From: a virus
IMG/VR virus record: IMGVR_UViG_3300034101_005931
Coordinates: 22,259 to 86,258 of that record
Direction: 5' to 3' (one strand)
Length of the DNA stretch: 64,000 nucleotides
Shown here piece by piece: positions 1 to 64,000 of this stretch (position 1 is the first letter of the stretch; each line of letters begins with the position of its first letter). The notes beneath the pieces were generated by a model, which saw nothing but the letters and a program-made list of their open reading frames with translations, made no database searches and was not told where the DNA came from. Position numbers and translations under genes: made by a program.

Positions 1-35
1 AACAGAGCATGGGGCGGTACCATGAGGAGGGACCA
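1..35 (+). tRNA. partial tRNA, 3' part only (isotype unknown)
   Basis: T-arm-like hairpin followed by ...ggagggACCA at the window edge, directly before a tRNA array. Confidence 0.55.
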
Positions 36-40
36 TTTTA

Positions 41-131
41 GGGCAGATAGCTGAGTTGGTCTAAGGCGCCCGACTTGAAATCGGAAGTGGGGGAAACTTC
101 ACCATGGGTTCGAATCTTACTCTGCCCGCCA
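41..131 (+). tRNA. tRNA-Ser(TGA)
   Basis: Cloverleaf; anticodon loop cTTGAaa; long variable arm; GTTCGAAT T-loop; CCA. Confidence 0.92.
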
Positions 132-139
132 TTTTAACC

Positions 140-211
140 GCCCTTGTAGTTCTAATAGCAAAACAGTTCCTTGGTAAGGATCGGTAGACGGAGCGTAACC
201 GTCCTGGGGCT
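140..211 (+). tRNA. tRNA-Thr(GGT)
   Basis: Anticodon arm gttcc-ttGGTaa-ggatc; non-canonical T-loop agcgtaa. Confidence 0.8.
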
Positions 212-227
212 TTTAAATAATTTTAAC

Positions 228-300
228 TGCGGGTTAGAACTCTGGTGAGTTCAGGTGTCTCATAAGCATCTATAGGAGGATTCGATTTCCTCACCCGCTA
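228..300 (+). tRNA. tRNA-Met(CAT), possibly initiator type
   Basis: ggtgt-ctCATaa-gcatc; unpaired 1:72 position. Confidence 0.82.
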
Positions 301-308
301 TTCTTTAT

Positions 309-392
309 ATGTCCGCTCACAAGTGGGATTGTACAGAGTCTCCAAAACTCTCGTCGTTTGACTAAGGGGTTCGATTCCTCACGGACATGCCA
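309..392 (+). tRNA. tRNA-Trp(CCA) with an extra variable arm
   Basis: Acceptor atgtccg/cggacat; agagt-ctCCAaa-actct; variable stem gtc-gttt-gac; CCA. Confidence 0.82.
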
Positions 393-396
393 TTTA

Positions 397-467
397 GCCG
401 CAGTAACATAAAAGTAATGTGTTAGTCTTCCAAACTAAAGAACTCGGGGCAGTACCGTGCTGCGGCA
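397..467 (+). tRNA. tRNA-Gly(TCC)
   Basis: ttagt-ctTCCaa-actaa; acceptor gccgcag/ctgcggc; non-canonical T-loop ggcagta. Confidence 0.82.
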
Positions 468-474
468 TATTTCG

Positions 475-546
475 GGAGTTGTAGCTCAGAGGAAGAGCAG
501 TTGGCTTTTAACCAATTGGCCGTGGGTTCGACCCCCACCGACTCCA
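475..546 (+). tRNA. tRNA-Lys(TTT)
   Basis: gttgg-ctTTTaa-ccaat; GTTCGA T-loop. Confidence 0.92.
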
Positions 547-551
547 CTTAT

Positions 552-625
552 GGTTCGTTAGTATAATAGCAGTACACTAGATTGTCACTCTAGTAGCAGG
601 GGAGCATAACCCCTACGAACCGCCA
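552..625 (+). tRNA. tRNA-Asp(GTC)
   Basis: ctaga-ttGTCac-tctag; T-loop agcataa; CCA. Confidence 0.85.
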
Positions 626-629
626 TTTC

Positions 630-701
630 GGATCCTTGGTGAAATGGATATCACGTAACGCTACGGACGTTAAATTCTGAGTTCGACCCTTGGAGGATCC
701 A
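630..701 (+). tRNA. tRNA-Arg(ACG)
   Basis: taacg-ctACGga-cgtta; acceptor ggatcct/aggatcc. Confidence 0.9.
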
Positions 702-712
702 TAAGTATTTTT

Positions 713-1102
713 ATGAAGTGGTGGCCTACTATACTAGTAGCAGTGGGTTTGTTTTTTTATTTTGAATATTATTCAGTTCGTGTGCCACTTAAATATGAAA
801 TGCTGAATGACGGCTGTCTAATACAATCTTTATATTTTCAACAAGTTATACAAGCTCAGCAAATATTAGATGAATACATGTGGACAAGAGTTCTTGCAAT
901 TCAATTTTATGGAATAATAGAAGGACATGCTGTAACTGTTTTTGTCTATAAAAATATAACGTGGGTTTATGATCCTAATCGCGGATCTTTCCCTGTAGCG
1001 CACTTTTCACTTTATAACCCATTAATGATCGCGGAACTTGCTTTTCCAAAACTTTCAATAAAAAAAGCATACTATATTGAACCAACATTATTATTGCATT
1101 AA
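713..1102 (+). CDS. hypothetical membrane-anchored protein (possible Cys-His-Asp transglutaminase-like fold)
   Basis: N-terminal hydrophobic segment; GC...GHAV...YDP spacing; TAAGTA just upstream. Confidence 0.6.
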   Translation: MKWWPTILVAVGLFFYFEYYSVRVPLKYEMLNDGCLIQSLYFQQVIQAQQILDEYMWTRVLAIQFYGIIEGHAVTVFVYKNITWVYDPNRGSFPVAHFSLYNPLMIAELAFPKLSIKKAYYIEPTLLLH

Positions 1103-1128
1103 CTGAAGAAATCCTCTATTATATAGCA

Positions 1129-1998
1129 ATGAAACGTCTCATTATAGATGGCAACAATCTTGTTCATAGAACTTTTTGGGTTGCTAAAAACCAGCCAATT
1201 TATAACGAGCACTTCCACATTCATCTTTTTTTGACGAGTGTTAAAAAATACGTAGCTAAGTATCAGCCTAACGTAACCTACTGTGCATGGGACGAGAAAG
1301 CAGACTATCAAGTTAATAAGCGCAAAGCTTTGCTTGAAGGCTATAAAGGTAATCGTGATCAGGAACGCAATAAAGATGTTCATACAAAGAATTACATTAT
1401 TAAAGAGATGCTTGGTTATCTCGGTATTAATAGCGTGTGTCCCTATGCATATGAAGCAGATGATGTGATTGCTATCTTTTGTAATGAATACAAGGACGAT
1501 CAAAAAGTCATTATTACTGTCGACAGAGACCTTTGTCAACTTATTGATAAGAATACAGTAGTTTTTGATCCGATTCGTAAAGTAGAATTTAATTTAGCAA
1601 ACTTCGAAGAAGTATTAAAATGTAAAAAGGAGCACTTCGTAAAAATTAAAGCTCTGCAAGGTGACAAATCTGATAACGTTCCAGGCATTAAAGGCTTTGG
1701 AAAAGTTAAGATAGAAAAATATTTGGCCGGTGAAGTCGAAATGAGTGCAGAAGAGCTAGCTCAATATGCACATAATCTTTTATTATTAGATTTGAGAAAC
1801 ACTCTGCAAGATGAAACAGAATGTTCTTATGTAAAAGAACAGTTTAAACAACCAGTTGAATTCAAATTTAGTCAGTTTAAAAAGAGATGTGAGGAGTTAG
1901 GGTTTCATCAGATTTTAAAGAATATAAATCAATGGTATGATTTGTTCTTTTTAAGAAGTGATCAAATCCGTACACTTACGGATTTTCTAAAATTTTAG
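1129..1998 (+). CDS. rnh: 5'-3' exonuclease / T4 RNase H-like flap nuclease
   Basis: IIDGNN, YKGNR, EADDVIA, DRDLCQL, GDKSDNVPGIKGFG motifs. Confidence 0.92.
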   Translation: MKRLIIDGNNLVHRTFWVAKNQPIYNEHFHIHLFLTSVKKYVAKYQPNVTYCAWDEKADYQVNKRKALLEGYKGNRDQERNKDVHTKNYIIKEMLGYLGINSVCPYAYEADDVIAIFCNEYKDDQKVIITVDRDLCQLIDKNTVVFDPIRKVEFNLANFEEVLKCKKEHFVKIKALQGDKSDNVPGIKGFGKVKIEKYLAGEVEMSAEELAQYAHNLLLLDLRNTLQDETECSYVKEQFKQPVEFKFSQFKKRCEELGFHQILKNINQWYDLFFLRSDQIRTLTDFLKF

Positions 1999-2021
1999 AT
2001 AAATATATAAAACACTTTAAA

Positions 2022-2096
2022 CGGGCAGTCGCCTAGTGGCCATGGCACCTGCTTTGGGAGCAGGAATGACCGGAGGTTCGAGTCCTCTCTGCCCGA
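2022..2096 (+). tRNA. tRNA-Pro(TGG)
   Basis: cctgc-ttTGGga-gcagg; GTTCGAGT. Confidence 0.92.
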
Positions 2097-2116
2097 TACT
2101 TTATCTCCCGATATTA

Positions 2117-2191
2117 CGCTGCTTAGCTGAGATAGATTAGCACGAGTCTGAAGAACTTGATAGGTTGGAGCGTTACCAACAGCAGCGGCCA
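2117..2191 (+). tRNA. tRNA-Phe(GAA)
   Basis: cgagt-ctGAAga-acttg; T-loop agcgtta; CCA. Confidence 0.85.
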
Positions 2192-2199
2192 CTTTAAAT

Positions 2200-2275
2200 G
2201 TTGCTCGTAGTGTAACGGTTAGCATTACAGGTTGTGATCCTGTCAGAGCGGGTTCGAACCCCGTCGAGCAACCCA
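2200..2275 (+). tRNA. tRNA-His(GTG)
   Basis: acagg-ttGTGat-cctgt; G-1:C73; CCA. Confidence 0.92.
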
Positions 2276-2312
2276 ATATTGAATTTTATAAAAGATACAA
2301 TATACTTGTGAT

Positions 2313-3044
2313 ATGATTGACGTTGGTATTTTAGGTTACGGTGAAATAGGACAAGCGCTAAGCGAATTCTATAAAGATAAACCTTTTAACCTTAAGATAA
2401 AAGACAAAAATAGTGTAGAACAGCTCGGTGAGCTAGTAATACTTAACGTCTGTATACCCTACAATAATGATTTTTTAGATATTGTTTATGAACAAATTCA
2501 AACATCAAAGCCTATCATTACGATAATTCATTCAACGGTTCTTCCTGGTACAACAAAACGATTACAGATGTTAAGCCCGAACAAGTTTGTTATTCATAGC
2601 CCTGTAAGAGGCATTCATCCTTATCTTTATGACTCACTTAAACGGTTTGTTAAATATATTGGAAGTGATACGGAGGACGGTTATCAATTGGCTTATGCAC
2701 ATTTAAAATTTTTAGGTTTTAAATGTGAGCGTATGAAGAATTCTTTTGCTACTGAACTCTCAAAACTTCTTTGCACAACATATTACGGAGTATGTATAGC
2801 ATGGCATGATCTAGTTAAAAAGCTTTGTGATAGACATAGCTTAGAATACGTTAACGTATCAACAGATTGGAATGTTTCATACAATGAGGGTTATAAAGAA
2901 CTAGGTATGAGCCATTTTACACGGCCAGTGTTATATCCACCAGAAGGTAAAATAGGTGGTCACTGTGTTGTACCTAATGCTGAACTTTTAGAAAATTTAA
3001 TTGATAGTTCTTTGATAGAGGAAGTTTTAAAATTTAAAAAATAG
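2313..3044 (+). CDS. nucleotide-sugar dehydrogenase-like protein (UDP-Glc/GDP-Man dehydrogenase family, short form)
   Basis: GYGEIG Rossmann motif, HSTVLPGTT, TELSKLL, IGGHCV catalytic Cys. Confidence 0.85.
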   Translation: MIDVGILGYGEIGQALSEFYKDKPFNLKIKDKNSVEQLGELVILNVCIPYNNDFLDIVYEQIQTSKPIITIIHSTVLPGTTKRLQMLSPNKFVIHSPVRGIHPYLYDSLKRFVKYIGSDTEDGYQLAYAHLKFLGFKCERMKNSFATELSKLLCTTYYGVCIAWHDLVKKLCDRHSLEYVNVSTDWNVSYNEGYKELGMSHFTRPVLYPPEGKIGGHCVVPNAELLENLIDSSLIEEVLKFKK

Positions 3045-3081
3045 TTGCAGTTTATAAGACATGTAGTAGAATAAAGATTCT

Positions 3082-3189
3082 ATGAAATACATCATCCTAT
3101 CATTATTCCTTATGCTCGGTGTTACTGCATGTGCATCTAAAAAACAATGCACTCCATGCAATAAAACTGTTGTTTGTAAGGTTAAATAA
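3082..3189 (+). CDS. 35-aa Cys-rich lipoprotein
   Basis: Hand-translated MKYIILSLFLMLGVTACASKKQCTPCNKTVVCKVK; lipobox VTAC; TTGCAG..TAGAAT promoter upstream. Confidence 0.65.
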   Translation: MKYIILSLFLMLGVTACASKKQCTPCNKTVVCKVK

Positions 3190-3195
3190 TACAAC

Positions 3196-3277
3196 GGGTT
3201 AATCTTGTAAATGGTGCCGACATTTCCACATACGAGTGGTAGAGATTAGTCCTGAGACGTCGCGGGTAAACGTCTCA
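3196..3277 (+). ncRNA. unknown small structured RNA in tRNA cluster
   Basis: Junction closed by gggttaatct/agattagtcc with hairpins aaatg/cattt and ccac/gtgg, then tgagacgt/acgtctca. Confidence 0.55.
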
Positions 3278-3283
3278 CTTTTC

Positions 3284-3354
3284 GGGGAATTAGTTAAGTG
3301 GTATAACTCCTGATTTGCATTCAGGTGTCACCAGTTCGACTCTGGTATTCTCCA
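3284..3354 (+). tRNA. tRNA-Ala(TGC)
   Basis: cctga-ttTGCat-tcagg; G3:U70. Confidence 0.92.
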
Positions 3355-3362
3355 TATTTTTG

Positions 3363-3445
3363 GCCGAAGTGGCGAAATTGGCGATACGCGACAGACTTAG
3401 GATCTGTTGGGGTAACCCGTGTAGGTTCGAGTCCTATCTTCGGCA
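3363..3445 (+). tRNA. tRNA-Leu(TAG)
   Basis: acaga-ctTAGga-tctgt; variable arm. Confidence 0.92.
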
Positions 3446-3451
3446 TATTTA

Positions 3452-3542
3452 GGAACGGTGGCTGAGCGGCTTAAAGCAAGTCTTTGCTAAAGACTCGAGG
3501 GCTTAAAATCCTCCGCAGGTTCAAATCCTGCTCGTTCCGCCA
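3452..3542 (+). tRNA. tRNA-Ser(GCT)
   Basis: agtct-ttGCTaa-agact; variable arm; CCA. Confidence 0.92.
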
Positions 3543-3553
3543 TAAGTATTAAT

Positions 3554-4339
3554 ATGCTAAAAGAAGGCTATAACCCATACACCTCAAATCCTTTAGAGGG
3601 TATTGATTTTGCAAAAGTTTGTTATTTTGATACGGAAACAACCGGTCTAAGACCATCAGATGCTCAAATTGTAGAAATAGCTGCTGTAAGAGGAAATGAT
3701 CAGTTTTATGAAAAAATAGAACTCACTAACGATACAAAGCAATTAATTGCTCAACAGGCTCAGAACTTCGAACGTAAAAACAAATATGATAAATCAATTG
3801 ACGAACTTCTTCAAATGACAAATTACTATGATACAAAAGCTAAAACCACAGCAACAGAAGAAGAGGCGTTAAGAAAATTTAAAGAATTTGCAGAACAATC
3901 ACAATATCTTCTGGCACATAATGCTTCATATGATATGAAAATGGTTAATTCTAGAATGAAACGGTATGGTATTCAAACTATTAAAAACATACCTGTTCTC
4001 GATTCATTAGCATTTTCTCGGAGATTTTTTGTTCCGCTATTACGCTCACAAGAAGAAGAAGGATCACAAGAAGCAAAACAGTTGCTTGATCAATTAACTT
4101 CTAGCTACAAAAAAGACGGTCAGAGAAAAACTGTTCAAAGTAATCTCGGTGCTCTCTCAAAAGCTCTTTTCAATCAAATTGATAATTGGCATCAAGCGCT
4201 TGACGATGTATTAACTACAAAAAAGCTGGTTGAACAAGGCCTTGCTCTATATATGAGCAAATACAAAGAAGCACCATCTACACCATCTTTTAAAAAGTAC
4301 TATGCAATGAATAAAAGAGCCGAAAACAGATATAAATAA
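3554..4339 (+). CDS. DEDDh 3'-5' exonuclease (DnaQ-like)
   Basis: FDTETTGL, AHNASYD, HQALDD motifs. Confidence 0.9.
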   Translation: MLKEGYNPYTSNPLEGIDFAKVCYFDTETTGLRPSDAQIVEIAAVRGNDQFYEKIELTNDTKQLIAQQAQNFERKNKYDKSIDELLQMTNYYDTKAKTTATEEEALRKFKEFAEQSQYLLAHNASYDMKMVNSRMKRYGIQTIKNIPVLDSLAFSRRFFVPLLRSQEEEGSQEAKQLLDQLTSSYKKDGQRKTVQSNLGALSKALFNQIDNWHQALDDVLTTKKLVEQGLALYMSKYKEAPSTPSFKKYYAMNKRAENRYK

Positions 4340-4345
4340 TTATAT

Positions 4346-4576
4346 ATGTTTCCTGTTCAACCTCAGCATTATACGCATGCTTTCATAGATACTGATCATT
4401 ATACTTCTGATCAAAGTATGAAGAAAGCTATCGATAAGGTATTATCGGAACTAAAAACTGATCCACCCCAATTTTTAGCTATTCTACCAGACGGTACATC
4501 TAAAAGCTTTGACAAGTATGATGATGCTATAGCGTTTCTTTCTATTAATCCTCACTGTAAAGTGTTTGTTAAGTAA
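4346..4576 (+). CDS. hypothetical protein
   Basis: ORF preceded by TATAAATA at 4331. Confidence 0.6.
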   Translation: MFPVQPQHYTHAFIDTDHYTSDQSMKKAIDKVLSELKTDPPQFLAILPDGTSKSFDKYDDAIAFLSINPHCKVFVK

Positions 4577-4588
4577 TTAAATATTATT

Positions 4589-5422
4589 ATGGTCTCTTTC
4601 AAAGAGTTTATAGTAGAAGTTCACGCCAAGCTTGGTGGTATTTATGAAAAAGATATTCAAGCCAAATTAAGCCGTGCAGGTTTAGCTCCTGCAAATTTAC
4701 AAACAGCTGGTGCAGGTCACGGTGCTGACGCTCAAATGTATACCAAAAGTGGTAAACCATATGGTGTAGAGGTAAAGTTGAGTCCTAATGTTTTTGCAGG
4801 TCAAAAAAATATTAGATATAACGTTAAAAACGGTTCATGGAGCTGGCCGAGTAAGCAGGACGATCTTACAGCATTTTACGATGAAATTGGTTTAATTGAT
4901 AATATTGTACTACCACAAGTCCAATCCGAGGTGGCTGCAAAGCTTAAAATGTTTAATGCTTGGTTTAAAAAAAGAAATATCAAATACACAGCTACTGAAT
5001 TTCCCTTAACACTTACCAATCTTCAGTATACTTTGTTTAGACAAGATAACCCTTCTTATAAACCTGAACTGGGAACTTTTGACTCGAGTGTGGATGCTAT
5101 TTTTGCGAACTATACAGCTAAAAAAGTATTTTATGTTCAAATAGGCACTCCTGCAGGTGGCTTTTATTATTTGGAAAAAGACCCATTGGGGTTGGCAAAG
5201 TATGGTGTGCCGCAGTTTAACCCAGATGTGGTGAGAGTAAGAACAAGATTAAAATGGGGTGGATCAACTCTCGATAGTACGGAGCTTCGCAGCCCAAAAG
5301 CAAAATTATCATCAACCGTTTCTTTTAATACAGGTTTAATTATTAGTGGTCTCGAACCTTCACCAGTTTCTATTGATAGAGATCTTACATTCCTTAAAAA
5401 AGGATTAGGTTACATAAAGTGA
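4589..5422 (+). CDS. PD-(D/E)xK restriction-endonuclease-like protein with capsid-targeting-like N-terminus
   Basis: E...ADAQ...VEVK catalytic pattern; N-terminus MVSFKEFIVE. Confidence 0.65.
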   Translation: MVSFKEFIVEVHAKLGGIYEKDIQAKLSRAGLAPANLQTAGAGHGADAQMYTKSGKPYGVEVKLSPNVFAGQKNIRYNVKNGSWSWPSKQDDLTAFYDEIGLIDNIVLPQVQSEVAAKLKMFNAWFKKRNIKYTATEFPLTLTNLQYTLFRQDNPSYKPELGTFDSSVDAIFANYTAKKVFYVQIGTPAGGFYYLEKDPLGLAKYGVPQFNPDVVRVRTRLKWGGSTLDSTELRSPKAKLSSTVSFNTGLIISGLEPSPVSIDRDLTFLKKGLGYIK

Positions 5423-5925
5423 AAACATTTAAATCTTTTTATATAGAAGAAAAGAGTAAGCTTGATCAACTTCAAGCTGCTCTCGATGTTGCAGGATTTG
5501 AGCCTACCGTAGGTACAGGTGCAGATGCAGTTAACACAATAATTTCTGGCCTTAGAGCTGCAGCAGCAAAAAATACCGATCAAAGAAAGGAGCATATAAT
5601 TAATGCAGGCATTTCTGCAATATCTATGATTCCCTTTGCTGATGTAATTAAGCTTTTAAAACTACGTAAATTAGGAAGACCTGCCACAAAAATAGCTGCA
5701 GGAGGAGCTCGTGGATTAAAAACATTTGGAAAACAACAACAAGCATCAAATAGATTTGGAATACAAGAAAAATCAATTCATGATCCTGTTCGTCCTGGTA
5801 TTCTTAAGAGACAAGTTAAAGGTAAAATGACCTGTTCAAAGGCACGTACCTTAAAAGGTAAGCAAAAAAATAAAGGTAACAATACAGCTAAAGCAGCCCA
5901 GAGATTTTTGAACTATCATTGCTAA
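5419..5925 (+). CDS. putative internal head protein with a pre-toxin-TG-like segment
   Basis: N-terminus MKTFKSFYIEE; LDVAGFEPTVGTGADAVN...ISAISMIPF; basic C-terminus. Confidence 0.6.
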   Translation: MKTFKSFYIEEKSKLDQLQAALDVAGFEPTVGTGADAVNTIISGLRAAAAKNTDQRKEHIINAGISAISMIPFADVIKLLKLRKLGRPATKIAAGGARGLKTFGKQQQASNRFGIQEKSIHDPVRPGILKRQVKGKMTCSKARTLKGKQKNKGNNTAKAAQRFLNYHC

Positions 5926-5936
5926 AATATTATAAC

Positions 5937-6024
5937 GGGTAGATGGCAGAGCGGCTTATTGCATCGGTCTTGAAAACCGAAGAACAGAAATGTTCCGTGG
6001 GTTCAAATCCTACTCTACCCGCCA
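5937..6024 (+). tRNA. tRNA-Ser(TGA), second divergent copy
   Basis: tcggt-ctTGAaa-accga; variable arm; CCA. Confidence 0.92.
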
Positions 6025-6536
6025 TTTTCATAAAAAATATTTGTACAACCTAAAACATACTCTATAGGATAACAACACTGTAATTCTATAGCTGTGTTTA
6101 AACTTGCGGTATTTTTAGCATTAATACCTACATAAAACGTTTTAATATTAGAGTTAAGTTTCATTAATTTATGAATAACAATTGTTGCTAGTCTCTTGTT
6201 ACTATTTTTTATAAATTTCTTTTCTTTTAAGGCGAGTTTAAGAAGATTGGGTAATATGAAAATACTAAAAACATTATTTGTATCTATATAAACTGTGCCA
6301 ACTGCAAATTCACCTAAACATATTCTATATATTTCTTTGTAATTGTTCTTTTTTAGGTATTGAATGTGCTGCTCGTATGTAGGTGGTGTAGGTGGTGTTT
6401 TGTAGGTAATATTAACAGTTTCATGGAACCTCCATCTATATAAAACAACATCATAAAGAAATTTTTGATCTGTTTCGTTTAAGACATCAATTGACTTAAG
6501 TTTAATATCCTGCTCTTTATAATAACCAGTGGCCAT
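6015..6536 (-). CDS. GNAT-like N-acetyltransferase
   Basis: PTYEQH, VGTVYI, INAKNTAS motifs resemble RimJ/PseH-type GNATs. Confidence 0.6.
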   Translation of the reverse strand: MATGYYKEQDIKLKSIDVLNETDQKFLYDVVLYRWRFHETVNITYKTPPTPPTYEQHIQYLKKNNYKEIYRICLGEFAVGTVYIDTNNVFSIFILPNLLKLALKEKKFIKNSNKRLATIVIHKLMKLNSNIKTFYVGINAKNTASLNTAIELQCCYPIEYVLGCTNIFYENGG

Positions 6537-7350
6537 ATTCTTTCATTCTTTCAATTTTTGTATTATTCCGTCTCTCAATTCTTTCATTTGTCATTTTATA
6601 CATCCACGTATTTTCCGATGTATTATAATGAATACAATAACAAATATTTCTTATATTATCCTGCACTTCTTTAACTTTCCAGATATTATAATTTGTAAAT
6701 AGAAAAGAATTCAACCAACGCGATTTGATTTCTTTAAAGTGCTTTTGCATAACAGCTTGACCTACATCATTATCATCTATGCATAACGGATCTTTTCTAA
6801 GTTGATCTAAAAACTTTGGATACCAAGTAGGTGTTGCATAGAATATTATAAAACCAAACCCGCCTTTTTCACGTGGAATTCCAGATGTCAACTCCTCATA
6901 AGACAAATCCATATAAGCTCCTATATCATATTTTTCAGTTATTAATTTAGACAAACGATCAAAAGGTACCTTCAAAAATATCATATCAATATCCGAATGG
7001 ATTACGTTAATATTATTTTCGCACGCAATGTGACCAATACAATAGGCTTTACATATATGGTGCTTTTCTTTGTACGCTTTTCTGAGCAGAAACACTTCTT
7101 CATCTTCACTATTAACAAGTGTTTCTTGATCTACGTACATACATGTCATACCATGCTCTACGGCATACGTATATGCCGTAGCGTCTAGACAAACTACAAT
7201 TACATTATCATTAATACCTAGTTTTTGCAGATGTTTATACCAGTTTAATAGTAATGTGCAAAACTCACCCGTAATAAATGTTAAAATTATATTTTTAGTA
7301 TTTAAAGCTCTATCAACTTGATAAGAATTGACAATAAAATCTTTTAACAT
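6517..7350 (-). CDS. nucleotide-diphospho-sugar transferase (GT77-like)
   Basis: LLLNW...VVCLD; HSDIDMIFLKVPF DxD motif; CIHYN. Confidence 0.75.
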   Translation of the reverse strand: MLKDFIVNSYQVDRALNTKNIILTFITGEFCTLLLNWYKHLQKLGINDNVIVVCLDATAYTYAVEHGMTCMYVDQETLVNSEDEEVFLLRKAYKEKHHICKAYCIGHIACENNINVIHSDIDMIFLKVPFDRLSKLITEKYDIGAYMDLSYEELTSGIPREKGGFGFIIFYATPTWYPKFLDQLRKDPLCIDDNDVGQAVMQKHFKEIKSRWLNSFLFTNYNIWKVKEVQDNIRNICYCIHYNTSENTWMYKMTNERIERRNNTKIERMKEYGHWLL

Positions 7351-7401
7351 AAGGTCTATATTTTTAATTGTTTTTTGTTAATTATCAACTACTATATATA
7401 T

Positions 7402-7689
7402 ATGATTGAAATTATAAGAGAGGTATCGGGGCTCATCATGATGATCTGTTTCATGTTATGCTACATACCACAAATATATAAGATTTACAAAAATAAGTCG
7501 TCAAATGATGTATCATTAATGCTGGTTATTATGTCATTAGGTGGCTACATTTCTGGAATGGTATATTTGTTTACTTCGACCTTTGGATTATGGTGGTTTA
7601 TTAATTATTGTGTGGGAGTAGTTATGTGCTTGCTATTAATGCATGCATGGTTTAAATTTAAAAAAGATAAAGAGTATGACTCTTACTAA
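7402..7689 (+). CDS. PQ-loop / SemiSWEET-like small membrane transporter
   Basis: Three hydrophobic helices; YIPQIYKIYKNKSSNDVS. Confidence 0.8.
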   Translation: MIEIIREVSGLIMMICFMLCYIPQIYKIYKNKSSNDVSLMLVIMSLGGYISGMVYLFTSTFGLWWFINYCVGVVMCLLLMHAWFKFKKDKEYDSY

Positions 7690-7705
7690 ATAAAAAAAAT
7701 TATAT

Positions 7706-7779
7706 GGGGGGTTAGTTTATCGGTAAAACATACGGTTTACATCCGTAGGTGAATGGTTCAACTCCATTACCCCCTACCA
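7706..7779 (+). tRNA. tRNA-Val(TAC)
   Basis: tacgg-ttTACat-ccgta; CCA. Confidence 0.9.
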
Positions 7780-7785
7780 CTTTAA

Positions 7786-8160
7786 ATGAAAAAAGTAATA
7801 ACAGTAGATTTTGATGAAACTCTGGTTGTGCCTTACCCTACAGCTTACGGTGGTTCAAGCTTACATATTGTACCTAAAATAGAAGAAATTATTCGCTATG
7901 AGCACAGTATAGGTACAGATGTATACATTGTGTCTTTCCGGAAAGAAAAAGATAGAGCTGAAATGGAGAGAGTAATAATGGTTAACAAATTGCCTATTAA
8001 AGGTATTATTTGCACTAACATGGAGCCTAAATTACCTTTCTTGAAGAAGTTAAATTCAAGACTACATATAGATGATGACTTTTTTACATGTCAAGAGGCT
8101 AAAAAAGCTGGTATTGATGTTCGTCTGGTTGATAAGCCTGGTAATCTTATCAAGTTGTAA
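7786..8160 (+). CDS. small HAD-superfamily hydrolase
   Basis: DFDETL motif I; VS motif II; K; HIDDD motif IV. Confidence 0.75.
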   Translation: MKKVITVDFDETLVVPYPTAYGGSSLHIVPKIEEIIRYEHSIGTDVYIVSFRKEKDRAEMERVIMVNKLPIKGIICTNMEPKLPFLKKLNSRLHIDDDFFTCQEAKKAGIDVRLVDKPGNLIKL

Positions 8161-8356
8161 AAGTCTAGATATTGCTGGAAATTACTCTTACACTAAAGAG
8201 GAAATATCTGAAAAACATCGTAATGAAATCGTTATGACTTATAACGGTAATATTAATGGTATTCCTTATAAAGCAAAACAAAAAATAAACCACGACCCTT
8301 TGTATCCTGATAAACCGGCTTATTATGAAGCTTCATATGAGCTTTGGTTTTGGTAA
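8072..8356 (+). CDS. putative lipoprotein (true start probably the internal Met of MFVWL)
   Basis: Hydrophobic stretch ending in lipobox LSSC. Confidence 0.55.
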   Translation: MMTFLHVKRLKKLVLMFVWLISLVILSSCKSLDIAGNYSYTKEEISEKHRNEIVMTYNGNINGIPYKAKQKINHDPLYPDKPAYYEASYELWFW

Positions 8357-8435
8357 TTAAGACTTAAAAGCATAAAAGAGCACAAACCATATTGCGAATG
8401 CTAAAAAGTAATATATCACATAAGATATTTATTCG

Positions 8436-10748
8436 TTAAATAATCTCACATGCACCACCGGAGCATGCTTGAGCTGCGAGTGTATCGATATCTACATGCT
8501 CGGCTCGTTCTTCTATAGTGATTTCCCAATCGATTTCTTTATACTCTCTCTTGAGATCACACCAGACTTTCCAGAGATGGACGTGTTTTAAGCAGTATGT
8601 ACATGTACGTACATCGCCTTCAAAATACCTTACTGCAAATTGTTTAGCTCTACGAATCCAATCGTACTTGTTAAACCATGAATCGTATGCCTCCTTAGCA
8701 AGAAAATATTCTGCTAAAGCTTTATTAGATCTGTTATTTGGGTATTCAGGCTTAACCATGTCTTCTGGTTTAGCTAATTTTTCACCATAACCATTTAAAG
8801 CATCACATGCCTTCCAGAGATCTTGAAACGCTTTAAGCCCATCAACAATTACACCTGAAGCAAATACAGCTGCATCACCGTATTCTCTTACAATTTCATT
8901 TGGTGTGAGTACAGTAGAAAACGGAGCTTGGTTATAATCTAAATCACCAGAAGCCGGTAGTAATGAAATGCCTGCAAACCATTTTTGGTTATCAAAGATA
9001 AACTTCTCTACATCATCCCACTCTTCATCTTTGACTGTGATAGTATTAGAAATATTATGACGGATATAAGGCTGAGCACAAAGATCTACATTAGTACCGG
9101 CTTCTACCCAGTTTTGTTGAGCTACTAGAACATTTTTAAGTAAATCAACAGCCCCTAATTGATTCTTTGTAATAGCACCTTGTGGTACCTCACATAAGAA
9201 TGAAATGACTTTGTCAGTCTTATTTGTAGACCAAACAGACTCCTCTACAGCTACAGGATTCTGTCTTTCGAATTCTTGAAGACAGAACTCGGTTTTGTTA
9301 GCCTGTACTCTACGAATATATCTACGAGCGTGGTGAGGGTGAATGCCTGATGAAGTGCCGAGAATACAGGAAGTCGATCCTGCTGGTTTAGTACAAGTTG
9401 TACGCGCTGATTGATTAATACCCAAAAGCTGAGCTACCTTTTTATTAACCTTTTTTACTTCTTTAGCGCCTTTTTTCTGTATTTCAGGATTCAGAAGAAT
9501 TTCTGGGTTATCCATAATACCGGTAATAGATACGCCGAGAAGAGCTTCTCTTTGAACTATCTCCTTAGTAGCTTCAGTGAGATATTTAAAATCAGTATAG
9601 CCTGCCTGTAATGTACCAATAATGGAAGCTGCTCTACAACATTGTAGAAAATTCTCTTCTGTATCGCAGAAGCGTCCGTTGATTTCTGTCAAATTACAAA
9701 ACTCCCAACCAGACCTGCCATCCGCAGTTTTGGGATACAGAGCAATTTCTACACAAGGATTATAGCAGATATCAACATCGCTCAACCAAACAAAGCCCGG
9801 TTCACCAAATTGCTTTGTACTTTGCATTAGTTCGCGAAACTGCTCTTTGGTTACTTGTCCTTTAAGAAGAGCTGCACTATTATTGCTTCTACCTCTTTGA
9901 GGATTAGTAATAAACCAATCACCTGTCTTAGCTGTAGCCATCTCCTTATCCTCTAAGGAGAAAAGACAAAGTGTTGCTGAACGACGGACACCACCTGATA
10001 ACACAGCATCACCGATATGCATAATAATATCATAGCAATTGATAGGACGAAGCTTCCCTGCCCATTCATCAGTTTTGAATTCTGGACTATTAATACGTTT
10101 TTCAATTAACGCTTCAATTTTCTGCATTGAATTAAATAACCCCTCTGGACCAGGAGCTAAAAACTGATTAGCAACTAATGTGCCCTTCGGTCTTATTTCA
10201 CTATAATCAAATACAACTGTTTTACCTTTATACTCTTTCCATTCTTCATCATTCGAATCAAAATATGATGCCATTAAAACACCAACAGCATCAGACCACC
10301 CTTCAATTGAGTCACCTACTATATGTGTTTTAGAGGAGCTTGATCTTTTTTTGATGTTAGGAAGTTTTTGAATGTGAGGGTATTGAACAGAGAAACCAAC
10401 ACCGCAACCGCAAAGAAGGACATACAAAGCTTCTGCAAAGACACGCTGACGATCAATATGAGTGGCAGAGCAATTATATAGGCGTACATTATGTTTTAAG
10501 ATAGGTGCACCTCCAAACTGTAAAGTACGCTGAGCTGCTAGTACTCTTTTTTTCTTTTGCTGCTCTTCTGCAAAATCTATTTCTTCTGCCAACTGCGGTT
10601 CCTTTTGCAATTGATCCTTATAATAAAGTCTGTGCATATTATAGACTCGCTCAACTGCTTCGGACCACGTCTCTCTGCGTTTATGCTCCGGTAAATAATG
10701 TGAATATCTAGAATAAAACGTGTAATCGGAAAGTGACTTTAGACTCAT
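8436..10748 (-). CDS. nrdJ: class II (adenosylcobalamin-dependent) ribonucleotide reductase
   Basis: YNCS, GCGVGFS, GGVRRSA, GEPG, NPCVEI, FCNLTEIN, KPAGSTS, C-terminal CSGGAC. Confidence 0.95.
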   Translation of the reverse strand: MSLKSLSDYTFYSRYSHYLPEHKRRETWSEAVERVYNMHRLYYKDQLQKEPQLAEEIDFAEEQQKKKRVLAAQRTLQFGGAPILKHNVRLYNCSATHIDRQRVFAEALYVLLCGCGVGFSVQYPHIQKLPNIKKRSSSSKTHIVGDSIEGWSDAVGVLMASYFDSNDEEWKEYKGKTVVFDYSEIRPKGTLVANQFLAPGPEGLFNSMQKIEALIEKRINSPEFKTDEWAGKLRPINCYDIIMHIGDAVLSGGVRRSATLCLFSLEDKEMATAKTGDWFITNPQRGRSNNSAALLKGQVTKEQFRELMQSTKQFGEPGFVWLSDVDICYNPCVEIALYPKTADGRSGWEFCNLTEINGRFCDTEENFLQCCRAASIIGTLQAGYTDFKYLTEATKEIVQREALLGVSITGIMDNPEILLNPEIQKKGAKEVKKVNKKVAQLLGINQSARTTCTKPAGSTSCILGTSSGIHPHHARRYIRRVQANKTEFCLQEFERQNPVAVEESVWSTNKTDKVISFLCEVPQGAITKNQLGAVDLLKNVLVAQQNWVEAGTNVDLCAQPYIRHNISNTITVKDEEWDDVEKFIFDNQKWFAGISLLPASGDLDYNQAPFSTVLTPNEIVREYGDAAVFASGVIVDGLKAFQDLWKACDALNGYGEKLAKPEDMVKPEYPNNRSNKALAEYFLAKEAYDSWFNKYDWIRRAKQFAVRYFEGDVRTCTYCLKHVHLWKVWCDLKREYKEIDWEITIEERAEHVDIDTLAAQACSGGACEII

Positions 10749-10860
10749 AATAGTGAAAGGTATTTTATGATAGTATTTACAAAATGAAACTGAAAATACG
10801 ATCTTTTAAAAATTAAAAGTTATAAAAAGTTTTAAATATTGATTTTTTAATAGTTCCAAT

Positions 10861-10868
10861 TATAAATA
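10861..10868 (+). promoter_or_regulatory. T4-type late promoter TATAAATA for hsp20
   Basis: Exact T4 late consensus; the related TAAATA/TAAGTA sits shortly before many other start codons. Confidence 0.65.
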
Positions 10869-10939
10869 ATGTTGCTCTGGTGCTCATTCTAGAGGCTAGA
10901 ACTCATTAACCTTGTCTAAAAGAAAGGAAACAAAAACAT

Positions 10940-11455
10940 ATGAGTAATACAAACATGATAACAATACCGGAAGGATCCGGATACACAGTAGGTCGCGTGG
11001 AGTGGTCTCCATTGCAGGTAGCTCGTCAACTACCTGCGCTGTTTAGCGATCATTGGCTCGCTGATCTGTTCGATGGAATAGATATTCCAGCAAAAGCGTT
11101 TGATGTCCCAGGGACTCACTATCCTTATGATGTCAAAGTGCTCACCAATAACGAAGGTGAGGTCTACAGATATGAAATTGATGTAGCTCTTGCCGGAATC
11201 GGTAAAGAAGGTATCAAAGTCAAAGTAAAAGATGGTTATTTGACTATTGATATTAGTAAAGAAGAGGTCGAAGAAAAATCGCATATCAAATATGCGAGAA
11301 AAGGAATCAGCAAAAGAAAGGCTACAATGTCGTTTCACCTAGCTGAAAACGTAGATGTCAAAAGCATCTCGTCCGATTACAAGGATGGTTTACTCAAGGT
11401 TACCGTCCCTGTAAAGCAGCCTGAGGTCTACAACGTAGATATAAAGGTTGACTGA
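10940..11455 (+). CDS. small heat shock protein Hsp20 (alpha-crystallin domain)
   Basis: YPYDV, EIDVALAG, RKGISKR, YKDGLLKVTVP; AGAAAGGA Shine-Dalgarno. Confidence 0.92.
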   Translation: MSNTNMITIPEGSGYTVGRVEWSPLQVARQLPALFSDHWLADLFDGIDIPAKAFDVPGTHYPYDVKVLTNNEGEVYRYEIDVALAGIGKEGIKVKVKDGYLTIDISKEEVEEKSHIKYARKGISKRKATMSFHLAENVDVKSISSDYKDGLLKVTVPVKQPEVYNVDIKVD

Positions 11456-11556
11456 TTAGTTTTTAGTTTCTGCTTGAGCACCAGAGGCATTTAATAAATA
11501 TTTGAGTCTAAGTTATCTCTGTCGCGGGAATAAGAGTTTTCGCGAAGGAGGTAAAT

Positions 11557-11664
11557 ATGACAACAATAATAACAGCTATTACAATCTACAACATAAGCGT
11601 ATTGTTTATTGGGTATTTTGTAATGCTCACAGAAGTGTTTGACAGACCCACTCGTAGTAAATGA
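11557..11664 (+). CDS. 35-aa single-helix membrane peptide
   Basis: Hand-translated MTTIITAITIYNISVLFIGYFVMLTEVFDRPTRSK; perfect AAGGAGGT SD; terminator downstream. Confidence 0.65.
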   Translation: MTTIITAITIYNISVLFIGYFVMLTEVFDRPTRSK

Positions 11665-11683
11665 GTTTGGCAGACATTTTTGG

Positions 11684-11714
11684 ATAAAGGCGGCATTGCC
11701 GCCTTTATTTTTTT
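11684..11714 (+). terminator. Rho-independent terminator
   Basis: ataaaggcggca/tgccgcctttat inverted repeat followed by a T-tract. Confidence 0.85.
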
Positions 11715-11749
11715 CTTGATGAGATAGGAATTTCCTTTATTATATTTAC

Positions 11750-12016
11750 ATGACTTGTGCAAACTGTAGTTTGTTTATCGAACCTGAACGTATTAAAATG
11801 TTACCAAATACAAAAGTGTGTTCTACATGCGCTCAGCAATACATTAAACTAAAGCCTAAAAAAGGTATCATGATATACGGTCATAAAACTGCAGGTGAAA
11901 TGCAGGTGGTGTCCGTAGAAAATTTTAGAGACTATCGCAGATTAAATCCTTACGGAAGACATACAGGCCGCGGGTCAGGCATTCATCGAGTCTCAAAAGC
12001 AACAGAATACGTTTAA
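11750..12016 (+). CDS. TraR/DksA-type C4 zinc-finger protein
   Basis: CANC...IEPERIKMLPNTKVCSTC. Confidence 0.7.
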   Translation: MTCANCSLFIEPERIKMLPNTKVCSTCAQQYIKLKPKKGIMIYGHKTAGEMQVVSVENFRDYRRLNPYGRHTGRGSGIHRVSKATEYV

Positions 12017-12405
12017 TGGTTAACTATATTATAGAGAGTGCAGGCTCCCCTGATAGTGAGAAAAATGATTGTACTGTTCGTGCATTGGCTATTGCGACTG
12101 AAACACCATATATAAAAGCATATGCTAAGTTAGCTACTGCAGGACGAAAACGTAATAGAGGTTTTCATATATGTAAAATATTAAAATCTGGCACAGTTCA
12201 CTTTAATCATGTTTTTAAAAAACTAAAATTTCGTAAAGCAATTACTTTACAAAAGTTTATTCAAAAGTATCCTACAGGCACTTTTTATGTACAAAAATAT
12301 GCACATGTTTTTGTAATTAGAGACAGTGTAGTATTAGATACATATAGGCCGGGACCCTATACTCGTATCACTAAAGCTTGGGAAGTTACAAGATTGCAAT
12401 CATAA
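12016..12405 (+). CDS. phage hypothetical protein (DCTVRA motif)
   Basis: NDCTVRALAIAT...H...D, possible Cys-His-Asp triad. Confidence 0.7.
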   Translation: MVNYIIESAGSPDSEKNDCTVRALAIATETPYIKAYAKLATAGRKRNRGFHICKILKSGTVHFNHVFKKLKFRKAITLQKFIQKYPTGTFYVQKYAHVFVIRDSVVLDTYRPGPYTRITKAWEVTRLQS

Positions 12406-12428
12406 AAATCTATTATAAATTAAGTTAT

Positions 12429-12989
12429 ATGCCTAATCTTGACCCGGTACAGCTTAAACAAATTTTTACAACCACAAAGAGAAGCAAAGATTTTTTTACT
12501 AAGTCATTCAAGTCGTTTGTAGAAACAGGTACACATGTGGGGTCAACTATCATAGCTCTGCATCCTTATTTTGAAAAACTATATACAATCGAAATAGCAG
12601 AACAACTGTATAATACATGTAAAAATGAATTTGAGAGACGAAAGATAAACAACGTAGAGCTTGTCATGGGAGATTCTGCGAAAATAATTCCGGAGTTTAT
12701 TCGAAAAATTAATACTGATACTGTTTTTTGGCTTGATGGTCACTGGTCGGGAGGTGCAACAGGCAAGGGTGATAAAGATGTGCCCCTTTTAGAAGAAATA
12801 AAGTCAATAAATGATTTTCCTTATAAAGCTGGTATTATCATTGACGATGCAAGATTATTTGGAACTAGTATAAATGAAGACTGGTCAGAAATTACCGAAC
12901 ATAACATTATTAATGTACTGCATGATAGTAGAGTAGAAGATTATTATTATTGTAATGACAGATTTGTCATACTCTATAATCAAATATAA
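12429..12989 (+). CDS. class I SAM-dependent methyltransferase-like protein
   Basis: FVETGTHVG, TIEI, GDS, FWLDGH, IIDD. Confidence 0.75.
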   Translation: MPNLDPVQLKQIFTTTKRSKDFFTKSFKSFVETGTHVGSTIIALHPYFEKLYTIEIAEQLYNTCKNEFERRKINNVELVMGDSAKIIPEFIRKINTDTVFWLDGHWSGGATGKGDKDVPLLEEIKSINDFPYKAGIIIDDARLFGTSINEDWSEITEHNIINVLHDSRVEDYYYCNDRFVILYNQI

Positions 12990-12991
12990 AC

Positions 12992-13351
12992 ATGTCCGCT
13001 TCTAACGATAATCTATATAAAATGTTTGGACCTACGTCCTGTTCACCTGATGAGATGTATCAACCAGTAGCAAAAAATTATTTTATTGTAGGTTATAATA
13101 TAAAAGACGACAGGCATCGATCCTTTGGTTTTTTCCAAACGCTTGTTGGGGCAAGAAAAACTATACTTTCACAGTGGAAAGATATGGAGGAGTGTTACTA
13201 TGATGCATTTTTTATAGAAGAGTTTAGCGAAGGTATTTTTAAAATCGGTAATATTGAGGAGTATTATGAAATTAATATGGAAACACGTTCTCTAGTTAAA
13301 AAAGATGTACCTCTTGTTTTAAGAACCCGGGTTAATTGGTCAATAGGATAA
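12992..13351 (+). CDS. hypothetical protein
   Basis: Tightly packed ORF in operon. Confidence 0.65.
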   Translation: MSASNDNLYKMFGPTSCSPDEMYQPVAKNYFIVGYNIKDDRHRSFGFFQTLVGARKTILSQWKDMEECYYDAFFIEEFSEGIFKIGNIEEYYEINMETRSLVKKDVPLVLRTRVNWSIG

Positions 13352-13353
13352 TT

Positions 13354-14193
13354 ATGAATACACACGCATTATCATTTACAGTCAACAGTATCGAAAAAAA
13401 CTTCGATGTAGAAGCAGAGCATTTTAAGCGGGGGTTGAATGAAATTCAGTTGCAGGACCCTCTTTTTGATGAACCTTCTTTTTTGAAAAACGGCTATATG
13501 ATAGCCAAGGTACCAGAGATGTGGCATGAAACAATTATTAGCTCTATTAAGAGCTATATACTTAACGCTTTAAATGTAAATGGAGTCAATCCCGAGAATT
13601 TTCAACTAGATCAATATCACACCTATGTAAATGATAAAATACATCAAAAAGTAGTCGATAGTTTTCGTGGAGGAATGGATGGCTATAATGGTATTCCAAT
13701 CGAACAATTAAATATACCAATACCAGATATTGACTCTTTTATTAATAAAACAATTCAAAGCAATAGACCGGTTTCTATACATGTACAAAAGTTAGGATTA
13801 TCTATTAAAAAATTTTGGATAAGAATAATACGACCTAATACAAACGACAATAATCCACCGCATAAAGACAGCCATTTAGAGAGAAATAGAAATATGGTTA
13901 TATCTTTTTACCCGATTGTAGGTTGCAACGAAAAATCCTCATTACCTATTATACCTGGCTCACATCTAGAACCAGAAAGTGAATATATAGTATCTTCTTC
14001 ACCTTCTTTTGTAGACAAAAAAGAGTTTAATGTACCTGCAATTGTTCATAGAAATAAGGGATTAAATTTAATAACACCTAATCCTAAAGAAGGTGAAATA
14101 TTAATTTTTACACCCGAACTTATTCATGGCGGTGGGGTCAATTTAAATACCAATATTACACGTATTTCACTAGAAATGCGATACTTTAATTAA
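13354..14193 (+). CDS. PhyH-like 2OG-Fe(II) dioxygenase
   Basis: PPHKD, IPGSH, LIHGGG, TRISLEMR. Confidence 0.85.
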   Translation: MNTHALSFTVNSIEKNFDVEAEHFKRGLNEIQLQDPLFDEPSFLKNGYMIAKVPEMWHETIISSIKSYILNALNVNGVNPENFQLDQYHTYVNDKIHQKVVDSFRGGMDGYNGIPIEQLNIPIPDIDSFINKTIQSNRPVSIHVQKLGLSIKKFWIRIIRPNTNDNNPPHKDSHLERNRNMVISFYPIVGCNEKSSLPIIPGSHLEPESEYIVSSSPSFVDKKEFNVPAIVHRNKGLNLITPNPKEGEILIFTPELIHGGGVNLNTNITRISLEMRYFN

Positions 14194-14223
14194 TCTCACA
14201 TTTAGTGCCATAAATATATATGT

Positions 14224-14910
14224 ATGGCTAATGTAAGAATTAAAGATTTACCACTTAATGTACCGACAAGACAGAGCTGGCTACCTTTTGAAGTAATAAC
14301 TTCAGGTGCATATACTACATCAAGAGCGACACTTTCTTCTATTATTGCTATTGGATCTAATGCATTATGGCAATCTGCTAGCACAACAGTTAGTGCATTG
14401 AGTTCAAATTGGCAAAATAATACTACTAGCTATACCAATGATAAGCCTGTATTATCAAGCGGTTATTTAACGACAAAAGCCTTTAGTGGATTTTGGTTAG
14501 ATGCCTATAATTTTGTTAATGCTGGTAAAAATACTTGGGATACAGGAGCTGTGCGTGCAGCACGTGCATATACTACTGTGCAAGATCTAAGTACATCATG
14601 GACAAGTGCAAGATCAACGGTATCAGCGCTTTCAGCTCGATGGGAGACCAGTTACACAACATTTTACGGAATTAGTGCAAATCTTCCTCGAAAATTTGCT
14701 ACTACGTTTGGAAACGGGATTAATAATCCTAATACTATAACACATAACTTAAACACAAGAGATGTGATAATAAGCGTAGCGTTAAATGCACCGCCATACA
14801 CCGTTACACTGCCTTCTGTGATTACATGCGATACGGTAAATACTGTCTCTATTACAATGCCATCTACACCAACAACTAATCAATATAGAGCTACAATTAT
14901 TTCTGCGTAA
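14224..14910 (+). CDS. putative virion fibre/structural protein
   Basis: MANVRIKDLP start, Ser/Thr-rich heptads, ITHNLNTRDV module; TAAATA upstream. Confidence 0.6.
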   Translation: MANVRIKDLPLNVPTRQSWLPFEVITSGAYTTSRATLSSIIAIGSNALWQSASTTVSALSSNWQNNTTSYTNDKPVLSSGYLTTKAFSGFWLDAYNFVNAGKNTWDTGAVRAARAYTTVQDLSTSWTSARSTVSALSARWETSYTTFYGISANLPRKFATTFGNGINNPNTITHNLNTRDVIISVALNAPPYTVTLPSVITCDTVNTVSITMPSTPTTNQYRATIISA

Positions 14911-15167
14911 TGATTACGTTTAACAGCTTTTATACCGAAAACAATAAACCTAATACCATTAAAAAAGGAGATAAGGTTATTGATACTAATGCTAAATGTA
15001 AGCACTATAAAAGTGAAGGTAAAGTAACAAAGGTAAAACAACTTAAGGACTCAAAAGGTAATACTGTAGGTAATACAATATGTTATAAATGTTCTAATTC
15101 TGGCAACTCATGGGATAAAGGCGAAGAACTAGAAAAAACTGAGATACAGCTTAAAAGAAATAATTAA
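14910..15167 (+). CDS. small SH3-like protein with capsid-targeting-like N-terminus
   Basis: MITFNSFYTE; IKKGDKV..CKHYKSEGKV. Confidence 0.6.
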   Translation: MITFNSFYTENNKPNTIKKGDKVIDTNAKCKHYKSEGKVTKVKQLKDSKGNTVGNTICYKCSNSGNSWDKGEELEKTEIQLKRNN

Positions 15168-15293
15168 AAAAACGACTTATTACAGCTTCTAGTATCGTTT
15201 TTTCTAATCATATAAGCAATTTCACTTATATCTTGTTTTAAGATGGTTGTGAAGTATAGGAAGAGTGTGTGTAAGAATATTCTCATTTAAAGA

Positions 15294-15479
15294 CTACTTG
15301 CCTTTGTTTTTTTTACCGGGCTTGCGGCCAACTTTTGCTTTTTTGACTGCTGTTTTAACTTGTTTTTCTTTTGTCGCTTTGACAGGACGGCTAAGAAACC
15401 CTTTAATATTGTTAAGTAGATCTGTAAAAAGACCGCTCACAACTGATAAGATTTTCATATATATATTTATTCTTTTCAC
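15294..15479 (-). CDS. small Lys-rich protein
   Basis: Basic C-terminal tail; true start probably MKILS. Confidence 0.45.
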   Translation of the reverse strand: MKRINIYMKILSVVSGLFTDLLNNIKGFLSRPVKATKEKQVKTAVKKAKVGRKPGKKNKGK

Positions 15480-15533
15480 CAGTGAAAACCATAAAAATAT
15501 GAGCTGTCTAATTTAAGGGCTGATACTACAATA

Positions 15534-16271
15534 CTAATATTGTAGATCAAATGTTTTTTCAAACGCTTTATTATCGGCTTTATATGACTCCAGGGATTCT
15601 AAATTAGCGTTTGCAGAATATTGCCAGTGCCAGCTTATTTCATCGGGAACTTTAAAACCAAAAAATTTATATACATCTTTTTGCATATCTACAACTTCTT
15701 TGCCTCTCCAGTTGTGACCCACTGTAACAATACCCGCTTTAATGTTACCTACAATATTACCTTCCTCAAGGCTAGTTTTTCTGTTTTCAATCCAGTTAAG
15801 ACGTTCTATTAATTTTTGATATATACCATTCATTTGACCCCAACGAATAGGACCAAAAAATATAACAGCTGATGAATTAAAAAGTGATTTCGAAATCTTC
15901 CACAACTCGTCCTTTTCATTACCAAAAGAAACCCAGCATCTATGATAACCTGAAGGGTTCTTTTCTTTATCTTTTAAAAGAGCGCCCTTTAATCCACAAG
16001 TATTACCTTCAGCAGATGATACATTACCTACACAAGGAAGTATGTTAAGTGCCGCAGCGTCAACAATTTCACATTTGTTCGAACCTATCCTACTTTGTAT
16101 AAATCGTGCTAGTTGGGTACTTTTTGGTATATCTTCTTTTTTATGATCAGGTCTTGTAGATGTAGTTATAAGCAAAACACGTTTTTCGCCTTCTAGATAA
16201 GCTATAGTTTTCGAAAGGTTAGAGTCAGTAACCTTAGCTTCAGCTATTAAGTAATCTGAAAATTTAAGCAT
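15534..16271 (-). CDS. flavodoxin-like / NAD(P)H-dependent FMN reductase family protein
   Basis: TTSTR, ILPCVG, AVIFFGPIRWG, QKLIERL; N-terminus MLKFSDYLIAE. Confidence 0.8.
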   Translation of the reverse strand: MLKFSDYLIAEAKVTDSNLSKTIAYLEGEKRVLLITTSTRPDHKKEDIPKSTQLARFIQSRIGSNKCEIVDAAALNILPCVGNVSSAEGNTCGLKGALLKDKEKNPSGYHRCWVSFGNEKDELWKISKSLFNSSAVIFFGPIRWGQMNGIYQKLIERLNWIENRKTSLEEGNIVGNIKAGIVTVGHNWRGKEVVDMQKDVYKFFGFKVPDEISWHWQYSANANLESLESYKADNKAFEKTFDLQY

Positions 16272-16325
16272 ATACCACTAACTATTTATTTAATACTGTA
16301 TAATTATGCAAAGTATGTTTATAGC

Positions 16326-16435
16326 TTATAAACAAAAGCTGCTCCGTATAGTAACGTCAGTGACGTTATAGGACCATTAAATGAGAAGTTAACAGGTAAT
16401 TCAAATGCTGTTAACTGACCAACTGTTGAAGAGCT
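16326..16435. repeat. 110-bp direct repeat, copy 1
   Basis: Identical to 17712-17821 (3' end of the 182-aa gene). Confidence 0.95.
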
Positions 16436-16625
16436 CGCCCATTCCTTCAAGATCGAGGAGCCATTGCTTCACTCGCAGAGTGATATAACCGTCCTCGTCA
16501 GCTTCCATTTCAGGGGGGAAAATGTGTTTACATCTGCCTGTTTTGATAAGCTCGTCTTCAAAAGCCGTATCGACGGCTTGTTGAAACTCTGGGTATATTT
16601 CTTGATGAATTTTATAAGATTTCAT
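16401..16625 (-). CDS. small hypothetical protein, probably truncated at the repeat junction
   Basis: MKSYKIHQ...; its last 11 codons are read out of frame from the repeat. Confidence 0.5.
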   Translation of the reverse strand: MKSYKIHQEIYPEFQQAVDTAFEDELIKTGRCKHIFPPEMEADEDGYITLRVKQWLLDLEGMGELFNSWSVNSI

Positions 16626-17701
16626 AGCGTTATTCCCCATTTAGCGGCAAGGTAATCAATAATTTGGTTAGCAGTTGTTTCATCATGTACAGCACGGTAA
16701 ATCAGAACTTCGGTGTAATTCAAAGCCACAGCTCCCTGTGTTCCGGTGCTATTCGACGCTCCCAACAAAATATCAGACCTATTTGCGGAGGAGGTTCCAA
16801 CACTACCAGACAGGGTTTGATGCGTTTTCTTACTACCAACAATAGCTTCTCCACTATTCCCAACATTGAAACGTGCTGACCAAATGTTATGGTTTGAACC
16901 TGAGCTTTTGGATAAAGTTGAAAGTCTAGATGTTCCGTTGTTAGCACCAATAACCCCCTCAGAAGACCCAATAAACATACCTCTAGGTGCTATTGTGGAG
17001 TTTCCTAGTCGAATAGCGGTTCCAGTTCCCATGTCTGTCCCCACTAAATAGTAAGAGTATTGCTGCGTGAAAGTGGAGAACCCAGAACTTGATAAAACAT
17101 CTCCATTGAAAAACACCGCTTTCCGTCCGTTGACATTAGACTTGAAAACAGGTTGGAGGCTTGCGGAGGATTGGGACAAATTAGGTTTACCGGAAACCAA
17201 GTTGTTCCATTGCGTAACTGTTTCGTCATTTTCCGCAGGGTCATCAACGGTTGTAGCTGTGCGGGTTACAGTTCCATCAGCCCACGTTGCTTGCCAAGGG
17301 TAATCGGTGTCCCCAGAGGCGTAAAAAAAGCTTATAAAAGGGTCGCCCTCATCAGGATTCTCTTGATTTCTTTGCACCCATTGAGAGCCATCCCAATATA
17401 TTTGACTGTTTCCGTTAAAACCTCCTGTCCACTGACGATAATACCTGTTTTTTTCATTTTCTGCCCCCGCTACATCATATACGCCGTTTGATGGAAAGAT
17501 TTGAAACGCAGCCACAACAATACTGGCAGTTTCATCGGTAAAGTTGTTACCAACAAAGTTAAGCACACCCTCGTTAGCATCCAACCAAAGCTCAAGCTCT
17601 GGTAGATCGGTGGGAGAAAAAGGAACTACAGGCGAACCTCCGCCCACAGAAGGTCTACCTATTAGACTCCCTAAACCTAATCCTAAACCTAGTCTTGGCA
17701 T
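16622..17701 (-). CDS. LamG/concanavalin-A-like virion surface protein
   Basis: FSPTDLPELELWLDA, VTQWNN, EVLIY...YLAAKWGI; GC-richer than the flanks. Confidence 0.75.
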   Translation of the reverse strand: MPRLGLGLGLGSLIGRPSVGGGSPVVPFSPTDLPELELWLDANEGVLNFVGNNFTDETASIVVAAFQIFPSNGVYDVAGAENEKNRYYRQWTGGFNGNSQIYWDGSQWVQRNQENPDEGDPFISFFYASGDTDYPWQATWADGTVTRTATTVDDPAENDETVTQWNNLVSGKPNLSQSSASLQPVFKSNVNGRKAVFFNGDVLSSSGFSTFTQQYSYYLVGTDMGTGTAIRLGNSTIAPRGMFIGSSEGVIGANNGTSRLSTLSKSSGSNHNIWSARFNVGNSGEAIVGSKKTHQTLSGSVGTSSANRSDILLGASNSTGTQGAVALNYTEVLIYRAVHDETTANQIIDYLAAKWGITL

Positions 17702-17704
17702 ATT

Positions 17705-18253
17705 TTAGAGTTTATAAACAAAAGCTGCTCCGTATAGTAACGTCAGTGACGTTATAGGACCATTAAATGAGAAGTTAACAGGTAATTCAAATGCTGTTAA
17801 CTGACCAACTGTTGAAGAGCTAGCAGATATAGCAGATATTTTAGCAGCTGAGACAATCTGAACTGTTGTAAAATTACCAGTGGTTGTTTGCCCACCGATA
17901 ATAAAATTAAAACCACCTTGACCTAGCTGCGCGTCGAGACGTGATGAAATAGTATTAAGAAGTGTGTTCGAACGAATTACTAAATTTTCAACATCAGATA
18001 AATTAACGTTAATGTCACTAGCGGACAACGAAACAGTAATATCACTTGCGTTGGTGAGATGTGTGAGAACTGCATACTTAGGATAAACATCTACAGCTGA
18101 ATAAGTCGGTGTACCTGTATTACCAGGAAAAGCAGAAGATCGATCATAATAACCAACCCTTGTTACAGATATAGCAGGGTAATTGGTATCATTTAATGGA
18201 AATTGCTTAAATTTACCGGATTCAGCGGTTTGGTACGCGGTTATAATGGCCAT
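17705..18253 (-). CDS. putative virion structural protein
   Basis: Shares PAISVTRxGYYD..AFP.NTG.PTYSAVDxYPKYAVL domain with 18788-20494. Confidence 0.7.
   Translation of the reverse strand: MAIITAYQTAESGKFKQFPLNDTNYPAISVTRVGYYDRSSAFPGNTGTPTYSAVDVYPKYAVLTHLTNASDITVSLSASDINVNLSDVENLVIRSNTLLNTISSRLDAQLGQGGFNFIIGGQTTTGNFTTVQIVSAAKISAISASSSTVGQLTAFELPVNFSFNGPITSLTLLYGAAFVYKL
17712..17821. repeat. 110-bp direct repeat, copy 2
   Basis: Identical to 16326-16435. Confidence 0.95.
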
Positions 18254-18323
18254 ATGAATATTTATTAAACAGTTGCTATTTTTATAAATATCTCTATACT
18301 TACATTAAGTTCTTTAAAAATTT

Positions 18324-18776
18324 GGGGGTGTACTGGTTTCGACCTGAAACAGAAACTAAAAACGCATGTAGAGGTTGGTCAGCTGGCCTCTTAAAAAGCA
18401 GACCGAAAAATTAAGAGCAGATAATACTGACTCCATCTTGGCTGAAGCCGAGTACATATTCAACAACGCTTCCGAGTTTCTCGGAGAGGTTGAAGAAGAG
18501 TATCTCTTAGCAGCTTAAGGTCCTTTAACTCAGACCCTCTAAGAGTTAATTGATAACAGAGGAAGTTAGATTGTTGGTAGTTCTAATGTAACAACAAAAT
18601 ATCAACCGTATATAGATTGCGATAATGTCTATAGGCAGACTAAAAACTCGGTTAGTGTCACCAAGCAGCCTAAAGTCTTCGTTACCGTATGGTGGCTGAA
18701 ATGCTGAAGATACTAAAACATGTAGACCTTTTAGTCTATGGATTCAGGGACAGGGGTTCAACTCCCCTCATCTCCA
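18324..18776 (+). ncRNA. ssrA: tmRNA; tag ADNTDSILAEAEYIFNNASEFLGEVEEEYLLAA
   Basis: 5' GGGGGTGTACTGGTTTCGAC; 3' GACAGGGGTTCAACTCCCCTCATCTCCA; G3:U70; tag ORF 18417-18518 ending LAA. Confidence 0.95.
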
Positions 18777-18787
18777 CTTTTTAACTA

Positions 18788-20494
18788 TTATCTACTAATC
18801 TCTTCCCAATCCATGGATGCAAACATTCCAGTTGTACCACTAGAACTATTAACAGCCGCAACTAATGTGAGTTCGTAAGGAGTGCTAGTAAAATAATTTC
18901 TTTCCAATTGAAATTTAAAGAGAGCTTCTTTTAGAATATCAACAGAAGGAGAACTTTGATTGTTGGAACTCACATACCCACTAGCTAAAATTCTTCCTCC
19001 TGAAAAACTTGTACCTGTGGTATTATATTGCACTGCACTATCTGGTCCAGCACTCAACCACTGTCCTCCTGTTGTTGTTCCAGATGCTATAACTTGCCAA
19101 TTATAGTTTTTACCATCCCCATCTCCTAAAATAGATAATGCTGTCAATATAATAATAGCATCTAATCTATCTGTTCTTAATTTAATTGAAATGATCGGAT
19201 AATACGTATTTGCAGCCGCAAAGGTTATTGGTGCATTAATTGGAATAGATATAGCTTGTTGTAATCCACGAAGTTCATAACCACCTTCAGATATTACAGT
19301 AGAACATACTTGTTTTAACGTTTTGGGAACGTTTGTTGCTGCCTTATTAGTGATCTCATATCTCAGAGGCAAAGATGCTGTAGTAATATAAGTTGAATCA
19401 ATAAGATTAGCATGATGGAATGAATGACAAACAATAAATTTACCATTGATAACAAACCCTGTTCTTACTGTTCCTACACCAAGCCATTCAATATCAGCCC
19501 ACAAAATTTGTGCTTTAGTAATATCTAAAGTAAATCCTGAAGGTCCAGTTCCATCTAACTTATCACCATTCCATGCTGATACAGGAACAATATTTTCTGA
19601 AGAAGGAGAACCATTAACTAATGTTCTTTCAACAAAGCTCATTACACCATCATTTAATTGAAAATAGATACCATTATCTTGTCCAAAGTACCCAACTCTC
19701 TGTCTCAAATTTGTAGCAGAAGAAGCCATGACAAATGTATTCATTACGAGCAATGACTTACCTGGTTGATAGGAAAATACTTTTGTTGTTTCTCTAATAA
19801 CAGAAGCACCTGATAACCCAGTTACATTCAGTTCCATCAACCCTTGATTTTGATTAAAGGTATATGAAGCGCTTACAGCAGTTAAAGATGCCCAAAGGTT
19901 ATTGTCTCTATATCTATGACTTGAATCAAATAAAGTCATAGGAGAAGATATTCTTAATCTTCCAAATGCATCAAGCTGAGTAGGTTCAGGTGTTGTTACA
20001 GCGTTGATGGTATTGAGAATATTGACAGCTGTGACTGGGTTGAGAACGGTAACCGCACCAGACACAGCTATTTTATTGTTTAATAAAGTATAGTATACAT
20101 CATCAACGGCAGATGCGGTATCAAATGTATTTTTCTCTAAGTCATCAACATATGTAGAAATACCAGAGAGCTGAAAACTTTGCAATAATGTAAAAGCATT
20201 ATTTGTTGATATTAATGTTTCTATCTCGTCTAACTCTATATTAACCTGACCAGCACTTAATGATACGCTAATATCTTCTGGATTTGTTATATGTGATAAA
20301 ACTGCGTATTTCGGGTAAATGTCTACAGCAGAGTATGTAGGATTGCCTGTATTAGCGGGAAAAGCTGCAGAATCGTCATAATAACCTATCCTTGTTACAG
20401 ATATAGCAGGAAATCTGCTATCATCTTGAATTTCAATAAATTTACTATATTCTACTGTTTTAGAGTTACGGATAATGTTAGGACTATTTGACAT
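18788..20494 (-). CDS. putative virion structural protein
   Basis: DAFGRLRISSPMTLFDS, YQPGKS, EWLGVG, WEE motifs of a widespread phage family; N-terminal domain paralogous to 17705. Confidence 0.75.
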   Translation of the reverse strand: MSNSPNIIRNSKTVEYSKFIEIQDDSRFPAISVTRIGYYDDSAAFPANTGNPTYSAVDIYPKYAVLSHITNPEDISVSLSAGQVNIELDEIETLISTNNAFTLLQSFQLSGISTYVDDLEKNTFDTASAVDDVYYTLLNNKIAVSGAVTVLNPVTAVNILNTINAVTTPEPTQLDAFGRLRISSPMTLFDSSHRYRDNNLWASLTAVSASYTFNQNQGLMELNVTGLSGASVIRETTKVFSYQPGKSLLVMNTFVMASSATNLRQRVGYFGQDNGIYFQLNDGVMSFVERTLVNGSPSSENIVPVSAWNGDKLDGTGPSGFTLDITKAQILWADIEWLGVGTVRTGFVINGKFIVCHSFHHANLIDSTYITTASLPLRYEITNKAATNVPKTLKQVCSTVISEGGYELRGLQQAISIPINAPITFAAANTYYPIISIKLRTDRLDAIIILTALSILGDGDGKNYNWQVIASGTTTGGQWLSAGPDSAVQYNTTGTSFSGGRILASGYVSSNNQSSPSVDILKEALFKFQLERNYFTSTPYELTLVAAVNSSSGTTGMFASMDWEEISR

Positions 20495-20699
20495 TTATTA
20501 AAATATTTATTTAACCCTCCTAGGTGAACCTCGTAAACTTCTACTAGTAAATACCTGAACATGCGGTTGGTTTTTTTCGTTTTTACGTTTTTGAAGCTGT
20601 TTGACAATAAACAACAAAAGAAAACTCGCAATTACAATTATAGAAGCTATAATAATTTCCATAGATAATTAATTACTCAGTAGTTTGTTTTAATCACGT

Positions 20700-21509
20700 A
20701 TGAAAGTTGCCTGTTGCTCTACTCTTAATGATTTATATTTTGAGGGATTTATTACATTTTATTATAGCTTAATTCATCACAACCCGGGGTTCAATTTACC
20801 GTATTATATTTTTACTTGGGGCGAGCTGTCTAATAAAAATATATCTAAATTAAAAGATATTTACGATAAGTTCATTATTAAAGATATACGTAATGAACAG
20901 TACGACGGTGTACAGTATAGTGAAAAATGGAGAACATGGAATATTAATTGCATTAATAGATTTGAAATTTTTACATTAGAAGAATATGATAGACTTATTT
21001 TCTTAGATGCTGATATGTTAGTTCTTGGTAATGTAAAAGAATTATTTGAAATTGATGTAGAGTTTGGTGCATGTACAATTGCACTAAATAGCGAAATAGA
21101 TCACCCGAGTAAGTATAATAAAGCTTTGAAATCTTTTGACGGAGGCCTGATGATAATTGGGAAAAAATATCTTTGTAAAAACACAGTAGAAGACCTGATT
21201 AAAATAGCTAAACAAAAGAAATGGACGAGTGATGAACCTATACTAAATGTTTTTTTTGATAATACTAAAACTACATTTTTACCTAAAAAATACAACACAC
21301 TCACAACAGAAATTACAAACGATAATTTAAAGGATAGTTTAATAATACAATACGTAGGAGTAAAAAAACCATGGCTAGGTAAAACACTAGAAGATAGACA
21401 TGATACTTTTAATTTACAAAGATTAAATAGCAGAACTCTAGCCATTAAAGTAGATATGTTATATCAATTATACTATAAAAAAGCTATAGCAGCATATGGA
21501 ATTGGATAA
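20700..21509 (+). CDS. glycosyltransferase family 8
   Basis: YDRLIFLDADMLV, FDGGLM, DEPILN, QYVGVKKPW. Confidence 0.9.
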   Translation: MKVACCSTLNDLYFEGFITFYYSLIHHNPGFNLPYYIFTWGELSNKNISKLKDIYDKFIIKDIRNEQYDGVQYSEKWRTWNINCINRFEIFTLEEYDRLIFLDADMLVLGNVKELFEIDVEFGACTIALNSEIDHPSKYNKALKSFDGGLMIIGKKYLCKNTVEDLIKIAKQKKWTSDEPILNVFFDNTKTTFLPKKYNTLTTEITNDNLKDSLIIQYVGVKKPWLGKTLEDRHDTFNLQRLNSRTLAIKVDMLYQLYYKKAIAAYGIG

Positions 21510-22347
21510 AAAAATAGCGTGTTGTTCTACACTTAATGATTTATACTTCGAGGGGTTTTTAACATTTTTCGAAAGTCTAAAGACACATAACCCAAAGTTT
21601 AATTTACCGTATTATATTTTTGCATGGGGTGATTTAAGTTCAAAAAATATTGAATATCTGCACAACCTATACACTAACTTTGAAATTAAAAATATTGATA
21701 ACACAAAATATGATGGTGTAAAATATAGTACAAGATTTCGTGATTGGAATATTAATTGTGTAAATCGATTTGAAATTTTGTCTCTTTCAGATTATGATAG
21801 AGTTATATTTTTTGATGTTGATATGCTTATTATTAAAAATCTCGACGAGCTTTTTCAATTTGATGGTGATTTCTGTGCTTGTGAAGAGCCTAAGGATATA
21901 TTAATTGATCATCCGGCTGTTTTTAATCAATCGTTGAAAACGTTTAATGGCGGTTTAATGCTTTTTTCGAAAAAGTATCTTAATAAAGAAACGCAAGACG
22001 GCTTAATAAGCATTGCCCTTCAAAAAAAATGGTCAAGCGATGAACCTATTCTCAATACGTTTTTTACAAATGATAAAGTTACATTTCTCCCTGACACATA
22101 TCTTGTTACTATGCATGGTATAACAGAGAAAACATTTTCTTCTGCCAAAATTTTACATTTCGTAGGCGAAAAAAAACCCTGGAATAAAGGAGGTTTACCC
22201 GACAAATATGACCGAAATTGTGTAAGAGGTTTGGTTGATAAAACCCTTTTATTTAAAGTTGATTTAAAATACCGACAATACTATAATAAGGCTATTAAAA
22301 AATTTAATGAATATAAAGAAAATTCTTGTAATTGTACCTCACGGTGA
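21496..22347 (+). CDS. glycosyltransferase family 8, tandem paralog
   Basis: FFDVDMLI, FNGGLM, HFVGEKKPW; colinear with the upstream gene. Confidence 0.9.
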   Translation: MELDKKIACCSTLNDLYFEGFLTFFESLKTHNPKFNLPYYIFAWGDLSSKNIEYLHNLYTNFEIKNIDNTKYDGVKYSTRFRDWNINCVNRFEILSLSDYDRVIFFDVDMLIIKNLDELFQFDGDFCACEEPKDILIDHPAVFNQSLKTFNGGLMLFSKKYLNKETQDGLISIALQKKWSSDEPILNTFFTNDKVTFLPDTYLVTMHGITEKTFSSAKILHFVGEKKPWNKGGLPDKYDRNCVRGLVDKTLLFKVDLKYRQYYNKAIKKFNEYKENSCNCTSR

Positions 22348-22960
22348 TGATGAAATATTACTATGTGGAGGAACGATTCATAAATTTGCGAAACAAGGAC
22401 ACGAGATACATATTGCCTTTGTTAGACAGCCACACGACGAAAGAACTGCAAAACAACTCGAAACAACGAAAAAAGTAAAAACGCATTTAAGAATAAAAGA
22501 AACGTACTACTTAAATTTAACTGAAGAGGAAACTGCAAATAATTTTCTTAAACTAAAATGCAAGGTAGAAGATGTTATAAGTACCATAAGACCTGAAATA
22601 ATCTTTACCACTTTCTACGGCGACAATCATCAGGATCATCAAAATTTATTTAAAGCTGTATCAGTAGCATGTCGTCATCATAATGCACCGTTTGTAAAGC
22701 AAATTTATGTAGGTGAGGTCTGCTCTTCTACAGAACAAAACATAGGTCCAGATAAGTTTAATCCAACTGTCTACATTCCTCTATCCATTGATGATATTAC
22801 TGCAAAAATATTAGCAATGGAAGCATATAAAACAGAGAGAAGAGATCATCCGCATGCAAGATCAGGAGAAAATATATCAGCTCTTGCAACGTTTAGAGGT
22901 GCACGTATTAATGAAAAATACGCGGAAGCGTTTATGTGTTTAAAGTTAGTTTGGGATTAG
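22307..22960 (+). CDS. PIG-L/LmbE family N-deacetylase
   Basis: PHGDDE and DNHQDH zinc motifs. Confidence 0.9.
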   Translation: MNIKKILVIVPHGDDEILLCGGTIHKFAKQGHEIHIAFVRQPHDERTAKQLETTKKVKTHLRIKETYYLNLTEEETANNFLKLKCKVEDVISTIRPEIIFTTFYGDNHQDHQNLFKAVSVACRHHNAPFVKQIYVGEVCSSTEQNIGPDKFNPTVYIPLSIDDITAKILAMEAYKTERRDHPHARSGENISALATFRGARINEKYAEAFMCLKLVWD

Positions 22961-23430
22961 AGTAGTGCTGCTTGAAAGTGCATCCAATCATAGTTTTTCA
23001 GTCTACCTAGACTGACCCACCCTTCACTTTCTACGATTTTCCAAAAAGCTTCATATTCCTTTTTCGCGAAAACAGCTCTATCTCTTCCCCACTTTAAACG
23101 GTTTCTATCTGGATCTAGATCTACAGCAGCGCCCCAAGAATGTATTGACCAAGCTGAACCTCCGCGCATTTTACGAACGTTAACACAACCACCAAAGCTA
23201 TTAAGTTTAAGCTTTTGAATATCTTTTAAACCATATGTTTTAAGGGTTTGTTCGAAAATAGTATGTAATGATTCTGCACATTTTTTATTACATGATATTT
23301 TTTTAACTTTAGCTGATTGATCCCATGCTAGATACATTTCATAAGGAAGTTGTATCTGTGTCATGTTTTCTCCGACAGGACCATAAAAGGCTGTCATTGA
23401 TGTAAATCCTTGTTTTGGCCACTTATTCAT
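22957..23430 (-). CDS. peptidase M15 family endolysin
   Basis: R..SIHSWGAAVDLD and DWMHFQ. Confidence 0.88.
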   Translation of the reverse strand: MNKWPKQGFTSMTAFYGPVGENMTQIQLPYEMYLAWDQSAKVKKISCNKKCAESLHTIFEQTLKTYGLKDIQKLKLNSFGGCVNVRKMRGGSAWSIHSWGAAVDLDPDRNRLKWGRDRAVFAKKEYEAFWKIVESEGWVSLGRLKNYDWMHFQAALL

Positions 23431-23893
23431 ATGGTTGTTCCTCTACCCACTCTATAGGTGCATAAGAGAGGTCATCTTTATACTTTTCAGCGTATATTTG
23501 TATAATTGTTTCTTGAACCTCTTCTTTTGCGTATTGTATTTCACCTTTTAATGCAGTGTTTGATTCTGTATTATATTTAAAATCAATGGCTGCTTGTAGA
23601 CCGAGATATGCAGATATAATGATTGCAAAAATTTTAATTGTTTCTACGAATATTGTCACAAATGGTGTGGTAATTGTTGGAAGCGGTGCTGTTAAAAATA
23701 AGATAAAAGTACTTACTCCAAAAAAAGCCAACAACATTAAGATGGAGCTAAAAACCACAAAAAACTTTTTACTTCTTAAGAAGTTAATAGACTTCATCTC
23801 TTCAATATATTGAAGAGGGGTGTTAGGTGGTACTTTATTGTGACTTAACATAGCCGCTAACGATTGTCCTATTAATGCTAGTCTATCCCACAT
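23423..23893 (-). CDS. holin-like two-TM membrane protein
   Basis: SKKF followed by two hydrophobic helices, YLGLQAAID; overlaps the endolysin start. Confidence 0.6.
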   Translation of the reverse strand: MWDRLALIGQSLAAMLSHNKVPPNTPLQYIEEMKSINFLRSKKFFVVFSSILMLLAFFGVSTFILFLTAPLPTITTPFVTIFVETIKIFAIIISAYLGLQAAIDFKYNTESNTALKGEIQYAKEEVQETIIQIYAEKYKDDLSYAPIEWVEEQPYE

Positions 23894-23928
23894 ATATAAC
23901 TATTTAGTCAAATGAATAAGTAATATTA

Positions 23929-24729
23929 ATGTACGGAAAACAGTATAATAGTGATTTAGAAGCTATTTATAACTATATGGTTCAACCTCAAGTTTTGTTG
24001 GAAAAATACTATAGTGATAAATTGCACGAGAGATTTTGGCAAAATAATGTTTTTGATTCTAATATACGAGAAAAACTATTACAGATTGCGAAAGATTTCT
24101 ATAATTCCTTTGATATTAATGTACCGGTAATAGATATACAACTAACAGGATCAATGGCTAATTACAATTATACGAAGTATTCAGATCTCGATGTTCATAT
24201 TATAATTGACTTTAAACAAATTAACCCCAACACTGATTTAGTTAAAAAAGCTTTAGACGGTGTTAGATTTATATGGAATTTGAGACACAATATAACTATG
24301 GGTGGTCATGATGTAGAATTTTATTTTCAAGATGTTAATGAGCAGCATACGGCTAGCGGTCTTTATAGCTTATTAAATGGAGAATGGATAAGAGAACCAA
24401 AGTATAGCCCACCTGAAATAGATGAACGCGATGTAAAGGTAAAATATGACGCTTATGTATCAGAAATAGAAAAACTTGCTAATAGAGTAAAAGCAAAAAA
24501 TCTTTCTCCTGAAGAGTATAAATCAATAACAGATCGCGCCTCTAAGTTGAAAGCAAAAATACATCAAGGAAGAAAAGATTGTTTATTAACAGGTAATGAA
24601 TTTTGTGTTGAAAACTTAGTATTTAAAGAATTAAGAAACTCTGATCTATTCGGTAAATTAATACAAATTGGTATTGACGCCTATGATAAGGCATATTCAG
24701 AAGACGAGCTTAATCGCCATGAATATTAA
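23929..24729 (+). CDS. Pol-beta-superfamily nucleotidyltransferase
   Basis: LTGSMANYNYTKYSDLDVHII; ENLVFKELR. Confidence 0.8.
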   Translation: MYGKQYNSDLEAIYNYMVQPQVLLEKYYSDKLHERFWQNNVFDSNIREKLLQIAKDFYNSFDINVPVIDIQLTGSMANYNYTKYSDLDVHIIIDFKQINPNTDLVKKALDGVRFIWNLRHNITMGGHDVEFYFQDVNEQHTASGLYSLLNGEWIREPKYSPPEIDERDVKVKYDAYVSEIEKLANRVKAKNLSPEEYKSITDRASKLKAKIHQGRKDCLLTGNEFCVENLVFKELRNSDLFGKLIQIGIDAYDKAYSEDELNRHEY

Positions 24730-24916
24730 AAGTGACAGTGGTCTTATGATATAGTTTACCTGTCGTAGGGTGTATTTGACATAATTCACCGCTATTTAAA
24801 AGTACAACATTGTAGCCGTTTTTGTCGTTTATTCTCTGATATAAGAGCTGACCAAATTCTTCCATTTCTAGAAAGAAAAAGTCACCTGGATAAATTTTGT
24901 CCCACGTTACTTTCAT
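24710..24916 (-). CDS. hypothetical protein
   Basis: MKVTWDKI...; promoter-like sequence upstream. Confidence 0.55.
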   Translation of the reverse strand: MKVTWDKIYPGDFFFLEMEEFGQLLYQRINDKNGYNVVLLNSGELCQIHPTTGKLYHKTTVTFNIHGD

Positions 24917-25009
24917 AACTTTTATTATAGTAAAAAAATTATAAATCTCAAGAAACAAACGAATTTATTAATCCTTCTGCTGCATTAGCTGTCAAAGTGT
25001 TTCAACAAA

Positions 25010-25516
25010 TTATAGGAAAAACCAAACAAGTGCAGCGAAGATAGCAGCTGCTCCTGCAGGTATACCGAGGTTATAAGGAGGAGGAGCTAAATTCATAAAC
25101 TGTAGACCCAATAAGACACCACCTGCTGCAGCAATAACAGCTGCAATAAGTTTGAGTCTATGATAACGTTTTACAGCATTATTGTATTTTTCCATGAACT
25201 TCTGAGCTTCTGCTTGCTGTATAACACCCCATTCTTTTAGAGCATCTGCGCTTTTCTGTACTTCAGCTGTTCTTGCTTCCGCTTGCTGTAATTTAACTGA
25301 TACATTAGATAGGTTTATTTTGAGTTTAGCATTTTCACTTTTTGCAGCTTTTAACTCAGCAGCTATACCTCTAACAAGCTCTCTTCCCTCGCTTATTGTT
25401 GGTTTAGGGATGGCTACCGGTGTAGGCTTTGGCTTTGGATCTTTTTTTCCAAAAGGCCATGCCATGGCACCTGATGTGATAGATAATAAAATTAAAATAG
25501 TTAAGTACTTTTTCAT
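25010..25516 (-). CDS. coiled-coil envelope protein (spanin-like)
   Basis: Signal peptide, long coiled coil, two C-terminal TM segments. Confidence 0.55.
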   Translation of the reverse strand: MKKYLTILILLSITSGAMAWPFGKKDPKPKPTPVAIPKPTISEGRELVRGIAAELKAAKSENAKLKINLSNVSVKLQQAEARTAEVQKSADALKEWGVIQQAEAQKFMEKYNNAVKRYHRLKLIAAVIAAAGGVLLGLQFMNLAPPPYNLGIPAGAAAIFAALVWFFL

Positions 25517-25517
25517 A

Positions 25518-25790
25518 TTAGTTAGATTCGATTATGTTTTTATTTGCTGATACTGTAGCTCCTTTCTCAATTTGAGCTAACAGTACATCAAGTCTTTCAG
25601 CTAGTGTTAATGCTTTATCGATCTTATAAGCAACTGCAGTATTTTGTTCGCCTGCTTCTTTCAAATCAGTTTTAGCATCAGTAAGAGATTGAATAACCTG
25701 TGCTGTTGAGACTGATGGTGGTGGTGCGATTTGTTTAGTGGCACAACCTGTAACAAATAGCAGACTAGCTACAATAAAATAATGTTTCAT
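25518..25790 (-). CDS. lipoprotein (o-spanin-like)
   Basis: Lipobox VTGC; next to the coiled-coil membrane protein, near the endolysin. Confidence 0.6.
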   Translation of the reverse strand: MKHYFIVASLLFVTGCATKQIAPPPSVSTAQVIQSLTDAKTDLKEAGEQNTAVAYKIDKALTLAERLDVLLAQIEKGATVSANKNIIESN

Positions 25791-25799
25791 TATTTGTAT

Positions 25800-25958
25800 T
25801 TATGAAAGCCGTGGTTGATTTCCACCTGTAGCAGCAGGAAGCATAGCTGTATTTGGCATCGATGCAGAGTCCTTTCTTACAGGCGTGAGTGTGCCCAAAA
25901 TTTCTTGTTTGCGCTTTTTTCTCTTAAGTTTTTTTAAATACTCTTTGAAAGACTGCAT
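25800..25958 (-). CDS. 52-aa basic protein with capsid-targeting-like N-terminus
   Basis: Hand-translated MQSFKEYLKKLKRKKRKQE... Confidence 0.55.
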   Translation of the reverse strand: MQSFKEYLKKLKRKKRKQEILGTLTPVRKDSASMPNTAMLPAATGGNQPRLS

Positions 25959-26137
25959 TATAGATACTTAGATTTTTTATGAAGAGATCTTAGCTTTCTT
26001 TTGCGTTTTAGTTGAGAATTTTCAAAAGTACGTCTTCTATAAACTTCTTCCATTGTTCCTTCAGTAAACAAGCGCGATTTGAGTCTCTTTAAAGTGTTGT
26101 CAATTGGTTCGTTATCTCGAACTCTTATTTCTATCAT
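25958..26137 (-). CDS. rpsU: ribosomal protein bS21 homolog
   Basis: Hand-translated MIEIRVRDNEPIDNTLKRLKSRLFTEGTMEEVYRRRTFENSQLKRKRKLRSLHKKSKYL. Confidence 0.85.
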   Translation of the reverse strand: MIEIRVRDNEPIDNTLKRLKSRLFTEGTMEEVYRRRTFENSQLKRKRKLRSLHKKSKYL

Positions 26138-26157
26138 AGATTATATACTTATACTTT

Positions 26158-26259
26158 TTAAGAATTCTTTTTATCATCTGTAAAGACAATAGAGAAGATA
26201 AAGAGACTGATAAACGTCGCGAATAAAGCAGTTAGTAATGCTGTAATTACTTTTATCAT
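26158..26259 (-). CDS. 33-aa membrane peptide
   Basis: MIKVITALLTALFATFISLFIFSIVFTDDKKNS. Confidence 0.5.
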   Translation of the reverse strand: MIKVITALLTALFATFISLFIFSIVFTDDKKNS

Positions 26260-26266
26260 AGGAAAA

Positions 26267-26840
26267 TTGGGTGTTTTATCGCAAATTGGACCATATCAGT
26301 TGCGTCTAACATGGCATCTAACTGACGGATATGCCCATTTAAGGGTTACATATAACGCATTTGTCAGTTATCAGAACACCTAACCTGTTGTAGTCTGAGT
26401 TTTTTAGTCACTATCGGACCATGGCTTTGTTCTTACTCAGCATAACCATTTCGCTCTATATTTTGGACCTCTGTTGAGGCTTATTCACAGTGGAACCATC
26501 TTAGATATCTCTAAGAAAGGAGGTAGAGTTGCATACCTTGTGTTAAGGTGATACGTTTTTATCGGGACGTCAAACACCATACCTTACCCGCATGTAGAAG
26601 CCAGGGCAAGTCACCCCTGCTTAGCCTAGATACCGACTCAACCCTCTCTAGGACTTCTTATATAGATCAGAGCTTATGACGCTGTTATTCTGATCTATGT
26701 CTTACAGATCCATCCTCATTTAATGCCGGTGCATGACTATGATGCGTTGGCCCGGATGGACTGCAGTTATTATTGAGCTAGGATTTGCCTTCCTTTGAGA
26801 GACTTATTTTAACGCATCGTCTTACTCAGTCTCAGCTCAA
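26267..26840 (-). ncRNA. large (~575 nt) structured ncRNA, family unassigned
   Basis: ORF-free, GC-richer island with many helices and a pseudoknot; own promoter and BoxA-like leader. Confidence 0.75.
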
Positions 26841-27077
26841 AAGGTTGTTAATTTTTCAAAGATCGTTTTTGATTATTTATAAAGTATATATTCTTTCTTA
26901 AGGAACTGCAATATTATTTTCTAGGAACGTAACTTTATAGTTTTGCTCTTCTTTCGGATAACAGTTGCGATATTTTTTAATATATGCTATAACTTCTTCC
27001 CATGTATTAAAAGGCGATAACATGACATCATACCAATAACCAGTAGAGGCAATCATTCTTTCAATTTTATACATGTT

Positions 27078-27386
27078 TTACAGTTCAATTGCGTTTTCGT
27101 TTTCAAACATGTCACGTTTAAAGTAGTAATCCTCTATTTGCTGCTCTGTGTAATCGATTTCACGCTCAATATCATCACGAGCATTATCAACAGCTTCACA
27201 AATAGGCTCTAAGGTATGACAAATAAACTTAAAATTAGTAAAATCACAAGCCCACGATACTTGTTCTTCAATTTTTGTACAGACCTCAAGCGCTTGTTTT
27301 AATTCTTTAATTTTTTTATTAGCCTGTATGAGATGGCAAGGATCATTATTCGAGGTCATCGTCTTCTTGGATACTGCCGGGTTCAT
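27078..27386 (-). CDS. hypothetical coiled-coil protein
   Basis: ORF in a minus-strand run. Confidence 0.55.
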   Translation of the reverse strand: MNPAVSKKTMTSNNDPCHLIQANKKIKELKQALEVCTKIEEQVSWACDFTNFKFICHTLEPICEAVDNARDDIEREIDYTEQQIEDYYFKRDMFENENAIEL

Positions 27387-27570
27387 ATACGTAGGTAATA
27401 CCGGTACGCTTTAGACCTTCTATCCGATCATAAAGACCCATCGCGACATCCCGGTCTTCACGCATTAAATGTATTAAACATTCTTTAGCGCGCTCTGTAA
27501 TACCAGGACCAGAACTTTCAGTTGTTTCAATAATATACTGCTTTACGATTTCTACTGCTGTTTTATTCAT
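27346..27570 (-). CDS. hypothetical protein
   Basis: ORF beginning MNK. Confidence 0.6.
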   Translation of the reverse strand: MNKTAVEIVKQYIIETTESSGPGITERAKECLIHLMREDRDVAMGLYDRIEGLKRTGITYVYEPGSIQEDDDLE

Positions 27571-27850
27571 ATTAATTTTTAATAAAGCTAATAATAAGGC
27601 TAGCTACACCAAACCAAAAAACAACTGTTATAAGTGAGATAACAAGCCATGCTGCAAACCGAATAACTCTATCTTTTGTTGACATAAATCTATAATATAT
27701 TATTCTGCAAGAACGTCAAGCATTTCCTGCTCGAGCTCACGCTCTGTTTTCAGCCTGTATTGCCCAGGTCTTACTTCTTTTACAATTCCTTCAGCAATCA
27801 TGTATTGCAATGTCTGCTGAACCGCTTCCCTTTTTTCTTGTTGTGTCATA

Positions 27851-28033
27851 TTAAAGCTTATGTGCTACGTAGCGATCAATTTGCTTAAAACACAGCAATT
27901 GATCAACCCACGTGCATTCTGTAAACCATACAATATTGTACCCTAATAGGGTCGGTGTATGTTTTTGCCTAGGCAAAACATTCTCTAGCCAAATAATTAT
28001 TGATTCGATAACGAACAATAAGAAGTTTTTCAT
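27851..28033 (-). CDS. hypothetical protein
   Basis: Follows a TTGACG-TTCC..TATACT promoter. Confidence 0.55.
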   Translation of the reverse strand: MKNFLLFVIESIIIWLENVLPRQKHTPTLLGYNIVWFTECTWVDQLLCFKQIDRYVAHKL

Positions 28034-28073
28034 ATTACTCTTTTAGTATATAGTATTTGAAAGGAACGTCAAG

Positions 28074-29249
28074 TTAACAAAATCCCATTCGCTTTTCTTG
28101 GACTAATTCCTTCGACAAAATAACGTCGTCTGAATCAGTATTGAATATCTCGGCCAAAGTCATTGGCTCAGTTGCTTTGTATTTGATTTTATTAGCGTCG
28201 AGTATTTTCTGACAATGTTCAATAGGGAGTTTATCGAATTTATACTCACCTTTAATTCGACCTTTGCGTAGTAAGGCCTTATCAATATCTTGTCTCGGGC
28301 TATTATAAGTAGCGATAATAGAAATATTGAATACATTACCCATAATACCATCAGTTAAATTTAAAATTGACGAAACCAATGAAGATGATGACCCTCCATC
28401 ACGAGCTAATAACGCTTTTTCTGCATCTTCAATTACAAGAATGCTGTGTTTCTTTTTAAGAAGAATAGGTAAGAAAGAAGGATCACTTAATGCTTCAATT
28501 AATGCGACAGGTAGATAAATTAGATCTCTGTCTGTTTGCGAGGCGAGATATTTAATATATGTTGTTTTACCTGTACCAGGTTCACCGTGTAGAAGATAAA
28601 GCCCAGCTTCATTGAGTTTGAGACTTTCAATCATCCTATCATGAAAGTGTTTAAAGTTTTCAGGGTAATAATCATCTACTGAAAACCCTTCTGGCACCTC
28701 TGTCTCAAATGGCTCAAAACGAACACCACCGTGGTCATCCCTAAATATGGCGTAGATAGTATTTTCTAGTTGCTCTTCAAATAAGAAAGTCTCGAAATCA
28801 CTTAAAGGGGGTACTGTACCTGGCTTAAAGTAAATATCAATAGTATAAAGCTTTGGCTTTTTATCCTGTTTTTTGGAGCGTTTACGTGATGACTCGCAAT
28901 CGAATCTAATGATACTTTCCTTGTAGAGGAAGCCTCCCTTGTAGTCACTGTTATCTTCTTCAAAGAAGTCAATATCATATGGATCGTAGATTGTTGTACC
29001 GGATTTTTTATTAGGTATAGTTGTTACTTCGGAGATAACTTTTCCATTTTTGCGAAGAAAATTAATTAACTCCTCTGTAAATGTTTTTCTAACATGAATA
29101 ACACTCGGAATACATTTAAACAGATCGTTGAAAATGATCGCTGTTGGTACAAGATCAGGTGTATGCGAAGGCTCATAATACTCTCTGCCTGGGGTTGTAA
29201 TAAAAACATCACCTTGACCGAAATTTTGCGGTATAGGTAATTTACTCAT
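28074..29249 (-). CDS. AAA+ ATPase
   Basis: GEPGTGKT Walker A, LVIEDAE Walker B, LLRKGR Arg finger. Confidence 0.9.
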   Translation of the reverse strand: MSKLPIPQNFGQGDVFITTPGREYYEPSHTPDLVPTAIIFNDLFKCIPSVIHVRKTFTEELINFLRKNGKVISEVTTIPNKKSGTTIYDPYDIDFFEEDNSDYKGGFLYKESIIRFDCESSRKRSKKQDKKPKLYTIDIYFKPGTVPPLSDFETFLFEEQLENTIYAIFRDDHGGVRFEPFETEVPEGFSVDDYYPENFKHFHDRMIESLKLNEAGLYLLHGEPGTGKTTYIKYLASQTDRDLIYLPVALIEALSDPSFLPILLKKKHSILVIEDAEKALLARDGGSSSSLVSSILNLTDGIMGNVFNISIIATYNSPRQDIDKALLRKGRIKGEYKFDKLPIEHCQKILDANKIKYKATEPMTLAEIFNTDSDDVILSKELVQEKRMGFC

Positions 29250-29457
29250 ACTGGGATTCAATAATTTCTTTTTCTTTCCAGATTTTTCTTGTGATGACTT
29301 CATGTTCGTTTTCTAATTCTGCAAGTTTTTGATTATAAAATTCTACAGATAATTTATCGATAGCACTTAATAAAAGCTCTCCATATTTTATAGACTCGTT
29401 GTGAATTTTATCAAGTTGCTTATTTAACCATACTAACGTATCTATGTGTAGGTTCAT
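29242..29457 (-). CDS. hypothetical protein
   Basis: Overlaps the ATPase start. Confidence 0.6.
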   Translation of the reverse strand: MNLHIDTLVWLNKQLDKIHNESIKYGELLLSAIDKLSVEFYNQKLAELENEHEVITRKIWKEKEIIESQYE

Positions 29458-29493
29458 TGTCTGGATAGTAATGTGATATTTTTAAAATGCAAG

Positions 29494-29565
29494 CATCCTC
29501 GACGGGATTCGAACCCGTGATAGCTCCGTGAAAGGGAGCTGTGATAACCGCTTCACTACGAGGAC
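29494..29565 (-). tRNA. tRNA-Glu(TTC)
   Basis: gctcc-ctTTCac-ggagc. Confidence 0.92.
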
Positions 29566-29751
29566 ATATAAATTATTTAACTTCTGATACTTTTAAAATT
29601 CTAAATTTGACTTTAAGACCATGCTCTTGATATGATTTAACCTCTCTTCTTGCATCTTCAAGAGAGCTATAATCTGTAAAAGTGTGACGTATCCATCTTT
29701 TACAGCCTGGTTGGTAATATTCTATAATGTAATGTGTCATAATATCATTTA

Positions 29752-29826
29752 TGGTACCTCGAGTAGGAATCGAACCTACATTAAGGGTTTAGAAGACCCC
29801 TGTCCTATCCGTTGAACGATCGAGGC
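29752..29826 (-). tRNA. tRNA-Arg(TCT)
   Basis: ggggt-ctTCTaa-accct; CCA. Confidence 0.92.
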
Positions 29827-29827
29827 A

Positions 29828-30241
29828 TTAATTTTTTTCCCAAAGACCGTTAGCTAAGTACTTAACCTTTTGTATATAGTTATAGTTTGAGGGTGCACCC
29901 GCTGACCAGTCTTCAGGTCCTAGTAAGCATAATATAAGTATATTCTTTTCTGTATTTTGTGCAAGCCAATAAACATTGTCGGGAACTAATTCAAAATTGT
30001 ATTCGGCTGAATAAATTTTTTGTGTAAGCTCAATTCTTTCTTTAATTTGTAGCGCTTGTTGTTGGATAACATCTGCAATTTGTTTTAAGTTATCAAATTC
30101 ATGCTGTGCTTGTTTTATGGCTAAATTATACTGTTGATCCTTTTTATCCTTTACCTCGATTAAATCGAACTTCGGTGCACCGCGATCTAATGCATAAAGA
30201 GCGCTAGCTTTTTTATAAGGATCGAATTCGGTTATTTGCAT
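29828..30241 (-). CDS. DUF2452-like protein
   Basis: Y..DRGAPKF, AEYNFE, GPEDW pattern. Confidence 0.6.
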   Translation of the reverse strand: MQITEFDPYKKASALYALDRGAPKFDLIEVKDKKDQQYNLAIKQAQHEFDNLKQIADVIQQQALQIKERIELTQKIYSAEYNFELVPDNVYWLAQNTEKNILILCLLGPEDWSAGAPSNYNYIQKVKYLANGLWEKN

Positions 30242-30245
30242 ATGA

Positions 30246-30320
30246 TGGCTCCTAGGGCTGGATTCGAACCAGCAACCGATCGGTTAACAGCCGATTGCTC
30301 TACCGTTGAGCTACCTAGGA
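30246..30320 (-). tRNA. tRNA-Asn(GTT)
   Basis: atcgg-ctGTTaa-ccgat; CCA. Confidence 0.93.
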
Positions 30321-30330
30321 TTTTAAAATG

Positions 30331-30403
30331 TGGCCCCGGTAGGATTCGAACCTACAACCAAGCGATTATGAGCCGCACGCTCTAACCATTGAGCTACAAG
30401 GCC
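30331..30403 (-). tRNA. tRNA(CAT): Ile2 or elongator Met
   Basis: gcgg-ctCATaa-tcgc; acceptor ggccttg/cggggcc. Confidence 0.88.
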
Positions 30404-30441
30404 TTTATATGTAGATAAGTATATATGAATGTTTTTTATAT

Positions 30442-31893
30442 TCAAGAAAATATTTTAACACCATACATTTTTTCCCACTCACCTACATCGTTTAAATCAT
30501 TAATAATTGGTTGGCCCTTTATATTTAGACTGGTGTTCAGTAACATAGGACAACCTGTTTTGTTGTACCATTTTTCTAATAAATCTCTCAGCAAAGAACC
30601 GTCTTTTCCAACAGTCTGAACTCTACTTGAATAATCGTAATGTACAATAGCGGGATACAAATGCGGCTGCAAGCACTGATATGTAAATTGCATATAGGGT
30701 GAATTTCTTTCTTTAGGGATTGTAAAATAATTACTAGCATGCTCTTCTAATATAACAGGTGCAAAAGGTCTAAATTTTTCTCTATGCTTTATGTCGTTTA
30801 CTCGATCCTTTGTACTATTACCTCTTGGGTCTGCAATTAAGCTTCTATTACCTAATGAGCGAGGGCCGAATTCTGCTTTACCGCGCGCTATACCACATAC
30901 CCCATAATTTAAAAGATGATTAACTATTATATCATTTGATATTGTTTCTACTATATTATGACCTAAAAACGGCCCGGGCCAGTGAATATGTTCCTTATGG
31001 TGTGCAAGAAACGAACCAATCGCTGATCCGCTATCACCCGGTGCTGGTATAATCCAAACATTTTTAAAATAATTATAAGCCAGGTTATTAGCTACACAAT
31101 TGAGAGCACAGCCTCCTACTAATACTAAATTTTTACTATTTGTAAGCTCAGTACATTTTTTTAAAATACAATTAAAAAGCTTTTGATAAACATGTTGTGT
31201 TGCGGCCGCAATATCATATATATCTTGTTGTGTTGTTAAATCGGGCCTCCACTGCAAACACCCACGATGCAGATTTTTTTTAATAGATATATTTTTTAAA
31301 TCAATAAAGTCTGTTATAATATCTTTCGTTAAACGCTTAGGATTACCCAAAGCGCTCATTCCCATTAAAATATATTCTTCTTCATTTGGCTTGAGACCGC
31401 ACCGTTGTGTCATTGCTGAGTACCAAAGACCAATGCTATTTGGGTATCTTAAGCTATACACCTTTTTAAGATCTTTATGATGAGCTCTCCATATCGAAAG
31501 TGTTTCAAATTCACCAATTGCATCGATAACTAAAATACATGCGTCATCAAAATGTGAGGTAAAATAACCAGCTGATGCGTGACACAAGTGATGGTTTGAT
31601 GTTTTTATATTACATTTAATATCGTATTTGTTTAAGTACTGTTTTACTGAAAAATATTTTAAATATTGTCCAGAATATATTTGACGAATAAACTTTAACA
31701 AAGGATATTCATACCAATACGCTGTACTAGGCATGCCGTATGATAGTGCTTCATGCACTAAATGTATATTTAAATCAGGGTCATTTTTTATCTTACTATA
31801 TCTTTCAGACTCTGATGCAAAAACTAGCTCTTTGTTTTTAAAGACCGCTAGAGCTGCATTATGGCTACCAGCTGATATGCCCCATTCGATCAT
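30442..31893 (-). CDS. carbamoyltransferase (NodU/CmcH family)
   Basis: HNAA, ERYS, HHLCHA, DAIGE, GGCALN, EFGPRSLGNRS, LNTSLN. Confidence 0.93.
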   Translation of the reverse strand: MIEWGISAGSHNAALAVFKNKELVFASESERYSKIKNDPDLNIHLVHEALSYGMPSTAYWYEYPLLKFIRQIYSGQYLKYFSVKQYLNKYDIKCNIKTSNHHLCHASAGYFTSHFDDACILVIDAIGEFETLSIWRAHHKDLKKVYSLRYPNSIGLWYSAMTQRCGLKPNEEEYILMGMSALGNPKRLTKDIITDFIDLKNISIKKNLHRGCLQWRPDLTTQQDIYDIAAATQHVYQKLFNCILKKCTELTNSKNLVLVGGCALNCVANNLAYNYFKNVWIIPAPGDSGSAIGSFLAHHKEHIHWPGPFLGHNIVETISNDIIVNHLLNYGVCGIARGKAEFGPRSLGNRSLIADPRGNSTKDRVNDIKHREKFRPFAPVILEEHASNYFTIPKERNSPYMQFTYQCLQPHLYPAIVHYDYSSRVQTVGKDGSLLRDLLEKWYNKTGCPMLLNTSLNIKGQPIINDLNDVGEWEKMYGVKIFS

Positions 31894-31962
31894 TTGTATA
31901 TAAAAGGATCAAGCTTACGATAATGTTTCATTCTTCTCTTGTGTTCGAAGTAATTTACAATT

Positions 31963-32721
31963 TTATTCCAAAGAGTTGAGATTCTTGTCAGCATTTATAT
32001 ATTTAACAAGATTTTTTGCTAGTTCAATATGAGCCTCTTGTACAGGGTGACCATAATCATGTAGATCGAATTTAGCAGCAGTGTACCAGAGCTGAAAACA
32101 CCTTTTACCGTCAAAGTCATAAACCTTCATAGCAGGCATTTTTTTCTGTAATTCAAAAATATTTTTAGATTTGAGTAATGGTATATGAATTACGTTAAGA
32201 GAAAAATGTTTTACTATACACTCAACAGCCAGGGCTATATCAGCTGTGTTGTCATATTCATGTGCAAAGTGTTTTAAAAAAAGGTCACTGAGAAAGTTTT
32301 TTTCGCGTACACTTTTTCCTGACGTACAGCCGTGCCATGCGTTTGCTATGCTACCAACCTGCACAAAATCAGTATCGTCTTTAATTAACTCGTTTCCCTT
32401 TAGAGGATAAAAAAATTCTTTGCGAATATGTGAAGTATAACCAAAAAGTATTAAGGGGTCAGTAAACCTATCGATATTTTTAATTAACAGTCTCAAGCTT
32501 CTTTCATTACTACCACCGCTCATTGCGAAATTGTAGCAAGGTACTTTTAATTCGTCTGCAATTAAAGCAGGAAACGCTAGTGGCTTTGTGTAGCTGTCCA
32601 TTTCTGTGATGGATAGCTTACCGTCTTCAAGCAACTTCTTATATTCTTGCCACTTACCGTCAAGCTCTGTCCCTGACATGAAGCTGTCTCCAAAAGCAAC
32701 AATACAAGAATATTTTTTCAT
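31963..32721 (-). CDS. SGNH/GDSL-hydrolase-like protein
   Basis: FGDSF, NFAMSGGSN, DYGHP. Confidence 0.7.
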   Translation of the reverse strand: MKKYSCIVAFGDSFMSGTELDGKWQEYKKLLEDGKLSITEMDSYTKPLAFPALIADELKVPCYNFAMSGGSNERSLRLLIKNIDRFTDPLILFGYTSHIRKEFFYPLKGNELIKDDTDFVQVGSIANAWHGCTSGKSVREKNFLSDLFLKHFAHEYDNTADIALAVECIVKHFSLNVIHIPLLKSKNIFELQKKMPAMKVYDFDGKRCFQLWYTAAKFDLHDYGHPVQEAHIELAKNLVKYINADKNLNSLE

Positions 32722-32726
32722 TTAAA

Positions 32727-32821
32727 TGGTACTCCGGGTGGGACTCGAACCCACATTGCGCCCCCGTCGCGGGACTATCAGGTGTATAAGACCTGCGTGT
32801 TAACCATTACACTACCGGAGC
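32727..32821 (-). tRNA. tRNA-Ile(TAT) with long variable arm
   Basis: caggt-ctTATac-acctg; variable arm gtccc-gcgac-ggggc; CCA. Confidence 0.88.
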
Positions 32822-33159
32822 ATTAAATTATATTTATCAAAAATTAATGCAGGAAGATATTTTTGATCTACAATAATTCTAAGTTCATCAATTTGTGTTT
32901 GTAGAGTTTTAATCTCTCTAGATTGAAGTACAAATACAACAACGAGCATACACAACACAAAGGCATACATAATATCTAAATCAAATTTCATATTAATATT
33001 TTTTAGCATCTCGCTTTCCTTTATCATAAGCTTTTCTCGCGGAAGTTCCAGCTTTATGTGGGCATTTAAAACGCTTATTAAAAGCATTATTGTATCCAGA
33101 GGTATAGCACATTATGTAAACCATTTCAGACATACCTAGTTTTTCCCAATGTTCTTTTC

Positions 33160-33306
33160 TCATTTAGATCTTTTTTTGCCAGCGTCTTTCCGGCGTGTTC
33201 TCGCTTTAGCGCCACCTGCTCTAAGTTGTGCAGCTATTGTATTCCTCGATCCTGTTTTGCCAAAACAGCCCCAATTGCTAACGATTGTGTTTTTCGTTCT
33301 AGCCAT
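33160..33306 (-). CDS. 48-aa very basic peptide
   Basis: Hand-translated MARTKNTIVSNWGCFGKTGSRNTIAAQLRAGGAKARTRRKDAGKKRSK. Confidence 0.55.
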   Translation of the reverse strand: MARTKNTIVSNWGCFGKTGSRNTIAAQLRAGGAKARTRRKDAGKKRSK

Positions 33307-33347
33307 ACATACATAATATATGAATTATAAGAATGTGCAAGGAAAAA

Positions 33348-33418
33348 CTACCTCGCTACGACTCGAACGTAGAAAAGGAGATCCAAATTCTCCTGTGATA
33401 CCATTTCACCACGAGGTA
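33348..33418 (-). tRNA. tRNA-Gln(TTG)
   Basis: ggaga-atTTGga-tctcc; U1:A72. Confidence 0.88.
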
Positions 33419-33421
33419 ATA

Positions 33422-33504
33422 TGGGTAGAGTAGGACTCGAACCTACGAACTCTAATAGAGAGGAGATTTACAGTCTCCGGCAATTGCCACTATGCGATCT
33501 ACCC
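33422..33504 (-). tRNA. tRNA-Tyr(GTA)
   Basis: ggaga-ctGTAaa-tctcc; variable arm. Confidence 0.92.
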
Positions 33505-33565
33505 GTTTATGTTCCAATATTTTAATTGAAGTTTAAGAAAAATTCAACTTCTTTTTTATTTATTA

Positions 33566-33913
33566 TTACGGAACAAGAATAACGTTACCAGAATAAGGAT
33601 CCTTTATTTCTGTATCTGATACATACCCTCTTACATCTATATAACCCTTATCAGAATAAGGGCTTTTTATAAAACCTTTCATATTTGGAACAGGTATTCC
33701 GTAAGAATATTTTACTTGTTCTAATGCTACTAAATTAGTCGGTATGTATCTTAGTATGATAATGCCAGCTAATAAGCCTAGAATGAAAACAGAGACTGAA
33801 CTGTTAATTATAAACGCAAAAAGCAAAGTGACTAATCTGCAGACAAGTGTTACAAAAAACCAGAATACTATAAGTGAACAACATCCTAATAGTATTGTGA
33901 TAAAAACAGTCAC
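33566..33913 (-). CDS. membrane protein
   Basis: Two hydrophobic helices, then GIPVP..SPY..YIDVRG..DPY domain. Confidence 0.65.
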   Translation of the reverse strand: MTVFITILLGCCSLIVFWFFVTLVCRLVTLLFAFIINSSVSVFILGLLAGIIILRYIPTNLVALEQVKYSYGIPVPNMKGFIKSPYSDKGYIDVRGYVSDTEIKDPYSGNVILVP

Positions 33914-34150
33914 ATCATTTATGTTTTATTTTAACAGGAGCAGAGTCCTCGTCTTCATCACGTACTTTGTCTCGTAAAGATGGCGACCGTTTTGATTTCC
34001 GTTCCGGAAAAAAAACCGCTTTCTTTTCTTCTTTAGATAGGCAAGGAAAAATCTCAGAAGAGATGTAGTATTTATTTAATGTAGGAAAAATGCCGTGCAT
34101 ATAACATAATATTATCTTGCATGTTTTTAAAATGCAACTAGATTAACAAT

Positions 34151-34345
34151 ATGAAAAAAATTCATACACAAGTCGTTGTTAACAAAGGCGAAGTTCCTCT
34201 ATTTGATAAAAACATGAATCCTACTAAACTTCCTGTTCTCGAAATTCAGTTCCATAAGGACAGTGAAGTCGTCCGTGAAATAATATCAGAGTCTACAGGG
34301 TATCGGTTATATCGTGAGCTTAAAAATGCTTTAAATTTAAACTGA
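34151..34345 (+). CDS. hypothetical protein
   Basis: ORF with upstream promoter-like sequence. Confidence 0.55.
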   Translation: MKKIHTQVVVNKGEVPLFDKNMNPTKLPVLEIQFHKDSEVVREIISESTGYRLYRELKNALNLN

Positions 34346-34400
34346 GTTCCTAAATTCAGCTTGCGTTCCTAATTCAATTCCGTATAATGGGAGGTGCAAT

Positions 34401-35471
34401 ATGAATGCAACACTAGTCCAAGAATATGACAAACGCGCAACTGGCTTGCGTGAAGTCATTAGTAACTACAATAAAGAACCGGTTCAGTTGTCCCGAATCG
34501 ATAAATCACAAAATCATTTTGAGTATAATGGGGTCGAGGTCGGCCACAATGCTCTTAAAGATCTTTTGAATATCTTTTCGGTCAAACAGAACTTGATTTC
34601 TGAAATCAAAAACGACAAAGAGCAGTGGCTGCCCCTGCATCACGCGCTCTCTAATATTAAGAACGACCGTATTATTACGGCTGTTGTAAACCGTAACAGC
34701 AAAAGTCCGTATATCTCTCGCTTCTTTGATGAGAAGCTTGACGAGGCACAACCTCTTAAGCTCGAACCTGGCATTGATTTGATGCGCGGTTTCCTCGAGA
34801 ACACAGAACGTGATCTCATGATCCGTAATCTGGAGTTCAATTCTGAAACTCTTCAGATTGATCTTCGTGTTCAAGATAAGACCACAAACATCGATGTGTT
34901 TGGTGATGGAGAAGATAAATGGAACCCCGGGTTTGGTATCGGCTATGGTGAGACTAAGACCTCGGTTGCTCCTTACTATCTCCGTTTGGTCTGTACTAAT
35001 GGTATGACGGCTGCACAAGAGATTGTTCAGCGTTATTTCAATACACGTGAGATGAAGCAGAGCTCTTTTAACAAGCTCATCAACGGTGTTATTGAGCGTG
35101 ACGTTGTTCAAGTATGTAAGACTAACGCTAAGCGCCTGCAAAACAATAATGTTAGCTTACGCGAGTTTTTCGCTGCTAAGAATATTGTTCGTCCTGATAA
35201 CAAGGATCTCCAGCTCGATTATTTCGACGACAAGGAGATTCAGGAAGCCTACAAACCGTATGCAATTCGCTACCGGAACAAGCGTTGGCTTTCCTCGGCG
35301 AACTCTAACGTTAATGCATACGAGTTCTTTAATAGGCTCACTCATGCAGCGACGCACCAGCCTCGTCTGCAGGGGTCTACTAGAATGGCTCTGAATGCTC
35401 TGGCATCGAGCTTGTTCTTCAAAGGACCGGATCTCGCTTTTCAAGCGCCGAATCCTTTCGGAAGAAACTAA
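34401..35471 (+). CDS. DUF932/DUF945-like protein
   Basis: YLRLVCTNGM motif, NAYEFFNRLTH; own promoter, GGAGGT SD and terminator. Confidence 0.7.
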   Translation: MNATLVQEYDKRATGLREVISNYNKEPVQLSRIDKSQNHFEYNGVEVGHNALKDLLNIFSVKQNLISEIKNDKEQWLPLHHALSNIKNDRIITAVVNRNSKSPYISRFFDEKLDEAQPLKLEPGIDLMRGFLENTERDLMIRNLEFNSETLQIDLRVQDKTTNIDVFGDGEDKWNPGFGIGYGETKTSVAPYYLRLVCTNGMTAAQEIVQRYFNTREMKQSSFNKLINGVIERDVVQVCKTNAKRLQNNNVSLREFFAAKNIVRPDNKDLQLDYFDDKEIQEAYKPYAIRYRNKRWLSSANSNVNAYEFFNRLTHAATHQPRLQGSTRMALNALASSLFFKGPDLAFQAPNPFGRN

Positions 35472-35490
35472 TCTTCTGAGACGCACAACT

Positions 35491-35523
35491 AAACCCGAGG
35501 GCGAAAGCCCTCGGGTTTTTTTA
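35491..35523 (+). terminator. Rho-independent terminator
   Basis: aaacccgagggc-gaaa-gccctcgggttt plus T-tract. Confidence 0.9.
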
Positions 35524-35576
35524 TAAAATTTATAAAATTTTCTTGATTAGATCTAAGTTTCATATATACTACATGT

Positions 35577-36167
35577 ATGAACGCAAAACACCAATTCAAA
35601 TATACCTATAACGAAGGCTGTGAAGATTTCTCTCCAGTCGAAGTAACCTTTGACATGCCTGGAGATGTCACCATTCGTCAAATGCTCTGGAACTTTGAGT
35701 GCTATCTTAAAGCTTGTGGCTTCTATTTTGATGGACACTTGGAAGTGGTCCCAGAAGGTGGCTATGATTTAGAAGACGAAGTTGAGGAAGAGCCTCCTTA
35801 TTGCTGTATGGGTGATAGTGATTGCTGTGAAGAGAGTGAAGAGTACAAAGCAGAAAAGCTTAAAGAGTGGAGTGAAGGCATTGCTAAACTTGATAACGAG
35901 CAAAAAAAGAAAGCTAATGAAGATGCTCGTAAAATGTCTGATCTCCATTACGAAGCTACAAAAGAAGTGGTTAAGAATAAATGGGTTCATGGTATCTGTA
36001 ATCCTCCTTCGCCAGATTGGAAGGCAAGTAATTCAGATAATTACTGGAACAGCGCAAAAACCATCGAAAGGGAGCGCGATTGGGCAATGGCGGAAATCGC
36101 CAAACTCCAAATGAAATTGGAGGGCATTAATGAAGCAAGTAATTCAGATAATTGCTGGAACAGCTAA
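35577..36167 (+). CDS. hypothetical protein with internal 30-bp repeat
   Basis: FECYLKACGF domain; repeat 36024-36053 / 36135-36164. Confidence 0.7.
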   Translation: MNAKHQFKYTYNEGCEDFSPVEVTFDMPGDVTIRQMLWNFECYLKACGFYFDGHLEVVPEGGYDLEDEVEEEPPYCCMGDSDCCEESEEYKAEKLKEWSEGIAKLDNEQKKKANEDARKMSDLHYEATKEVVKNKWVHGICNPPSPDWKASNSDNYWNSAKTIERERDWAMAEIAKLQMKLEGINEASNSDNCWNS

Positions 36168-36168
36168 T

Positions 36169-36498
36169 ATGAAAAAAGTTAAATCAGTAACTATTATTAA
36201 ACACTATACCTCTGATAGAACTACTATCACAGAAGATCATTATACTCAACATAATGAGCATCCGGAAGATAGGATCTTTAAAGATAGAGAATACATTAAA
36301 AGGCTTCAAGAACATATTGATTATGTCTTTGAACACCTGGACCATGATCTCAGACTGAATGATAAGGGCAGGGATTGGCTCTTTGATTATATCTTTAATG
36401 AAGATAGCAAAGATATTGAGTTTGAAGAGTACTTGGCAAAGTATAATGTCAAGTATGAGGATTGTGTTACTTCAAACAAATGGTATCATAATCAATGA
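36169..36498 (+). CDS. hypothetical protein
   Basis: Packed ORF. Confidence 0.65.
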   Translation: MKKVKSVTIIKHYTSDRTTITEDHYTQHNEHPEDRIFKDREYIKRLQEHIDYVFEHLDHDLRLNDKGRDWLFDYIFNEDSKDIEFEEYLAKYNVKYEDCVTSNKWYHNQ

Positions 36499-36645
36499 CT
36501 AACGAACAATTAGAACTATTACTCAAGTATATTGACATGAGAGATAGTCATTATAATCATGTAGCAAAAACACCTGAAGGATATAGTTTAGGTTACTCTG
36601 ATGAAGAAGCAGAAATTAGACAAGATCTAAGATGGACATTACAAG

Positions 36646-37014
36646 ATGAAAAAGAAATCTAAAAAAGAACTAGACTTAGACTTTGAAGGTTTTAAACCTT
36701 TAAGCTGTTCAAGCATCATTGCAGAAGCTAAAAATTTTAATTGGACTTCTGAAAAAAGAGTATTCACCTATAGTAGGTTCAATAACTTCTTTTTTGAAGA
36801 AGTCTTTAATAGAATAGAAAGACCAGAAATTGATCTTCAATGTTCTTTAGGTGCTATAGCAACATTGTTAGAAATTAATCCTTATTGGCAATGGGATGGA
36901 ACACCGGGACAGAGTAAGCTAACAATTGCTTCTTGTGTTGCTAATTGCTTTGTGGACTTTACTTTGGCAGGTATTACTATTATGTGGAATAAAAGGCTAA
37001 TAGTAACTGATTAA
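36646..37014 (+). CDS. hypothetical protein
   Basis: Packed ORF. Confidence 0.6.
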   Translation: MKKKSKKELDLDFEGFKPLSCSSIIAEAKNFNWTSEKRVFTYSRFNNFFFEEVFNRIERPEIDLQCSLGAIATLLEINPYWQWDGTPGQSKLTIASCVANCFVDFTLAGITIMWNKRLIVTD

Positions 37015-37656
37015 ATGAAATATAGCATCAAAGAAGTAAAGCCTAATGTCTTTGCTGTTATAGTAAAAGACAAATATGATAGGGCTATGCTGTTCTGTAG
37101 AGCTCAGGAGTACTATGAATCTCCTAATGCTAAGTTCCGTAATAAGTCCTTTTCAATCTGGGACTACATGAAGTGGTATAATGAAAAGTATGGTAAGGGC
37201 TTTAGTTATGGTGCTGATTGGTCAGGGTTCAATATTCCTTTGAAGGTAATTACTCAATGCTATAACAGACTAGGTAAATTTGAATCTCCTTATGACAAAG
37301 TCATGTATGACATTGTGGTAAAGATTAATAAGAAATGCCTCTTTGATGATGGGTATGTTATTGCTTGTGGAGATACAAAAGGGGATACCTTTAAGCATGA
37401 AGTATGTCATGCCCTGTATTATACAGATAAAGACTACAAAAAGAGGATGGATAATCTGACTAAATCTCTTCCTCAAGAACACTATAACATCTTCAAAAAG
37501 AATCTATTAGAAATGGGCTATACAGTAAAAGTAATTGATGATGAGATTCAAGCCTACCTTCAATATGACTTTGATCACTATGACTTTGGAAAAGGTGTTG
37601 CTTTAAAAGTAAGAAAAGAGTATAACAAATTTTATCTTAATGAAAGAGATAAATAA
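37015..37656 (+). CDS. phage protein with HExxH motif
   Basis: RAQEYYESP, WSGFNIP, KHEVCHA, DEIQAY. Confidence 0.7.
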   Translation: MKYSIKEVKPNVFAVIVKDKYDRAMLFCRAQEYYESPNAKFRNKSFSIWDYMKWYNEKYGKGFSYGADWSGFNIPLKVITQCYNRLGKFESPYDKVMYDIVVKINKKCLFDDGYVIACGDTKGDTFKHEVCHALYYTDKDYKKRMDNLTKSLPQEHYNIFKKNLLEMGYTVKVIDDEIQAYLQYDFDHYDFGKGVALKVRKEYNKFYLNERDK

Positions 37657-37719
37657 TTATGCTGATAAATTCAATTAGCAATTATTTAAAAATACTGCTA
37701 ATAGAAATAAATATAATAT

Positions 37720-38307
37720 ATGCCCAATCCATCTTTCTGTTCGTATGAGTCAATTGTAGTAACTGGAGCTGCTGTAGTATCTTTATCGAGTCTTGACCCT
37801 GGACTTAATTTGTCAAATGTAACAACTCCTTATAATACTGTAAATGGAACCTATGTTGCCTTTGCAACTGCAGCTCCTGGTGGTGATATGTCTAAAAGAT
37901 ACACTCTTTTTACAAGAGATGGTCTAAATTCGTATCCAAGAATTGTAGCAGGTAGTGCATATAGTATATGGAATTTAAGTGTTAAAACTGAAAGTGTTCC
38001 AAGTGGCTTGGCATGTTATCAAACAACTCAAACATTACCAGTTTCTAGTAATCCGTGTCCTGTAGGTTTATGGAGTCCAATTCCAGCTAGTTTAGCTACT
38101 TGGTCGACAGATTTTGACACCGCTGTTGGTTCAGTAATTAACGGTTGCATTAGTTATGGAAGTCCAGAGCCAAATCAAGCAAATTCTAGAGATAACAAAT
38201 ACACTATAGCTCCGAAATTAATAATTACCGAAACAGACGTCGTAATAAGTCCTGGAGAGTTAGGTGAAGATAGGTTCAAGAGACTTTATACCCTAGGTTA
38301 TGTATAA
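37720..38307 (+). CDS. putative late/virion protein
   Basis: TAAATA upstream; Ser/Thr-rich; C-terminus RFKRLYTLGYV. Confidence 0.6.
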   Translation: MPNPSFCSYESIVVTGAAVVSLSSLDPGLNLSNVTTPYNTVNGTYVAFATAAPGGDMSKRYTLFTRDGLNSYPRIVAGSAYSIWNLSVKTESVPSGLACYQTTQTLPVSSNPCPVGLWSPIPASLATWSTDFDTAVGSVINGCISYGSPEPNQANSRDNKYTIAPKLIITETDVVISPGELGEDRFKRLYTLGYV

Positions 38308-38369
38308 AAACATTCGAATGTTTTGAATAATACTTGACATGTCCATAAAGTTCCTATATACTAGGAACA

Positions 38370-38780
38370 ATGAGCAGAGTACTAAAATTTAGAGCTTGGG
38401 ATAAACTTAACAAAACCTTTATCTATTCTGACAAAGGCTATCAGGGTCATTATGTTTTGACTCTTGATGGTAGGTTCCAGAATCTTCAGAATGGTTCTGG
38501 AGGAGATGAGTATATTGTCCAAGAGTACATTGGCCTAAAAGACAAGAATGGCAAAGACATCTACGAAGGTGACATTATTAGCTTCTCTGTTAACTATACA
38601 GTAGAGCTAGGTGATCCTGATGTCATTGTGTATAAAGATTGTGAGGTCTATTATGATAAAGAGCTCGCTGGATTCTATTTTGGTAAAGATGGACACCAGA
38701 TCTTAGATAAAGTTGAAGTAGACTCTATTGAGGTCACAGGGAACATATTCGAGAACAAATCAAATGGAAGACCAAACTAA
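38370..38780 (+). CDS. YopX family protein
   Basis: KFRAWDK, GLKDKNGKDIYEGDI, EVTGNIFEN. Confidence 0.9.
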   Translation: MSRVLKFRAWDKLNKTFIYSDKGYQGHYVLTLDGRFQNLQNGSGGDEYIVQEYIGLKDKNGKDIYEGDIISFSVNYTVELGDPDVIVYKDCEVYYDKELAGFYFGKDGHQILDKVEVDSIEVTGNIFENKSNGRPN

Positions 38781-38884
38781 ACCCCCTTACCCTCTTGGTG
38801 ACTTAACCCCGGAAGAGATAGAACAATTAAGACAATCTAAAAAAGAAATAGCACAAAGAGTTAAAGAGCTCTGGGAGAAAGATA

Positions 38885-39283
38885 ATGAAAGTAAGAATTA
38901 ATAACATAGGAGCTGAACCTATAGCATATATTGGCAAAAGGTTTGAAGAGCCGAGATATGAATTGTCTATTGTAAAGTATCATCCTAACAAGTATTATGG
39001 AATGCTTGAACAGTACTTGAAGGATGGCTGGAAAGATAATGGTGATTACATCTCACATAAAAATGCTAATATAGGTAAGAGCTGCTTTTTAGGTAAAGAG
39101 ACAAACTATGTCGTAGCATTCCTCAGATATGATAATCATGATTGCACAACAAAGCTTGAATCAGTCTGCGATAGATTGCTTTACATAGAAGAGGATGAGA
39201 AAAAAGACTTCTTTGAAGTTTACAAAATAGCAGATAGAATGATATTAGAGAAAGTAGAAAAAGATGAAAAGCAAAATACCTGA
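38885..39283 (+). CDS. hypothetical protein
   Basis: Packed ORF. Confidence 0.65.
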   Translation: MKVRINNIGAEPIAYIGKRFEEPRYELSIVKYHPNKYYGMLEQYLKDGWKDNGDYISHKNANIGKSCFLGKETNYVVAFLRYDNHDCTTKLESVCDRLLYIEEDEKKDFFEVYKIADRMILEKVEKDEKQNT

Positions 39284-39749
39284 CTCCTTTGTAGAAGCTA
39301 TGAAGGATATTGCAAAGGGTAAAACAGTTCCCTTGGATAAAGCTCTCAATGAAAAGCCTTCTATCGATTGGAAAGAAGCGCATGATATGCAGCAAAAGCT
39401 TGTTATTCATTATGTCTTAGAAAACGAAAAGCTTAAAGATAAAATTAAAGAGCTGGAAGCTCCTTCTGAGAAAGTTGATAATATCTGTAATCAGATTGAA
39501 GAGATATATAAAGAGAGAGACTATTATAAGATGCATAGTCATATCTTAGAAACAGCTAATGATGAGTTAGATCGGGCTAACAAACTAATGAAGGACACAC
39601 TTATTAACATCTGGGAATGTTTCGAGATTAGATCTGAAATATACCATAATGATTGGGTAGGCCTACAAGCTCTTGCTAACAAAGCTCGGATCTGTTTAGA
39701 AGATATTGGTTACGAATGGCGAAATGATAAAAAAGATAATAAATCCTGA
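39264..39749 (+). CDS. hypothetical coiled-coil protein
   Basis: Packed ORF. Confidence 0.65.
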   Translation: MKSKIPDSFVEAMKDIAKGKTVPLDKALNEKPSIDWKEAHDMQQKLVIHYVLENEKLKDKIKELEAPSEKVDNICNQIEEIYKERDYYKMHSHILETANDELDRANKLMKDTLINIWECFEIRSEIYHNDWVGLQALANKARICLEDIGYEWRNDKKDNKS

Positions 39750-39920
39750 GTTAAGCAATGAAAAAGGTAATTATTTCTGCGTTAACAATTCTAGTAACTG
39801 GGTGCACAACCTTAACCGATAAGATAGTTAAACCCCCTATCAACGATGACAATTACTGGAACATTCCCTGCTTTGTGGATGGTATTAAATTAAAGAAGCC
39901 TTGGTTAAAAAAGAAAAATT

Positions 39921-40187
39921 ATGAATAGTAGAATGATAGGCTTAGGTATGATCGATGAACAATATAAGAGTTCATTTGTAAAGCAAATGGAAGAAGAGAT
40001 TAAAAGATTACAAGAAGACCTTTCTTTGTACAAAAAGGTTAACCTCGATTTGAGAAAAGAGATTACAATGCTGGAAAAGCTTATAGAACTCAACATGAAA
40101 GACCTCCATGATATAGCCGATCAAAGGGATTGGTACTATGAAGAGTATCAGAAGCTAAAAGTAAATACTTCATATGACGCTCACTGA
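39921..40187 (+). CDS. hypothetical coiled-coil protein
   Basis: Packed ORF. Confidence 0.6.
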   Translation: MNSRMIGLGMIDEQYKSSFVKQMEEEIKRLQEDLSLYKKVNLDLRKEITMLEKLIELNMKDLHDIADQRDWYYEEYQKLKVNTSYDAH

Positions 40188-41226
40188 AAACGACGCCTAC
40201 AAGCATCCATTTTTTGCTGAAAATAGTGAGATGAAATCCTCTGTATTTAAAGCGAAGGTAAGAGAATTAAGTAAGTCGAATATATATGCGAGTTTAGGTC
40301 AAATTTTAATAGAATATGTTTCTATAGCTATTATCATAGGTTTGAACATAATGTTTCCAAACCCATGGTTTTATATACCATCAATAATGATTATAGGAAG
40401 CAGAATGCATGGTCTATTAATTTTAATGCATGATGCTGCACACTACAAGTTTTGTAATAATAAAAAACTTAATGATCTTATTTGCAATATAGCCATTACA
40501 TTTCCTTTATTTGTTAATCTGTATCACTGGAGGTCCGTGCATTTCGCTCATCATAGAGACACAGGAGGTGAAGAGGACCCCGATTGGATGGGCTATGTAA
40601 ATCACCCGGACTATAACTTACCAATGAAGACGAGAAAACTTTTATTAATTCTCGGACAACATATGTTCGGTATCAAATATCTAGTAGTATTCTTATCTAC
40701 AAGACATTCTTTGACATATAAAATAAAATATATGATTTCGTCATTTTTTGATCCAGGTAGGGTGGGTTCAGCTCGTATCGATGGTCAAAACCCGTCTTAT
40801 TTTTCTTTAACTCAAAAAATATTTTTAGCTTGTAGCTATATTGTATGTATCTCTCTTATAATTTATTTCGGTTTATTAAAGGTGTTTTTATTATTCTGGA
40901 TTGCTCCTCTCTTTTTATGGACACATTTTATAACAAAATTAAGATCATACACCGAACATTGCGGGTTAGAGCACACCGGGTGTTATGAAAATACTAGGAC
41001 GATGTACGTAAATTGGTTCGATATAATATTTTTAGGTTATTCCTGGAATGTCGGTCTTCACATAGATCATCACTTGTTTCCGAGTATACCTTCATATAGA
41101 TTGCATAAATTTCACAAAATAATTAAGAATATGTATCCCTATAACAAATATGCACATATAACCTATAATGGTATTATGGGTGTGATACAGGAATGTACCA
41201 AAGAAAAATTCGTTTATCGAAGTTAA
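40174..41226 (+). CDS. membrane fatty acid desaturase
   Basis: Three His boxes HDAAH, HFAHH, HIDHHLFP; TM helices. Confidence 0.9.
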   Translation: MTLTENDAYKHPFFAENSEMKSSVFKAKVRELSKSNIYASLGQILIEYVSIAIIIGLNIMFPNPWFYIPSIMIIGSRMHGLLILMHDAAHYKFCNNKKLNDLICNIAITFPLFVNLYHWRSVHFAHHRDTGGEEDPDWMGYVNHPDYNLPMKTRKLLLILGQHMFGIKYLVVFLSTRHSLTYKIKYMISSFFDPGRVGSARIDGQNPSYFSLTQKIFLACSYIVCISLIIYFGLLKVFLLFWIAPLFLWTHFITKLRSYTEHCGLEHTGCYENTRTMYVNWFDIIFLGYSWNVGLHIDHHLFPSIPSYRLHKFHKIIKNMYPYNKYAHITYNGIMGVIQECTKEKFVYRS

Positions 41227-41564
41227 AGAAAAGCTTTCCTAAAATTAAGGTTCCTCTATAATACAATAATGCACACCTTAGATAGATTTGCACGTAGCGT
41301 TTGTCGTCCTCAAAAAATCAAAAAGCCTAATATAAGGCGAATTTATGGAGCCGTTACTGGGGCTCATATCTTTATTGTTCTCATATTCTTCCTTACCGGA
41401 TGTCAGACCGTTTGGGCTCCTTTGTCCTTTCTTGAGCCGGAAAAAACTATTCTCACAAAGATGGACGCTAATACTATTGCCCTACACAATTCAGCTCCGG
41501 AATTGTTTGAGTTTAGAACAAAGAAATCAAACATCGATCTAACGCTTAAACCTGATATCATTCC

Positions 41565-41783
41565 GTGAACATTATCTATCAGATAGAGTATTACAACGAG
41601 GTGTGGAAGGATTGGTTGAGGTTTAGTCCCTGGGCCTTCTCTAATAAAGAAGAAGCTGAAAAAGCTCTCGAACAATATAAAACTTCTTACCCTGATAATG
41701 AATACAAAATAGCTAAGTATGAAGAGCCAAAACAAGCTCGTGTAAAAAATCTAGGACGAAAAATTACCACAGAAAAAACGTAA
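41565..41783 (+). CDS. hypothetical protein
   Basis: 3' half duplicated at about 43351-43478. Confidence 0.6.
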   Translation: MNIIYQIEYYNEVWKDWLRFSPWAFSNKEEAEKALEQYKTSYPDNEYKIAKYEEPKQARVKNLGRKITTEKT

Positions 41784-41837
41784 ACCGATTAAAGAGCTCT
41801 TTTAATTAAAGTAATCTGCAATATAACTATCTTGGCT

Positions 41838-42383
41838 CTATTCCAGGAATAGGACCGGGGTCTGGGGGGGTGTTACTGTCCCTCCCGGCCGCTCAGGGCG
41901 AGGAGGGTCGATGAACTGTTTCCATTCGTTATTATAAAATCTTTCATTAAATCTATCATATGTTGCTATTGGAAAATTATAGACAGGTATTCTGACATAA
42001 ATGTATTGTGATGTTGTTGCAAATTGTAAAGTTAAAAGTTCTGTATATGTAGGTGATTCAGCGGTTGGACTAAACGTGAATGTAACCAAATTACCCGATG
42101 GGGGATATATACCAGTTATTTCTGCAGATATTAAAGGGGAGGAACTTGCAAAAAGGTCAGGGTTTGAAGAACTAAGAGAAATTAAAAATCTTTCTTCTGT
42201 AGGTTCTGTGATATTAAGTATTCTTAATGGGGGTGGTGTAGGTTCTTGTATCGTGATAGCTGTAGAACTGTTAATTGATAATGTTCTCCAGGCAAATGTA
42301 CCGAACCTGGGTCCATGTTGTTCCGATATCGGTTGATTGCGGAGAGCTCTTTCTAATACTTCTCTGGGAACGGATTGTGCCAT
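41838..42383 (-). CDS. putative virion protein, A-family (MAQSVPREVL...FGTFAW N-terminus)
   Basis: N-terminal ~45 aa shared with 43089 and 47694. Confidence 0.7.
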   Translation of the reverse strand: MAQSVPREVLERALRNQPISEQHGPRFGTFAWRTLSINSSTAITIQEPTPPPLRILNITEPTEERFLISLSSSNPDLFASSSPLISAEITGIYPPSGNLVTFTFSPTAESPTYTELLTLQFATTSQYIYVRIPVYNFPIATYDRFNERFYNNEWKQFIDPPRPERPGGTVTPPQTPVLFLE

Positions 42384-42403
42384 AGGCTATTAAAGACAGG
42401 TAC

Positions 42404-43087
42404 CTAGGTTCTTGATATATTGATGGAAGCAGATTTAGATCTGAAAGAATCGAAAATACTTTGAGCAATCGCAGTACCGGTCACCGGATTACTTAAACCT
42501 ACATACAACCCACCAAGGGAGTTATGGTTTCTATAATTACCGGAAAGTACCGTGAAAAAGGTATCAATGGTTGAATTAGTAAGGTTGTTATTAAAGAGGT
42601 AACATGCACTTAGTCCCTGTAATGATGTAGAGTTTACAGAAATAGAAGATAGGTTAGAATTGGAATGGCAGGTAAATATAGCCCCTACACCAGCGGTGAG
42701 TGACAGGAGACTAACAGATCTAAGAGTAGGGGAGACAAATATACCAAAAAATTCATAATTACCCCCGCTTAATGTCAGGGCGGAGAGACCGATGTTGCTT
42801 GCGCTTATAAATCTGAGATTAGTACTAGAACTAAAATTCGTAATATTAGGTGCCCCAATTTCAATAGCAGTTAAGGCGCCAAATTTATTACCATAGAAAG
42901 AAGAAATATTAGGGCTAAAAGATTGTACCTTTGTGGTATTAGTAAGAAGGGAAGAGGATAGAGGAAAAAAGAGATTCTTACCATCAATTACATAATCTAT
43001 ACCCTCTCTCCCGGTAAGGGGAGTAGAGCCGGTGCTAGAAAGGGGACTAAAAAAGCTAGAAAGTAAAAGGTTAAGGTTGTTAGGCAT
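42404..43087 (-). CDS. LRR-like Ser/Asn-rich protein
   Basis: LxxLxx repeats ending NNNLTNSTIDTFF. Confidence 0.6.
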   Translation of the reverse strand: MPNNLNLLLSSFFSPLSSTGSTPLTGREGIDYVIDGKNLFFPLSSSLLTNTTKVQSFSPNISSFYGNKFGALTAIEIGAPNITNFSSSTNLRFISASNIGLSALTLSGGNYEFFGIFVSPTLRSVSLLSLTAGVGAIFTCHSNSNLSSISVNSTSLQGLSACYLFNNNLTNSTIDTFFTVLSGNYRNHNSLGGLYVGLSNPVTGTAIAQSIFDSFRSKSASINISRT

Positions 43088-43088
43088 A

Positions 43089-43271
43089 TTATTGTAATTG
43101 TGCTATTAGAGCAAGATTGAGTGGGGGTTCTTCAATTGTTGTAATATTACTGGAAGTGTTAATGGATTGTGCTTTCCAGGCAAAAGTACCAAACTTAGGT
43201 CCTTTTTGATCGGGTTGAGGTAGATTGCGAAGTGCTCTTTCTAACACTTCTCTTGGTACTGATGAGGCCAT
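43089..43271 (-). CDS. A-family domain-only protein
   Basis: MASSVPREVLERALRN...PKFGTFAWK. Confidence 0.7.
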   Translation of the reverse strand: MASSVPREVLERALRNLPQPDQKGPKFGTFAWKAQSINTSSNITTIEEPPLNLALIAQLQ

Positions 43272-43413
43272 ATAAAATATATTTATATTATTCTAGCCCT
43301 ATTCCCCAGGTTCCCCTATTATTCTATTATGGATAATGTGATAGAGATGGAGGAAAAGGCTCTCGAACAATATAAAGCCTCTTACCCTGATAATGAATAC
43401 AAAATAGCTGAAT

Positions 43414-43629
43414 ATGAAAAACCTAAACGAGTACGTGCAAAAAATCTGGGACGAAAAATCTCTACAGAAAAAGCGTGAACTGATAAAGGAGATGATTAAT
43501 TTCTCATCCGCCAAGGATATGACTAAGAGGAAGTATCTCATGGAAGTAGAAAAAATGCCGGACTGGAAGCTAGACTTTTTCTGTTCTGATTATTCAATGT
43601 CAGGGAGTGGACTAAAGGTTATCAAATGA
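43414..43629 (+). CDS. hypothetical protein
   Basis: Overlaps the start of the next gene. Confidence 0.6.
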   Translation: MKNLNEYVQKIWDEKSLQKKRELIKEMINFSSAKDMTKRKYLMEVEKMPDWKLDFFCSDYSMSGSGLKVIK

Positions 43630-44012
43630 GTAAAGAATACTACGGTTATTACGGAGATGTCTGGTATCTCTATTTTGCTCTTCTTTTTCGAACTGATATA
43701 GATCCGAAGAAGGTAATGAAGATCGGAACCACCAATGCAAGAGATCCCATGCTGAGGCTGACGTATCAAAAGAGTGATGAACCCTGGCCTATTATCAAAT
43801 ACTTCCCGGATATTCAGCTTCAAAAGTATAAAACGTTTGATACAAAAGTAGAGGCTGAAAGAGCAGAGAGAAGAATAATGGGTATGGTGAAACGGCAATT
43901 TAATTCACCAAGATTTCATAACTGGAGGGAACCCGATCATATTTCCGGTATTACAGAGATGCGGATTTATAATAGAGAAGAGTTTCTCTTTATTGAGAAG
44001 AACATGTTTTAA
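43626..44012 (+). CDS. GIY-YIG/T5orf172-like nuclease-domain protein
   Basis: YLY...KIGTT...RL...E...GITE pattern. Confidence 0.6.
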   Translation: MSKEYYGYYGDVWYLYFALLFRTDIDPKKVMKIGTTNARDPMLRLTYQKSDEPWPIIKYFPDIQLQKYKTFDTKVEAERAERRIMGMVKRQFNSPRFHNWREPDHISGITEMRIYNREEFLFIEKNMF

Positions 44013-44065
44013 TGCTATGGTGCTAGCTGACCAACTAATACAAGAGGTGAGGAGGTAGGTGTTGG

Positions 44066-45274
44066 TTATGGCTCGAGGCCTCCATCTGTAAATGTCCATC
44101 CTTTAGCGGTTAATGTATCTCGAGCTGTTTGACCGGCTGTATTATATTTTGAATTACCTCCGCCAAAAGGCACGTTGTTAGGTCTTAAATTAGCATTTGA
44201 TGCTAAATCAACAAGAAGATTTGAATATGATTCAGTAGGAAGAGTTACACCACCAAAACAATTTACAAAAGATGAAACAAGTAAATTGGTTGTAAAGAGA
44301 TTACTTGGTACAGAAGTTAAAGCTGTACAGTTTAAAAATGTATTACCAAAAGCGGTAACAGCCGTTGTGTAAGTAAAGAGTGTAGAAGGAATAGATTTAA
44401 TAGGAACGGCTTGAAAGACATTTCTAGCAATTCGCAATTCGGTATTATTTTTAAAAAGATTATCGGGTATTAACTGTAAATTAAAACATTGTTCAAAACA
44501 AGATGTAATATCATGAAGTCTACGATTATTATCAAACAAACCCGCAGGTATAGCAGAAACAGGATTTAATTTAAAGCATTCTCTTGCAATGGTAAGATTA
44601 AACAGATTATCAAATGATCCTAAAGGAAGAGTTGATTGTACCTCACAAAAATCAAAACAGCTGTTTAAATTTGTTATATTTAAATTGTAATTGAAAAGAT
44701 TACTAGGTATAGAGGATAAAAATGAATGGGTCGAAAAGCAATTAGCTAAACTCACTAAACCAGGTATGGGAGGAATGGTAGAAACAGAAACTACATAACT
44801 GTTATCTAAACCATTAAAAGGTAAACTAATAGAGCCATCACTACCAAAGCTACCAGATAATTTTATAGTATAATTGCCTGCTATTGCATAGGATCTTGTT
44901 TTTTTTCCTATAGTTGTATATGTCTGACTAGTACCATTACCCCAATTAACCCATATATTAGGATTACTACCACCTATATTAATACTAAGGCTATCGCCTG
45001 GAGTTGGTATTATTATTTCTATGTCCCAAGATAAAGGTGGAGGGGTCAATACAGTAAAATTGTTTTTAGCTAAAACTATATAACCAGAGTTAGGAGAGAA
45101 TTGAGTAAACTGTGGAATAATATCTGAGGGTCTATATGTAAGAAGACTTGAACCAGAATTAGAAGCTCTTTGCACCGCACATAAACCAGAATTATAGGTA
45201 CTGATAGCTGTTGGTGCATTATGGGTATATTCATCAATGTTGAATAATCCGTTATCGTTTCCAAAAATTTTCAT
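44066..45274 (-). CDS. B-family protein with BspA-like leucine-rich repeats
   Basis: N-terminal CAVQR..LLTYRP..PQFTQF..NSGY domain; WGNG PKD-like module; IPxxLF repeats. Confidence 0.75.
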   Translation of the reverse strand: MKIFGNDNGLFNIDEYTHNAPTAISTYNSGLCAVQRASNSGSSLLTYRPSDIIPQFTQFSPNSGYIVLAKNNFTVLTPPPLSWDIEIIIPTPGDSLSINIGGSNPNIWVNWGNGTSQTYTTIGKKTRSYAIAGNYTIKLSGSFGSDGSISLPFNGLDNSYVVSVSTIPPIPGLVSLANCFSTHSFLSSIPSNLFNYNLNITNLNSCFDFCEVQSTLPLGSFDNLFNLTIARECFKLNPVSAIPAGLFDNNRRLHDITSCFEQCFNLQLIPDNLFKNNTELRIARNVFQAVPIKSIPSTLFTYTTAVTAFGNTFLNCTALTSVPSNLFTTNLLVSSFVNCFGGVTLPTESYSNLLVDLASNANLRPNNVPFGGGNSKYNTAGQTARDTLTAKGWTFTDGGLEP

Positions 45275-45289
45275 ATTGTATGTATATAT

Positions 45290-47686
45290 TTATTCTGTAA
45301 AATTTGTGGCAGTTAAAGTATAGGTAAGCGGGTTACCGTAAAATGTATTGCATAATGATGTTGCAGCATTAAAGAGAGAATTATATACTGATGACATTTC
45401 TACTTCTGAAGCAAAATTACTATATTTAATTAACCCGAAAAGAGATAACTGATTGTTTCTTTGTCTCATCCACATGCCTGATGAACTCTCACCTATAACT
45501 AAACTAGAGCTACTATACCATCTTGACTTTGGTAGAGATGAAAATTTAAAATAAGTTGAGGGTGCTGAATTTATTGCTGGGAGGCCGGAGGCGTTTAAAC
45601 GTATCCCTTGTGACACCTCACCGGTAGCAGTGGGTCCGAGTAACACCCTCGCATAATCTGATTTTGCACTTATTGATTTGTTAAAATTTGTAAAATTTCC
45701 TATTGAATAGCATGCAGCAGAGACTGGGTTATTCAAAATACCAATACGTACATCTGTCAGACCAATATCTATAGAGCTTAAAACTGATCTTGTTGATACA
45801 CTACCATCCTTGTGCACAAATTTCCATAGAGAGCCTTCACTCATTACACCAGGAAAATGTGCAGTGTTAACAAAGTGAACAGGGCTAACTAGTATCATTT
45901 TCCCATTCCACTCAGGATCTGATGCAGCGGCATTGTAACCTATGCCCGAAAAGTCTAAATCTTTCCAAAATGAATCATTATTAAATCCCTGATAAGGATC
46001 GTATCCATATCTTCCGTTTATTACTCTAGTAGCTGAATAAACTAATGTTTGAGTTGAATACACACAGGTGTCTACTGACCAAGGTTGACTCGTTAATCTT
46101 CTATATGCAGGTCCACCCCACCCTCGTTTAGGTATATTGCCATAATCACCTATAGTTTCCTGAGTACTGAGCCACACGGTTGAGCTAGTGGAGAGGGGAC
46201 CAACAACTGTCCAGCGCTGTTGTGGTTCATCAAACAATACAAAGTAATTATCATTGTTTCGAAATACATCGCGGTTGTCCTTTATGTCACCTGTCTTAGT
46301 ATAGATTCCTGATAGTGCATTAAAACGTACAAGTGTGCCTCCTTGAGCGCTGACCGGGGCTTGTAACACAAGAGTATTACCTAAAGTGTGGGGGTAGTAA
46401 GTGCCTGTAGGAAGATATTGAATAGGAAAATAACTATCAAGCTCAAAAGGTATACCGAAGTAATTGGTGGCAATTAACTTTAAAAATGTATCATCAGATG
46501 ATGAAGAACGACCCATAGCAGCCCCGCTATTAGTATTGGAATAAGAAGGCAGGTTAGCAAGCGGGTATCCAAGAGTCCAGGCCGATAGTTGTTCGGAGGA
46601 TATAGCCGAATAGACACTAGTAATTAGATTGTCATAAAAGTTTGAAGATTCAGATAGAGGCGGATTGAGTTGACTAACGTTTACATTGGAAACCCAAGCT
46701 TGTTGCAATCTAGGGTATATGTGATTGGGTTTATATCTAAAGGATGTAAGCTTAGGAAATGTAGCTGAACTAAAAAATTCTAATTTATCATTAATGGGTA
46801 ATGAGAAATCAGTAAGATTGGTCATAGATATAAAATTGTTAATGTATGCAAGATTAGAAAAATTTGTTAAATCCATCTTCACCTTAGTCTCCCTAGTACC
46901 ATCAAACTGTATAAGGTCAAGAGCTGTTATGGCATTAAAGCTTGAATTGTTATTTTTATAAAGTTCAAGTATGTTACCATCAAAAGTATAATCACTCGAT
47001 GTTAAACTAAGATAGGCATTCGGGTTAATTCTATTAAACAAGTAAGGAACTATAGATAATTTAAAACATGATATATTATTAACAATAGTATCAGTGGGAG
47101 GACACTCTACGGCCTTAAACCACCCGGAGCTAGGAATATTGGTAGGAGAGGCGTTTGCTGCAGAGTTATATAACAGGGGTGTTGTTAGGTCATAATTTAC
47201 AAACCATCCCGACAAAGGACATTCCGGTCTATTAATATAGCCTACATACAACCCATTACTATAATCAGGGTACAGGTAATCGGGTACATATGAACCACCA
47301 GCTATAGGAAAAGGTCCGTATATGCTTGAATTTATTGTGGGGTAGAAGTACTTTGAACCGGTGCCTGCAAGGTTAAAACTATTGCTCCAATTGTTAAAGG
47401 ATATAAGGCTTAAAATATTAGGATCAGGAGTAACGTTTATAGCGCCAAAAATATCTCGTGGTAGGGTAAAGTCGTTTTTGGCTAGAATGACATAACCTGA
47501 ATTAGGAGTGAATTGAGTAAATTGTGGTATGACATCACTGGGTCTATAAGTTAATAGGCTTCCTCTAGAGTTAGAAGTTCTTCTTACAGCACAAAGACTA
47601 TCATTGTATGTGCTAATAGGTGAAGAGAGACCATCAACATACTTAACTATGTTAAATAAACCGTTAACACTTCCTGTAATATCCAT
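45290..47686 (-). CDS. B-family multidomain protein with C-terminal trypsin-like protease domain
   Basis: B domain; short LRR; LVSPVHFVNTAH / DVRIGIL / GESSS triad-like motifs. Confidence 0.7.
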   Translation of the reverse strand: MDITGSVNGLFNIVKYVDGLSSPISTYNDSLCAVRRTSNSRGSLLTYRPSDVIPQFTQFTPNSGYVILAKNDFTLPRDIFGAINVTPDPNILSLISFNNWSNSFNLAGTGSKYFYPTINSSIYGPFPIAGGSYVPDYLYPDYSNGLYVGYINRPECPLSGWFVNYDLTTPLLYNSAANASPTNIPSSGWFKAVECPPTDTIVNNISCFKLSIVPYLFNRINPNAYLSLTSSDYTFDGNILELYKNNNSSFNAITALDLIQFDGTRETKVKMDLTNFSNLAYINNFISMTNLTDFSLPINDKLEFFSSATFPKLTSFRYKPNHIYPRLQQAWVSNVNVSQLNPPLSESSNFYDNLITSVYSAISSEQLSAWTLGYPLANLPSYSNTNSGAAMGRSSSSDDTFLKLIATNYFGIPFELDSYFPIQYLPTGTYYPHTLGNTLVLQAPVSAQGGTLVRFNALSGIYTKTGDIKDNRDVFRNNDNYFVLFDEPQQRWTVVGPLSTSSTVWLSTQETIGDYGNIPKRGWGGPAYRRLTSQPWSVDTCVYSTQTLVYSATRVINGRYGYDPYQGFNNDSFWKDLDFSGIGYNAAASDPEWNGKMILVSPVHFVNTAHFPGVMSEGSLWKFVHKDGSVSTRSVLSSIDIGLTDVRIGILNNPVSAACYSIGNFTNFNKSISAKSDYARVLLGPTATGEVSQGIRLNASGLPAINSAPSTYFKFSSLPKSRWYSSSSLVIGESSSGMWMRQRNNQLSLFGLIKYSNFASEVEMSSVYNSLFNAATSLCNTFYGNPLTYTLTATNFTE

Positions 47687-47693
47687 GGGTATA

Positions 47694-48470
47694 TTACGGT
47701 ATAATTAAATTGACGCTACCGCCGTTTAATGTTCCTGTTGCTTGTGGTGATATCCCTGTAATACTGTAGCCAAATTGCTGACCTAGGCGATCTTCCGTAT
47801 GACCAATAGCAGCGCGAGGTATACCGTTTACTGAAACCTGTGTATTAGTAAAGTTTAAATCTAAGCCATTCCAGTTGTTATAAAAATAACATTTATCGTT
47901 TTGATTAACGGCAGTCATGTTTACTTTTTGAACTGCATCTTCAGAGAAGAAAAATCCTGTCTCAGGATCTAAAGTTCCGGGTCCGATTGTTACAACAACA
48001 GTAGGTGTCGGTGTAGGAGTTGGAGTCGGTGTAGGAGTAGGCGTTGGGGTAGGCGTTGGCGTTGGGGTAGGAGTAGGTGTAGGCGTTGGTGTCGGTGTAG
48101 GAGTAGGCGTTGGGGTAGGCGTTGGCGTTGGAGTCGGTGTAGGCGTTGGTGTCGGTGTAGGAGTAGGCGTTGGGGTAGGCGTTGGGGTAGGCGTTGGCGT
48201 TGGAGTCGGTGTAGGCGTTGGCGTTGGGGTAGGAGTAGGTGTAGGCGTTGGAGTCGGTGTAGGCGTTGGTGTCGGTGTAGGCGTTGGTGTCGGGGTCGGA
48301 GTAGGAGTTGGTGTCGGTGTAGGCGTGGATTCGGTAACGGTTATAGAAGAGGAGCCAGCTACATTTTGTGCTCTCCAAGCCACAGTACCAAACCTGGGAG
48401 GTTGTTGTTGATCGGGGGGAGCATTACGTCTTGCTCTTACTAAGACTTCTCTAGGTACCAATTGTGCCAT
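47694..48470 (-). CDS. A-family protein with a long Pro-Thr stalk
   Basis: A domain, more than 50 PT dipeptides, C-terminal globular domain. Confidence 0.8.
48001..48328. repeat. 6-bp degenerate tandem repeat encoding (Pro-Thr)n
   Basis: Repeated (GTNGGN) units with synonymous variation. Confidence 0.95.
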
Positions 48471-48520
48471 AATATTATTTATTGATATTTATAATTATAT
48501 GTGGTTTCTTTTTACGAAAC

Positions 48521-50146
48521 TCATAAAATGAGCCCACCATCATTAAATACCCAGCCTTTAGCAGTAAGCGTATCTCTCGCTGTTTGTGCCTGTATTTTAT
48601 AACCAATGAGGGCAGTACCAAAAGGTACATTATTTTGGCGTAGAAAAGCATTTGAAGCTAAATTAATTAGTAAATTGCTATACGACTCGGGTGTAATCTG
48701 ATTACAAGCAGCAAAACACTCTTCAAAAGTTGTTACTGCTGTATTGGTAAAAAATAGAGTATCAGGTATTGCCGATAAGTTAAAACATATACCAAAGGTA
48801 GAGTCAAAAGAGGTTACAGCTCTATTGTTGGTAAAAAGATTTGCAGGAATATTTCTAAGATTTATGCAATTAAAAAATGCAGATTCAAAAGTTTCCATTT
48901 TAAAATTATTACTAAATAGGGTTTCTGGCAAAGCTGATAGACCGTGAGCTTGCGAAAATGCATTACGTATTGTTTTTAAATTAGGTAAATTGCTGAAAAG
49001 ATTACTTTGAATAGCTGATAATGACCTTGAATTAATAAATAAGCCTTCAAGTGATTCTACGCCTTGTGTATTTGTGCCAAAAATATCACCGACTGTCGTG
49101 AGATTGTTGCATTCGCTAAACATACTATTAGCTCTTTTTAGGCGCGGTTTATTATGTAATAAACCTGTAGGAGCTTCTCTTAACCCTGCATTACTAAAAA
49201 TTATACTCGCATCTACTACACTTAATTGATTAGCAAAAAGGGTGCTCGGTACTTGTGCAAGATTCTTTGTTAGAAAAAATGCAGCACTAAAAGAGGTAAT
49301 TTGAGGGTTATTAGTAAAAAGGTTTTCATGTATGTTGTTTAATTGTTGATTAAAACCCAGTACTATACTTGCGTCGGTAAAATTGGGAAAAAACGGCATA
49401 GCACTGACACTCTTTAAGCAATTCCCACTACCACCAAATGTTTGTATATTTCCTCCTACATTACCAAAACTACCGTAAAGTTTCATTGTATAAGGTCCTG
49501 GGGTTGCATATGTAGCTGTATATGTACCTTCCGCTGTTAATGATCTAACTTGTCCATTACCCCATTCTACGACAAAAGTAGGTCTTTCCCCCAAGATAGT
49601 AAAACCAAATCCCTCATTTGTACCTGTAGTAACAAGTGAAAGGTTCCAAGTACTAGAAGGATTTACAACAGAAAAATTATGTCTTGCTAATACCAAATAA
49701 CCAGAATTAGATGCAAATTGGGTGAACTGCGGTATTGTATCTGTCGGTCTAACGGTCAATAAACTACCACCAGTAGCTGATGCTCTTCTTACGGCACATA
49801 AACTAGAACTGTATGTGTTTACATTCTGTGATAAGCTAAAAGGGTATTGAATTATAGAAAATATACCCGTTGAAGATCCGGGAAATGTTCTTACACCTGC
49901 AGGAGGTAACTGATCTTCTGGTACAACGAAATTGTTTTTAGCTAAAATTATGTAACCAGAATTAGGTATAAATTGTGTAAATTGGGGAATAGCATCACCT
50001 GGTCTATATGTTAAGAGTGTTCCACCAGAGTTTGATATCCTTCTAACAGCACAGAGACTGGCATTATATGTATTAATATTAACAGAGCTACTATTAAAAA
50101 ACTCTACAACATTAAACAACCCGCTTGAATTGCCCCTGATATCCAT
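48521..50146 (-). CDS. B-family protein (two B domains) with BspA-like leucine-rich repeats
   Basis: Tandem B domains; repeats; C-terminal cap QTARDTLTAKGW shared with 44066. Confidence 0.75.
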   Translation of the reverse strand: MDIRGNSSGLFNVVEFFNSSSVNINTYNASLCAVRRISNSGGTLLTYRPGDAIPQFTQFIPNSGYIILAKNNFVVPEDQLPPAGVRTFPGSSTGIFSIIQYPFSLSQNVNTYSSSLCAVRRASATGGSLLTVRPTDTIPQFTQFASNSGYLVLARHNFSVVNPSSTWNLSLVTTGTNEGFGFTILGERPTFVVEWGNGQVRSLTAEGTYTATYATPGPYTMKLYGSFGNVGGNIQTFGGSGNCLKSVSAMPFFPNFTDASIVLGFNQQLNNIHENLFTNNPQITSFSAAFFLTKNLAQVPSTLFANQLSVVDASIIFSNAGLREAPTGLLHNKPRLKRANSMFSECNNLTTVGDIFGTNTQGVESLEGLFINSRSLSAIQSNLFSNLPNLKTIRNAFSQAHGLSALPETLFSNNFKMETFESAFFNCINLRNIPANLFTNNRAVTSFDSTFGICFNLSAIPDTLFFTNTAVTTFEECFAACNQITPESYSNLLINLASNAFLRQNNVPFGTALIGYKIQAQTARDTLTAKGWVFNDGGLIL

Positions 50147-50203
50147 TTATAGATTATTTAGTATTTGCCGATAGATTATCTTTCCTATACTATAATAAAC
50201 AGT

Positions 50204-50356
50204 ATGGATAACGTGATAGAGATGAAGAAAAAGATAGAGGAATATAGGGAAAATACCCGAAAATTGAATAAAAATGAACTTATTTTAAAGCTCCGCCAGG
50301 CACAAATGCTCATTAATACGGCTCTGGATATCTTAGAAGATCCGGAAGATAAATGA
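50204..50356 (+). CDS. small coiled-coil protein
   Basis: MDNVIEMKKK...; TATAAT promoter upstream. Confidence 0.55.
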   Translation: MDNVIEMKKKIEEYRENTRKLNKNELILKLRQAQMLINTALDILEDPEDK

Positions 50357-51792
50357 TTGATAGGGAATAATTAATCCCGAAATAGTATGGGCGTTATAAA
50401 GACATATACTCGGATCCGGAATACTAATATACTAGGAAATACCCCGACATTTGGTTTAATTTTTATTCTCGCTCTTCTCTTACCAGGTTGCAATTCAGAG
50501 ACTCTTTCTCAGAACGCTAAGCATTATCAGACTCGTGCAGTCCAAGTTATGCATGTTACAAGAGATCAGAGTTTCGGAGATGAGAATAACAATTATTATA
50601 AGCTTTATCATTACTGGAGAGAAGAGAATGCTGAGGAACGGCAACAGGCCTATTACCAGAAGTGCCTCAGAGGCCTGGAGAATCATAAACCCAAACAACG
50701 ATTATCCCCGGGCAGAGCTAATAGCCCCGTAGGAGGATCTCCACCCCCTTCTCCGAGAACCTCGCCGCAGCGCTTAATCGGTGACGTTAATATCCAGGAG
50801 TGGGGTGTTCCTACATCACAATCAGCTCTACCTATAGGTTCTTTGTAATCTCTGATACTATAGTAATATAGGAACCTACTACCTCTATCTACTATAATGT
50901 AATATAACTTTACCCGTCGGGTGTTCATGGACTACGGGGTTTGGTTGGCGACCAAGGAACTGGCCTATCCACTCTGGTTCCTCTATACTATAGATCTTAT
51001 GGCAGATATTCAATATAGTCCTATTGTAGCGGAAGTCGAGGCTCTGGTAGCCGGGCTTACGGAACTTCGGAACGAGAACACGTTGCTTAAAGCTCGTGTG
51101 CTCGAGCTGGAACGGAAAATCTTTAATCTTCCGGAAGACGTCTCTATGGGCCGAGCTCGCTGCTGCGGTTAGGTTCCTAATTTCTACTCCGGTACACATT
51201 TAAGGTTCCGGAACACACGGAGAGTATAGTCTAGAGTTCCTAGACTGTAGTCTTCTTTTGTTTTTGTTCCGGAACTAATACTCTAGTCTAGGCTTGCTAG
51301 ATAGAGGTTCCTATTTTTAAGGGTAGATGCTTTCAAGAGGAACGGCAAGAAGGAACCTGAACTCAGAACCAATACTAAGACTCCGGTCTTCTAGTAGAGT
51401 AGGGTGTGCTAACTAACCTTCGGATTGGTGTCTCCTGTTCGCCCTGCTTGTCTCTTTTAGGATCGTTCGAGGCTCTCCGATCTCTTATTCTGCTATCATT
51501 ATACGGGAACCCTATAGGTAGCTCAAGCCTTGTTTTGTCGTTGCGTTCCGACTCCGATTCCTCTACTATTATGGGTGATGAATAAGACATTCAAAGAGTT
51601 CAAACAAATGGATGCACAAGAGATGGAGGAGTTCTTCCGTCTGGCTGCATATTACTTCCAAGATAATGCAGAGGATCTGCCGAACTTACCGGCTCTGGAA
51701 ATTGCTGGCAAACTGATTGATTGCTATAGCTATATGAAAGAACGTCTGGGTAATTGAGTTGCCGTTCCTTTAAAGTTCCGATATTCTTATAG

Positions 51793-52125
51793 ATGATGAA
51801 GATTAAACCTACTGATAAAGTCGAAGTTAAAGTTAAGGGAGAGGGATATGATCGCTACGAAAGCGGAGGCCTCTTCAATAAGACCTACAAAGGTACCTGG
51901 GAAAAGGTTCTGACTAAAATCTCTGAAAACCATTCCTACGGAACCCCTGTAGGAACTGATGAAGATGGAGAGACTGCTACCTGTGAAGATGTTCTTCAAT
52001 ATATACAGGAATGCAATGGTGATGGTTGTGATTACATTTTCCACTTCGAAGTAAAGAAGGATGGAAAGAGCTGGTGGGTCATCGATGATGAACCGATGGA
52101 TGAAGAAGATGTTGACTGCGATTAA
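51793..52125 (+). CDS. acidic early protein
   Basis: Own GTTCC promoter; NGDGCDYI motif. Confidence 0.7.
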   Translation: MMKIKPTDKVEVKVKGEGYDRYESGGLFNKTYKGTWEKVLTKISENHSYGTPVGTDEDGETATCEDVLQYIQECNGDGCDYIFHFEVKKDGKSWWVIDDEPMDEEDVDCD

Positions 52126-52147
52126 GAGTTCCGATATTATTAGAACA

Positions 52148-52348
52148 ATGAAGATTGACGGAAAAATTACAGGTGCTGTTTTTCGTAACAGCGAAGTGGA
52201 AGCTGGTATCTCTTACACCGGCAATGAGGGTGTGGTGGAGATTAAGCTCAAGTCCGATTTGGACTCTAACTCTTCCTATACCTACGTCTTGTCGCATTCC
52301 TGCGCTAAGCGGTTGGTTGAGCAGATTCGTCTAGCTCTAGACTTTTAA
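52148..52348 (+). CDS. early hypothetical protein
   Basis: Own GTTCC promoter. Confidence 0.65.
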   Translation: MKIDGKITGAVFRNSEVEAGISYTGNEGVVEIKLKSDLDSNSSYTYVLSHSCAKRLVEQIRLALDF

Positions 52349-52353
52349 TCATT

Positions 52354-52590
52354 ATGACATATACACATCAAGAGGCCCTAGACCTCTTTAAACGTCAGGG
52401 TGAAAGGGAGCGTGACATCATTCGAAGGATTGCTTCCCGGAGACTGGTCTGGCAGGGATACAATGAGATCGCCTCGGCTGATGTTGATCGTGAAATTTGC
52501 AATATCTGCAACGAGTATGAGGGTGCGTTTTCTGAGATCATGTATGAGTATCTCGAAGACTTCCTTCGGGGTTACAAATCGCTTTCCTAA
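52354..52590 (+). CDS. early hypothetical protein
   Basis: Packed ORF. Confidence 0.65.
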   Translation: MTYTHQEALDLFKRQGERERDIIRRIASRRLVWQGYNEIASADVDREICNICNEYEGAFSEIMYEYLEDFLRGYKSLS

Positions 52591-52592
52591 TC

Positions 52593-52826
52593 ATGGGCAC
52601 TACAATTACTGATCCCTCCCAGATCTTCGCATACGACGAGGATGGCAATACAATCATTCCCGGTGATATGGTCGTGTATCGCCGTAAGCTATACAAGGTT
52701 GAGTCGATGGAGCATGAGATCTCCAACGATGGGTACTACACCGAGAGGGTAGTCTTGCTTCTGGAACACTTTAAGACTGGCAAGCAAATAGTGGTCGAGG
52801 ATTTTAAGGTTGAGGTTCTAGGTTAG
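52593..52826 (+). CDS. early SH3-like protein
   Basis: DEDGNTIIPGDMV. Confidence 0.65.
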   Translation: MGTTITDPSQIFAYDEDGNTIIPGDMVVYRRKLYKVESMEHEISNDGYYTERVVLLLEHFKTGKQIVVEDFKVEVLG

Positions 52827-52846
52827 TTCCGGTACAATAATTGGTG

Positions 52847-53146
52847 ATGAATATGAAAATCGCAAACGTCAAGACGCACCGCATTGAAGGTCGTCGTCAA
52901 ACTGGTCACGCTTACTTCTTTATTAAGAATGAGTCAATCGTAGAGAATCTGCAGAATCGACGGAACCGTCCTACGAAAGAGTTCCGGAAGCTTTTGAATG
53001 AAGCTCTCTTCGGTCAGCTGGAATGTACTCCTCATCAGATCGGACGTATTACTTGGTCCCAGCGCTGTGGGTGTTCCTGTGGCTGTAGCCCTGGGTTCCG
53101 TATCGAAGGTTTTTACGGCAGAGATATTTTCATTGACGTTGAATAA
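52847..53146 (+). CDS. early protein (WSQRCGCSCGCSPGF motif)
   Basis: Own promoter; Cys cluster. Confidence 0.7.
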   Translation: MNMKIANVKTHRIEGRRQTGHAYFFIKNESIVENLQNRRNRPTKEFRKLLNEALFGQLECTPHQIGRITWSQRCGCSCGCSPGFRIEGFYGRDIFIDVE

Positions 53147-53352
53147 ACGTTCCGGTATTATTATCTGTGATGAATAAGAAAGAAACAATCTACGAAAACT
53201 ATCCCTTCTGGGATGCGTACAAAGCAGTCAAGAACGGAGAGTGGACCGAAGAGGAATTCCATCTCTGGGCTACAACGGTTTGGAATGATGGAGCGGACTC
53301 TTTCGTAGAAATGGGCTTGAACGAAGAATAAAGTTCCGGTACTATTAATATA

Positions 53353-53835
53353 ATGAACATCAAGAAAGAGCTTCAGCTCCTCAAAGACACAGGCAAACTC
53401 TCCACCCACCCGCATATCTTCTGTGTGAAGTGTGAGGGGAAAACTACCGCGTTTGGATCTAATCTTCAAGGTAAGATTGAACGTGCAGGAGGATTAGAAC
53501 CTCTTCTCTCTACCTTCGAGTGTCGTGAATGCCGCACCGCTGGTAAGCCCAAGAAGGCTCCTAAAGCTCCCAAGCGTAATAAAAAGGCCACGCGCGAATA
53601 CCGCAAGGTTGAATTGCTGAAGAACCTTCCGAAGATGAACTTTGTTCGTCCTGAGCCGGTGGTCTTAATTAACAACCCCGAGTATGCTGCGATTGTAACC
53701 GCACATGCTTGTCAGCGCCCGGACGTCTTCCTGGACTCAAACCGCTCGTGCGACTTCTGCTCACTCTACGAAGTGTGTAAGGCTCCGAATCGGAAGCTGA
53801 GCTCACAGGGCTGGCAGATAAAGGTTGCCGCCTAA
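53353..53835 (+). CDS. early zinc-finger protein
   Basis: CVKC, CREC, CDFC..C; own promoter. Confidence 0.75.
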   Translation: MNIKKELQLLKDTGKLSTHPHIFCVKCEGKTTAFGSNLQGKIERAGGLEPLLSTFECRECRTAGKPKKAPKAPKRNKKATREYRKVELLKNLPKMNFVRPEPVVLINNPEYAAIVTAHACQRPDVFLDSNRSCDFCSLYEVCKAPNRKLSSQGWQIKVAA

Positions 53836-53861
53836 TAAGAGTTCCGATATACTGATAGGTG

Positions 53862-54074
53862 ATGAATAAGAAAAACAACGTCAAAAAGCAACTCGAAGTG
53901 ATCAACGTCCGCCTGGAGGTCCTGATCAACAAGTGGAACAAGCAGTACGACCAGAACATTCAGGAGCTGTTGCAGCTCTCGACTCTGCTGCAGAACCTGG
54001 AAACAGGCTCACTCGAAACGAATAAAGCGCTCTTGAAGCCTTCGAAGACTAACAAATTTCCGGGACTGTTTTAA
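53862..54074 (+). CDS. early coiled-coil protein
   Basis: Leaderless MNK start. Confidence 0.65.
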   Translation: MNKKNNVKKQLEVINVRLEVLINKWNKQYDQNIQELLQLSTLLQNLETGSLETNKALLKPSKTNKFPGLF

Positions 54075-54110
54075 GTTGCCGATCAATAACAGTTCCGATA
54101 TACTGTATAT

Positions 54111-54398
54111 ATGATTAAGACACCGAAAGCTAAAGAGTACGGCAAACGCATGCAGGTCATCTCCCACATGTACCTCAACAAGAACGCTAAGCTGTTCCGG
54201 AACACGCAGTGGGAGGAGCAGGATGTCAAGATGATTTTTGACGACGCACGCAATCTCTATCTCGTCGGATTGTATATGATCGAAGGAGATTTCGATGCTG
54301 CGATGGGGCTTGCCTCTGAGCTGGATACGCTCGTCCGGGATGAGATTCCGAACTCGGTCTGGAACTACCTCGAGAAGTTTACCATTGACCAGGAATAA
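54111..54398 (+). CDS. early hypothetical protein
   Basis: Own promoter; LDTLVRDEIP motif. Confidence 0.7.
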   Translation: MIKTPKAKEYGKRMQVISHMYLNKNAKLFRNTQWEEQDVKMIFDDARNLYLVGLYMIEGDFDAAMGLASELDTLVRDEIPNSVWNYLEKFTIDQE

Positions 54399-54423
54399 GG
54401 GTTCCGGTATAATGACTTTGATG
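54385..54423 (+). promoter_or_regulatory. type example of the early leaderless promoter
   Basis: TTGACC-aggaataaggGTTCCGG-TATAAT-gactttg-ATG. Confidence 0.85.
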
Positions 54424-54624
54424 AATAAGAAACACACTGTTAACGAGCTGGCTGACCTTCTGGTTAAGCTGGGCACGAAGAGAAATGGCACCGAGCATGG
54501 TCTGAACTACTGCTGGGCTTATGGTACCCTGACCGCTCTGTTCGATCAGGCACGTTTTAGAGACGCTCAAGAGATCGTCGATCGTAAGTTCGCTGAGGTT
54601 GAGAAGGAGCTTGCTGCTGCTTAA
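54421..54624 (+). CDS. early protein, paralog of 60696
   Basis: NYCWAYGTLTALFDQ; ends LAAA. Confidence 0.75.
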   Translation: MNKKHTVNELADLLVKLGTKRNGTEHGLNYCWAYGTLTALFDQARFRDAQEIVDRKFAEVEKELAAA

Positions 54625-54647
54625 TAGTTCCTGTAATATTATCTTTG

Positions 54648-54848
54648 ATGAATAAGAACAACAACAAAAAATTCCTGATGGACCTTCTGGCCTTTGTCAG
54701 GTTCATTCACAACAACCCGAACATGGACCTTCAGCGGAAGTACTCTGCGATCGTCTCCACGATCGGGCACGACATCAACGGCATCCTGGCTGAAGACCAG
54801 TTCTTCTCTCCGAGGGTGACTGGTTACTCCAACTCTGATCTGATCTAA
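54648..54848 (+). CDS. early hypothetical protein
   Basis: Leaderless MNK start. Confidence 0.7.
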   Translation: MNKNNNKKFLMDLLAFVRFIHNNPNMDLQRKYSAIVSTIGHDINGILAEDQFFSPRVTGYSNSDLI

Positions 54849-55210
54849 TATGAGACAGCAAACACCGACCCTCGTCGATCTAGCCAAGCGCCGCTCACTC
54901 GTCCCGGAAGCACCGCACCCTTATGTAGCAGGCTTTCTGGGTGCCTTTCTAGGACATCTCGAACGGACTGTACCAGGAGTTGAGGATGCAATTCGTAAAG
55001 AGATTGCTCGTCTCGAGAAGGAGAAGATCTAATGAAGACTACTAACGATGTCGTCCTTGAGCTCCTGGACAGGGATGCAGAGGCTGAGGAGCTTGAAGCT
55101 CTTGTAGCAGATATCAAAGCCATCCTCTACTCACCCTTTCAGCCAATCGACATGAAGATCACTAACTGCAAGCTGGCGATCGGAGAAGCTGGATACTAAG
55201 TAGCTTTCAT

Positions 55211-55294
55211 ACCCAGGTGGTGAAATGGCAAACACTGCGGACTTAAAATCCGCTGCCGATAGGCTTGTGGGTTCGAGTCCCACCCTGGGTACCA
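55211..55294 (+). tRNA. tRNA-Leu(TAA)
   Basis: gcgga-ctTAAaa-tccgc; variable arm; CCA. Confidence 0.93.
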
Positions 55295-55337
55295 AATAAC
55301 TTGACGATCAAATAAAGTTCCGCTATACTGATAAGTG

Positions 55338-55679
55338 ATGAATAAGAAAATCAAAATCAACGATCGGACCTCGAACTTCAACATGTCTTCTCTTCAAGGG
55401 TATGTCAAAACGACATATGCCCATCTCGTCGAGAAGCTGGGGGAGCCTGAGACCGACTTCGATAAATCGACCGCTCATTGGACTCTCGAAGCTCCAGATG
55501 GAACTGTTGCGACGATCTACGACTACAAAGAGTACACCACCCCTCTCGGTGAATACTATTGGCATGTCGGAGGTCATAACCGAACCAAAGCCCTGCTCTT
55601 GGTTGAGATCGCCACTGATGTTATTCCTATCACGGAACAAGCTCGTCAATGGAACCCTTATGGAGGAGGGCGCGACTAA
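55338..55679 (+). CDS. early phage protein
   Basis: SLQGY..LGEP..DK..W..ATIYDYK..WHVGG. Confidence 0.75.
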   Translation: MNKKIKINDRTSNFNMSSLQGYVKTTYAHLVEKLGEPETDFDKSTAHWTLEAPDGTVATIYDYKEYTTPLGEYYWHVGGHNRTKALLLVEIATDVIPITEQARQWNPYGGGRD

Positions 55680-55743
55680 TAGCAACGACCAACGATTAGC
55701 CCCGTATAGAGATACCAACACTTTTTTAGAATAAACTAACGCA

Positions 55744-55926
55744 ATGAACATGACATACTGTCAATTCGAAAACACCCTGCAGGATCTACGTCAGTGTAGG
55801 AATACGCTCCGGGAGGCCGGCTCATGGGAAGAACTAATCGAAGACAAGTCGGAGTATGAGATCCAAGCCTTGAAGGATATGCCCGGGGTGTTGGCTGAGA
55901 TGCTTCGCTATTATGACAACCTGTAA
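55744..55926 (+). CDS. early hypothetical protein
   Basis: MNMTYCQFENTLQDL motif. Confidence 0.7.
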   Translation: MNMTYCQFENTLQDLRQCRNTLREAGSWEELIEDKSEYEIQALKDMPGVLAEMLRYYDNL

Positions 55927-56174
55927 TATGAAAACCAACGTAACCATCTCGCGCGCGCTCCATGACCACCTGCTCGCGAGCGATCAAGCTTCGCTCCAGC
56001 TCCTTTTCAAGATCCACAAAACCAAATGGCATCTTAGTGGGGTTACTTTCTACAACGTTGGTGCGTGGTATCTGGAATGGATAGATGCAGAGCACAGACA
56101 TTTTCTTTCGCAGCAAGAGTGTAGGCGGCACCTTGTTGTGAGTCAAGTAGAGTAAACCGCCCTTATTCATCATC

Positions 56175-56219
56175 AAAAGACCCGAGACTGGCTTCTTGCT
56201 AGTCTCGGGTTCTTCTTTT
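56175..56219. terminator. bidirectional terminator-like hairpin
   Basis: acccgagactggc/gctagtctcgggt with A- and T-rich flanks. Confidence 0.75.
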
Positions 56220-56263
56220 ACTCGAGAGGATAGACTTAAGAATGAGACTTCATTCTTCTACCT

Positions 56264-56327
56264 GAGTACCCCCAGCTAACAAACCTTCGCTTCGTCAGCT
56301 GTTCGCCCTGATTTCTGGTCGAGGCTC
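56264..56327 (-). ncRNA. twin sRNA core, copy 1
   Basis: 56/64 identical to 60221-60284; own minus-strand GTTCC promoter at about 56351-56379. Confidence 0.7.
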
Positions 56328-56574
56328 ACCCTTTCCTTTATTCTGATATCATTATATCGGAACATGTTTAAGGCATCAACCTATTTCGCGGATAGGTGGA
56401 TGTTTTGCGTATTTTTAAACCTGTGAAGACCGAGACTTAAGTCTACCCCGAGCAGTATGAAAAGGGGAATAGTTCAAATCTCCCTTGAACTATTCACGAA
56501 AAACTACGGCTCCAGGAGAGCTAAGACCGCTTTCTTACTTGCTTATCTTTAAAGTTCCGCTATTATTATAGGTG

Positions 56575-56850
56575 ATGAATAAATCGAAAGACATTAAGCC
56601 GTTGCTCAAAATCAAAAAGCAATCTGATATCAAAAGCTTTAGCTGCTATAAAGAATTTGATGATGATCATCAGCGCTGCGCCTACTGCAAAATCAACGAC
56701 ATCAAAATCGAATTTTGGTGGTATGACGATTTGGCTTGCCTCTATTATTGGAAGGATTCGAAAAAGGCTTTTAAGGATCTCTTAAGCTGCATTGAGAATG
56801 AGGTCTATATGGCGAAAAATTACGAATTGGACTTCCCCGAAGACGTCTAA
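56575..56850 (+). CDS. early hypothetical protein
   Basis: Leaderless MNK start. Confidence 0.7.
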   Translation: MNKSKDIKPLLKIKKQSDIKSFSCYKEFDDDHQRCAYCKINDIKIEFWWYDDLACLYYWKDSKKAFKDLLSCIENEVYMAKNYELDFPEDV

Positions 56851-56892
56851 TTCATTTGCCGAATCATTAAAGTTCCGCTAATATTAAAAGTG

Positions 56893-57132
56893 ATGAATAA
56901 GAAAATCAAATACGGATTGAAAGTTAAAGGTGAAATTTTTGAAGTGAAGGATATGATGGATGAGTGTCCTTTTGAAGGAAGTGAGTTTGCTTATTTGGCA
57001 GACATTTCCCCTTCTGAAGATGTTGAAGGTGAGTTTGATATTTCCATTATTTCCGATAATGAGGGCTATACTCATTCAACTGCTGATTTTGAGGAGTATG
57101 GAATTACGGATGTGGAAGTAGTTGAGCTCTAA
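56893..57132 (+). CDS. very acidic early protein
   Basis: Leaderless MNK start; Asp/Glu-rich. Confidence 0.7.
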   Translation: MNKKIKYGLKVKGEIFEVKDMMDECPFEGSEFAYLADISPSEDVEGEFDISIISDNEGYTHSTADFEEYGITDVEVVEL

Positions 57133-57158
57133 TTAAAGTTCCGATATCATTATAGGTG

Positions 57159-57368
57159 ATGAATAAAGCATATATCATAATTGCAAATAGTGAATGGGGC
57201 GAAGAGCGAATTATGTCCGTCTATAACGATCGCAAAATCGCTGAAAAGACGTGCGCTGAATTGCAAGAAAAAGGTTACGGAGATTGGGATGAGTTTCGGA
57301 TTGAAGATTGGCCCTTTAATGAAGAACTTTTTAGGGCTAATTTGGATGAAGTAGTTGACGAAGAATAA
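57159..57368 (+). CDS. acidic early protein
   Basis: Leaderless MNK start. Confidence 0.7.
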   Translation: MNKAYIIIANSEWGEERIMSVYNDRKIAEKTCAELQEKGYGDWDEFRIEDWPFNEELFRANLDEVVDEE

Positions 57369-57390
57369 TTGTTCCGCTAATATTATAGGT

Positions 57391-57654
57391 ATGATGAATA
57401 AAGAATTCAAATTGAAGATGGCGAAATATTTTGAGTCCGATTATGAGAATATGAAAGGAGAGGATGGAAGGATAGAAATTTTTAATAGTTATGGAGGTGT
57501 GGAGGAAGTGTTGAGTAAGAAGAAATATTTTTCTGAATTGAAGAAGGTGAATAGTTTTGAAGATTTGGAAGGATTTTGGGACTTTATTAGCGGAGGAAAT
57601 GCAATAAGTTTCGGATGTTTGATTGATGATATTTTGAAACAAAAGATTGCTTAA
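57391..57654 (+). CDS. early hypothetical protein
   Basis: Own promoter; (M)MNK start. Confidence 0.7.
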   Translation: MMNKEFKLKMAKYFESDYENMKGEDGRIEIFNSYGGVEEVLSKKKYFSELKKVNSFEDLEGFWDFISGGNAISFGCLIDDILKQKIA

Positions 57655-57877
57655 GCTTTTTAGTTCCGCTATACTGTTATCTGATGAATAAGAAAATTAC
57701 AATCACGCTCGAGTTGGACGCAATTGCAGTTGGTAAGATTGAGGCGGCTGCTGAAGGAGATATCGCTTCTCTTCTCGAGAGCGAGATAAACGAGAATCCA
57801 GACGCGTTTATTGAAATGATGGGGTACGATAATTGGTAGTTGACCTACCATTACAGTTCCGATATACTTAACGAGTA

Positions 57878-58072
57878 ATGAGAATCAAAATTACTAAAGG
57901 TTGTGAGGTTGAGTCTTGGTCAGGTCGTTATGACGGACCTCTTGTCAGGATCAAAAAAGGGGATGTGTTTGAGGTTGAGGATGAGGATGTTGATGATGAC
58001 AACTACTCTCATATTGGGGATGATGGGTATCCCAATTTGTGGATCCCAAAAGAGAATTGTGTTGTCCTTTAA
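57878..58072 (+). CDS. acidic SH3-like early protein
   Basis: Own promoter; IKKGDVFEV. Confidence 0.7.
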   Translation: MRIKITKGCEVESWSGRYDGPLVRIKKGDVFEVEDEDVDDDNYSHIGDDGYPNLWIPKENCVVL

Positions 58073-58418
58073 TTAAAGTTCCGCTATTATTAGAACAATG
58101 AAAGCACAACTGACCCAGTACGAATGTTTGAAGCTGATCCGTAAGCCGACTCTCGGCCGCGGTCCGGTCTTTAAAGACAAAACCAAATACAACCGCAAAC
58201 AAAAGCACAAAAGGAGCTGGTAATGAAAGAGATTGTTTACCTCAAGTCCGATAAGGACGTTGTAGATTTCATCGAGAAGAATAGAGCTCAGGCCCAGGCT
58301 GAGGCCGTAATGGGTGTCATGCTCTGGCTGTCTGCTGAGAGCATCATGGTAGAGGTTTGGAAGAATTAAACTTTTCCTTGCCGTTCCTGAGAGGTTCAAC
58401 CATAATCATTTTTGCAAT

Positions 58419-58757
58419 ATGAGTACCGCAACTGAAACAATGCCGAAGACGCGCAGCGTCAAGGCCAGCACGCCTGAGAAGGCGAAGAAGGAGACGACTC
58501 CCAAGCTCGTCTGTAACGTGACGGGTGTTGCCCGTTACACCAACGCAACCTACTTGGCTAACAAAGCCAAAGCTCGCAATACTAGCGTGCCAGCTCTTCT
58601 GGCCACGTACGTGAGCCGCCCTGTCGCGAAGCTGCTTCGTGAGGGTAAAGCTGTTGCTGAGATCCAAGGCATCTTGGGTGTCACCTACAACAGCCCGCTC
58701 GCCGATACCAGCGCTGAGGATATCCTCCGCTTGAACGGTAAGCAAAAGCGTAGCTAA
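58419..58757 (+). CDS. basic putative DNA-binding early protein
   Basis: KLVCNVTG..YL..KA..YVSR; paralog of 58794; terminator follows. Confidence 0.75.
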   Translation: MSTATETMPKTRSVKASTPEKAKKETTPKLVCNVTGVARYTNATYLANKAKARNTSVPALLATYVSRPVAKLLREGKAVAEIQGILGVTYNSPLADTSAEDILRLNGKQKRS

Positions 58758-58762
58758 ACTAT

Positions 58763-58791
58763 CCCCGGGGGCTTGTCCCCCGGGCCTCTTT
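58763..58791 (+). terminator. terminator-like hairpin
   Basis: cccggggg/cccccggg plus tcttt. Confidence 0.65.
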
Positions 58792-58793
58792 CC

Positions 58794-59096
58794 ATGGATA
58801 CAATTACTGAAACACCTAAACGTCGAGGACGTCCTCCCGGTACCGGCAACCCTAAGCTTAAGCTTCGATGCCTCATTACCAATAAGACACGTCCTTCCAA
58901 CATCAACTACTTGACTCGAAAGGCAGAGCGTTGTGGTGTTGATCTTGACACTGTCATCAACAACTACATCTCTAAAGAAGCTTTGCATCAGATCGTGGGT
59001 AGCCCGCAGTTCGATGATACAACCAAAGCGCTCTTACTCAAGCTGAACGGTGGTACCCGGACACGTACGAAGAAAGACCCGAGTCTTCAGTCTTAA
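58794..59096 (+). CDS. AT-hook-containing protein, paralog of 58419
   Basis: KRRGRPP; KLRCLITN..YL..KA..YISK. Confidence 0.7.
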   Translation: MDTITETPKRRGRPPGTGNPKLKLRCLITNKTRPSNINYLTRKAERCGVDLDTVINNYISKEALHQIVGSPQFDDTTKALLLKLNGGTRTRTKKDPSLQS

Positions 59097-59324
59097 AAAA
59101 TCCTGTTGCAGGCCTATTAGTGTTCCAATATACTGATAGGTGATGAATAAGAAATACATCCTCATTGACCTCTATACTGGCAAATCTGAACAGATCCCTA
59201 CTGAAGAGCTTAAAGAAGCTACTTGGGGAATGAAGGCCAAAAAAGGTGCTTTGAAGGTTTGGAAGGGTGAAGAGTATTTGGTAGTTGAGGTTCCTGAATA
59301 GAACCTCTACAATTTAAAAAGAAT

Positions 59325-60131
59325 TGGGCCTCGGCGAGACCGATCCGATTCACAGAGGAGCCATCCGGTCCCTTTAAGAAGCGCTCGAGAGCTTCACCGG
59401 ATAGATTTTCGTTGCAGTTCTTTTACAGTTCCGTTAGAATAAGTACAGATTTGAGAGAAGGTTCGCTACCAAGAAGGGTTGATCGCCGGAAAAGAGGTAG
59501 TGACGAAAGCGTCGGACCGTAATGGCAAGGCCTCATTCTCATCTTAAAATATCTCCGAGGTAATAGCCAGAAGGAGGGTCTGGCGCCCAAGCGGGGAGAA
59601 TAAAACCTCCAAGATTTCTTTGACAATTTGAGTGCGTGGCGAAAGCCGCGTTAGGGATAGTGCTAAAAAATAACTCGCCCATACAACTACACACCGACAG
59701 GATCAGGCGAAGGTCGGGGAAGCAAGGATCCGCGTTAGCACACGCACTTATTTTCTCTGCGGTCATTGAGGGGTCTGTAGCCCAGGATGGAGGTGATAGT
59801 CCACCGAAGACAGACAGCGACCTGAGCCGTAGACATTTTTTGACAGCGGTGTGGAAAGCCGTGGACACACAGAACCGAGATGTTCTTTGTCGACCAGAAC
59901 ATCCGTGCTTCCTGGGGCTGTTGGACTCTCCGGAGACCCGCCCAGAGCCAGAGTAACGCCTGGTCTGTCAAGACTCTCGAATTGGTTTCCGGTGATCCAG
60001 ACAGCTCTATATGCGAATAGGTGGCGCGGTGAGCTGATCAAAAAACCGGGTTGCTCGTTGCGAGAACAAGCGAGACGCTGTTTTGTTTGCGAAGTAGTGT
60101 CTCGATGTAGCTCTCAAACAAAATAGGAGAG
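59325..60131 (+). ncRNA. cluster of tandem structured RNA modules
   Basis: GC-rich, no credible ORF, self-closing stems separated by U/A-rich linkers; promoters near 59290 and 59412; BoxA-like site at 59615. Confidence 0.7.
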
Positions 60132-60220
60132 AGAAGGGGTGAAGGGGGTCTTAGATTGCTGTCTTAGCTTGACTGTGCATTAAGGTTCCGATAGACTGAT
60201 TGTACATTCGAAACAACGCC

Positions 60221-60284
60221 GAGCCTCGGGCGCACATCAGGGCTAACAGCGGACGACGCGAAGGTTTGTTAGCTGGGGGTACTC
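60221..60284 (+). ncRNA. twin sRNA core, copy 2
   Basis: 56/64 identical to the reverse complement of 56264-56327; own promoter TTGACT..GTTCCGA-TAGACT. Confidence 0.7.
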
Positions 60285-60359
60285 GTATAGAATACTTCAG
60301 TCTTGGGTCTGAGAAAGATTTTCATTGCCGTTAGCGAAGTGTTCCGCAATAATATACGT

Positions 60360-60671
60360 ATGATGAATAAAGCTGACACACTCAAAGCGCTGCAATCGAA
60401 ACTCTCTAGCGACACTCGCTGGGCTCAGCGCGCTCTCCTCGCGATCTTCCGCAATCAGACTGCCGACGAGCAGATCAACGCTGATGTAAAGCATCACAAT
60501 CAGATGGGCTTCCGCTGCATGGACTCCATCATCCTCACCAGCTTCGCCAACCAACTTCAGACTCGAGGCTCCCTTTCACCGAAACAGATGAGCATCGTCT
60601 TCCGTCTGATGCCCAAATACGCTCGTCAGCTGATGAAATTTTACGGCGACAAAATTCAGCTGGCGCTCTAA
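60360..60671 (+). CDS. early phage protein
   Basis: RALLAIFRNQTADEQ..HHNQMGF..D..LS.KQ..KYARQL. Confidence 0.8.
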   Translation: MMNKADTLKALQSKLSSDTRWAQRALLAIFRNQTADEQINADVKHHNQMGFRCMDSIILTSFANQLQTRGSLSPKQMSIVFRLMPKYARQLMKFYGDKIQLAL

Positions 60672-60695
60672 TAACAGTTCCGCTAATATATTTGT

Positions 60696-60908
60696 ATGAT
60701 TGATAAGAACGAAATCCGAACTGCCAACTACTTGTGCGACCTGGCGTTGCAGGTTGGTGCTAAGAAGCATGGAACGCACGCTGGTAACAACTACAGCTGG
60801 GCGCTGGGGGTCATGACTGCTCTCTTCGACCAGGTCCGTCATGGTGCAGACGCCCAGGCAGTGATCGACCGCAAGTGCGCTGAGCTCGAGAAAAATCTTG
60901 CTGCTTAA
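60696..60908 (+). CDS. early protein, paralog of 54421
   Basis: NYSWALGVMTALFDQ; ends LAA. Confidence 0.75.
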   Translation: MIDKNEIRTANYLCDLALQVGAKKHGTHAGNNYSWALGVMTALFDQVRHGADAQAVIDRKCAELEKNLAA

Positions 60909-60932
60909 TAACTGTTCCGCTAACATTTACGT

Positions 60933-61157
60933 ATGAATAAGAACACCTTCAAATTCGAAATCAGCTTCAATCTCAACACCGCGAAAGGCGAGAAGCTCGA
61001 TTGGCGCTCCATCCAAGACTTCCGCGATAGCCTCGAAGGCTTCGTCCGCTCCTGGAACGGTCATGATGGCTACTTCTACGCTTACGGGCCCGGGCACGAT
61101 ACGGATATCGACCCGACCGCAATTAAGGTCAAGCGGGTCAAGAAGCTTGCCCGCTAA
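60933..61157 (+). CDS. early hypothetical protein
   Basis: Leaderless MNK start. Confidence 0.7.
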   Translation: MNKNTFKFEISFNLNTAKGEKLDWRSIQDFRDSLEGFVRSWNGHDGYFYAYGPGHDTDIDPTAIKVKRVKKLAR

Positions 61158-61180
61158 TAAGAGTTCCGCTAATATTGTAT

Positions 61181-61441
61181 ATGATGAATAAGTTCAATAA
61201 AGAAGACTTCCGCAAGGAAGGTAAGTACCTGCTCTGGGGCCCGGAGCGTAAGTTCGTAGCACGCTTCAAGTATAGCGGCCCCTTCACGATGGCTAAGTTC
61301 CGCAAGGAGCTCATCGCTAACCACACCCCCGAGTCTTACTTCGAGGCTTACGACGCAGGCAAAGCGCCCCTCGAGATCCTCAAGGATAAGAACCCCGTCT
61401 GGTATCGCGACACGCTCGAGGCCTTCAAGAACCGCTTCTAA
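61181..61441 (+). CDS. early phage protein
   Basis: FVARFKY..F...LI.N.T.E.Y..APLEIL. Confidence 0.75.
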   Translation: MMNKFNKEDFRKEGKYLLWGPERKFVARFKYSGPFTMAKFRKELIANHTPESYFEAYDAGKAPLEILKDKNPVWYRDTLEAFKNRF

Positions 61442-61616
61442 GATTATGAGCATCAAAGTCACCGTTGAATCCAATTGGGTGGGCCCTAGAGAGCACTTCT
61501 TCGATGATTGGGGCAATGCTGAAGAGTTCGCCTTTGCTATGAGAGAGTGCCAATACAAGACGAAGGTCGAGGAAGTACTTGCCGGCGAATAAAGGTTCCG
61601 ATATACTTTAGACAAT

Positions 61617-61826
61617 ATGACAAAGACAGACCAACTCGTTAATGCTCTTCGTGAGCGCTTTGCCACCGACGCTTATCCCGTCACCCACCCTCATACCGAC
61701 TCTCTCGTGATGGGTTACTTGAAAGGTATGCTCGGGGTGATGGAGCACTCGAACGATAAGCTTCTGGACTGCATCGACTACCACCTGCAGGACACCCTCA
61801 AGTACAACGCTACGTACAAGATCTAG
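61617..61826 (+). CDS. early hypothetical protein
   Basis: Own promoter. Confidence 0.7.
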   Translation: MTKTDQLVNALRERFATDAYPVTHPHTDSLVMGYLKGMLGVMEHSNDKLLDCIDYHLQDTLKYNATYKI

Positions 61827-61862
61827 CTTGACCGGTCATTAGGGTTCCGGTACAATATTGGT

Positions 61863-62117
61863 ATGATGAGAAACGAAAAAGCGATACTGAAACTGAAAGC
61901 TCACCTCCATATGGTCTTTGGCCTGGCCAACGATCTGAACGGAGAGTACGGCCCGGCAGCCTCCCTCATGAAGATGTATGGTGAGGCCTTCAACCACATC
62001 ACCTGCGACCTGATGCCCCAGATGGGCATGACCGAGGATGAGATCGTCGATCTAGTCTCCTCGATGGACGAGCTCACTGACCCGAGCATCGTGCGTGCAG
62101 CCCTTCAAAGCGCCTAA
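61863..62117 (+). CDS. early hypothetical protein
   Basis: Own promoter. Confidence 0.7.
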   Translation: MMRNEKAILKLKAHLHMVFGLANDLNGEYGPAASLMKMYGEAFNHITCDLMPQMGMTEDEIVDLVSSMDELTDPSIVRAALQSA

Positions 62118-62118
62118 T

Positions 62119-62442
62119 ATGCAAACAGTACGCATCTTCTCACAAGACCTAGACGCTATCGATCGCTCGAAGGGTCAATGGGCCTTCACCTCGGACTGGA
62201 ATCTGCCTCGTAAGTACGCCTTCACCTACTTCACAAACAAGGATGGAGAGAAGGCGGCTGAAGAGTGCTATCGGATCACCAACGCTCCTTTCGAAGCTCT
62301 CAATGAGTTTGAGAAGCATATCGCCGAACTGTTCAGAGCTACCAAGACCATGAGCCTGTCCGTGGGTGATGTGGTGCGGGTGGGCGATGAGGTTGAGTAT
62401 CTCTGCGCCTCAGAAGGATGGCTCTCCCGGAGGTATGCATGA
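62119..62442 (+). CDS. YodL-like early protein
   Basis: SLSVGDVV..YLCASEGW. Confidence 0.65.
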   Translation: MQTVRIFSQDLDAIDRSKGQWAFTSDWNLPRKYAFTYFTNKDGEKAAEECYRITNAPFEALNEFEKHIAELFRATKTMSLSVGDVVRVGDEVEYLCASEGWLSRRYA

Positions 62443-62604
62443 GCCACGCCGACACCGTCTACATCAAGGATCTGGAAGAGCGGGTTGAGGAGCTTGAGGT
62501 GGCTATCGAGAAGGCTCTCGAGGCTGAGGACTTCGATGAAGCTCGCGAGATCCTAGAAGAAGTTAATTGACCATCTTTAAGAGTTCCGATATACTAATAG
62601 CATA

Positions 62605-62808
62605 ATGAATAACGGCAGACCCTTAACGCTCCAAGAGGAGGAGGACTTGTTTAAGCTCCAGCAATCGGCCGAGAAGATGTACTACGCTCTCAAGACGTTG
62701 CTTGAGTCTCGGAAGCTTAAATGTCTGCTCGAGGTTAATGACAAGATGGCTTTCGATCAAGCTAGCAAGGCCATCAAGCTGTACGAAGACAATCTCTTTC
62801 ATCTCTAA
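62605..62808 (+). CDS. early hypothetical protein
   Basis: Own promoter. Confidence 0.65.
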   Translation: MNNGRPLTLQEEEDLFKLQQSAEKMYYALKTLLESRKLKCLLEVNDKMAFDQASKAIKLYEDNLFHL

Positions 62809-62940
62809 TATGAACAACGAACACATTCAGGCTGCCCTTACTTGGGCTCTCACCTTCACAGGGCTGTTGCTGGTGGCTGCTCTGATCGGACTGGCCGGGG
62901 CGCTCTTCAAGACAGTATGCCATCTCTTCGACATCAATCT

Positions 62941-63147
62941 ATGATCATCAAACGCACATCAGAGTTCTCGGGCATCACGCGCGAGGTTAACCTCCCGGTC
63001 ACCGTCGAGCAGATGGGACGGTTTGAGTCCGGTCTTGAGACGCTCCAGGACATCTTCCCTCACCTCAATGTCGATGATCGTGAGTTCATCAAGACGGGCA
63101 TAACGGCAGAAGAATGGGATCAGATGTTCGCTGAGACCACTATCTAG
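62941..63147 (+). CDS. small phage protein
   Basis: QDIFPHL..DDREFIKTGITAEEW motif. Confidence 0.75.
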   Translation: MIIKRTSEFSGITREVNLPVTVEQMGRFESGLETLQDIFPHLNVDDREFIKTGITAEEWDQMFAETTI

Positions 63148-63871
63148 TTGACTGTCCTAATAAGTTCCTTTAATCTATACACAATATGAAAATCGCTCTC
63201 TTAATCCTTCTGGTCATTGCCATCTTAATCGCTGGCCCGCTCCTCACCATCTGGGCCCTCAACACGGTCTTCCCGGTCTTGAACATCCCCTTCAGCTTCT
63301 GGACGTGGCTGGCAGTGATTGTGCTCCAGCTCCAGCTGGTGTATCGCCCGTCCAAATAAGCTTGAGGTTCATTTACTGTTCCCTTAATATATAGGTATGA
63401 TGAATAAAGACGATTGGATGTTTGAAGTGATAGTGTATATGACAATTGGCCTCTTCATTTTTGTAGCCTTCATTAAGCCAGTTGTGGATGGCATCTATCA
63501 ATAAGACTCTTATGCGATTCTTATCACCTGCCATTAAAGCTCTCATCCTTATCACCCTCATCATCTTCATGGCTATTAGCCTCATCGCATTGCGCGATTG
63601 ATTCTTATGCAACAGAAACAAAAACAAAAACTGGTCAACAACCAAATCAACTCCATCCGTAAGGGCATCAAAGCTCTCCAACAGATGAAGAAGAGCGGGA
63701 TGTATATCGACAACCGTCAGAAGAGGGCTCTGTCCTTCATCACGGCTGAAGAGCTCGCCCCTCTTTGTTGGGACTAGTTAATGATTGGTTAAGTAGTACA
63801 AGTCCTTACTAGTTGTTATGGGTAAGGTTGTACTACGAGTGGATGGCTAGACATCTACATTGAAACATAAC

Positions 63872-63902
63872 AGGGGGTGGTTCTAGCGCCACCCCTTCTT
63901 TC
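63872..63902 (+). terminator. terminator closing the early array
   Basis: gggggtgg/ccacccct plus T-rich tail. Confidence 0.7.
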
Positions 63903-64000
63903 TAGAGCCGGTACGTGCTCTCTAGCACCCCCGGGGATATAGACCCAAGTACGGGAATTTATAGATATAGACAAAGGGGGGTGGATTTTCTATAGGTGCA

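What the first reader, a model, noticed from the sequence alone, without database searches (positions are those of the whole stretch)
26267..26840. ~575-nt ornate noncoding RNA upstream of bS21
Seen on the minus strand: a promoter TTGCAG-ttcc..TATACT with adjacent TATAAATA, a BoxA-like site, then ORF-free sequence. Helices include ttgagct/agctcaa, tccatcc/ggatgga, atagatcaga/tctgatctat, taactgac/gtcagtta and ggtgtt/aacacc. There is also an 8-bp pseudoknot gatgcgtt/aacgcatc (26811-26818 with 26741-26748) and a repeated ctgagtaaga (26820, 26431). Established: ROOL (~580 nt) and GOLLD (~800 nt) are large phage- and tRNA-associated RNAs of unknown function. Inference: a ROOL-like or new class; I cannot assign it by eye.
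Basis: partly seen in the sequence, partly recalled or inferred. Interest (0 to 1): 0.75.

Follow-up and report, generated by a model that had tools for sequence, protein, structure and literature searches.

The report
Enlarged boxA-led ornate phage RNA
The gene-free stretch is a real gene for a roughly 600-base, intricately folded non-coding RNA of a lake-water phage: an enlarged version of a phage RNA family that matches no catalogued family, whose job is still unknown.

Summary
Window 26263-26876 (minus strand) has no ORF under any stop-codon reading, is G+C-enriched, and encodes a structured RNA. I found 8 other distinct homologues in 10 other loci (viral contigs, one metagenome contig, one MAG contig). 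They share a ~255-295-nt core. In the core, 96.7% of the cells of 38 modelled pairs are standard pairs, 16 pairs change on both sides, and 0 of 500 shuffles match this. All 9 begin with a boxA-like TTCTTTGAAAA; 4 of 9 end 4 nt before a tRNA-Met.

No Rfam 15 family matches (ROOL, GOLLD, OLE, RNase P and group I included). It is therefore a new class, not ROOL-like by descent.

The window carries a long form: two extra 5' domains (hairpin A, domain B) double its size. These are the best-conserved part of the locus (92-99% identity to L023; flanking genes 61-69%). Contigs from four RNA-library studies cover them.

The bS21 link is confined to this lineage (2 of 9 copies; 0 of 5 short-form phage records encode bS21).

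Function is unknown. Best guess: a stable trans-acting RNA made from an rRNA-style antiterminated unit. This scan had already met short forms of the family on other DNA.

The parts
26883..26911 (-). Promoter: -35 TTGCAG (26906-26911), 17-nt spacer, -10 TATACT (26883-26888)
   Evidence: Coordinates. 98.6% identical to L023 over promoter plus boxA (68 of 69). Same design as the promoter of this phage's tmRNA gene, TTGCTA-17-TATACT. The tool's consensus scan does not list it, because the -35 hexamer matches only 3 of 6.
26874..26881 (-). TATAAATA motif just downstream of the -10 box; the start of transcription is inferred at about 26876
   Evidence: The motif is no more frequent in the window than chance (7 found, 8.8 expected), so a late-promoter role is not shown. 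The start site is inferred from the spacing alone.
26852..26863 (-). boxA-like element ATCTTTGAAAAA
   Evidence: A TCTTT[GA]A motif heads 9 of 9 distinct homologues. The same motif (TTCTTTAAAAA, 18310-18320) lies 3 nt before the tmRNA gene. That it resembles rrn boxA is my recollection of the consensus. Binding to Nus factors is untested.
26773..26842 (-). Hairpin A (add-on domain 1): outer stem UUGAGCU/AGCUCAA, inner stem GAGAC/GUCUC, large loop with GUAAGA and GAUGCGUUAAAA, side hairpin GGA..UCC
   Evidence: Present in W, L023 and L183 (3 of 9). 97.1% identical to L023. The inner stem changes C-G to U-A in L183. Covered by RNA-library contigs in X19 and X24.
26597..26766 (-). Domain B (add-on domain 2): five helices, including UCCAUCC/GGAUGGA, GCC/GGC, GCAU/AUGC, AUAGAUCAGA/UCUGAUCUAU, CCUAGA/UCUAGG and CAGGGG/CCCUG
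   Evidence: Present in W, L023 and L048 (3 of 9). 92.4% identical to L023. Compensatory changes at alignment columns 23/35, 119/142 and 120/141. In an X19 contig, 26758 changes with 26711 and 26749 with 26727. Covered by contigs of 4 of 4 RNA runs laid.
26540..26596 (-). Linker and variable hairpin Pa (GGUG..CACC, 26547-26581)
   Evidence: Only 40% identical to L023. A different hairpin occupies this place in each lineage and it is absent in L183. RNA-library contigs replace it with 62-66 other letters (table 5).
26263..26539 (-). Conserved core shared by the whole family: Pb 26521-26538, Pc 26499-26516, junction GGUUCCACUGUGAAUAAG 26480-26497, Pd 26468-26479, AGAGCG 26452-26457, PK1 26444-26449 with 26421-26426, Pe 26435-26440 with 26395-26400, Pe2 26406-26420, GGUUAGGUGUUCUGA 26371-26385, Pf 26319-26370, Pg 26290-26315, tail UGCGAUAAAACACC 26270-26283, AAUUUU 26263-26268
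   Evidence: Matches model R1 at 173.8 bits, E 1e-45 (the model includes this sequence). Independent of R1, nhmmer with the window sequence alone finds L035, L034 and L033 at E 2e-16 to 1e-12. Pair counts; alignment-free folds; coordinates.
26158..26259 (-). 33-aa hydrophobic micropeptide ORF, starting 4 nt after the RNA's conserved 3' end
   Evidence: ORF. L023 has a 34-aa counterpart in the same position (11 of 34 identical; both are a hydrophobic stretch followed by DDK). No terminator-like site lies between the RNA and this ORF. Whether it is translated is not shown.
25958..26137 (-). Phage ribosomal protein bS21 gene (59 aa)
   Evidence: Pfam PF01165, E 4.4e-13, 49.2 bits against a cut-off of 27. 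Relatives 67-98% identical exist. L023 has it in the same position at 71% identity.

Best explanation
Window ~26876-26263 (minus strand) is a gene for a stable, untranslated, elaborately folded RNA of about 600 nt.

Shown:
- It is the long form of a phage RNA family with a conserved ~255-295-nt core: hairpins Pb, Pc, Pf and Pg, a closing helix GGUGUU/AACACC, and a probable H-type pseudoknot PK1/Pe.
- The core's junction sequences are invariant.
- Peripheral domains come and go between lineages.
- This window adds hairpin A and the five-helix domain B. These are the most conserved part of the locus.

Inferred mechanism of production:
- A sigma-70-type promoter of the same design as the phage's tmRNA promoter starts transcription.
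- The boxA-like element at the 5' end recruits the host NusB/NusE antitermination complex. This carries polymerase through a long untranslated, Rho-exposed RNA, as in rRNA operons.
- The RNA folds as it is transcribed and is then cut away from what follows. In 4 of 9 relatives that is a tRNA-Met, so RNase P would make the 3' end. Here it is the micropeptide-bS21 message.

Inferred action (about 0.35 of my belief within this explanation): the invariant single-stranded junctions and loops form a binding surface, and the RNA acts in trans on the host or phage translation or RNA-processing machinery. It would act as a scaffold or decoy, like the phage-borne, tRNA-island-associated GOLLD and ROOL RNAs, rather than as a cis regulator. 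In this lineage the add-on domains may serve a lineage-specific partner.
For: Non-coding:
- All three stop types occur at least twice in all six frames.
- G+C is raised.

Homologues:
- L023 at E 5e-98.
- L033-L035, L048 and L052, L061 = L064 = L067, L183.
- Model R1 finds exactly these 11 loci (the window included), and nothing else at or below E 0.01, in 1.76 Mb held.

Structure:
- 96.7% of 338 cells are paired, against 33.8-47.9% when the 3' partners are slid.
- 16 of 38 pairs change on both sides; 0 of 500 shuffles are as high on all five measures.
- About 38 G-U or U-G cells would be A-C mismatches on the other strand, which fixes the strand.

Alignment-free folds:
- Pf forms in 9 of 9 copies, with 8 different stems, flush to the invariant anchors.
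- Pg forms in 9 of 9.
- The Pc closing helix forms in 7 of 9; Pd in 6 of 9.

Modularity: hairpin A is in W, L023 and L183; domain B is in W, L023 and L048.

Constraint: promoter plus boxA 98.6%, hairpin A 97.1% and domain B 92.4% identical to L023, against 61-69% for the three neighbouring genes.

Expression signals:
- A boxA-like motif heads 9 of 9 copies.
- The same promoter and motif design precedes the tmRNA gene.
- A tRNA-Met follows 4 nt after the RNA in L036, L037, L038 and L052.

RNA libraries: contigs of 4 of 4 runs laid (4 studies) cover parts of 26387-26841. One contig carries two pair-preserving double changes, 26758/26711 and 26749/26727.

Established knowledge:
- boxA is necessary and sufficient to form the rrn antitermination complex (PMC10250234, passages).
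- GOLLD and ROOL are phage or prophage RNAs near tRNA islands, of unknown function (10.1101/2024.12.08.627333, passages).
Against: - Nothing here shows function.
- Contigs from RNA libraries can contain DNA and give neither strand nor ends (tool caveat).
- Only 9 distinct sequences are available, and the pair counts were made on an alignment fitted to the model.
- The closing helix and Pb never vary, so they are untested.
- The terminal leader-tail helix P1 that I proposed is no better than shuffled leaders (z -0.37 to +1.22).
- PK1 and Pe have only modest permutation support (83 and 290 of 5000 permutations as good).
- The boxA-like motif is not enriched in the window as a whole (5 found, 5.4 expected), and its likeness to rrn boxA is recalled, not computed.
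- No terminator separates the RNA from the micropeptide ORF, which starts 4 nt later. In this phage the RNA is therefore physically the 5' part of an mRNA precursor unless it is cleaved off.
- The very sharp edges of the 92-99% identity block could reflect a recent recombination of a cassette rather than selection.
Confidence: 0.72

Rival explanations
1. Structured 5' leader. In this phage the RNA is a cis-acting untranslated leader that controls translation or stability of the micropeptide-bS21 message that starts 4 nt downstream, not an independent RNA.
For: - No terminator-like site lies between the RNA and ORF33.
- The arrangement RNA, micropeptide, bS21 is kept in L023.
Against: - The same core precedes a tRNA-Met in 4 of 9 copies, a new promoter and an unrelated ORF in L064, and other ORFs in L048 and L183. 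A leader would not keep its sequence while its gene changes.
- It carries its own promoter and a boxA-like site of the tmRNA-gene type.
- About 600 nt, with invariant junctions and pseudoknot-type pairings, is far beyond known translational operators.
Confidence: 0.1
2. bS21-linked ribonucleoprotein. The add-on domains (hairpin A and domain B) are a docking platform for the phage bS21, and perhaps the membrane micropeptide. This would make the long form an OLE-like RNP that stores, delivers or sequesters bS21.
For: - Both add-on domains together occur only in the 2 copies that have bS21 next door (W, L023).
- 0 of 5 short-form phage records encode bS21, 3 of them complete genomes.
- The add-on domains are the most conserved part of the locus.
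- Precedent: OLE RNA (about 600 nt) is proposed to sequester RpsU (= bS21) and works with the membrane protein OapA (10.1101/2024.12.08.627333, passages).
Against: - n = 2.
- L048 has domain B but no bS21 in its 32-kb record, which is only 16% complete.
- There is no sequence or Rfam similarity to OLE.
- Adjacency in a mosaic phage genome is weak evidence.
Confidence: 0.1
3. A known RNA diverged beyond recognition (RNase P RNA, a group I or ORF-less group II intron, a tmRNA-derived piece, ROOL or GOLLD).
For: - Its size, its pseudoknots and its place among tRNA and tmRNA genes would suit RNase P RNA or an intron.
- By eye, some blocks faintly recall group I R/S elements and the RNase P P4 strands (my reading, not a tool result).
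Against: - Rfam 15 gives nothing on the long form at E <= 10 or on the short forms at E <= 5. The same searches found tmRNA at 85-141 bits and a group I intron at 83 bits in the same loci, so the method works on these phages.
- The flanks are not split exons: the tRNA-Met is intact.
- The P4-like pairing I considered conflicts with helix UCCAUCC/GGAUGGA, which has compensatory support.
Confidence: 0.05
4. A conserved but non-functional or selfish DNA cassette. The high identity would reflect recent horizontal spread of a mobile intergenic segment rather than a working RNA.
For: - The identity block has sharp edges: 61% rises to 98.6% at the ORF58 stop, and 92% falls to 40% at Pa.
- Modules are present or absent in different lineages.
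- The family occurs in differing genomic contexts.
Against: - Compensatory changes preserve helices across nine lineages, which selection on DNA alone does not explain.
- G-U pairs are strand-specific.
- Contigs from RNA libraries of four studies cover it.
- No recombinase, repeats or target duplications were seen next to it.
Confidence: 0.03

Closest known systems
GOLLD and ROOL RNAs (large ornate RNAs of phages and prophages)
   Same: - Large (ROOL about 580 nt, GOLLD often over 800 nt), multi-pseudoknotted and non-coding.
- Carried by phages or prophages, often beside tRNA genes; function unknown (10.1101/2024.12.08.627333, passages).
- Modular peripheral domains around a conserved part.
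- This RNA also sits among tRNA and tmRNA genes, and in 4 of 9 relatives it abuts a tRNA.
   Different: - No sequence or structure match to either Rfam model, even at E <= 10.
- Begins with a boxA-like element.
- The core is only about 255-295 nt.
- No evidence here for homo-oligomers. The one self-complementary loop candidate, GCGC in the Pg loop, is ACGC in this window and in L183.
OLE RNA ribonucleoprotein (OLE with OapA, OapB, OapC and RpsU)
   Same: - About 600 nt and ornate.
- Proposed to sequester ribosomal protein RpsU (= bS21) and to work with a membrane protein.
- Here a ~600-nt RNA is followed by a membrane-type micropeptide gene and a bS21 gene.
   Different: - No Rfam OLE match.
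- OLE is chromosomal in anaerobic or extremophilic Firmicutes (recalled); this RNA is in lake-water phages.
- Binding to bS21 is untested.
- The micropeptide (33 aa) is not OapA.
rRNA-operon leader design (boxA antitermination site; mature RNA excised together with tRNAs)
   Same: A strong promoter, then a boxA-like sequence within about 25 nt, then a long untranslated structured RNA, then a tRNA in several relatives. boxA is the key element for the antitermination complex (PMC10250234, passages).
   Different: - The product is not rRNA (no SSU, LSU or 5S match).
- A leader-trailer helix is not supported.
- Nus-factor dependence is inferred only.
Stable RNAs of the phage T4 tRNA region (species 1 and 2, RNA C and D) - recalled, not from a call
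   Same: Phage-encoded stable RNAs of unknown function, co-transcribed with tRNAs and released by tRNA-processing enzymes.
   Different: They are about 120-140 nt (recalled). No homology was tested here, because no sequence was available to me from a tool.
Short forms of the same family noted earlier by this scan (e1-5318484, e1-5351009, e1-5785019, e1-5391251)
   Same: boxA-like start, pseudoknotted core, a tRNA-Met downstream in some, freshwater phages. My L036, L037, L038, L052 and L064 copies fit those descriptions.
   Different: The window's copy is about 250 nt longer, through hairpin A and domain B. It is followed by a micropeptide and bS21 instead of a tRNA.

Membership tests
ROOL RNA (Rfam; accession RF03087 recalled) | Match to the family covariance model at or above its gathering score | tested here: not met
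   No match at gathering score in the whole window. None at E <= 10 in 26100-27000 with permissive filters. None on the short forms at E <= 5.
ROOL RNA (Rfam; accession RF03087 recalled) | Phage or prophage location, often near tRNA islands; about 580 nt | tested here: met
   Viral record. 21 tRNAs and a tmRNA in the window. Length about 600 nt. This is context, not homology.
GOLLD RNA (Rfam) | Match to the family covariance model, including the universally conserved 3' region | tested here: not met
   no GOLLD match in the window or in L023, L036, L037, L038, L048, L052, L064 or L183.
OLE RNA (Rfam) | Match to the family covariance model | tested here: not met
OLE RNA (Rfam) | Binding of RpsU/bS21 and of a membrane protein partner | not testable with these tools
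   Only gene adjacency is seen. No RNA-protein prediction tool is on hand.
RNase P RNA | Match to any RNase P model; P4 helix with conserved strands | tested here: not met
   No match. The P4-like pairing I considered by eye conflicts with a helix that has compensatory support.
Group I intron | Match to the intron model; insertion within a host gene whose exons flank it | tested here: not met
   No match on the element, while RF00028 scored 83.3 bits elsewhere in L037 as a positive control. The downstream tRNA-Met is intact. The flanking ORFs are complete.
boxA-led antiterminated stable-RNA unit (rrn type) | boxA-like sequence shortly after the promoter, conserved among homologues | tested here: met
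   TCTTT[GA]A-type motif in 9 of 9 copies. The same motif and promoter design lie in front of the phage tmRNA. Likeness to the rrn boxA consensus is recalled.
boxA-led antiterminated stable-RNA unit (rrn type) | NusB/NusE binding and Rho-resistant transcription | not testable with these tools
   Needs biochemistry or reporter assays.
boxA-led antiterminated stable-RNA unit (rrn type) | Leader-trailer helix bracketing the mature RNA | tested here: not met
   Leader-tail duplex energies are no better than shuffled leaders in 9 of 9 copies. Only an anecdotal C-G / U-G / U-A series at one position supports it.
The unnamed phage RNA family defined here (model R1) | Conserved core blocks and helices Pb, Pc, Pf, Pg and the closing helix | tested here: met
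   Window 26263-26539 scores 173.8 bits (the model includes it). nhmmer with the window alone finds L033-L035 at E 1e-12 to 2e-16. Pair counts.

The most novel reading that the evidence does not exclude
The window holds the enlarged form of a new class of large ornate phage RNA that is unrelated to GOLLD, ROOL or OLE. Its two add-on domains are the most strongly conserved 240 nt of the locus. They may have been acquired as a docking platform for the phage's own ribosomal protein bS21 and the adjacent membrane micropeptide. That would give a phage RNA-protein particle which, like OLE with RpsU, controls how much bS21 reaches host ribosomes during takeover of translation.
Probability: 0.1. Interest if true: 0.85.

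Novelty: new variant of a known kind. Interest (0 to 1): 0.62.

Why it matters
Large ornate bacterial and phage RNAs (GOLLD, ROOL, OLE, raiA) are among the least understood RNA classes. Two of them were recently found to form RNA-only cages, and no function is known for either.

This locus adds a further class with three useful handles:
1. A fixed core with optional domains, so natural 'deletion series' exist: minimal forms of about 310 nt up to about 600 nt.
2. rRNA-style expression signals shared with the phage tmRNA gene. This suggests how phages protect long untranslated RNAs from Rho.
3. In this lineage, direct adjacency to a phage bS21 gene. This turns a vague 'translation-related' guess into a binding experiment that can be done with an in-vitro transcript and one small protein.

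It also shows that about 1% of this phage fragment, previously blank, is a gene.

Tried and rejected
- **Recoded or broken gene:** rejected. All three stop types occur in every frame.
- **GenBank phages:** blastn in 'distant' mode found no match for the window RNA or for the L038 short form at E <= 1.
- **Synteny through neighbours:**
  - bS21 alone found no viral locus.
  - The AAA ATPase and the nucleotidyltransferase gave 21 viral loci. None has the RNA or a comparable gap.
  - The whole records of five of them (G004-G008) have no significant match. All are fragments.
- **Pattern scans:** most matches were chance. 4 of 9 stretches were true, 4 of 5, 7 of 25, and among the stretches only already-known members. 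This was judged by nhmmer and model R1.
- **Terminal helix P1:** rejected as unsupported.
- **TATAAATA as a late promoter:** not enriched.
- **Overall boxA motif enrichment:** none. Only its placement before the two RNA genes is notable.
- **T4-type capsid family search (PF07068):** nothing rang anywhere, controls included, so it is uninformative. I do not call these phages T4-like.
- **bS21 copies in the MAG behind L183:** at most 45% identical to the window's, and none lies next to the RNA. This gives no information on the link.
- **Self-complementary kissing loop:** GCGC in the Pg loop is present in 7 of 9 copies but is ACGC in W and L183. UGCA in the Pb loop is lost in L048. No palindrome-switching covariation was seen.
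- **Hairpin A repeat:** the CUGAGU copy in hairpin A does not covary with the Pe 3' strand in L023 or L183, so it is not an alternative partner.
- **Cover in RNA libraries:** no contig of the four RNA runs lay on 25900-26386 or 26842-27100.
- **X19 contig end:** one X19 contig ends about 5 nt beyond 26841 and runs into adapter sequence. This is a single weak hint of a processed 5' end and is not used.
- **Single-sequence fold z-scores** (-1.74 and -2.18) do not discriminate strand or structure.
- **Literature searches:** 'GOLLD' + 'ROOL'; boxA / bacteriophage / noncoding RNA / tRNA / antitermination / structured RNA; phage / novel structured RNA / tRNA / covariation / metagenom / tmRNA. None showed a description of this RNA in its listings.
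Full report
**What is there.** The window is part of an 86-kb viral record judged 39% complete. It carries 21 tRNA genes and a tmRNA. Between a 58-aa ORF (26898-27074, minus) and a 33-aa ORF (26158-26259, minus) lie about 640 nt with no ORF of 60 aa or more. Every frame on both strands holds at least two each of TAA, TAG and TGA, so no stop-codon reassignment makes it coding. G+C rises to 0.44-0.465 against about 0.30-0.35 around it. The gene downstream is a phage bS21 (PF01165, E 4e-13).

**Known families.** Rfam 15 has no match at gathering score. With permissive filters on 26100-27000, the only match is a spurious snoRNA at E = 8 on the other strand. The same library, run on relatives' loci, found tmRNA (85-141 bits), tRNAs and a group I intron (83 bits), but nothing on the element. 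The tool therefore works on these phages, and the element is not ROOL, GOLLD, OLE, RNase P, a group I or II intron, or tmRNA by that test.

**Homologues.**
- Neighbouring-gene synteny in the viral collection led nowhere.
- The phage bS21 has six close relatives in the protein database.
- A metagenome scan with the bS21 alignment returned L023, where a 71%-identical bS21 is preceded by the same RNA (nhmmer E 5e-98).
- Blocks conserved between the two were then used as DNA patterns. These yielded L033-L035 (widened as L036-L038 = records G001-G003), L048, L052, the identical L061/L064/L067, and L183 on a 3.1-kb contig binned in a Melainabacteria MAG.
- A covariance model of the core (R1), searched over the window and all 1.76 Mb of loci held, found exactly these 11 loci (9 distinct sequences, the window included) at E <= 1e-45. 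Nothing else scored better than E 0.037. The window has one copy.

**Architecture.** All copies share a core of about 255-295 nt (window 26263-26539). The core contains:
- hairpin Pb, with an invariant 8-nt loop;
- helix Pc, closing a variable insert;
- an invariant junction GGUUCCACNGUGAAUAAG;
- an optional hairpin Pd;
- an A-rich strand ending in AGAGCG;
- a segment in which GGUU/AACC (PK1) crosses CUNNGU/ACNNNN (Pe), an H-type pseudoknot arrangement, around the small hairpin Pe2;
- the invariant GGUUAGGUGUUCUGA;
- hairpin Pf;
- the 10-bp hairpin Pg, with loop RCGCAA;
- a tail UGCGAUAAAA(A)CACC, whose AACACC closes the 3' domain by pairing with GGUGUU.

Peripheral parts differ between copies:
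- L064 is minimal (about 310 nt).
- L036, L037, L038 and L052 add a small 5' hairpin (about 350 nt).
- L183 has hairpin A but no domain B and no Pa.
- L048 has domain B but no hairpin A.
- W and L023 have both (583-600 nt from the boxA-like motif).

**Evidence for structure.**
- *Alignment-free.* I cut each sequence at the invariant anchors and folded each variable segment alone. Pf is a hairpin flush to its anchors in 9 of 9 copies, with eight different stem sequences. Pg forms in 9 of 9. The Pc closing helix forms in 7 of 9 (in L037 and L038 the inner hairpins win). Pd forms in 6 of 9.
- *Model-based alignment A5.* 96.7% of 338 cells are standard pairs, against 33.8-47.9% when the 3' partners are slid by 1-3 columns. 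16 of 38 pairs change on both sides (48 cells). None of 500 shuffles reaches the observed value on any of the five measures. That alignment was fitted to the model, so it leans towards the structure. The anchor-based folds are the independent check.
- *Strand.* About 38 cells are G-U or U-G, which would be A-C mismatches on the opposite strand. Together with the promoter, the boxA-like motif and the co-oriented tRNA, this fixes the strand as minus in the window.
- *Untested or weak.* Pb and the closing helix never vary and so remain untested. PK1 (45 of 54 cells paired; 83 of 5000 permutations as good) and Pe (41 of 54; 290 of 5000) have modest support. Pe does show G-C to A-U switches at two positions. 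A terminal leader-tail helix that I proposed is not supported.

**The long-form extension.**
- Domain B folds into five helices in W, L023 and L048, with pair-preserving double changes at three positions.
- An RNA-library contig (X19) adds two more such double changes, 26758 with 26711 and 26749 with 26727.
- Hairpin A's inner stem changes C-G to U-A in L183.
- Between W and L023, nucleotide identity is 98.6% over promoter plus boxA, 97.1% over hairpin A and 92.4% over domain B. It is 40% over Pa and 68.8% over the core. It is 61%, 61% and 69% over the ORF58, ORF33 and bS21 genes.
- The extension is therefore the most constrained part of the locus, or a recently exchanged cassette. Contigs from four RNA-library studies are 85-99% alike over it while replacing Pa with unrelated letters. 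That argues for constraint across several lineages.

The strand gatgcgtt lies in the hairpin A loop and aacgcatc lies in domain B. L183 keeps the first strand without the second, and L048 keeps the second without the first. In L023 the single change in aacgcatc is compensated within a local hairpin (GCAU-CAUAGUC-AUGC becomes GUAU-...-AUAC). The A-to-C change at 26747 in L048 and in three RNA-library runs has no listed partner change at 26812 in the one contig that covers both. Six of the eight pairs could still form, so the pseudoknot is not excluded, but nothing supports it.

**Expression signals.**
- Nine of nine copies start with a TCTTT[GA]A-type motif a few nucleotides after a promoter. 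The short forms have consensus TTGACA-17-TATAAA. The window has TTGCAG-17-TATACT.
- The window's tmRNA gene has the same layout: TTGCTA-17-TATACT, 9 nt, TTCTTTAAAAA, 3 nt, then the tmRNA 5' end.
- The motif is not enriched in the window overall (5 found, 5.4 expected), but 2 of the 5 matches head the two large untranslated RNA genes.
- From memory, the motif resembles the boxA of rRNA operons. boxA is necessary and sufficient to assemble the Nus-factor antitermination complex (PMC10250234, passages).
- In L036, L037, L038 and L052 a tRNA-Met gene begins 4 nt after the RNA, so RNase P would define the 3' end there.
- In the window and L023, a hydrophobic micropeptide ORF begins 3-4 nt after the RNA, with no terminator between.
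- A tmRNA gene lies within about 1 kb in 3 of the 5 loci scanned (L036, L037, L052).

**Transcription.** Six RNA runs held a small share of the stretch's words. I laid four of them, one from each of four studies, and all four have contigs (88-422 nt) on parts of 26387-26841. These are contigs. They show presence in an RNA library, not strand, ends or level, and DNA carry-over cannot be excluded.

**bS21.** The adjacency is real but confined to this lineage. 2 of 9 copies have bS21 downstream. 0 of 5 short-form phage records encode a bS21, three of them complete. The record of L048 (16% complete) has none. Both add-on domains together occur only in the two bS21-linked copies. With n = 2 this is a lead, not a result. 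It is made more interesting by the published proposal that OLE RNA sequesters RpsU (= bS21) and works with a membrane protein (10.1101/2024.12.08.627333, passages).

**Earlier notes and novelty.**
- Earlier notes of this scan had already met short forms of this family in other phage genomes. They called it a new pseudoknotted family with a boxA start, often before tRNA-Met. My independent searches agree.
- One note read a short form as a leader of a micropeptide gene. The changing downstream genes argue against that as the general function.
- One note mentions sister phages with GOLLD in the same unit. I found no GOLLD in my loci.
- Three literature searches showed no description of this RNA in their listings. 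The large IMG/VR survey lists only motifs of 29-151 nt, and its supplements could not be seen.

**Verdict.** This is a real, newly recognised class of large structured phage RNA. The window carries its largest known form. Production by an rRNA-style antiterminated unit is well supported by design, though not by experiment. What the RNA does is unknown.

Noticed in passing
window 18266-18779 (+): The phage tmRNA gene (Rfam 121 bits) has the same promoter and boxA-like design as the new RNA: TTGCTA, 17 nt, TATACT, 9 nt, TTCTTTAAAAA, 3 nt, then the tmRNA 5' end. A TATAAATA lies inside the spacer.
   Followed up: partly
L037:2154-2799 (+) (record G002): The tmRNA match (85 bits, lower than the 134-141 bits in sister phages) ends at 2576. 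A group I intron match (RF00028, 83 bits) starts at 2565. The tmRNA gene of this phage may be interrupted or abutted by a group I intron.
   Followed up: no
L037:1181-1270 (-) compared with L036:1790-1864 and L038:1758-1832: The tRNA-Met(CAT) that follows the RNA is 75 nt in three phages. In G002 it is a different, 90-nt tRNA with a long extra arm, so the tRNA behind the RNA has been swapped. In G002 a 277-aa ORF on the other strand is inserted just beyond it.
   Followed up: no
window 26158-26259 (-) and L023:995-1099 (+): A conserved micropeptide gene (33 and 34 aa) encodes a hydrophobic helix followed by DDK. Only 11 of 34 residues are identical, but the place and shape are the same, directly between the RNA and bS21.
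   Followed up: partly
window 26597-26911 compared with L023:360-674: A block of about 310 nt (promoter, boxA-like motif, hairpin A, domain B) is 92-99% identical between two phages whose flanking genes are 61-69% identical. The block has sharp edges at the ORF58 stop and at hairpin Pa. This is either cassette-like exchange or very strong selection.
   Followed up: partly
L183 (3.1-kb contig of a MAG labelled Melainabacteria): A copy of the phage RNA sits on a short contig binned into a bacterial MAG. This is either a mis-binned phage contig or a hint at the host. The MAG's own bS21 genes are unrelated to the phage type.
   Followed up: partly
window 26811-26827 and 26270-26283 (-): The hairpin A loop (UGCGUUAAAA) nearly repeats the core's 3' tail (UGCGAUAAAA). 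Both can pair with the CGCA of the Pg loop, so the add-on hairpin may mimic or compete with a core tertiary contact. Untested.
   Followed up: no
window 23929-24729 (+): A 266-aa nucleotidyltransferase-fold protein (weak Pfam NTP_transf_2 / poly(A)-polymerase-like matches) lies 1.5 kb from the RNA. It has relatives in 20 viral loci, and none of those loci carries the RNA.
   Followed up: partly

Follow-up and report, generated by a model that had tools for sequence, protein, structure and literature searches.

A stretch of about 1 kb that holds no genes (59302-60359), located within the early region of a large freshwater phage, was found to comprise distinct structured units separated by A/U-rich linkers, as the initial annotation had claimed. 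We put at roughly two in three the probability that it gives rise to a BoxA-protected, untranslated early transcript combining conserved 5′ and 3′ elements with a strain-variable RNA cargo. All coordinates are those of the 64-kb window, i.e., the whole stretch of DNA analysed, taken from the record IMGVR_UViG_3300034101_005931 (about 86 kb in total); G000 denotes the phage's own locus, L-numbers denote related loci, and X-numbers denote sequencing runs with assembled contigs. The features are collected in Table 1. The surroundings form an array of about 30 promoter-plus-small-gene cassettes with fast turnover, and the closest ribonucleotide reductase matches in cultured phages are less than 50% identical. 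Phage early regions are read almost wholly as lists of small host-takeover proteins, and here the same promoter cassettes carry RNAs.

Table 1. Features of the gene-free early stretch and its borders (window coordinates).
Feature	Position	Strand	Basis or remarks
Small leaderless early gene, 53 aa (MMNKKY...)	59140-59301	+	ORF list; codon score in gene range
Module 1	59321-59410	+	Variable hairpin 59321-59351 and conserved interrupted hairpin 59355-59410
Phage early promoter	59412-59440	+	-35 TTGCAG 59412-59417; GTTCC box 59428-59432; -10 TAGAAT 59435-59440
Module 2, RNA of about 98 nt	59449-59546	+	Begins at predicted transcript 5′ end; covariation in 5 sequences
Module 3, 59-nt H-type pseudoknot	59552-59610	+	Covariation and loop/tail test
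BoxA-like element and spacer, TTCTTTGACAATTTGAG	59616-59632	+	Match to E. coli rrn boxA-spacer
Modules 4, 5 and 6, stem-closed folds	59629-59750, 59756-59833, 59840-59971	+	Near-identical copies only
Module 7, first part: small hairpin GGTTYYCGRTGATCC ... AAAAAYCGRG	59984-60053	+	Loop insert of variable size
Module 7, second part: long hairpin (GAGACGC-TGTTTTGTTTG ... CAAACAAAA...)	60060-60135	+	Single folds of 9 relatives
G-rich block and GTCTTAG-N6-GTCTTAG	60136-60168	+	Conserved; abuts -35 of next early promoter
Next cassette (outside the finding): early promoter and small RNA of about 107 nt	60169-60310	+	TTGACT 60169-60174; GTTCC box 60185

The stretch is noncoding and contains no credible ORF. 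Codon scores of all eight gap ORFs in 59302-60359 ranged from -0.44 to +0.02, below those of all 25 neighbouring early genes, which served as the leave-one-out reference (mean 0.285, sd 0.09, minimum 0.096); none of the eight is gene-like, in agreement with the earlier description of a noncoding stretch with inconsistent ORFs. A PHROG search of the three largest gap ORFs returned no match at E <= 0.1. In L027, a 1-nt indel falls within the most conserved part of module 2, which excludes a conserved reading frame there. It is therefore extremely improbable that the region represents decayed gene cassettes or unrecognised small-protein genes. It does lie within a fast-turnover cassette array, and two ORFs (106 and 91 aa) fit into it, but their codon scores are -0.21 and -0.27 against the real-gene minimum, both start with GTG far from any promoter, the helices are maintained by compensatory changes, the adjacent gene is less conserved in nucleotide sequence, and the indel breaks the frame within the conserved core. 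An alternative genetic code was dropped, because the neighbouring genes read well in table 11.

All seven helices named in the initial annotation are present in the sequence, each where it had been placed. At least five of them hold a G-U pair, equivalent to an A-C mismatch on the opposite strand, which points to RNA of the + strand. Units U1-U7 each matched only themselves when tandem copies (CRISPR-like or type III antitoxin RNA-like) were sought in the 86-kb record, confirming that no module repeats another. Shuffle z-scores of folding energy for modules 1-7 were -0.16, -0.13, -0.65, -2.28, -2.08, -0.33 and -2.77. Single-sequence folding energies of four of the seven (modules 1, 2, 3 and 6) were thus no better than those of shuffles, so that the case for structure beyond chance comes from comparative evidence. 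In a cmscan-type check with the Rfam 15 covariance models (riboswitches, self-cleaving ribozymes, tRNA, tmRNA, 6S, Y RNA, GOLLD/ROOL and the rest), no module matched a known family at gathering level, nor did the region as a whole match one; the best matches in 59300-60200 were two miRNA models at 16-17 bits versus gathering scores of 82-86, and six relatives gave one chance miRNA match only. Group I/II introns, retrons and riboswitches were dropped on the lack of an Rfam match together with the changes of module order in relatives. The proposed tRNA likeness of 59840-59971 was not upheld: ARAGORN located 21 tRNAs in the window and none of them there, and no Rfam tRNA or clan match was obtained at E <= 10.

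Related loci were obtained with an alignment (A1) of homologues of the 103-aa neighbour protein, which yielded 10 viral and 80 metagenome loci; the single protein as query gave no confirmed locus in viral contigs. The relatives with compensatory changes come from lake metagenomes. Neither blastn of 59100-60400 nor tblastn of the 798-aa neighbour protein found a match among 50,697 phage records, and at the DNA level five related viral records, one of them a complete relative of 211 kb, gave 14-nt chance matches only. In comparative sets that are small (5, 3, 4 and 9-12 sequences for modules 2, 3, 1 and 7, respectively), and with structures derived from the very alignments used for testing, covariation was found for modules 1, 2 and 3 (with its pseudoknot) and for the first hairpin of module 7. 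Modules 4-6 are without covariation support because only near-identical copies of them exist.

The gene at 59140-59301 has a promoter box at 59122 followed by its ATG, and module 1 lies in its 3′ tail, upstream of the promoter at 59412-59440. Hence, the initial annotation's placement of the units behind early promoters holds for modules 2-7 and fails for module 1. The alignment of module 1 (A6, four sequences) contains 26 pairs, 4 of them changed on both sides, and nhmmer found matches to it in 3 of 95 loci. Its conserved hairpin ends in AGAUUUUC directly 5′ of the -35 element and stops 2 nt before it, a PeSL-type feature, and module 1 resembles a terminator that forms one half of a terminator/promoter junction. 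A motif scan found no start codon behind the promoter, and the RNA is predicted to start at about 59446-59448. Among 137 distinct promoters of the same type in relatives, 123 have an ATG within 14 nt downstream; of the remaining 14, one leads to module 2 and seven to a twin small RNA family. Promoters of this type also stand directly 5′ of leaderless genes elsewhere.

Module 2 starts 6-9 nt past the -10 element in four lineages (G000, L023, L026 and L027). It consists of a covarying outer helix, an invariant GGUUC/GGACC helix and a GACG-AAAG-CGUC hairpin, and its covarying hairpin tcgctacc/ggtagtga carries a 25-nt invariant purine-rich loop region. In the alignment of five sequences, 6 of 28 pairs are changed on both sides, and 97.8% of the paired cells can pair versus 91.7% in shuffles, with none of 500 shuffles reaching the former value; pairing drops to at most 44% once the partner strand is slid. 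The covariance model R1, built on module 2, recovered its five training copies only in 281,671 bases, and exact-pattern scans for the module 2 core gave no match in viral or genome contigs. Sequence identity of module 2 to its copies in L023 and L026 is 92-95%, compared with 79-82% for the DNA of the protein gene next to it.

Module 3 is formed by P1 (59552-59557 with 59592-59597) and P2 (59566-59571 with 59579-59584), and its loop GGAGG (59573-59577) can pair with CCTCC (59606-59610). In relatives, one pair of P2 is altered on both sides and one G-U pair of P1 has become A-U. The pseudoknot was assessed sequence by sequence, loop against tail, and MAFFT does not align the 3′ strand of L027. 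Of 5000 tail shuffles, 103 did as well as the 5-bp match here. L027 has another match, of 6 bp (TGAGAG/CTCTCA), in the corresponding position, and 3 of 5000 shuffles equalled it. One independent relative thus supports the pseudoknot first guessed for 59552-59610. Taken together, at least three elements, namely module 2, the module 3 pseudoknot and the small GGTTYYCGRTGATCC hairpin, appear from their compensatory changes to be new RNA families with covarying base pairs, and their conservation is higher than that of the adjoining protein gene.

The presence of a BoxA-like site, as noted earlier, is supported. It agrees with the E. coli rrn boxA-spacer ugcucuuuaacaauuua (PMC2724277, Table 1) at 12 of 17 positions, E. 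coli being a reference from which the host's boxA may differ, and with the Legionella CRISPR boxA at 8 of 11. The site keeps CUUU and ACAAUUU and is missing the GC of GCUC (canonical core GCUCUUUA versus UUUCUUUG here), and in L023, 13 consecutive bases are identical to the E. coli sequence. It occupies the same position after module 2/3 in three lineages (G000, L023 and L027), about 170 nt behind the promoter, and in each of them a helix directly 3′ of the spacer closes over the downstream RNA, its strands differing in sequence and remaining complementary. NusB/NusE are candidate binders of 59616-59632. The core TCTTT[GA]A[CA]AA occurs four times in 86 kb, and three of these occurrences lie in sense at the 5′ side of noncoding RNA genes: at 18310, between the -10 element and the 5′ end of the tmRNA gene; before an ORF-free RNA of about 575 nt (26267-26840, - strand); and at the present site. 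The fourth lies inside a gene. The sequence GTTCTTTAAAA before the tmRNA gene is identical (11/11) to the boxA of the L. pneumophila Lens CRISPR array as quoted in PMC7862264. Thus, one phage carries BoxA before a tmRNA gene, before a 575-nt RNA and within the present unit.

The motif by itself is not specific. The exact 17-mer occurs 81 and 145 nt upstream of the 16S 5′ end in two gammaproteobacterial MAGs, and 118 of the 120 genome matches listed are not beside a 16S gene; the listed matches are scattered across phyla and hence assign no host. A search for 11-mer boxA variants in literature text gave primer matches only. BoxA is also not obligatory, since in L026 the twin small RNA follows directly 3′ of module 2 without it. 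The X14 contig described below contains neither BoxA nor cargo.

Modules 4-6 are best read as a strain-variable RNA cargo behind a conserved launcher. Copies were found in L021 (2 substitutions) and in contigs of runs X14 and X23, and X22 contributes the end of module 5 only. An X14 DNA contig joins 59617 to 59984, so that the block of modules 4-6 is absent from it, and the X22 contig contains 59798-59840 followed by 219 other letters, which implies that module 5 occurs without module 6. The word shares of runs X22-X24 were small and pointed to no habitat. Independent gain and loss of units, which the initial annotation had proposed as a check, was borne out: modules are gained, lost and reordered in relatives at the module boundaries it had drawn, with joints at 59617, 59840, 59984, 60158-60167 and 60308. 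The joints at 60158-60167 and 60308 (L021, X14) and the allele replacement at 60002-60168 coincide with promoter-junction motifs, and those at 59617, 59840 and 59984 instead fall at RNA linkers. Phages with about 99% identity over the rest of the stretch differ in their cargo, which therefore marks a site of fast selection and offers a possible way into RNA-based counter-defence or takeover. Contigs from RNA libraries cover 59349-59464, 59776-59926, 59798-59840, 60006-60213 and 60109-60310, a weak hint, as these data are assembled contigs without ends, strand or level from libraries that may hold DNA; gaps, ends and depths of these contigs carry no information on expression or processing.

In place of the ctctc/gagag closing stem first drawn for module 7, relatives have kept three elements, namely the small hairpin at 59984-60053, the long hairpin at 60060-60135 and the block at 60136-60168. 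In nine sequences of the small hairpin, 6 of 21 pairs are changed on both sides, and 11 of 12 distinct instances with five helix variants are fully paired, the 3′ strand in the latter count having been located by a constrained pattern. The small hairpin also occurs 3′ of protein genes in L028, L032, L050 and L061. In the region of the long hairpin, the allele here differs from that of the 96%-identical relative L021, and 55 of the 63 differences between G000 and L021 lie in 60002-60168. L030-L033 carry the second half of module 7 only (nhmmer from unit position 59; blastn 60041-60193 at 80.5%). The G-rich/GTCTTAG block is followed by an early-type promoter in all 12 distinct instances, leading to a gene or an RNA; these promoters have the GTTCC box and a -10-like hexamer, and their -35 varies. 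The block is a candidate protein-binding or insulator site. Of the units in the initial annotation, module 1 and module 7 in its 3′ half resemble PeSL-like terminator/insulator hairpins, attached to the next early promoter, more than they resemble cargo RNAs.

These observations bear on a reading in which the whole stretch acts in cis: module 2 (with 3) would be a put-like antiterminator with BoxA, module 1 and the long module 7 hairpin would be PeSL-like terminator/insulators, and modules 4-6 would be whatever intervenes. We consider this unlikely. Module 2 does stand at +1 of an early promoter in all four lineages, as HK022 putL, a two-stem RNA of about 70 nt, stands just downstream of PL (PMC9378689); the conserved hairpin of module 1 runs into a short U run directly before the -35 element; the G-rich block precedes an early promoter whatever comes next; the second half of module 7 stands by itself in L030-L033; and T4-like phages have PeSLs, small sequences combining terminator and promoter that PMC4122927 describes at indel points. 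However, there is no long downstream operon that would need antitermination, as the units that follow bring promoters of their own, neither sequence nor Rfam linked the stretch to a known antiterminator RNA, and the hairpins have no canonical U tract. The conservation of module 2 above the neighbouring protein gene indicates a functional RNA and fits action in cis and in trans alike.

In the preferred reading, that of an untranslated, BoxA-protected transcript, host RNA polymerase would start at about 59447 from the phage's own early promoter, and the nascent RNA would fold first into module 2, a 98-nt multi-helix element from +1, and then into the 59-nt pseudoknot of module 3. The transcript would next expose the single-stranded BoxA and spacer at 59616-59632, which, by the example of rRNA operons and CRISPR arrays, most likely recruits host NusB/NusE (S10) together with NusA/NusG. 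Free of ribosomes, the transcript could then escape Rho and be read through about 550 nt of hairpin-rich sequence, in which the cargo modules 4-6 are followed by the small hairpin, the long hairpin and the G-rich block abutting the next early promoter. The A/U-rich single-stranded linkers are likely endonuclease sites that may release the units as separate stable RNAs, and the units would be exchanged between phages by recombination at linkers and promoter junctions. We infer Nus recruitment, processing, stability and any action in trans from the arrangement of these elements. The putative BoxA link would offer a concrete mechanism for keeping a ribosome-free phage transcript alive.

As for what the released RNAs might do, the initial annotation proposed that they are mimics or sponges which, at an early stage of infection, titrate host RNA-binding defence or regulatory proteins. 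The early promoter, the conserved launcher with strain-variable cargo, the cassette exchange at module borders and the invariant purine-rich loops of module 2, as expected of a protein or ligand site, are in line with such a role, but no likeness to host RNA families (tRNA, tmRNA, 6S, RNase P, SRP, Y RNA, CRISPR repeats) was found in the region at E <= 10, and we regard it as very doubtful. An extended version, an 'RNA launcher' in which modules 2 and 3 with BoxA make host polymerase Rho-proof and drive swappable decoy or inhibitor RNAs in an arms race against host RNA-binding defence or regulatory proteins, with module 2 as a new class of polymerase- or protein-binding RNA, is a decidedly speculative proposal; if it were true, the cargo would be swapped by cassette recombination like the neighbouring small early genes. 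Overall, the initial observation is partly confirmed and largely holds, and its interpretation is partly supported.

Its term 'undescribed system' was too strong, as boxA behind phage early promoters has been published for T7 A0-A3 (PMC3709561), and BoxA before long noncoding RNAs for 16S rRNA and CRISPR arrays (PMC7862264, which also relays the work of Stringer et al. on CRISPR boxA). Like the rrn leader (boxB-boxA-boxC; NusB/NusE/NusA/NusG) and CRISPR boxA, the present unit combines a strong promoter and a similar untranslated BoxA-plus-spacer with a long structured RNA, and the helix after the spacer in G000, L023 and L027 recalls leader-trailer stems. Unlike in those systems, the products are neither rRNA nor crRNA and match none of the known families, the boxA core lacks its GC, Nus binding is putative, and BoxA comes after two conserved folds, about 170 nt from the start of the transcript. 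T7 A0-A3 and lambda nut likewise have a boxA antitermination element behind an early promoter read by host polymerase, as described in PMC3709561 and PMC2724277; their boxA serves protein-coding early operons, whereas no gene is served here, and lambda boxA works with boxB and the N protein, whereas no N-like protein is known here. HK022 put is likewise a folded RNA directly behind a phage early promoter (about 70 nt there, about 98 nt in module 2), but it acts on polymerase without Nus factors, while module 2 has at least three helices and BoxA next to it. With PeSLs, as described in PMC4122927 and PMC2839356, the stretch shares repeated junctions of hairpin and early promoter and cassettes that are inserted, deleted or replaced between close relatives; the phage group and the motif sequence are probably different from those of the T4-like PeSLs, and some cassettes here carry RNAs instead of ORFs. 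The cassette at 60169-60310 is one that comes and goes, being absent from L021 and from one X14 contig, and its small RNA of about 107 nt has paralogues on the - strand at 56245-56344 and at about 51362-51490.

The small-cassette array of the phage spans about 51.5-63.4 kb of the window, a 64-kb stretch at the end of an IMG/VR record of 86 kb with a completeness estimate of 39%. The window encodes a class II ribonucleotide reductase, a carbamoyltransferase, 21 tRNA genes called by ARAGORN and a tmRNA gene that ARAGORN did not call. The phage has no close cultured relative; the nearest cultured-phage match of the reductase shared 49% identity, and neither the noncoding region (blastn) nor the large neighbour protein (798 aa, tblastn) had a match among 50,697 phage records; the source runs containing the noncoding stretch are lake-water metagenomes. 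The cassette promoters take the form TTG(A/C)NN, about 11 nt and GTTCCGnTAnnnT, with an ATG a few bases on. Of the 137 distinct early-type promoters in window 51500-63400 and the related loci L021-L065, 123 had an ATG at most 14 nt behind them, and early-gene starts often read ATGATGAATAAG (MMNK). Because the start codon falls approximately at the expected transcription start, the early genes of the phage and its relatives look leaderless.

Codon scoring revealed no credible ORF in the 1058-nt gap that separates a 53-aa gene, with its stop at 59301, from a 103-aa gene that starts at 60360. With a codon log-odds score trained on 25 early genes, the leave-one-out scores of these genes averaged 0.285 (sd 0.09, minimum 0.096), the eight possible ORFs of the gap scored -0.44 to +0.02, and no 150-nt window from 59300 to 60275 exceeded 0.04 in any of the six frames. 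The three largest gap ORFs had no PHROG match. Judged by Rfam, which matched no family in the noncoding stretch, its RNAs constitute new families.

Features of the noncoding array and related elements (window positions unless a locus is named; locus counts are from blastn/nhmmer among 95 loci)
Feature	Position	Strand	Evidence or remark
tmRNA gene	18324-18779	+	Rfam, 121 bits
BoxA core match 1	between -10 and first base of tmRNA gene		reads GTTCTTTAAAA
BoxA core match 2	26862	-	TCTTTGAAAA, 5′ side of ~575-nt ORF-free RNA 26267-26840(-)
BoxA core match 3	59614-59630	+	noncoding-array site
BoxA core match 4	inside a gene
Inverted small-RNA paralogue	about 51362-51490	-	own early promoter
Inverted small-RNA paralogue	56245-56344	-	own early promoter
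Module 1	59321-59410		3 loci
Early-type promoter without ATG behind	59412-59440	+	promoter motif scan
Module 2	59449-59546		4 loci
Module 3	59552-59610		2 loci
Modules 4-6	59629-59750, 59756-59833, 59840-59971		L021 only, a near-identical relative
Module 7	59984-60135, G-rich block to 60168		17 loci
Early-type promoter driving small RNA	60169-60197	+	promoter motif scan
Small RNA 3′ of module 7	60204-60310	+	own early promoter; many loci
Stretch ..CATCCACCTAT..	L027:440-520; L023:760-840; window 56380-56460		minus strand in window

The helices listed in the initial annotation were all found in the sequence, and most contain a G-U pair workable on the plus strand alone. Folding energy by itself is unimpressive, the z-scores of modules 1-7 against dinucleotide shuffles being -0.16, -0.13, -0.65, -2.28, -2.08, -0.33 and -2.77. 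Module 6 had been described as tRNA-like, a suggestion not borne out by ARAGORN, which calls no tRNA there. The neighbour protein at 60360-60671 has 111 homologues (66-100% identity) in metagenome protein sets, and an alignment of 35 of them (A1) was used to retrieve 10 viral and 80 metagenome loci; the noncoding stretch was compared with 95 loci by blastn and nhmmer.

RNAalifold gave 28 pairs for module 2, six of them changed on both sides, in a test of five sequences with the structure derived from the same five. The paired cells amounted to 97.8% versus 91.7% in column shuffles (0/500 as high) and to at most 44% when partners were slid by 1-3 columns, and the covariation score was 0.257 versus 0.128 (0/500). 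In the covarying outer helix the first bases of the transcript pair about 90 nt downstream; the second covarying helix is the tcgctacc/ggtagtga stem already proposed, which varies as ACC/GGT in the phage, CTC/GAG in locus L023 and CCC/GGG in L026. The helices are separated by about 45 bases that do not vary, a purine-rich internal loop among them, and one extra base within this core in L027 argues against a conserved reading frame. In L023 and L026 the identity is 92-95% for module 2 and 79-82% for the adjacent gene. Module 2 may act in cis, in a put-like manner (PMC9378689), or it may act in trans.

Module 3 (three sequences, two lineages) shows a G-C to U-A change in P2 and G-U to A-U in P1. 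The loop-to-tail pairing predicted earlier, GGAGG/CCTCC, has a counterpart at the equivalent position of L027, TGAGAG/CTCTCA, the pairing length being matched by 103/5000 tail shuffles in the phage and 3/5000 in L027. Module 1 (four sequences) has 26 pairs, four changed on both sides, and its conserved hairpin terminates in AGAUUUUC, two bases 5′ of the -35; we interpret this hairpin as terminator-like, forming one half of a putative terminator/promoter junction, and as belonging to the 3′ tail of the upstream gene. The first hairpin of the module (59321-59351) has an A run on its 5′ side and is flagged by a simple scan as a minus-strand terminator (GGTCTCGCCGAGGCC, then CAATTCTTTT); no minus-strand gene was found near it.

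Module 7 consists of a small hairpin, a long hairpin and a G-rich block. The small hairpin (GGTTYYCGRTGATCC ... AAAAAYCGRG, 3′ strand located by a constrained pattern) showed five versions of its helix among 12 distinct instances (11 fully paired), with two positions always changing together and a loop insert of 3-50 nt; in other loci it also occurs 3′ of protein genes. The G-rich block carries GTCTTAG-N6-GTCTTAG and in 12/12 distinct instances directly adjoins the -35 of the early promoter that follows it, which leads into either a gene or an RNA.

The distribution of these units among the 95 loci is a patchwork. In L023 the order is module 7, promoter, module 2, BoxA, a stem-closed insert of 75 nt that differs from that of the phage, another module 7 and finally the small RNA. 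In L026 the promoter and module 2 lead straight into the small RNA. In L027 the promoter, modules 2 and 3 and an additional piece of 50 nt precede BoxA, and behind it lie a stem-closed insert of about 170 nt, again a different one, and the small module 7 hairpin. The two inserts (L023:362-450, L027:183-400) are unrelated and replace modules 4-6, each opening right after the BoxA spacer with a helix strand whose partner stands at the insert end (GAGCTG/CAGCTC, GATAGCC/GGCTATC). L021 is 99% identical to window 59300-60000 (8 differences in 700 nt), with two substitutions in modules 4-6, one in a loop and one turning G-C into G-U at a position where a possible local hairpin, paired by eye, competes with the proposed closing stem. 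Its module 7 is another allele, with 55 differences over the 167 nt of 60002-60168 (L021:2160-2330) and about 1% in the flanks, a sharp mosaic in which recombination has replaced the allele within the noncoding array. In a DNA contig of the public run X14, 59617 is fused to 59984 via seven other letters, and this contig thus lacks BoxA together with modules 4-6; the run also shows 60158 joined to 60308. An RNA-library contig of run X22 reads 59798-59840, 219 unrelated letters and 60109-60167, and module 5 therefore exists without module 6. These joints coincide with the module borders drawn initially.

The E. coli rrn boxA and spacer read UGCUCUUUA and ACAAUUUA (PMC2724277). The phage site AUUUCUUUGACAAUUUG, a candidate BoxA at 59614-59630, matches them at 12/17 positions and lacks the canonical G-C of the core. 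The L023 site CACUUCUUUAACAAUUUG shares 13 consecutive bases with E. coli plus an upstream CAC, and L027 has GAUUUUUGACAAUUUGA. All three sites directly follow module 2 or 3, placing the element in the untranslated leader of a noncoding RNA at a conserved position. The two strands of the 86-kb record together contain four copies of the core TCTTT[GA]A[CA]AA, and its form at the tmRNA gene is identical to the boxA that PMC7862264 gives for a CRISPR array of Legionella. Window 18295-18330 (+) reads TATACT, GTTCTTTAAAAATTTG and the tmRNA 5′ end, so a BoxA-like element lies directly between promoter and tmRNA. Among at least 120 scattered genome matches of the exact 17-mer, those in two gammaproteobacterial MAGs lie 81 and 145 nt upstream of a 16S 5′ end.

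We propose that the early promoter would start an untranslated RNA in which modules 2 and 3 fold and BoxA would recruit host Nus factors, so that polymerase would evade Rho, traverse the hairpins and transcribe the variable cargo of modules 4-6, the unit closing with junction hairpins ahead of the next promoter. The stem-closed units may plausibly be released at the A/U-rich linkers; that the modules serve as decoys of host proteins, as first suggested, is improbable. The design, a BoxA-led noncoding transcript, has known relatives: published work already describes BoxA upstream of long noncoding RNAs, benefiting untranslated arrays (PMC7862264), and behind T7 early promoters (PMC3709561), and the cassette junctions resemble PeSLs (PMC4122927). 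New are the helices tested by relatives, the conserved launcher with variable cargo, and the exchange of RNA cassettes as for adjacent gene cassettes.

Three members of the small-RNA family lie in the window and relatives carry many; the copies occur on both strands. In L024 the small RNA is 91% conserved versus 78% for the adjacent protein gene, and the cassette is missing from L021 and the X14 contig. Several phages share a conserved stretch (..CATCCACCTAT..) that lies upstream of the -35 in the minus-type copy of the small RNA.
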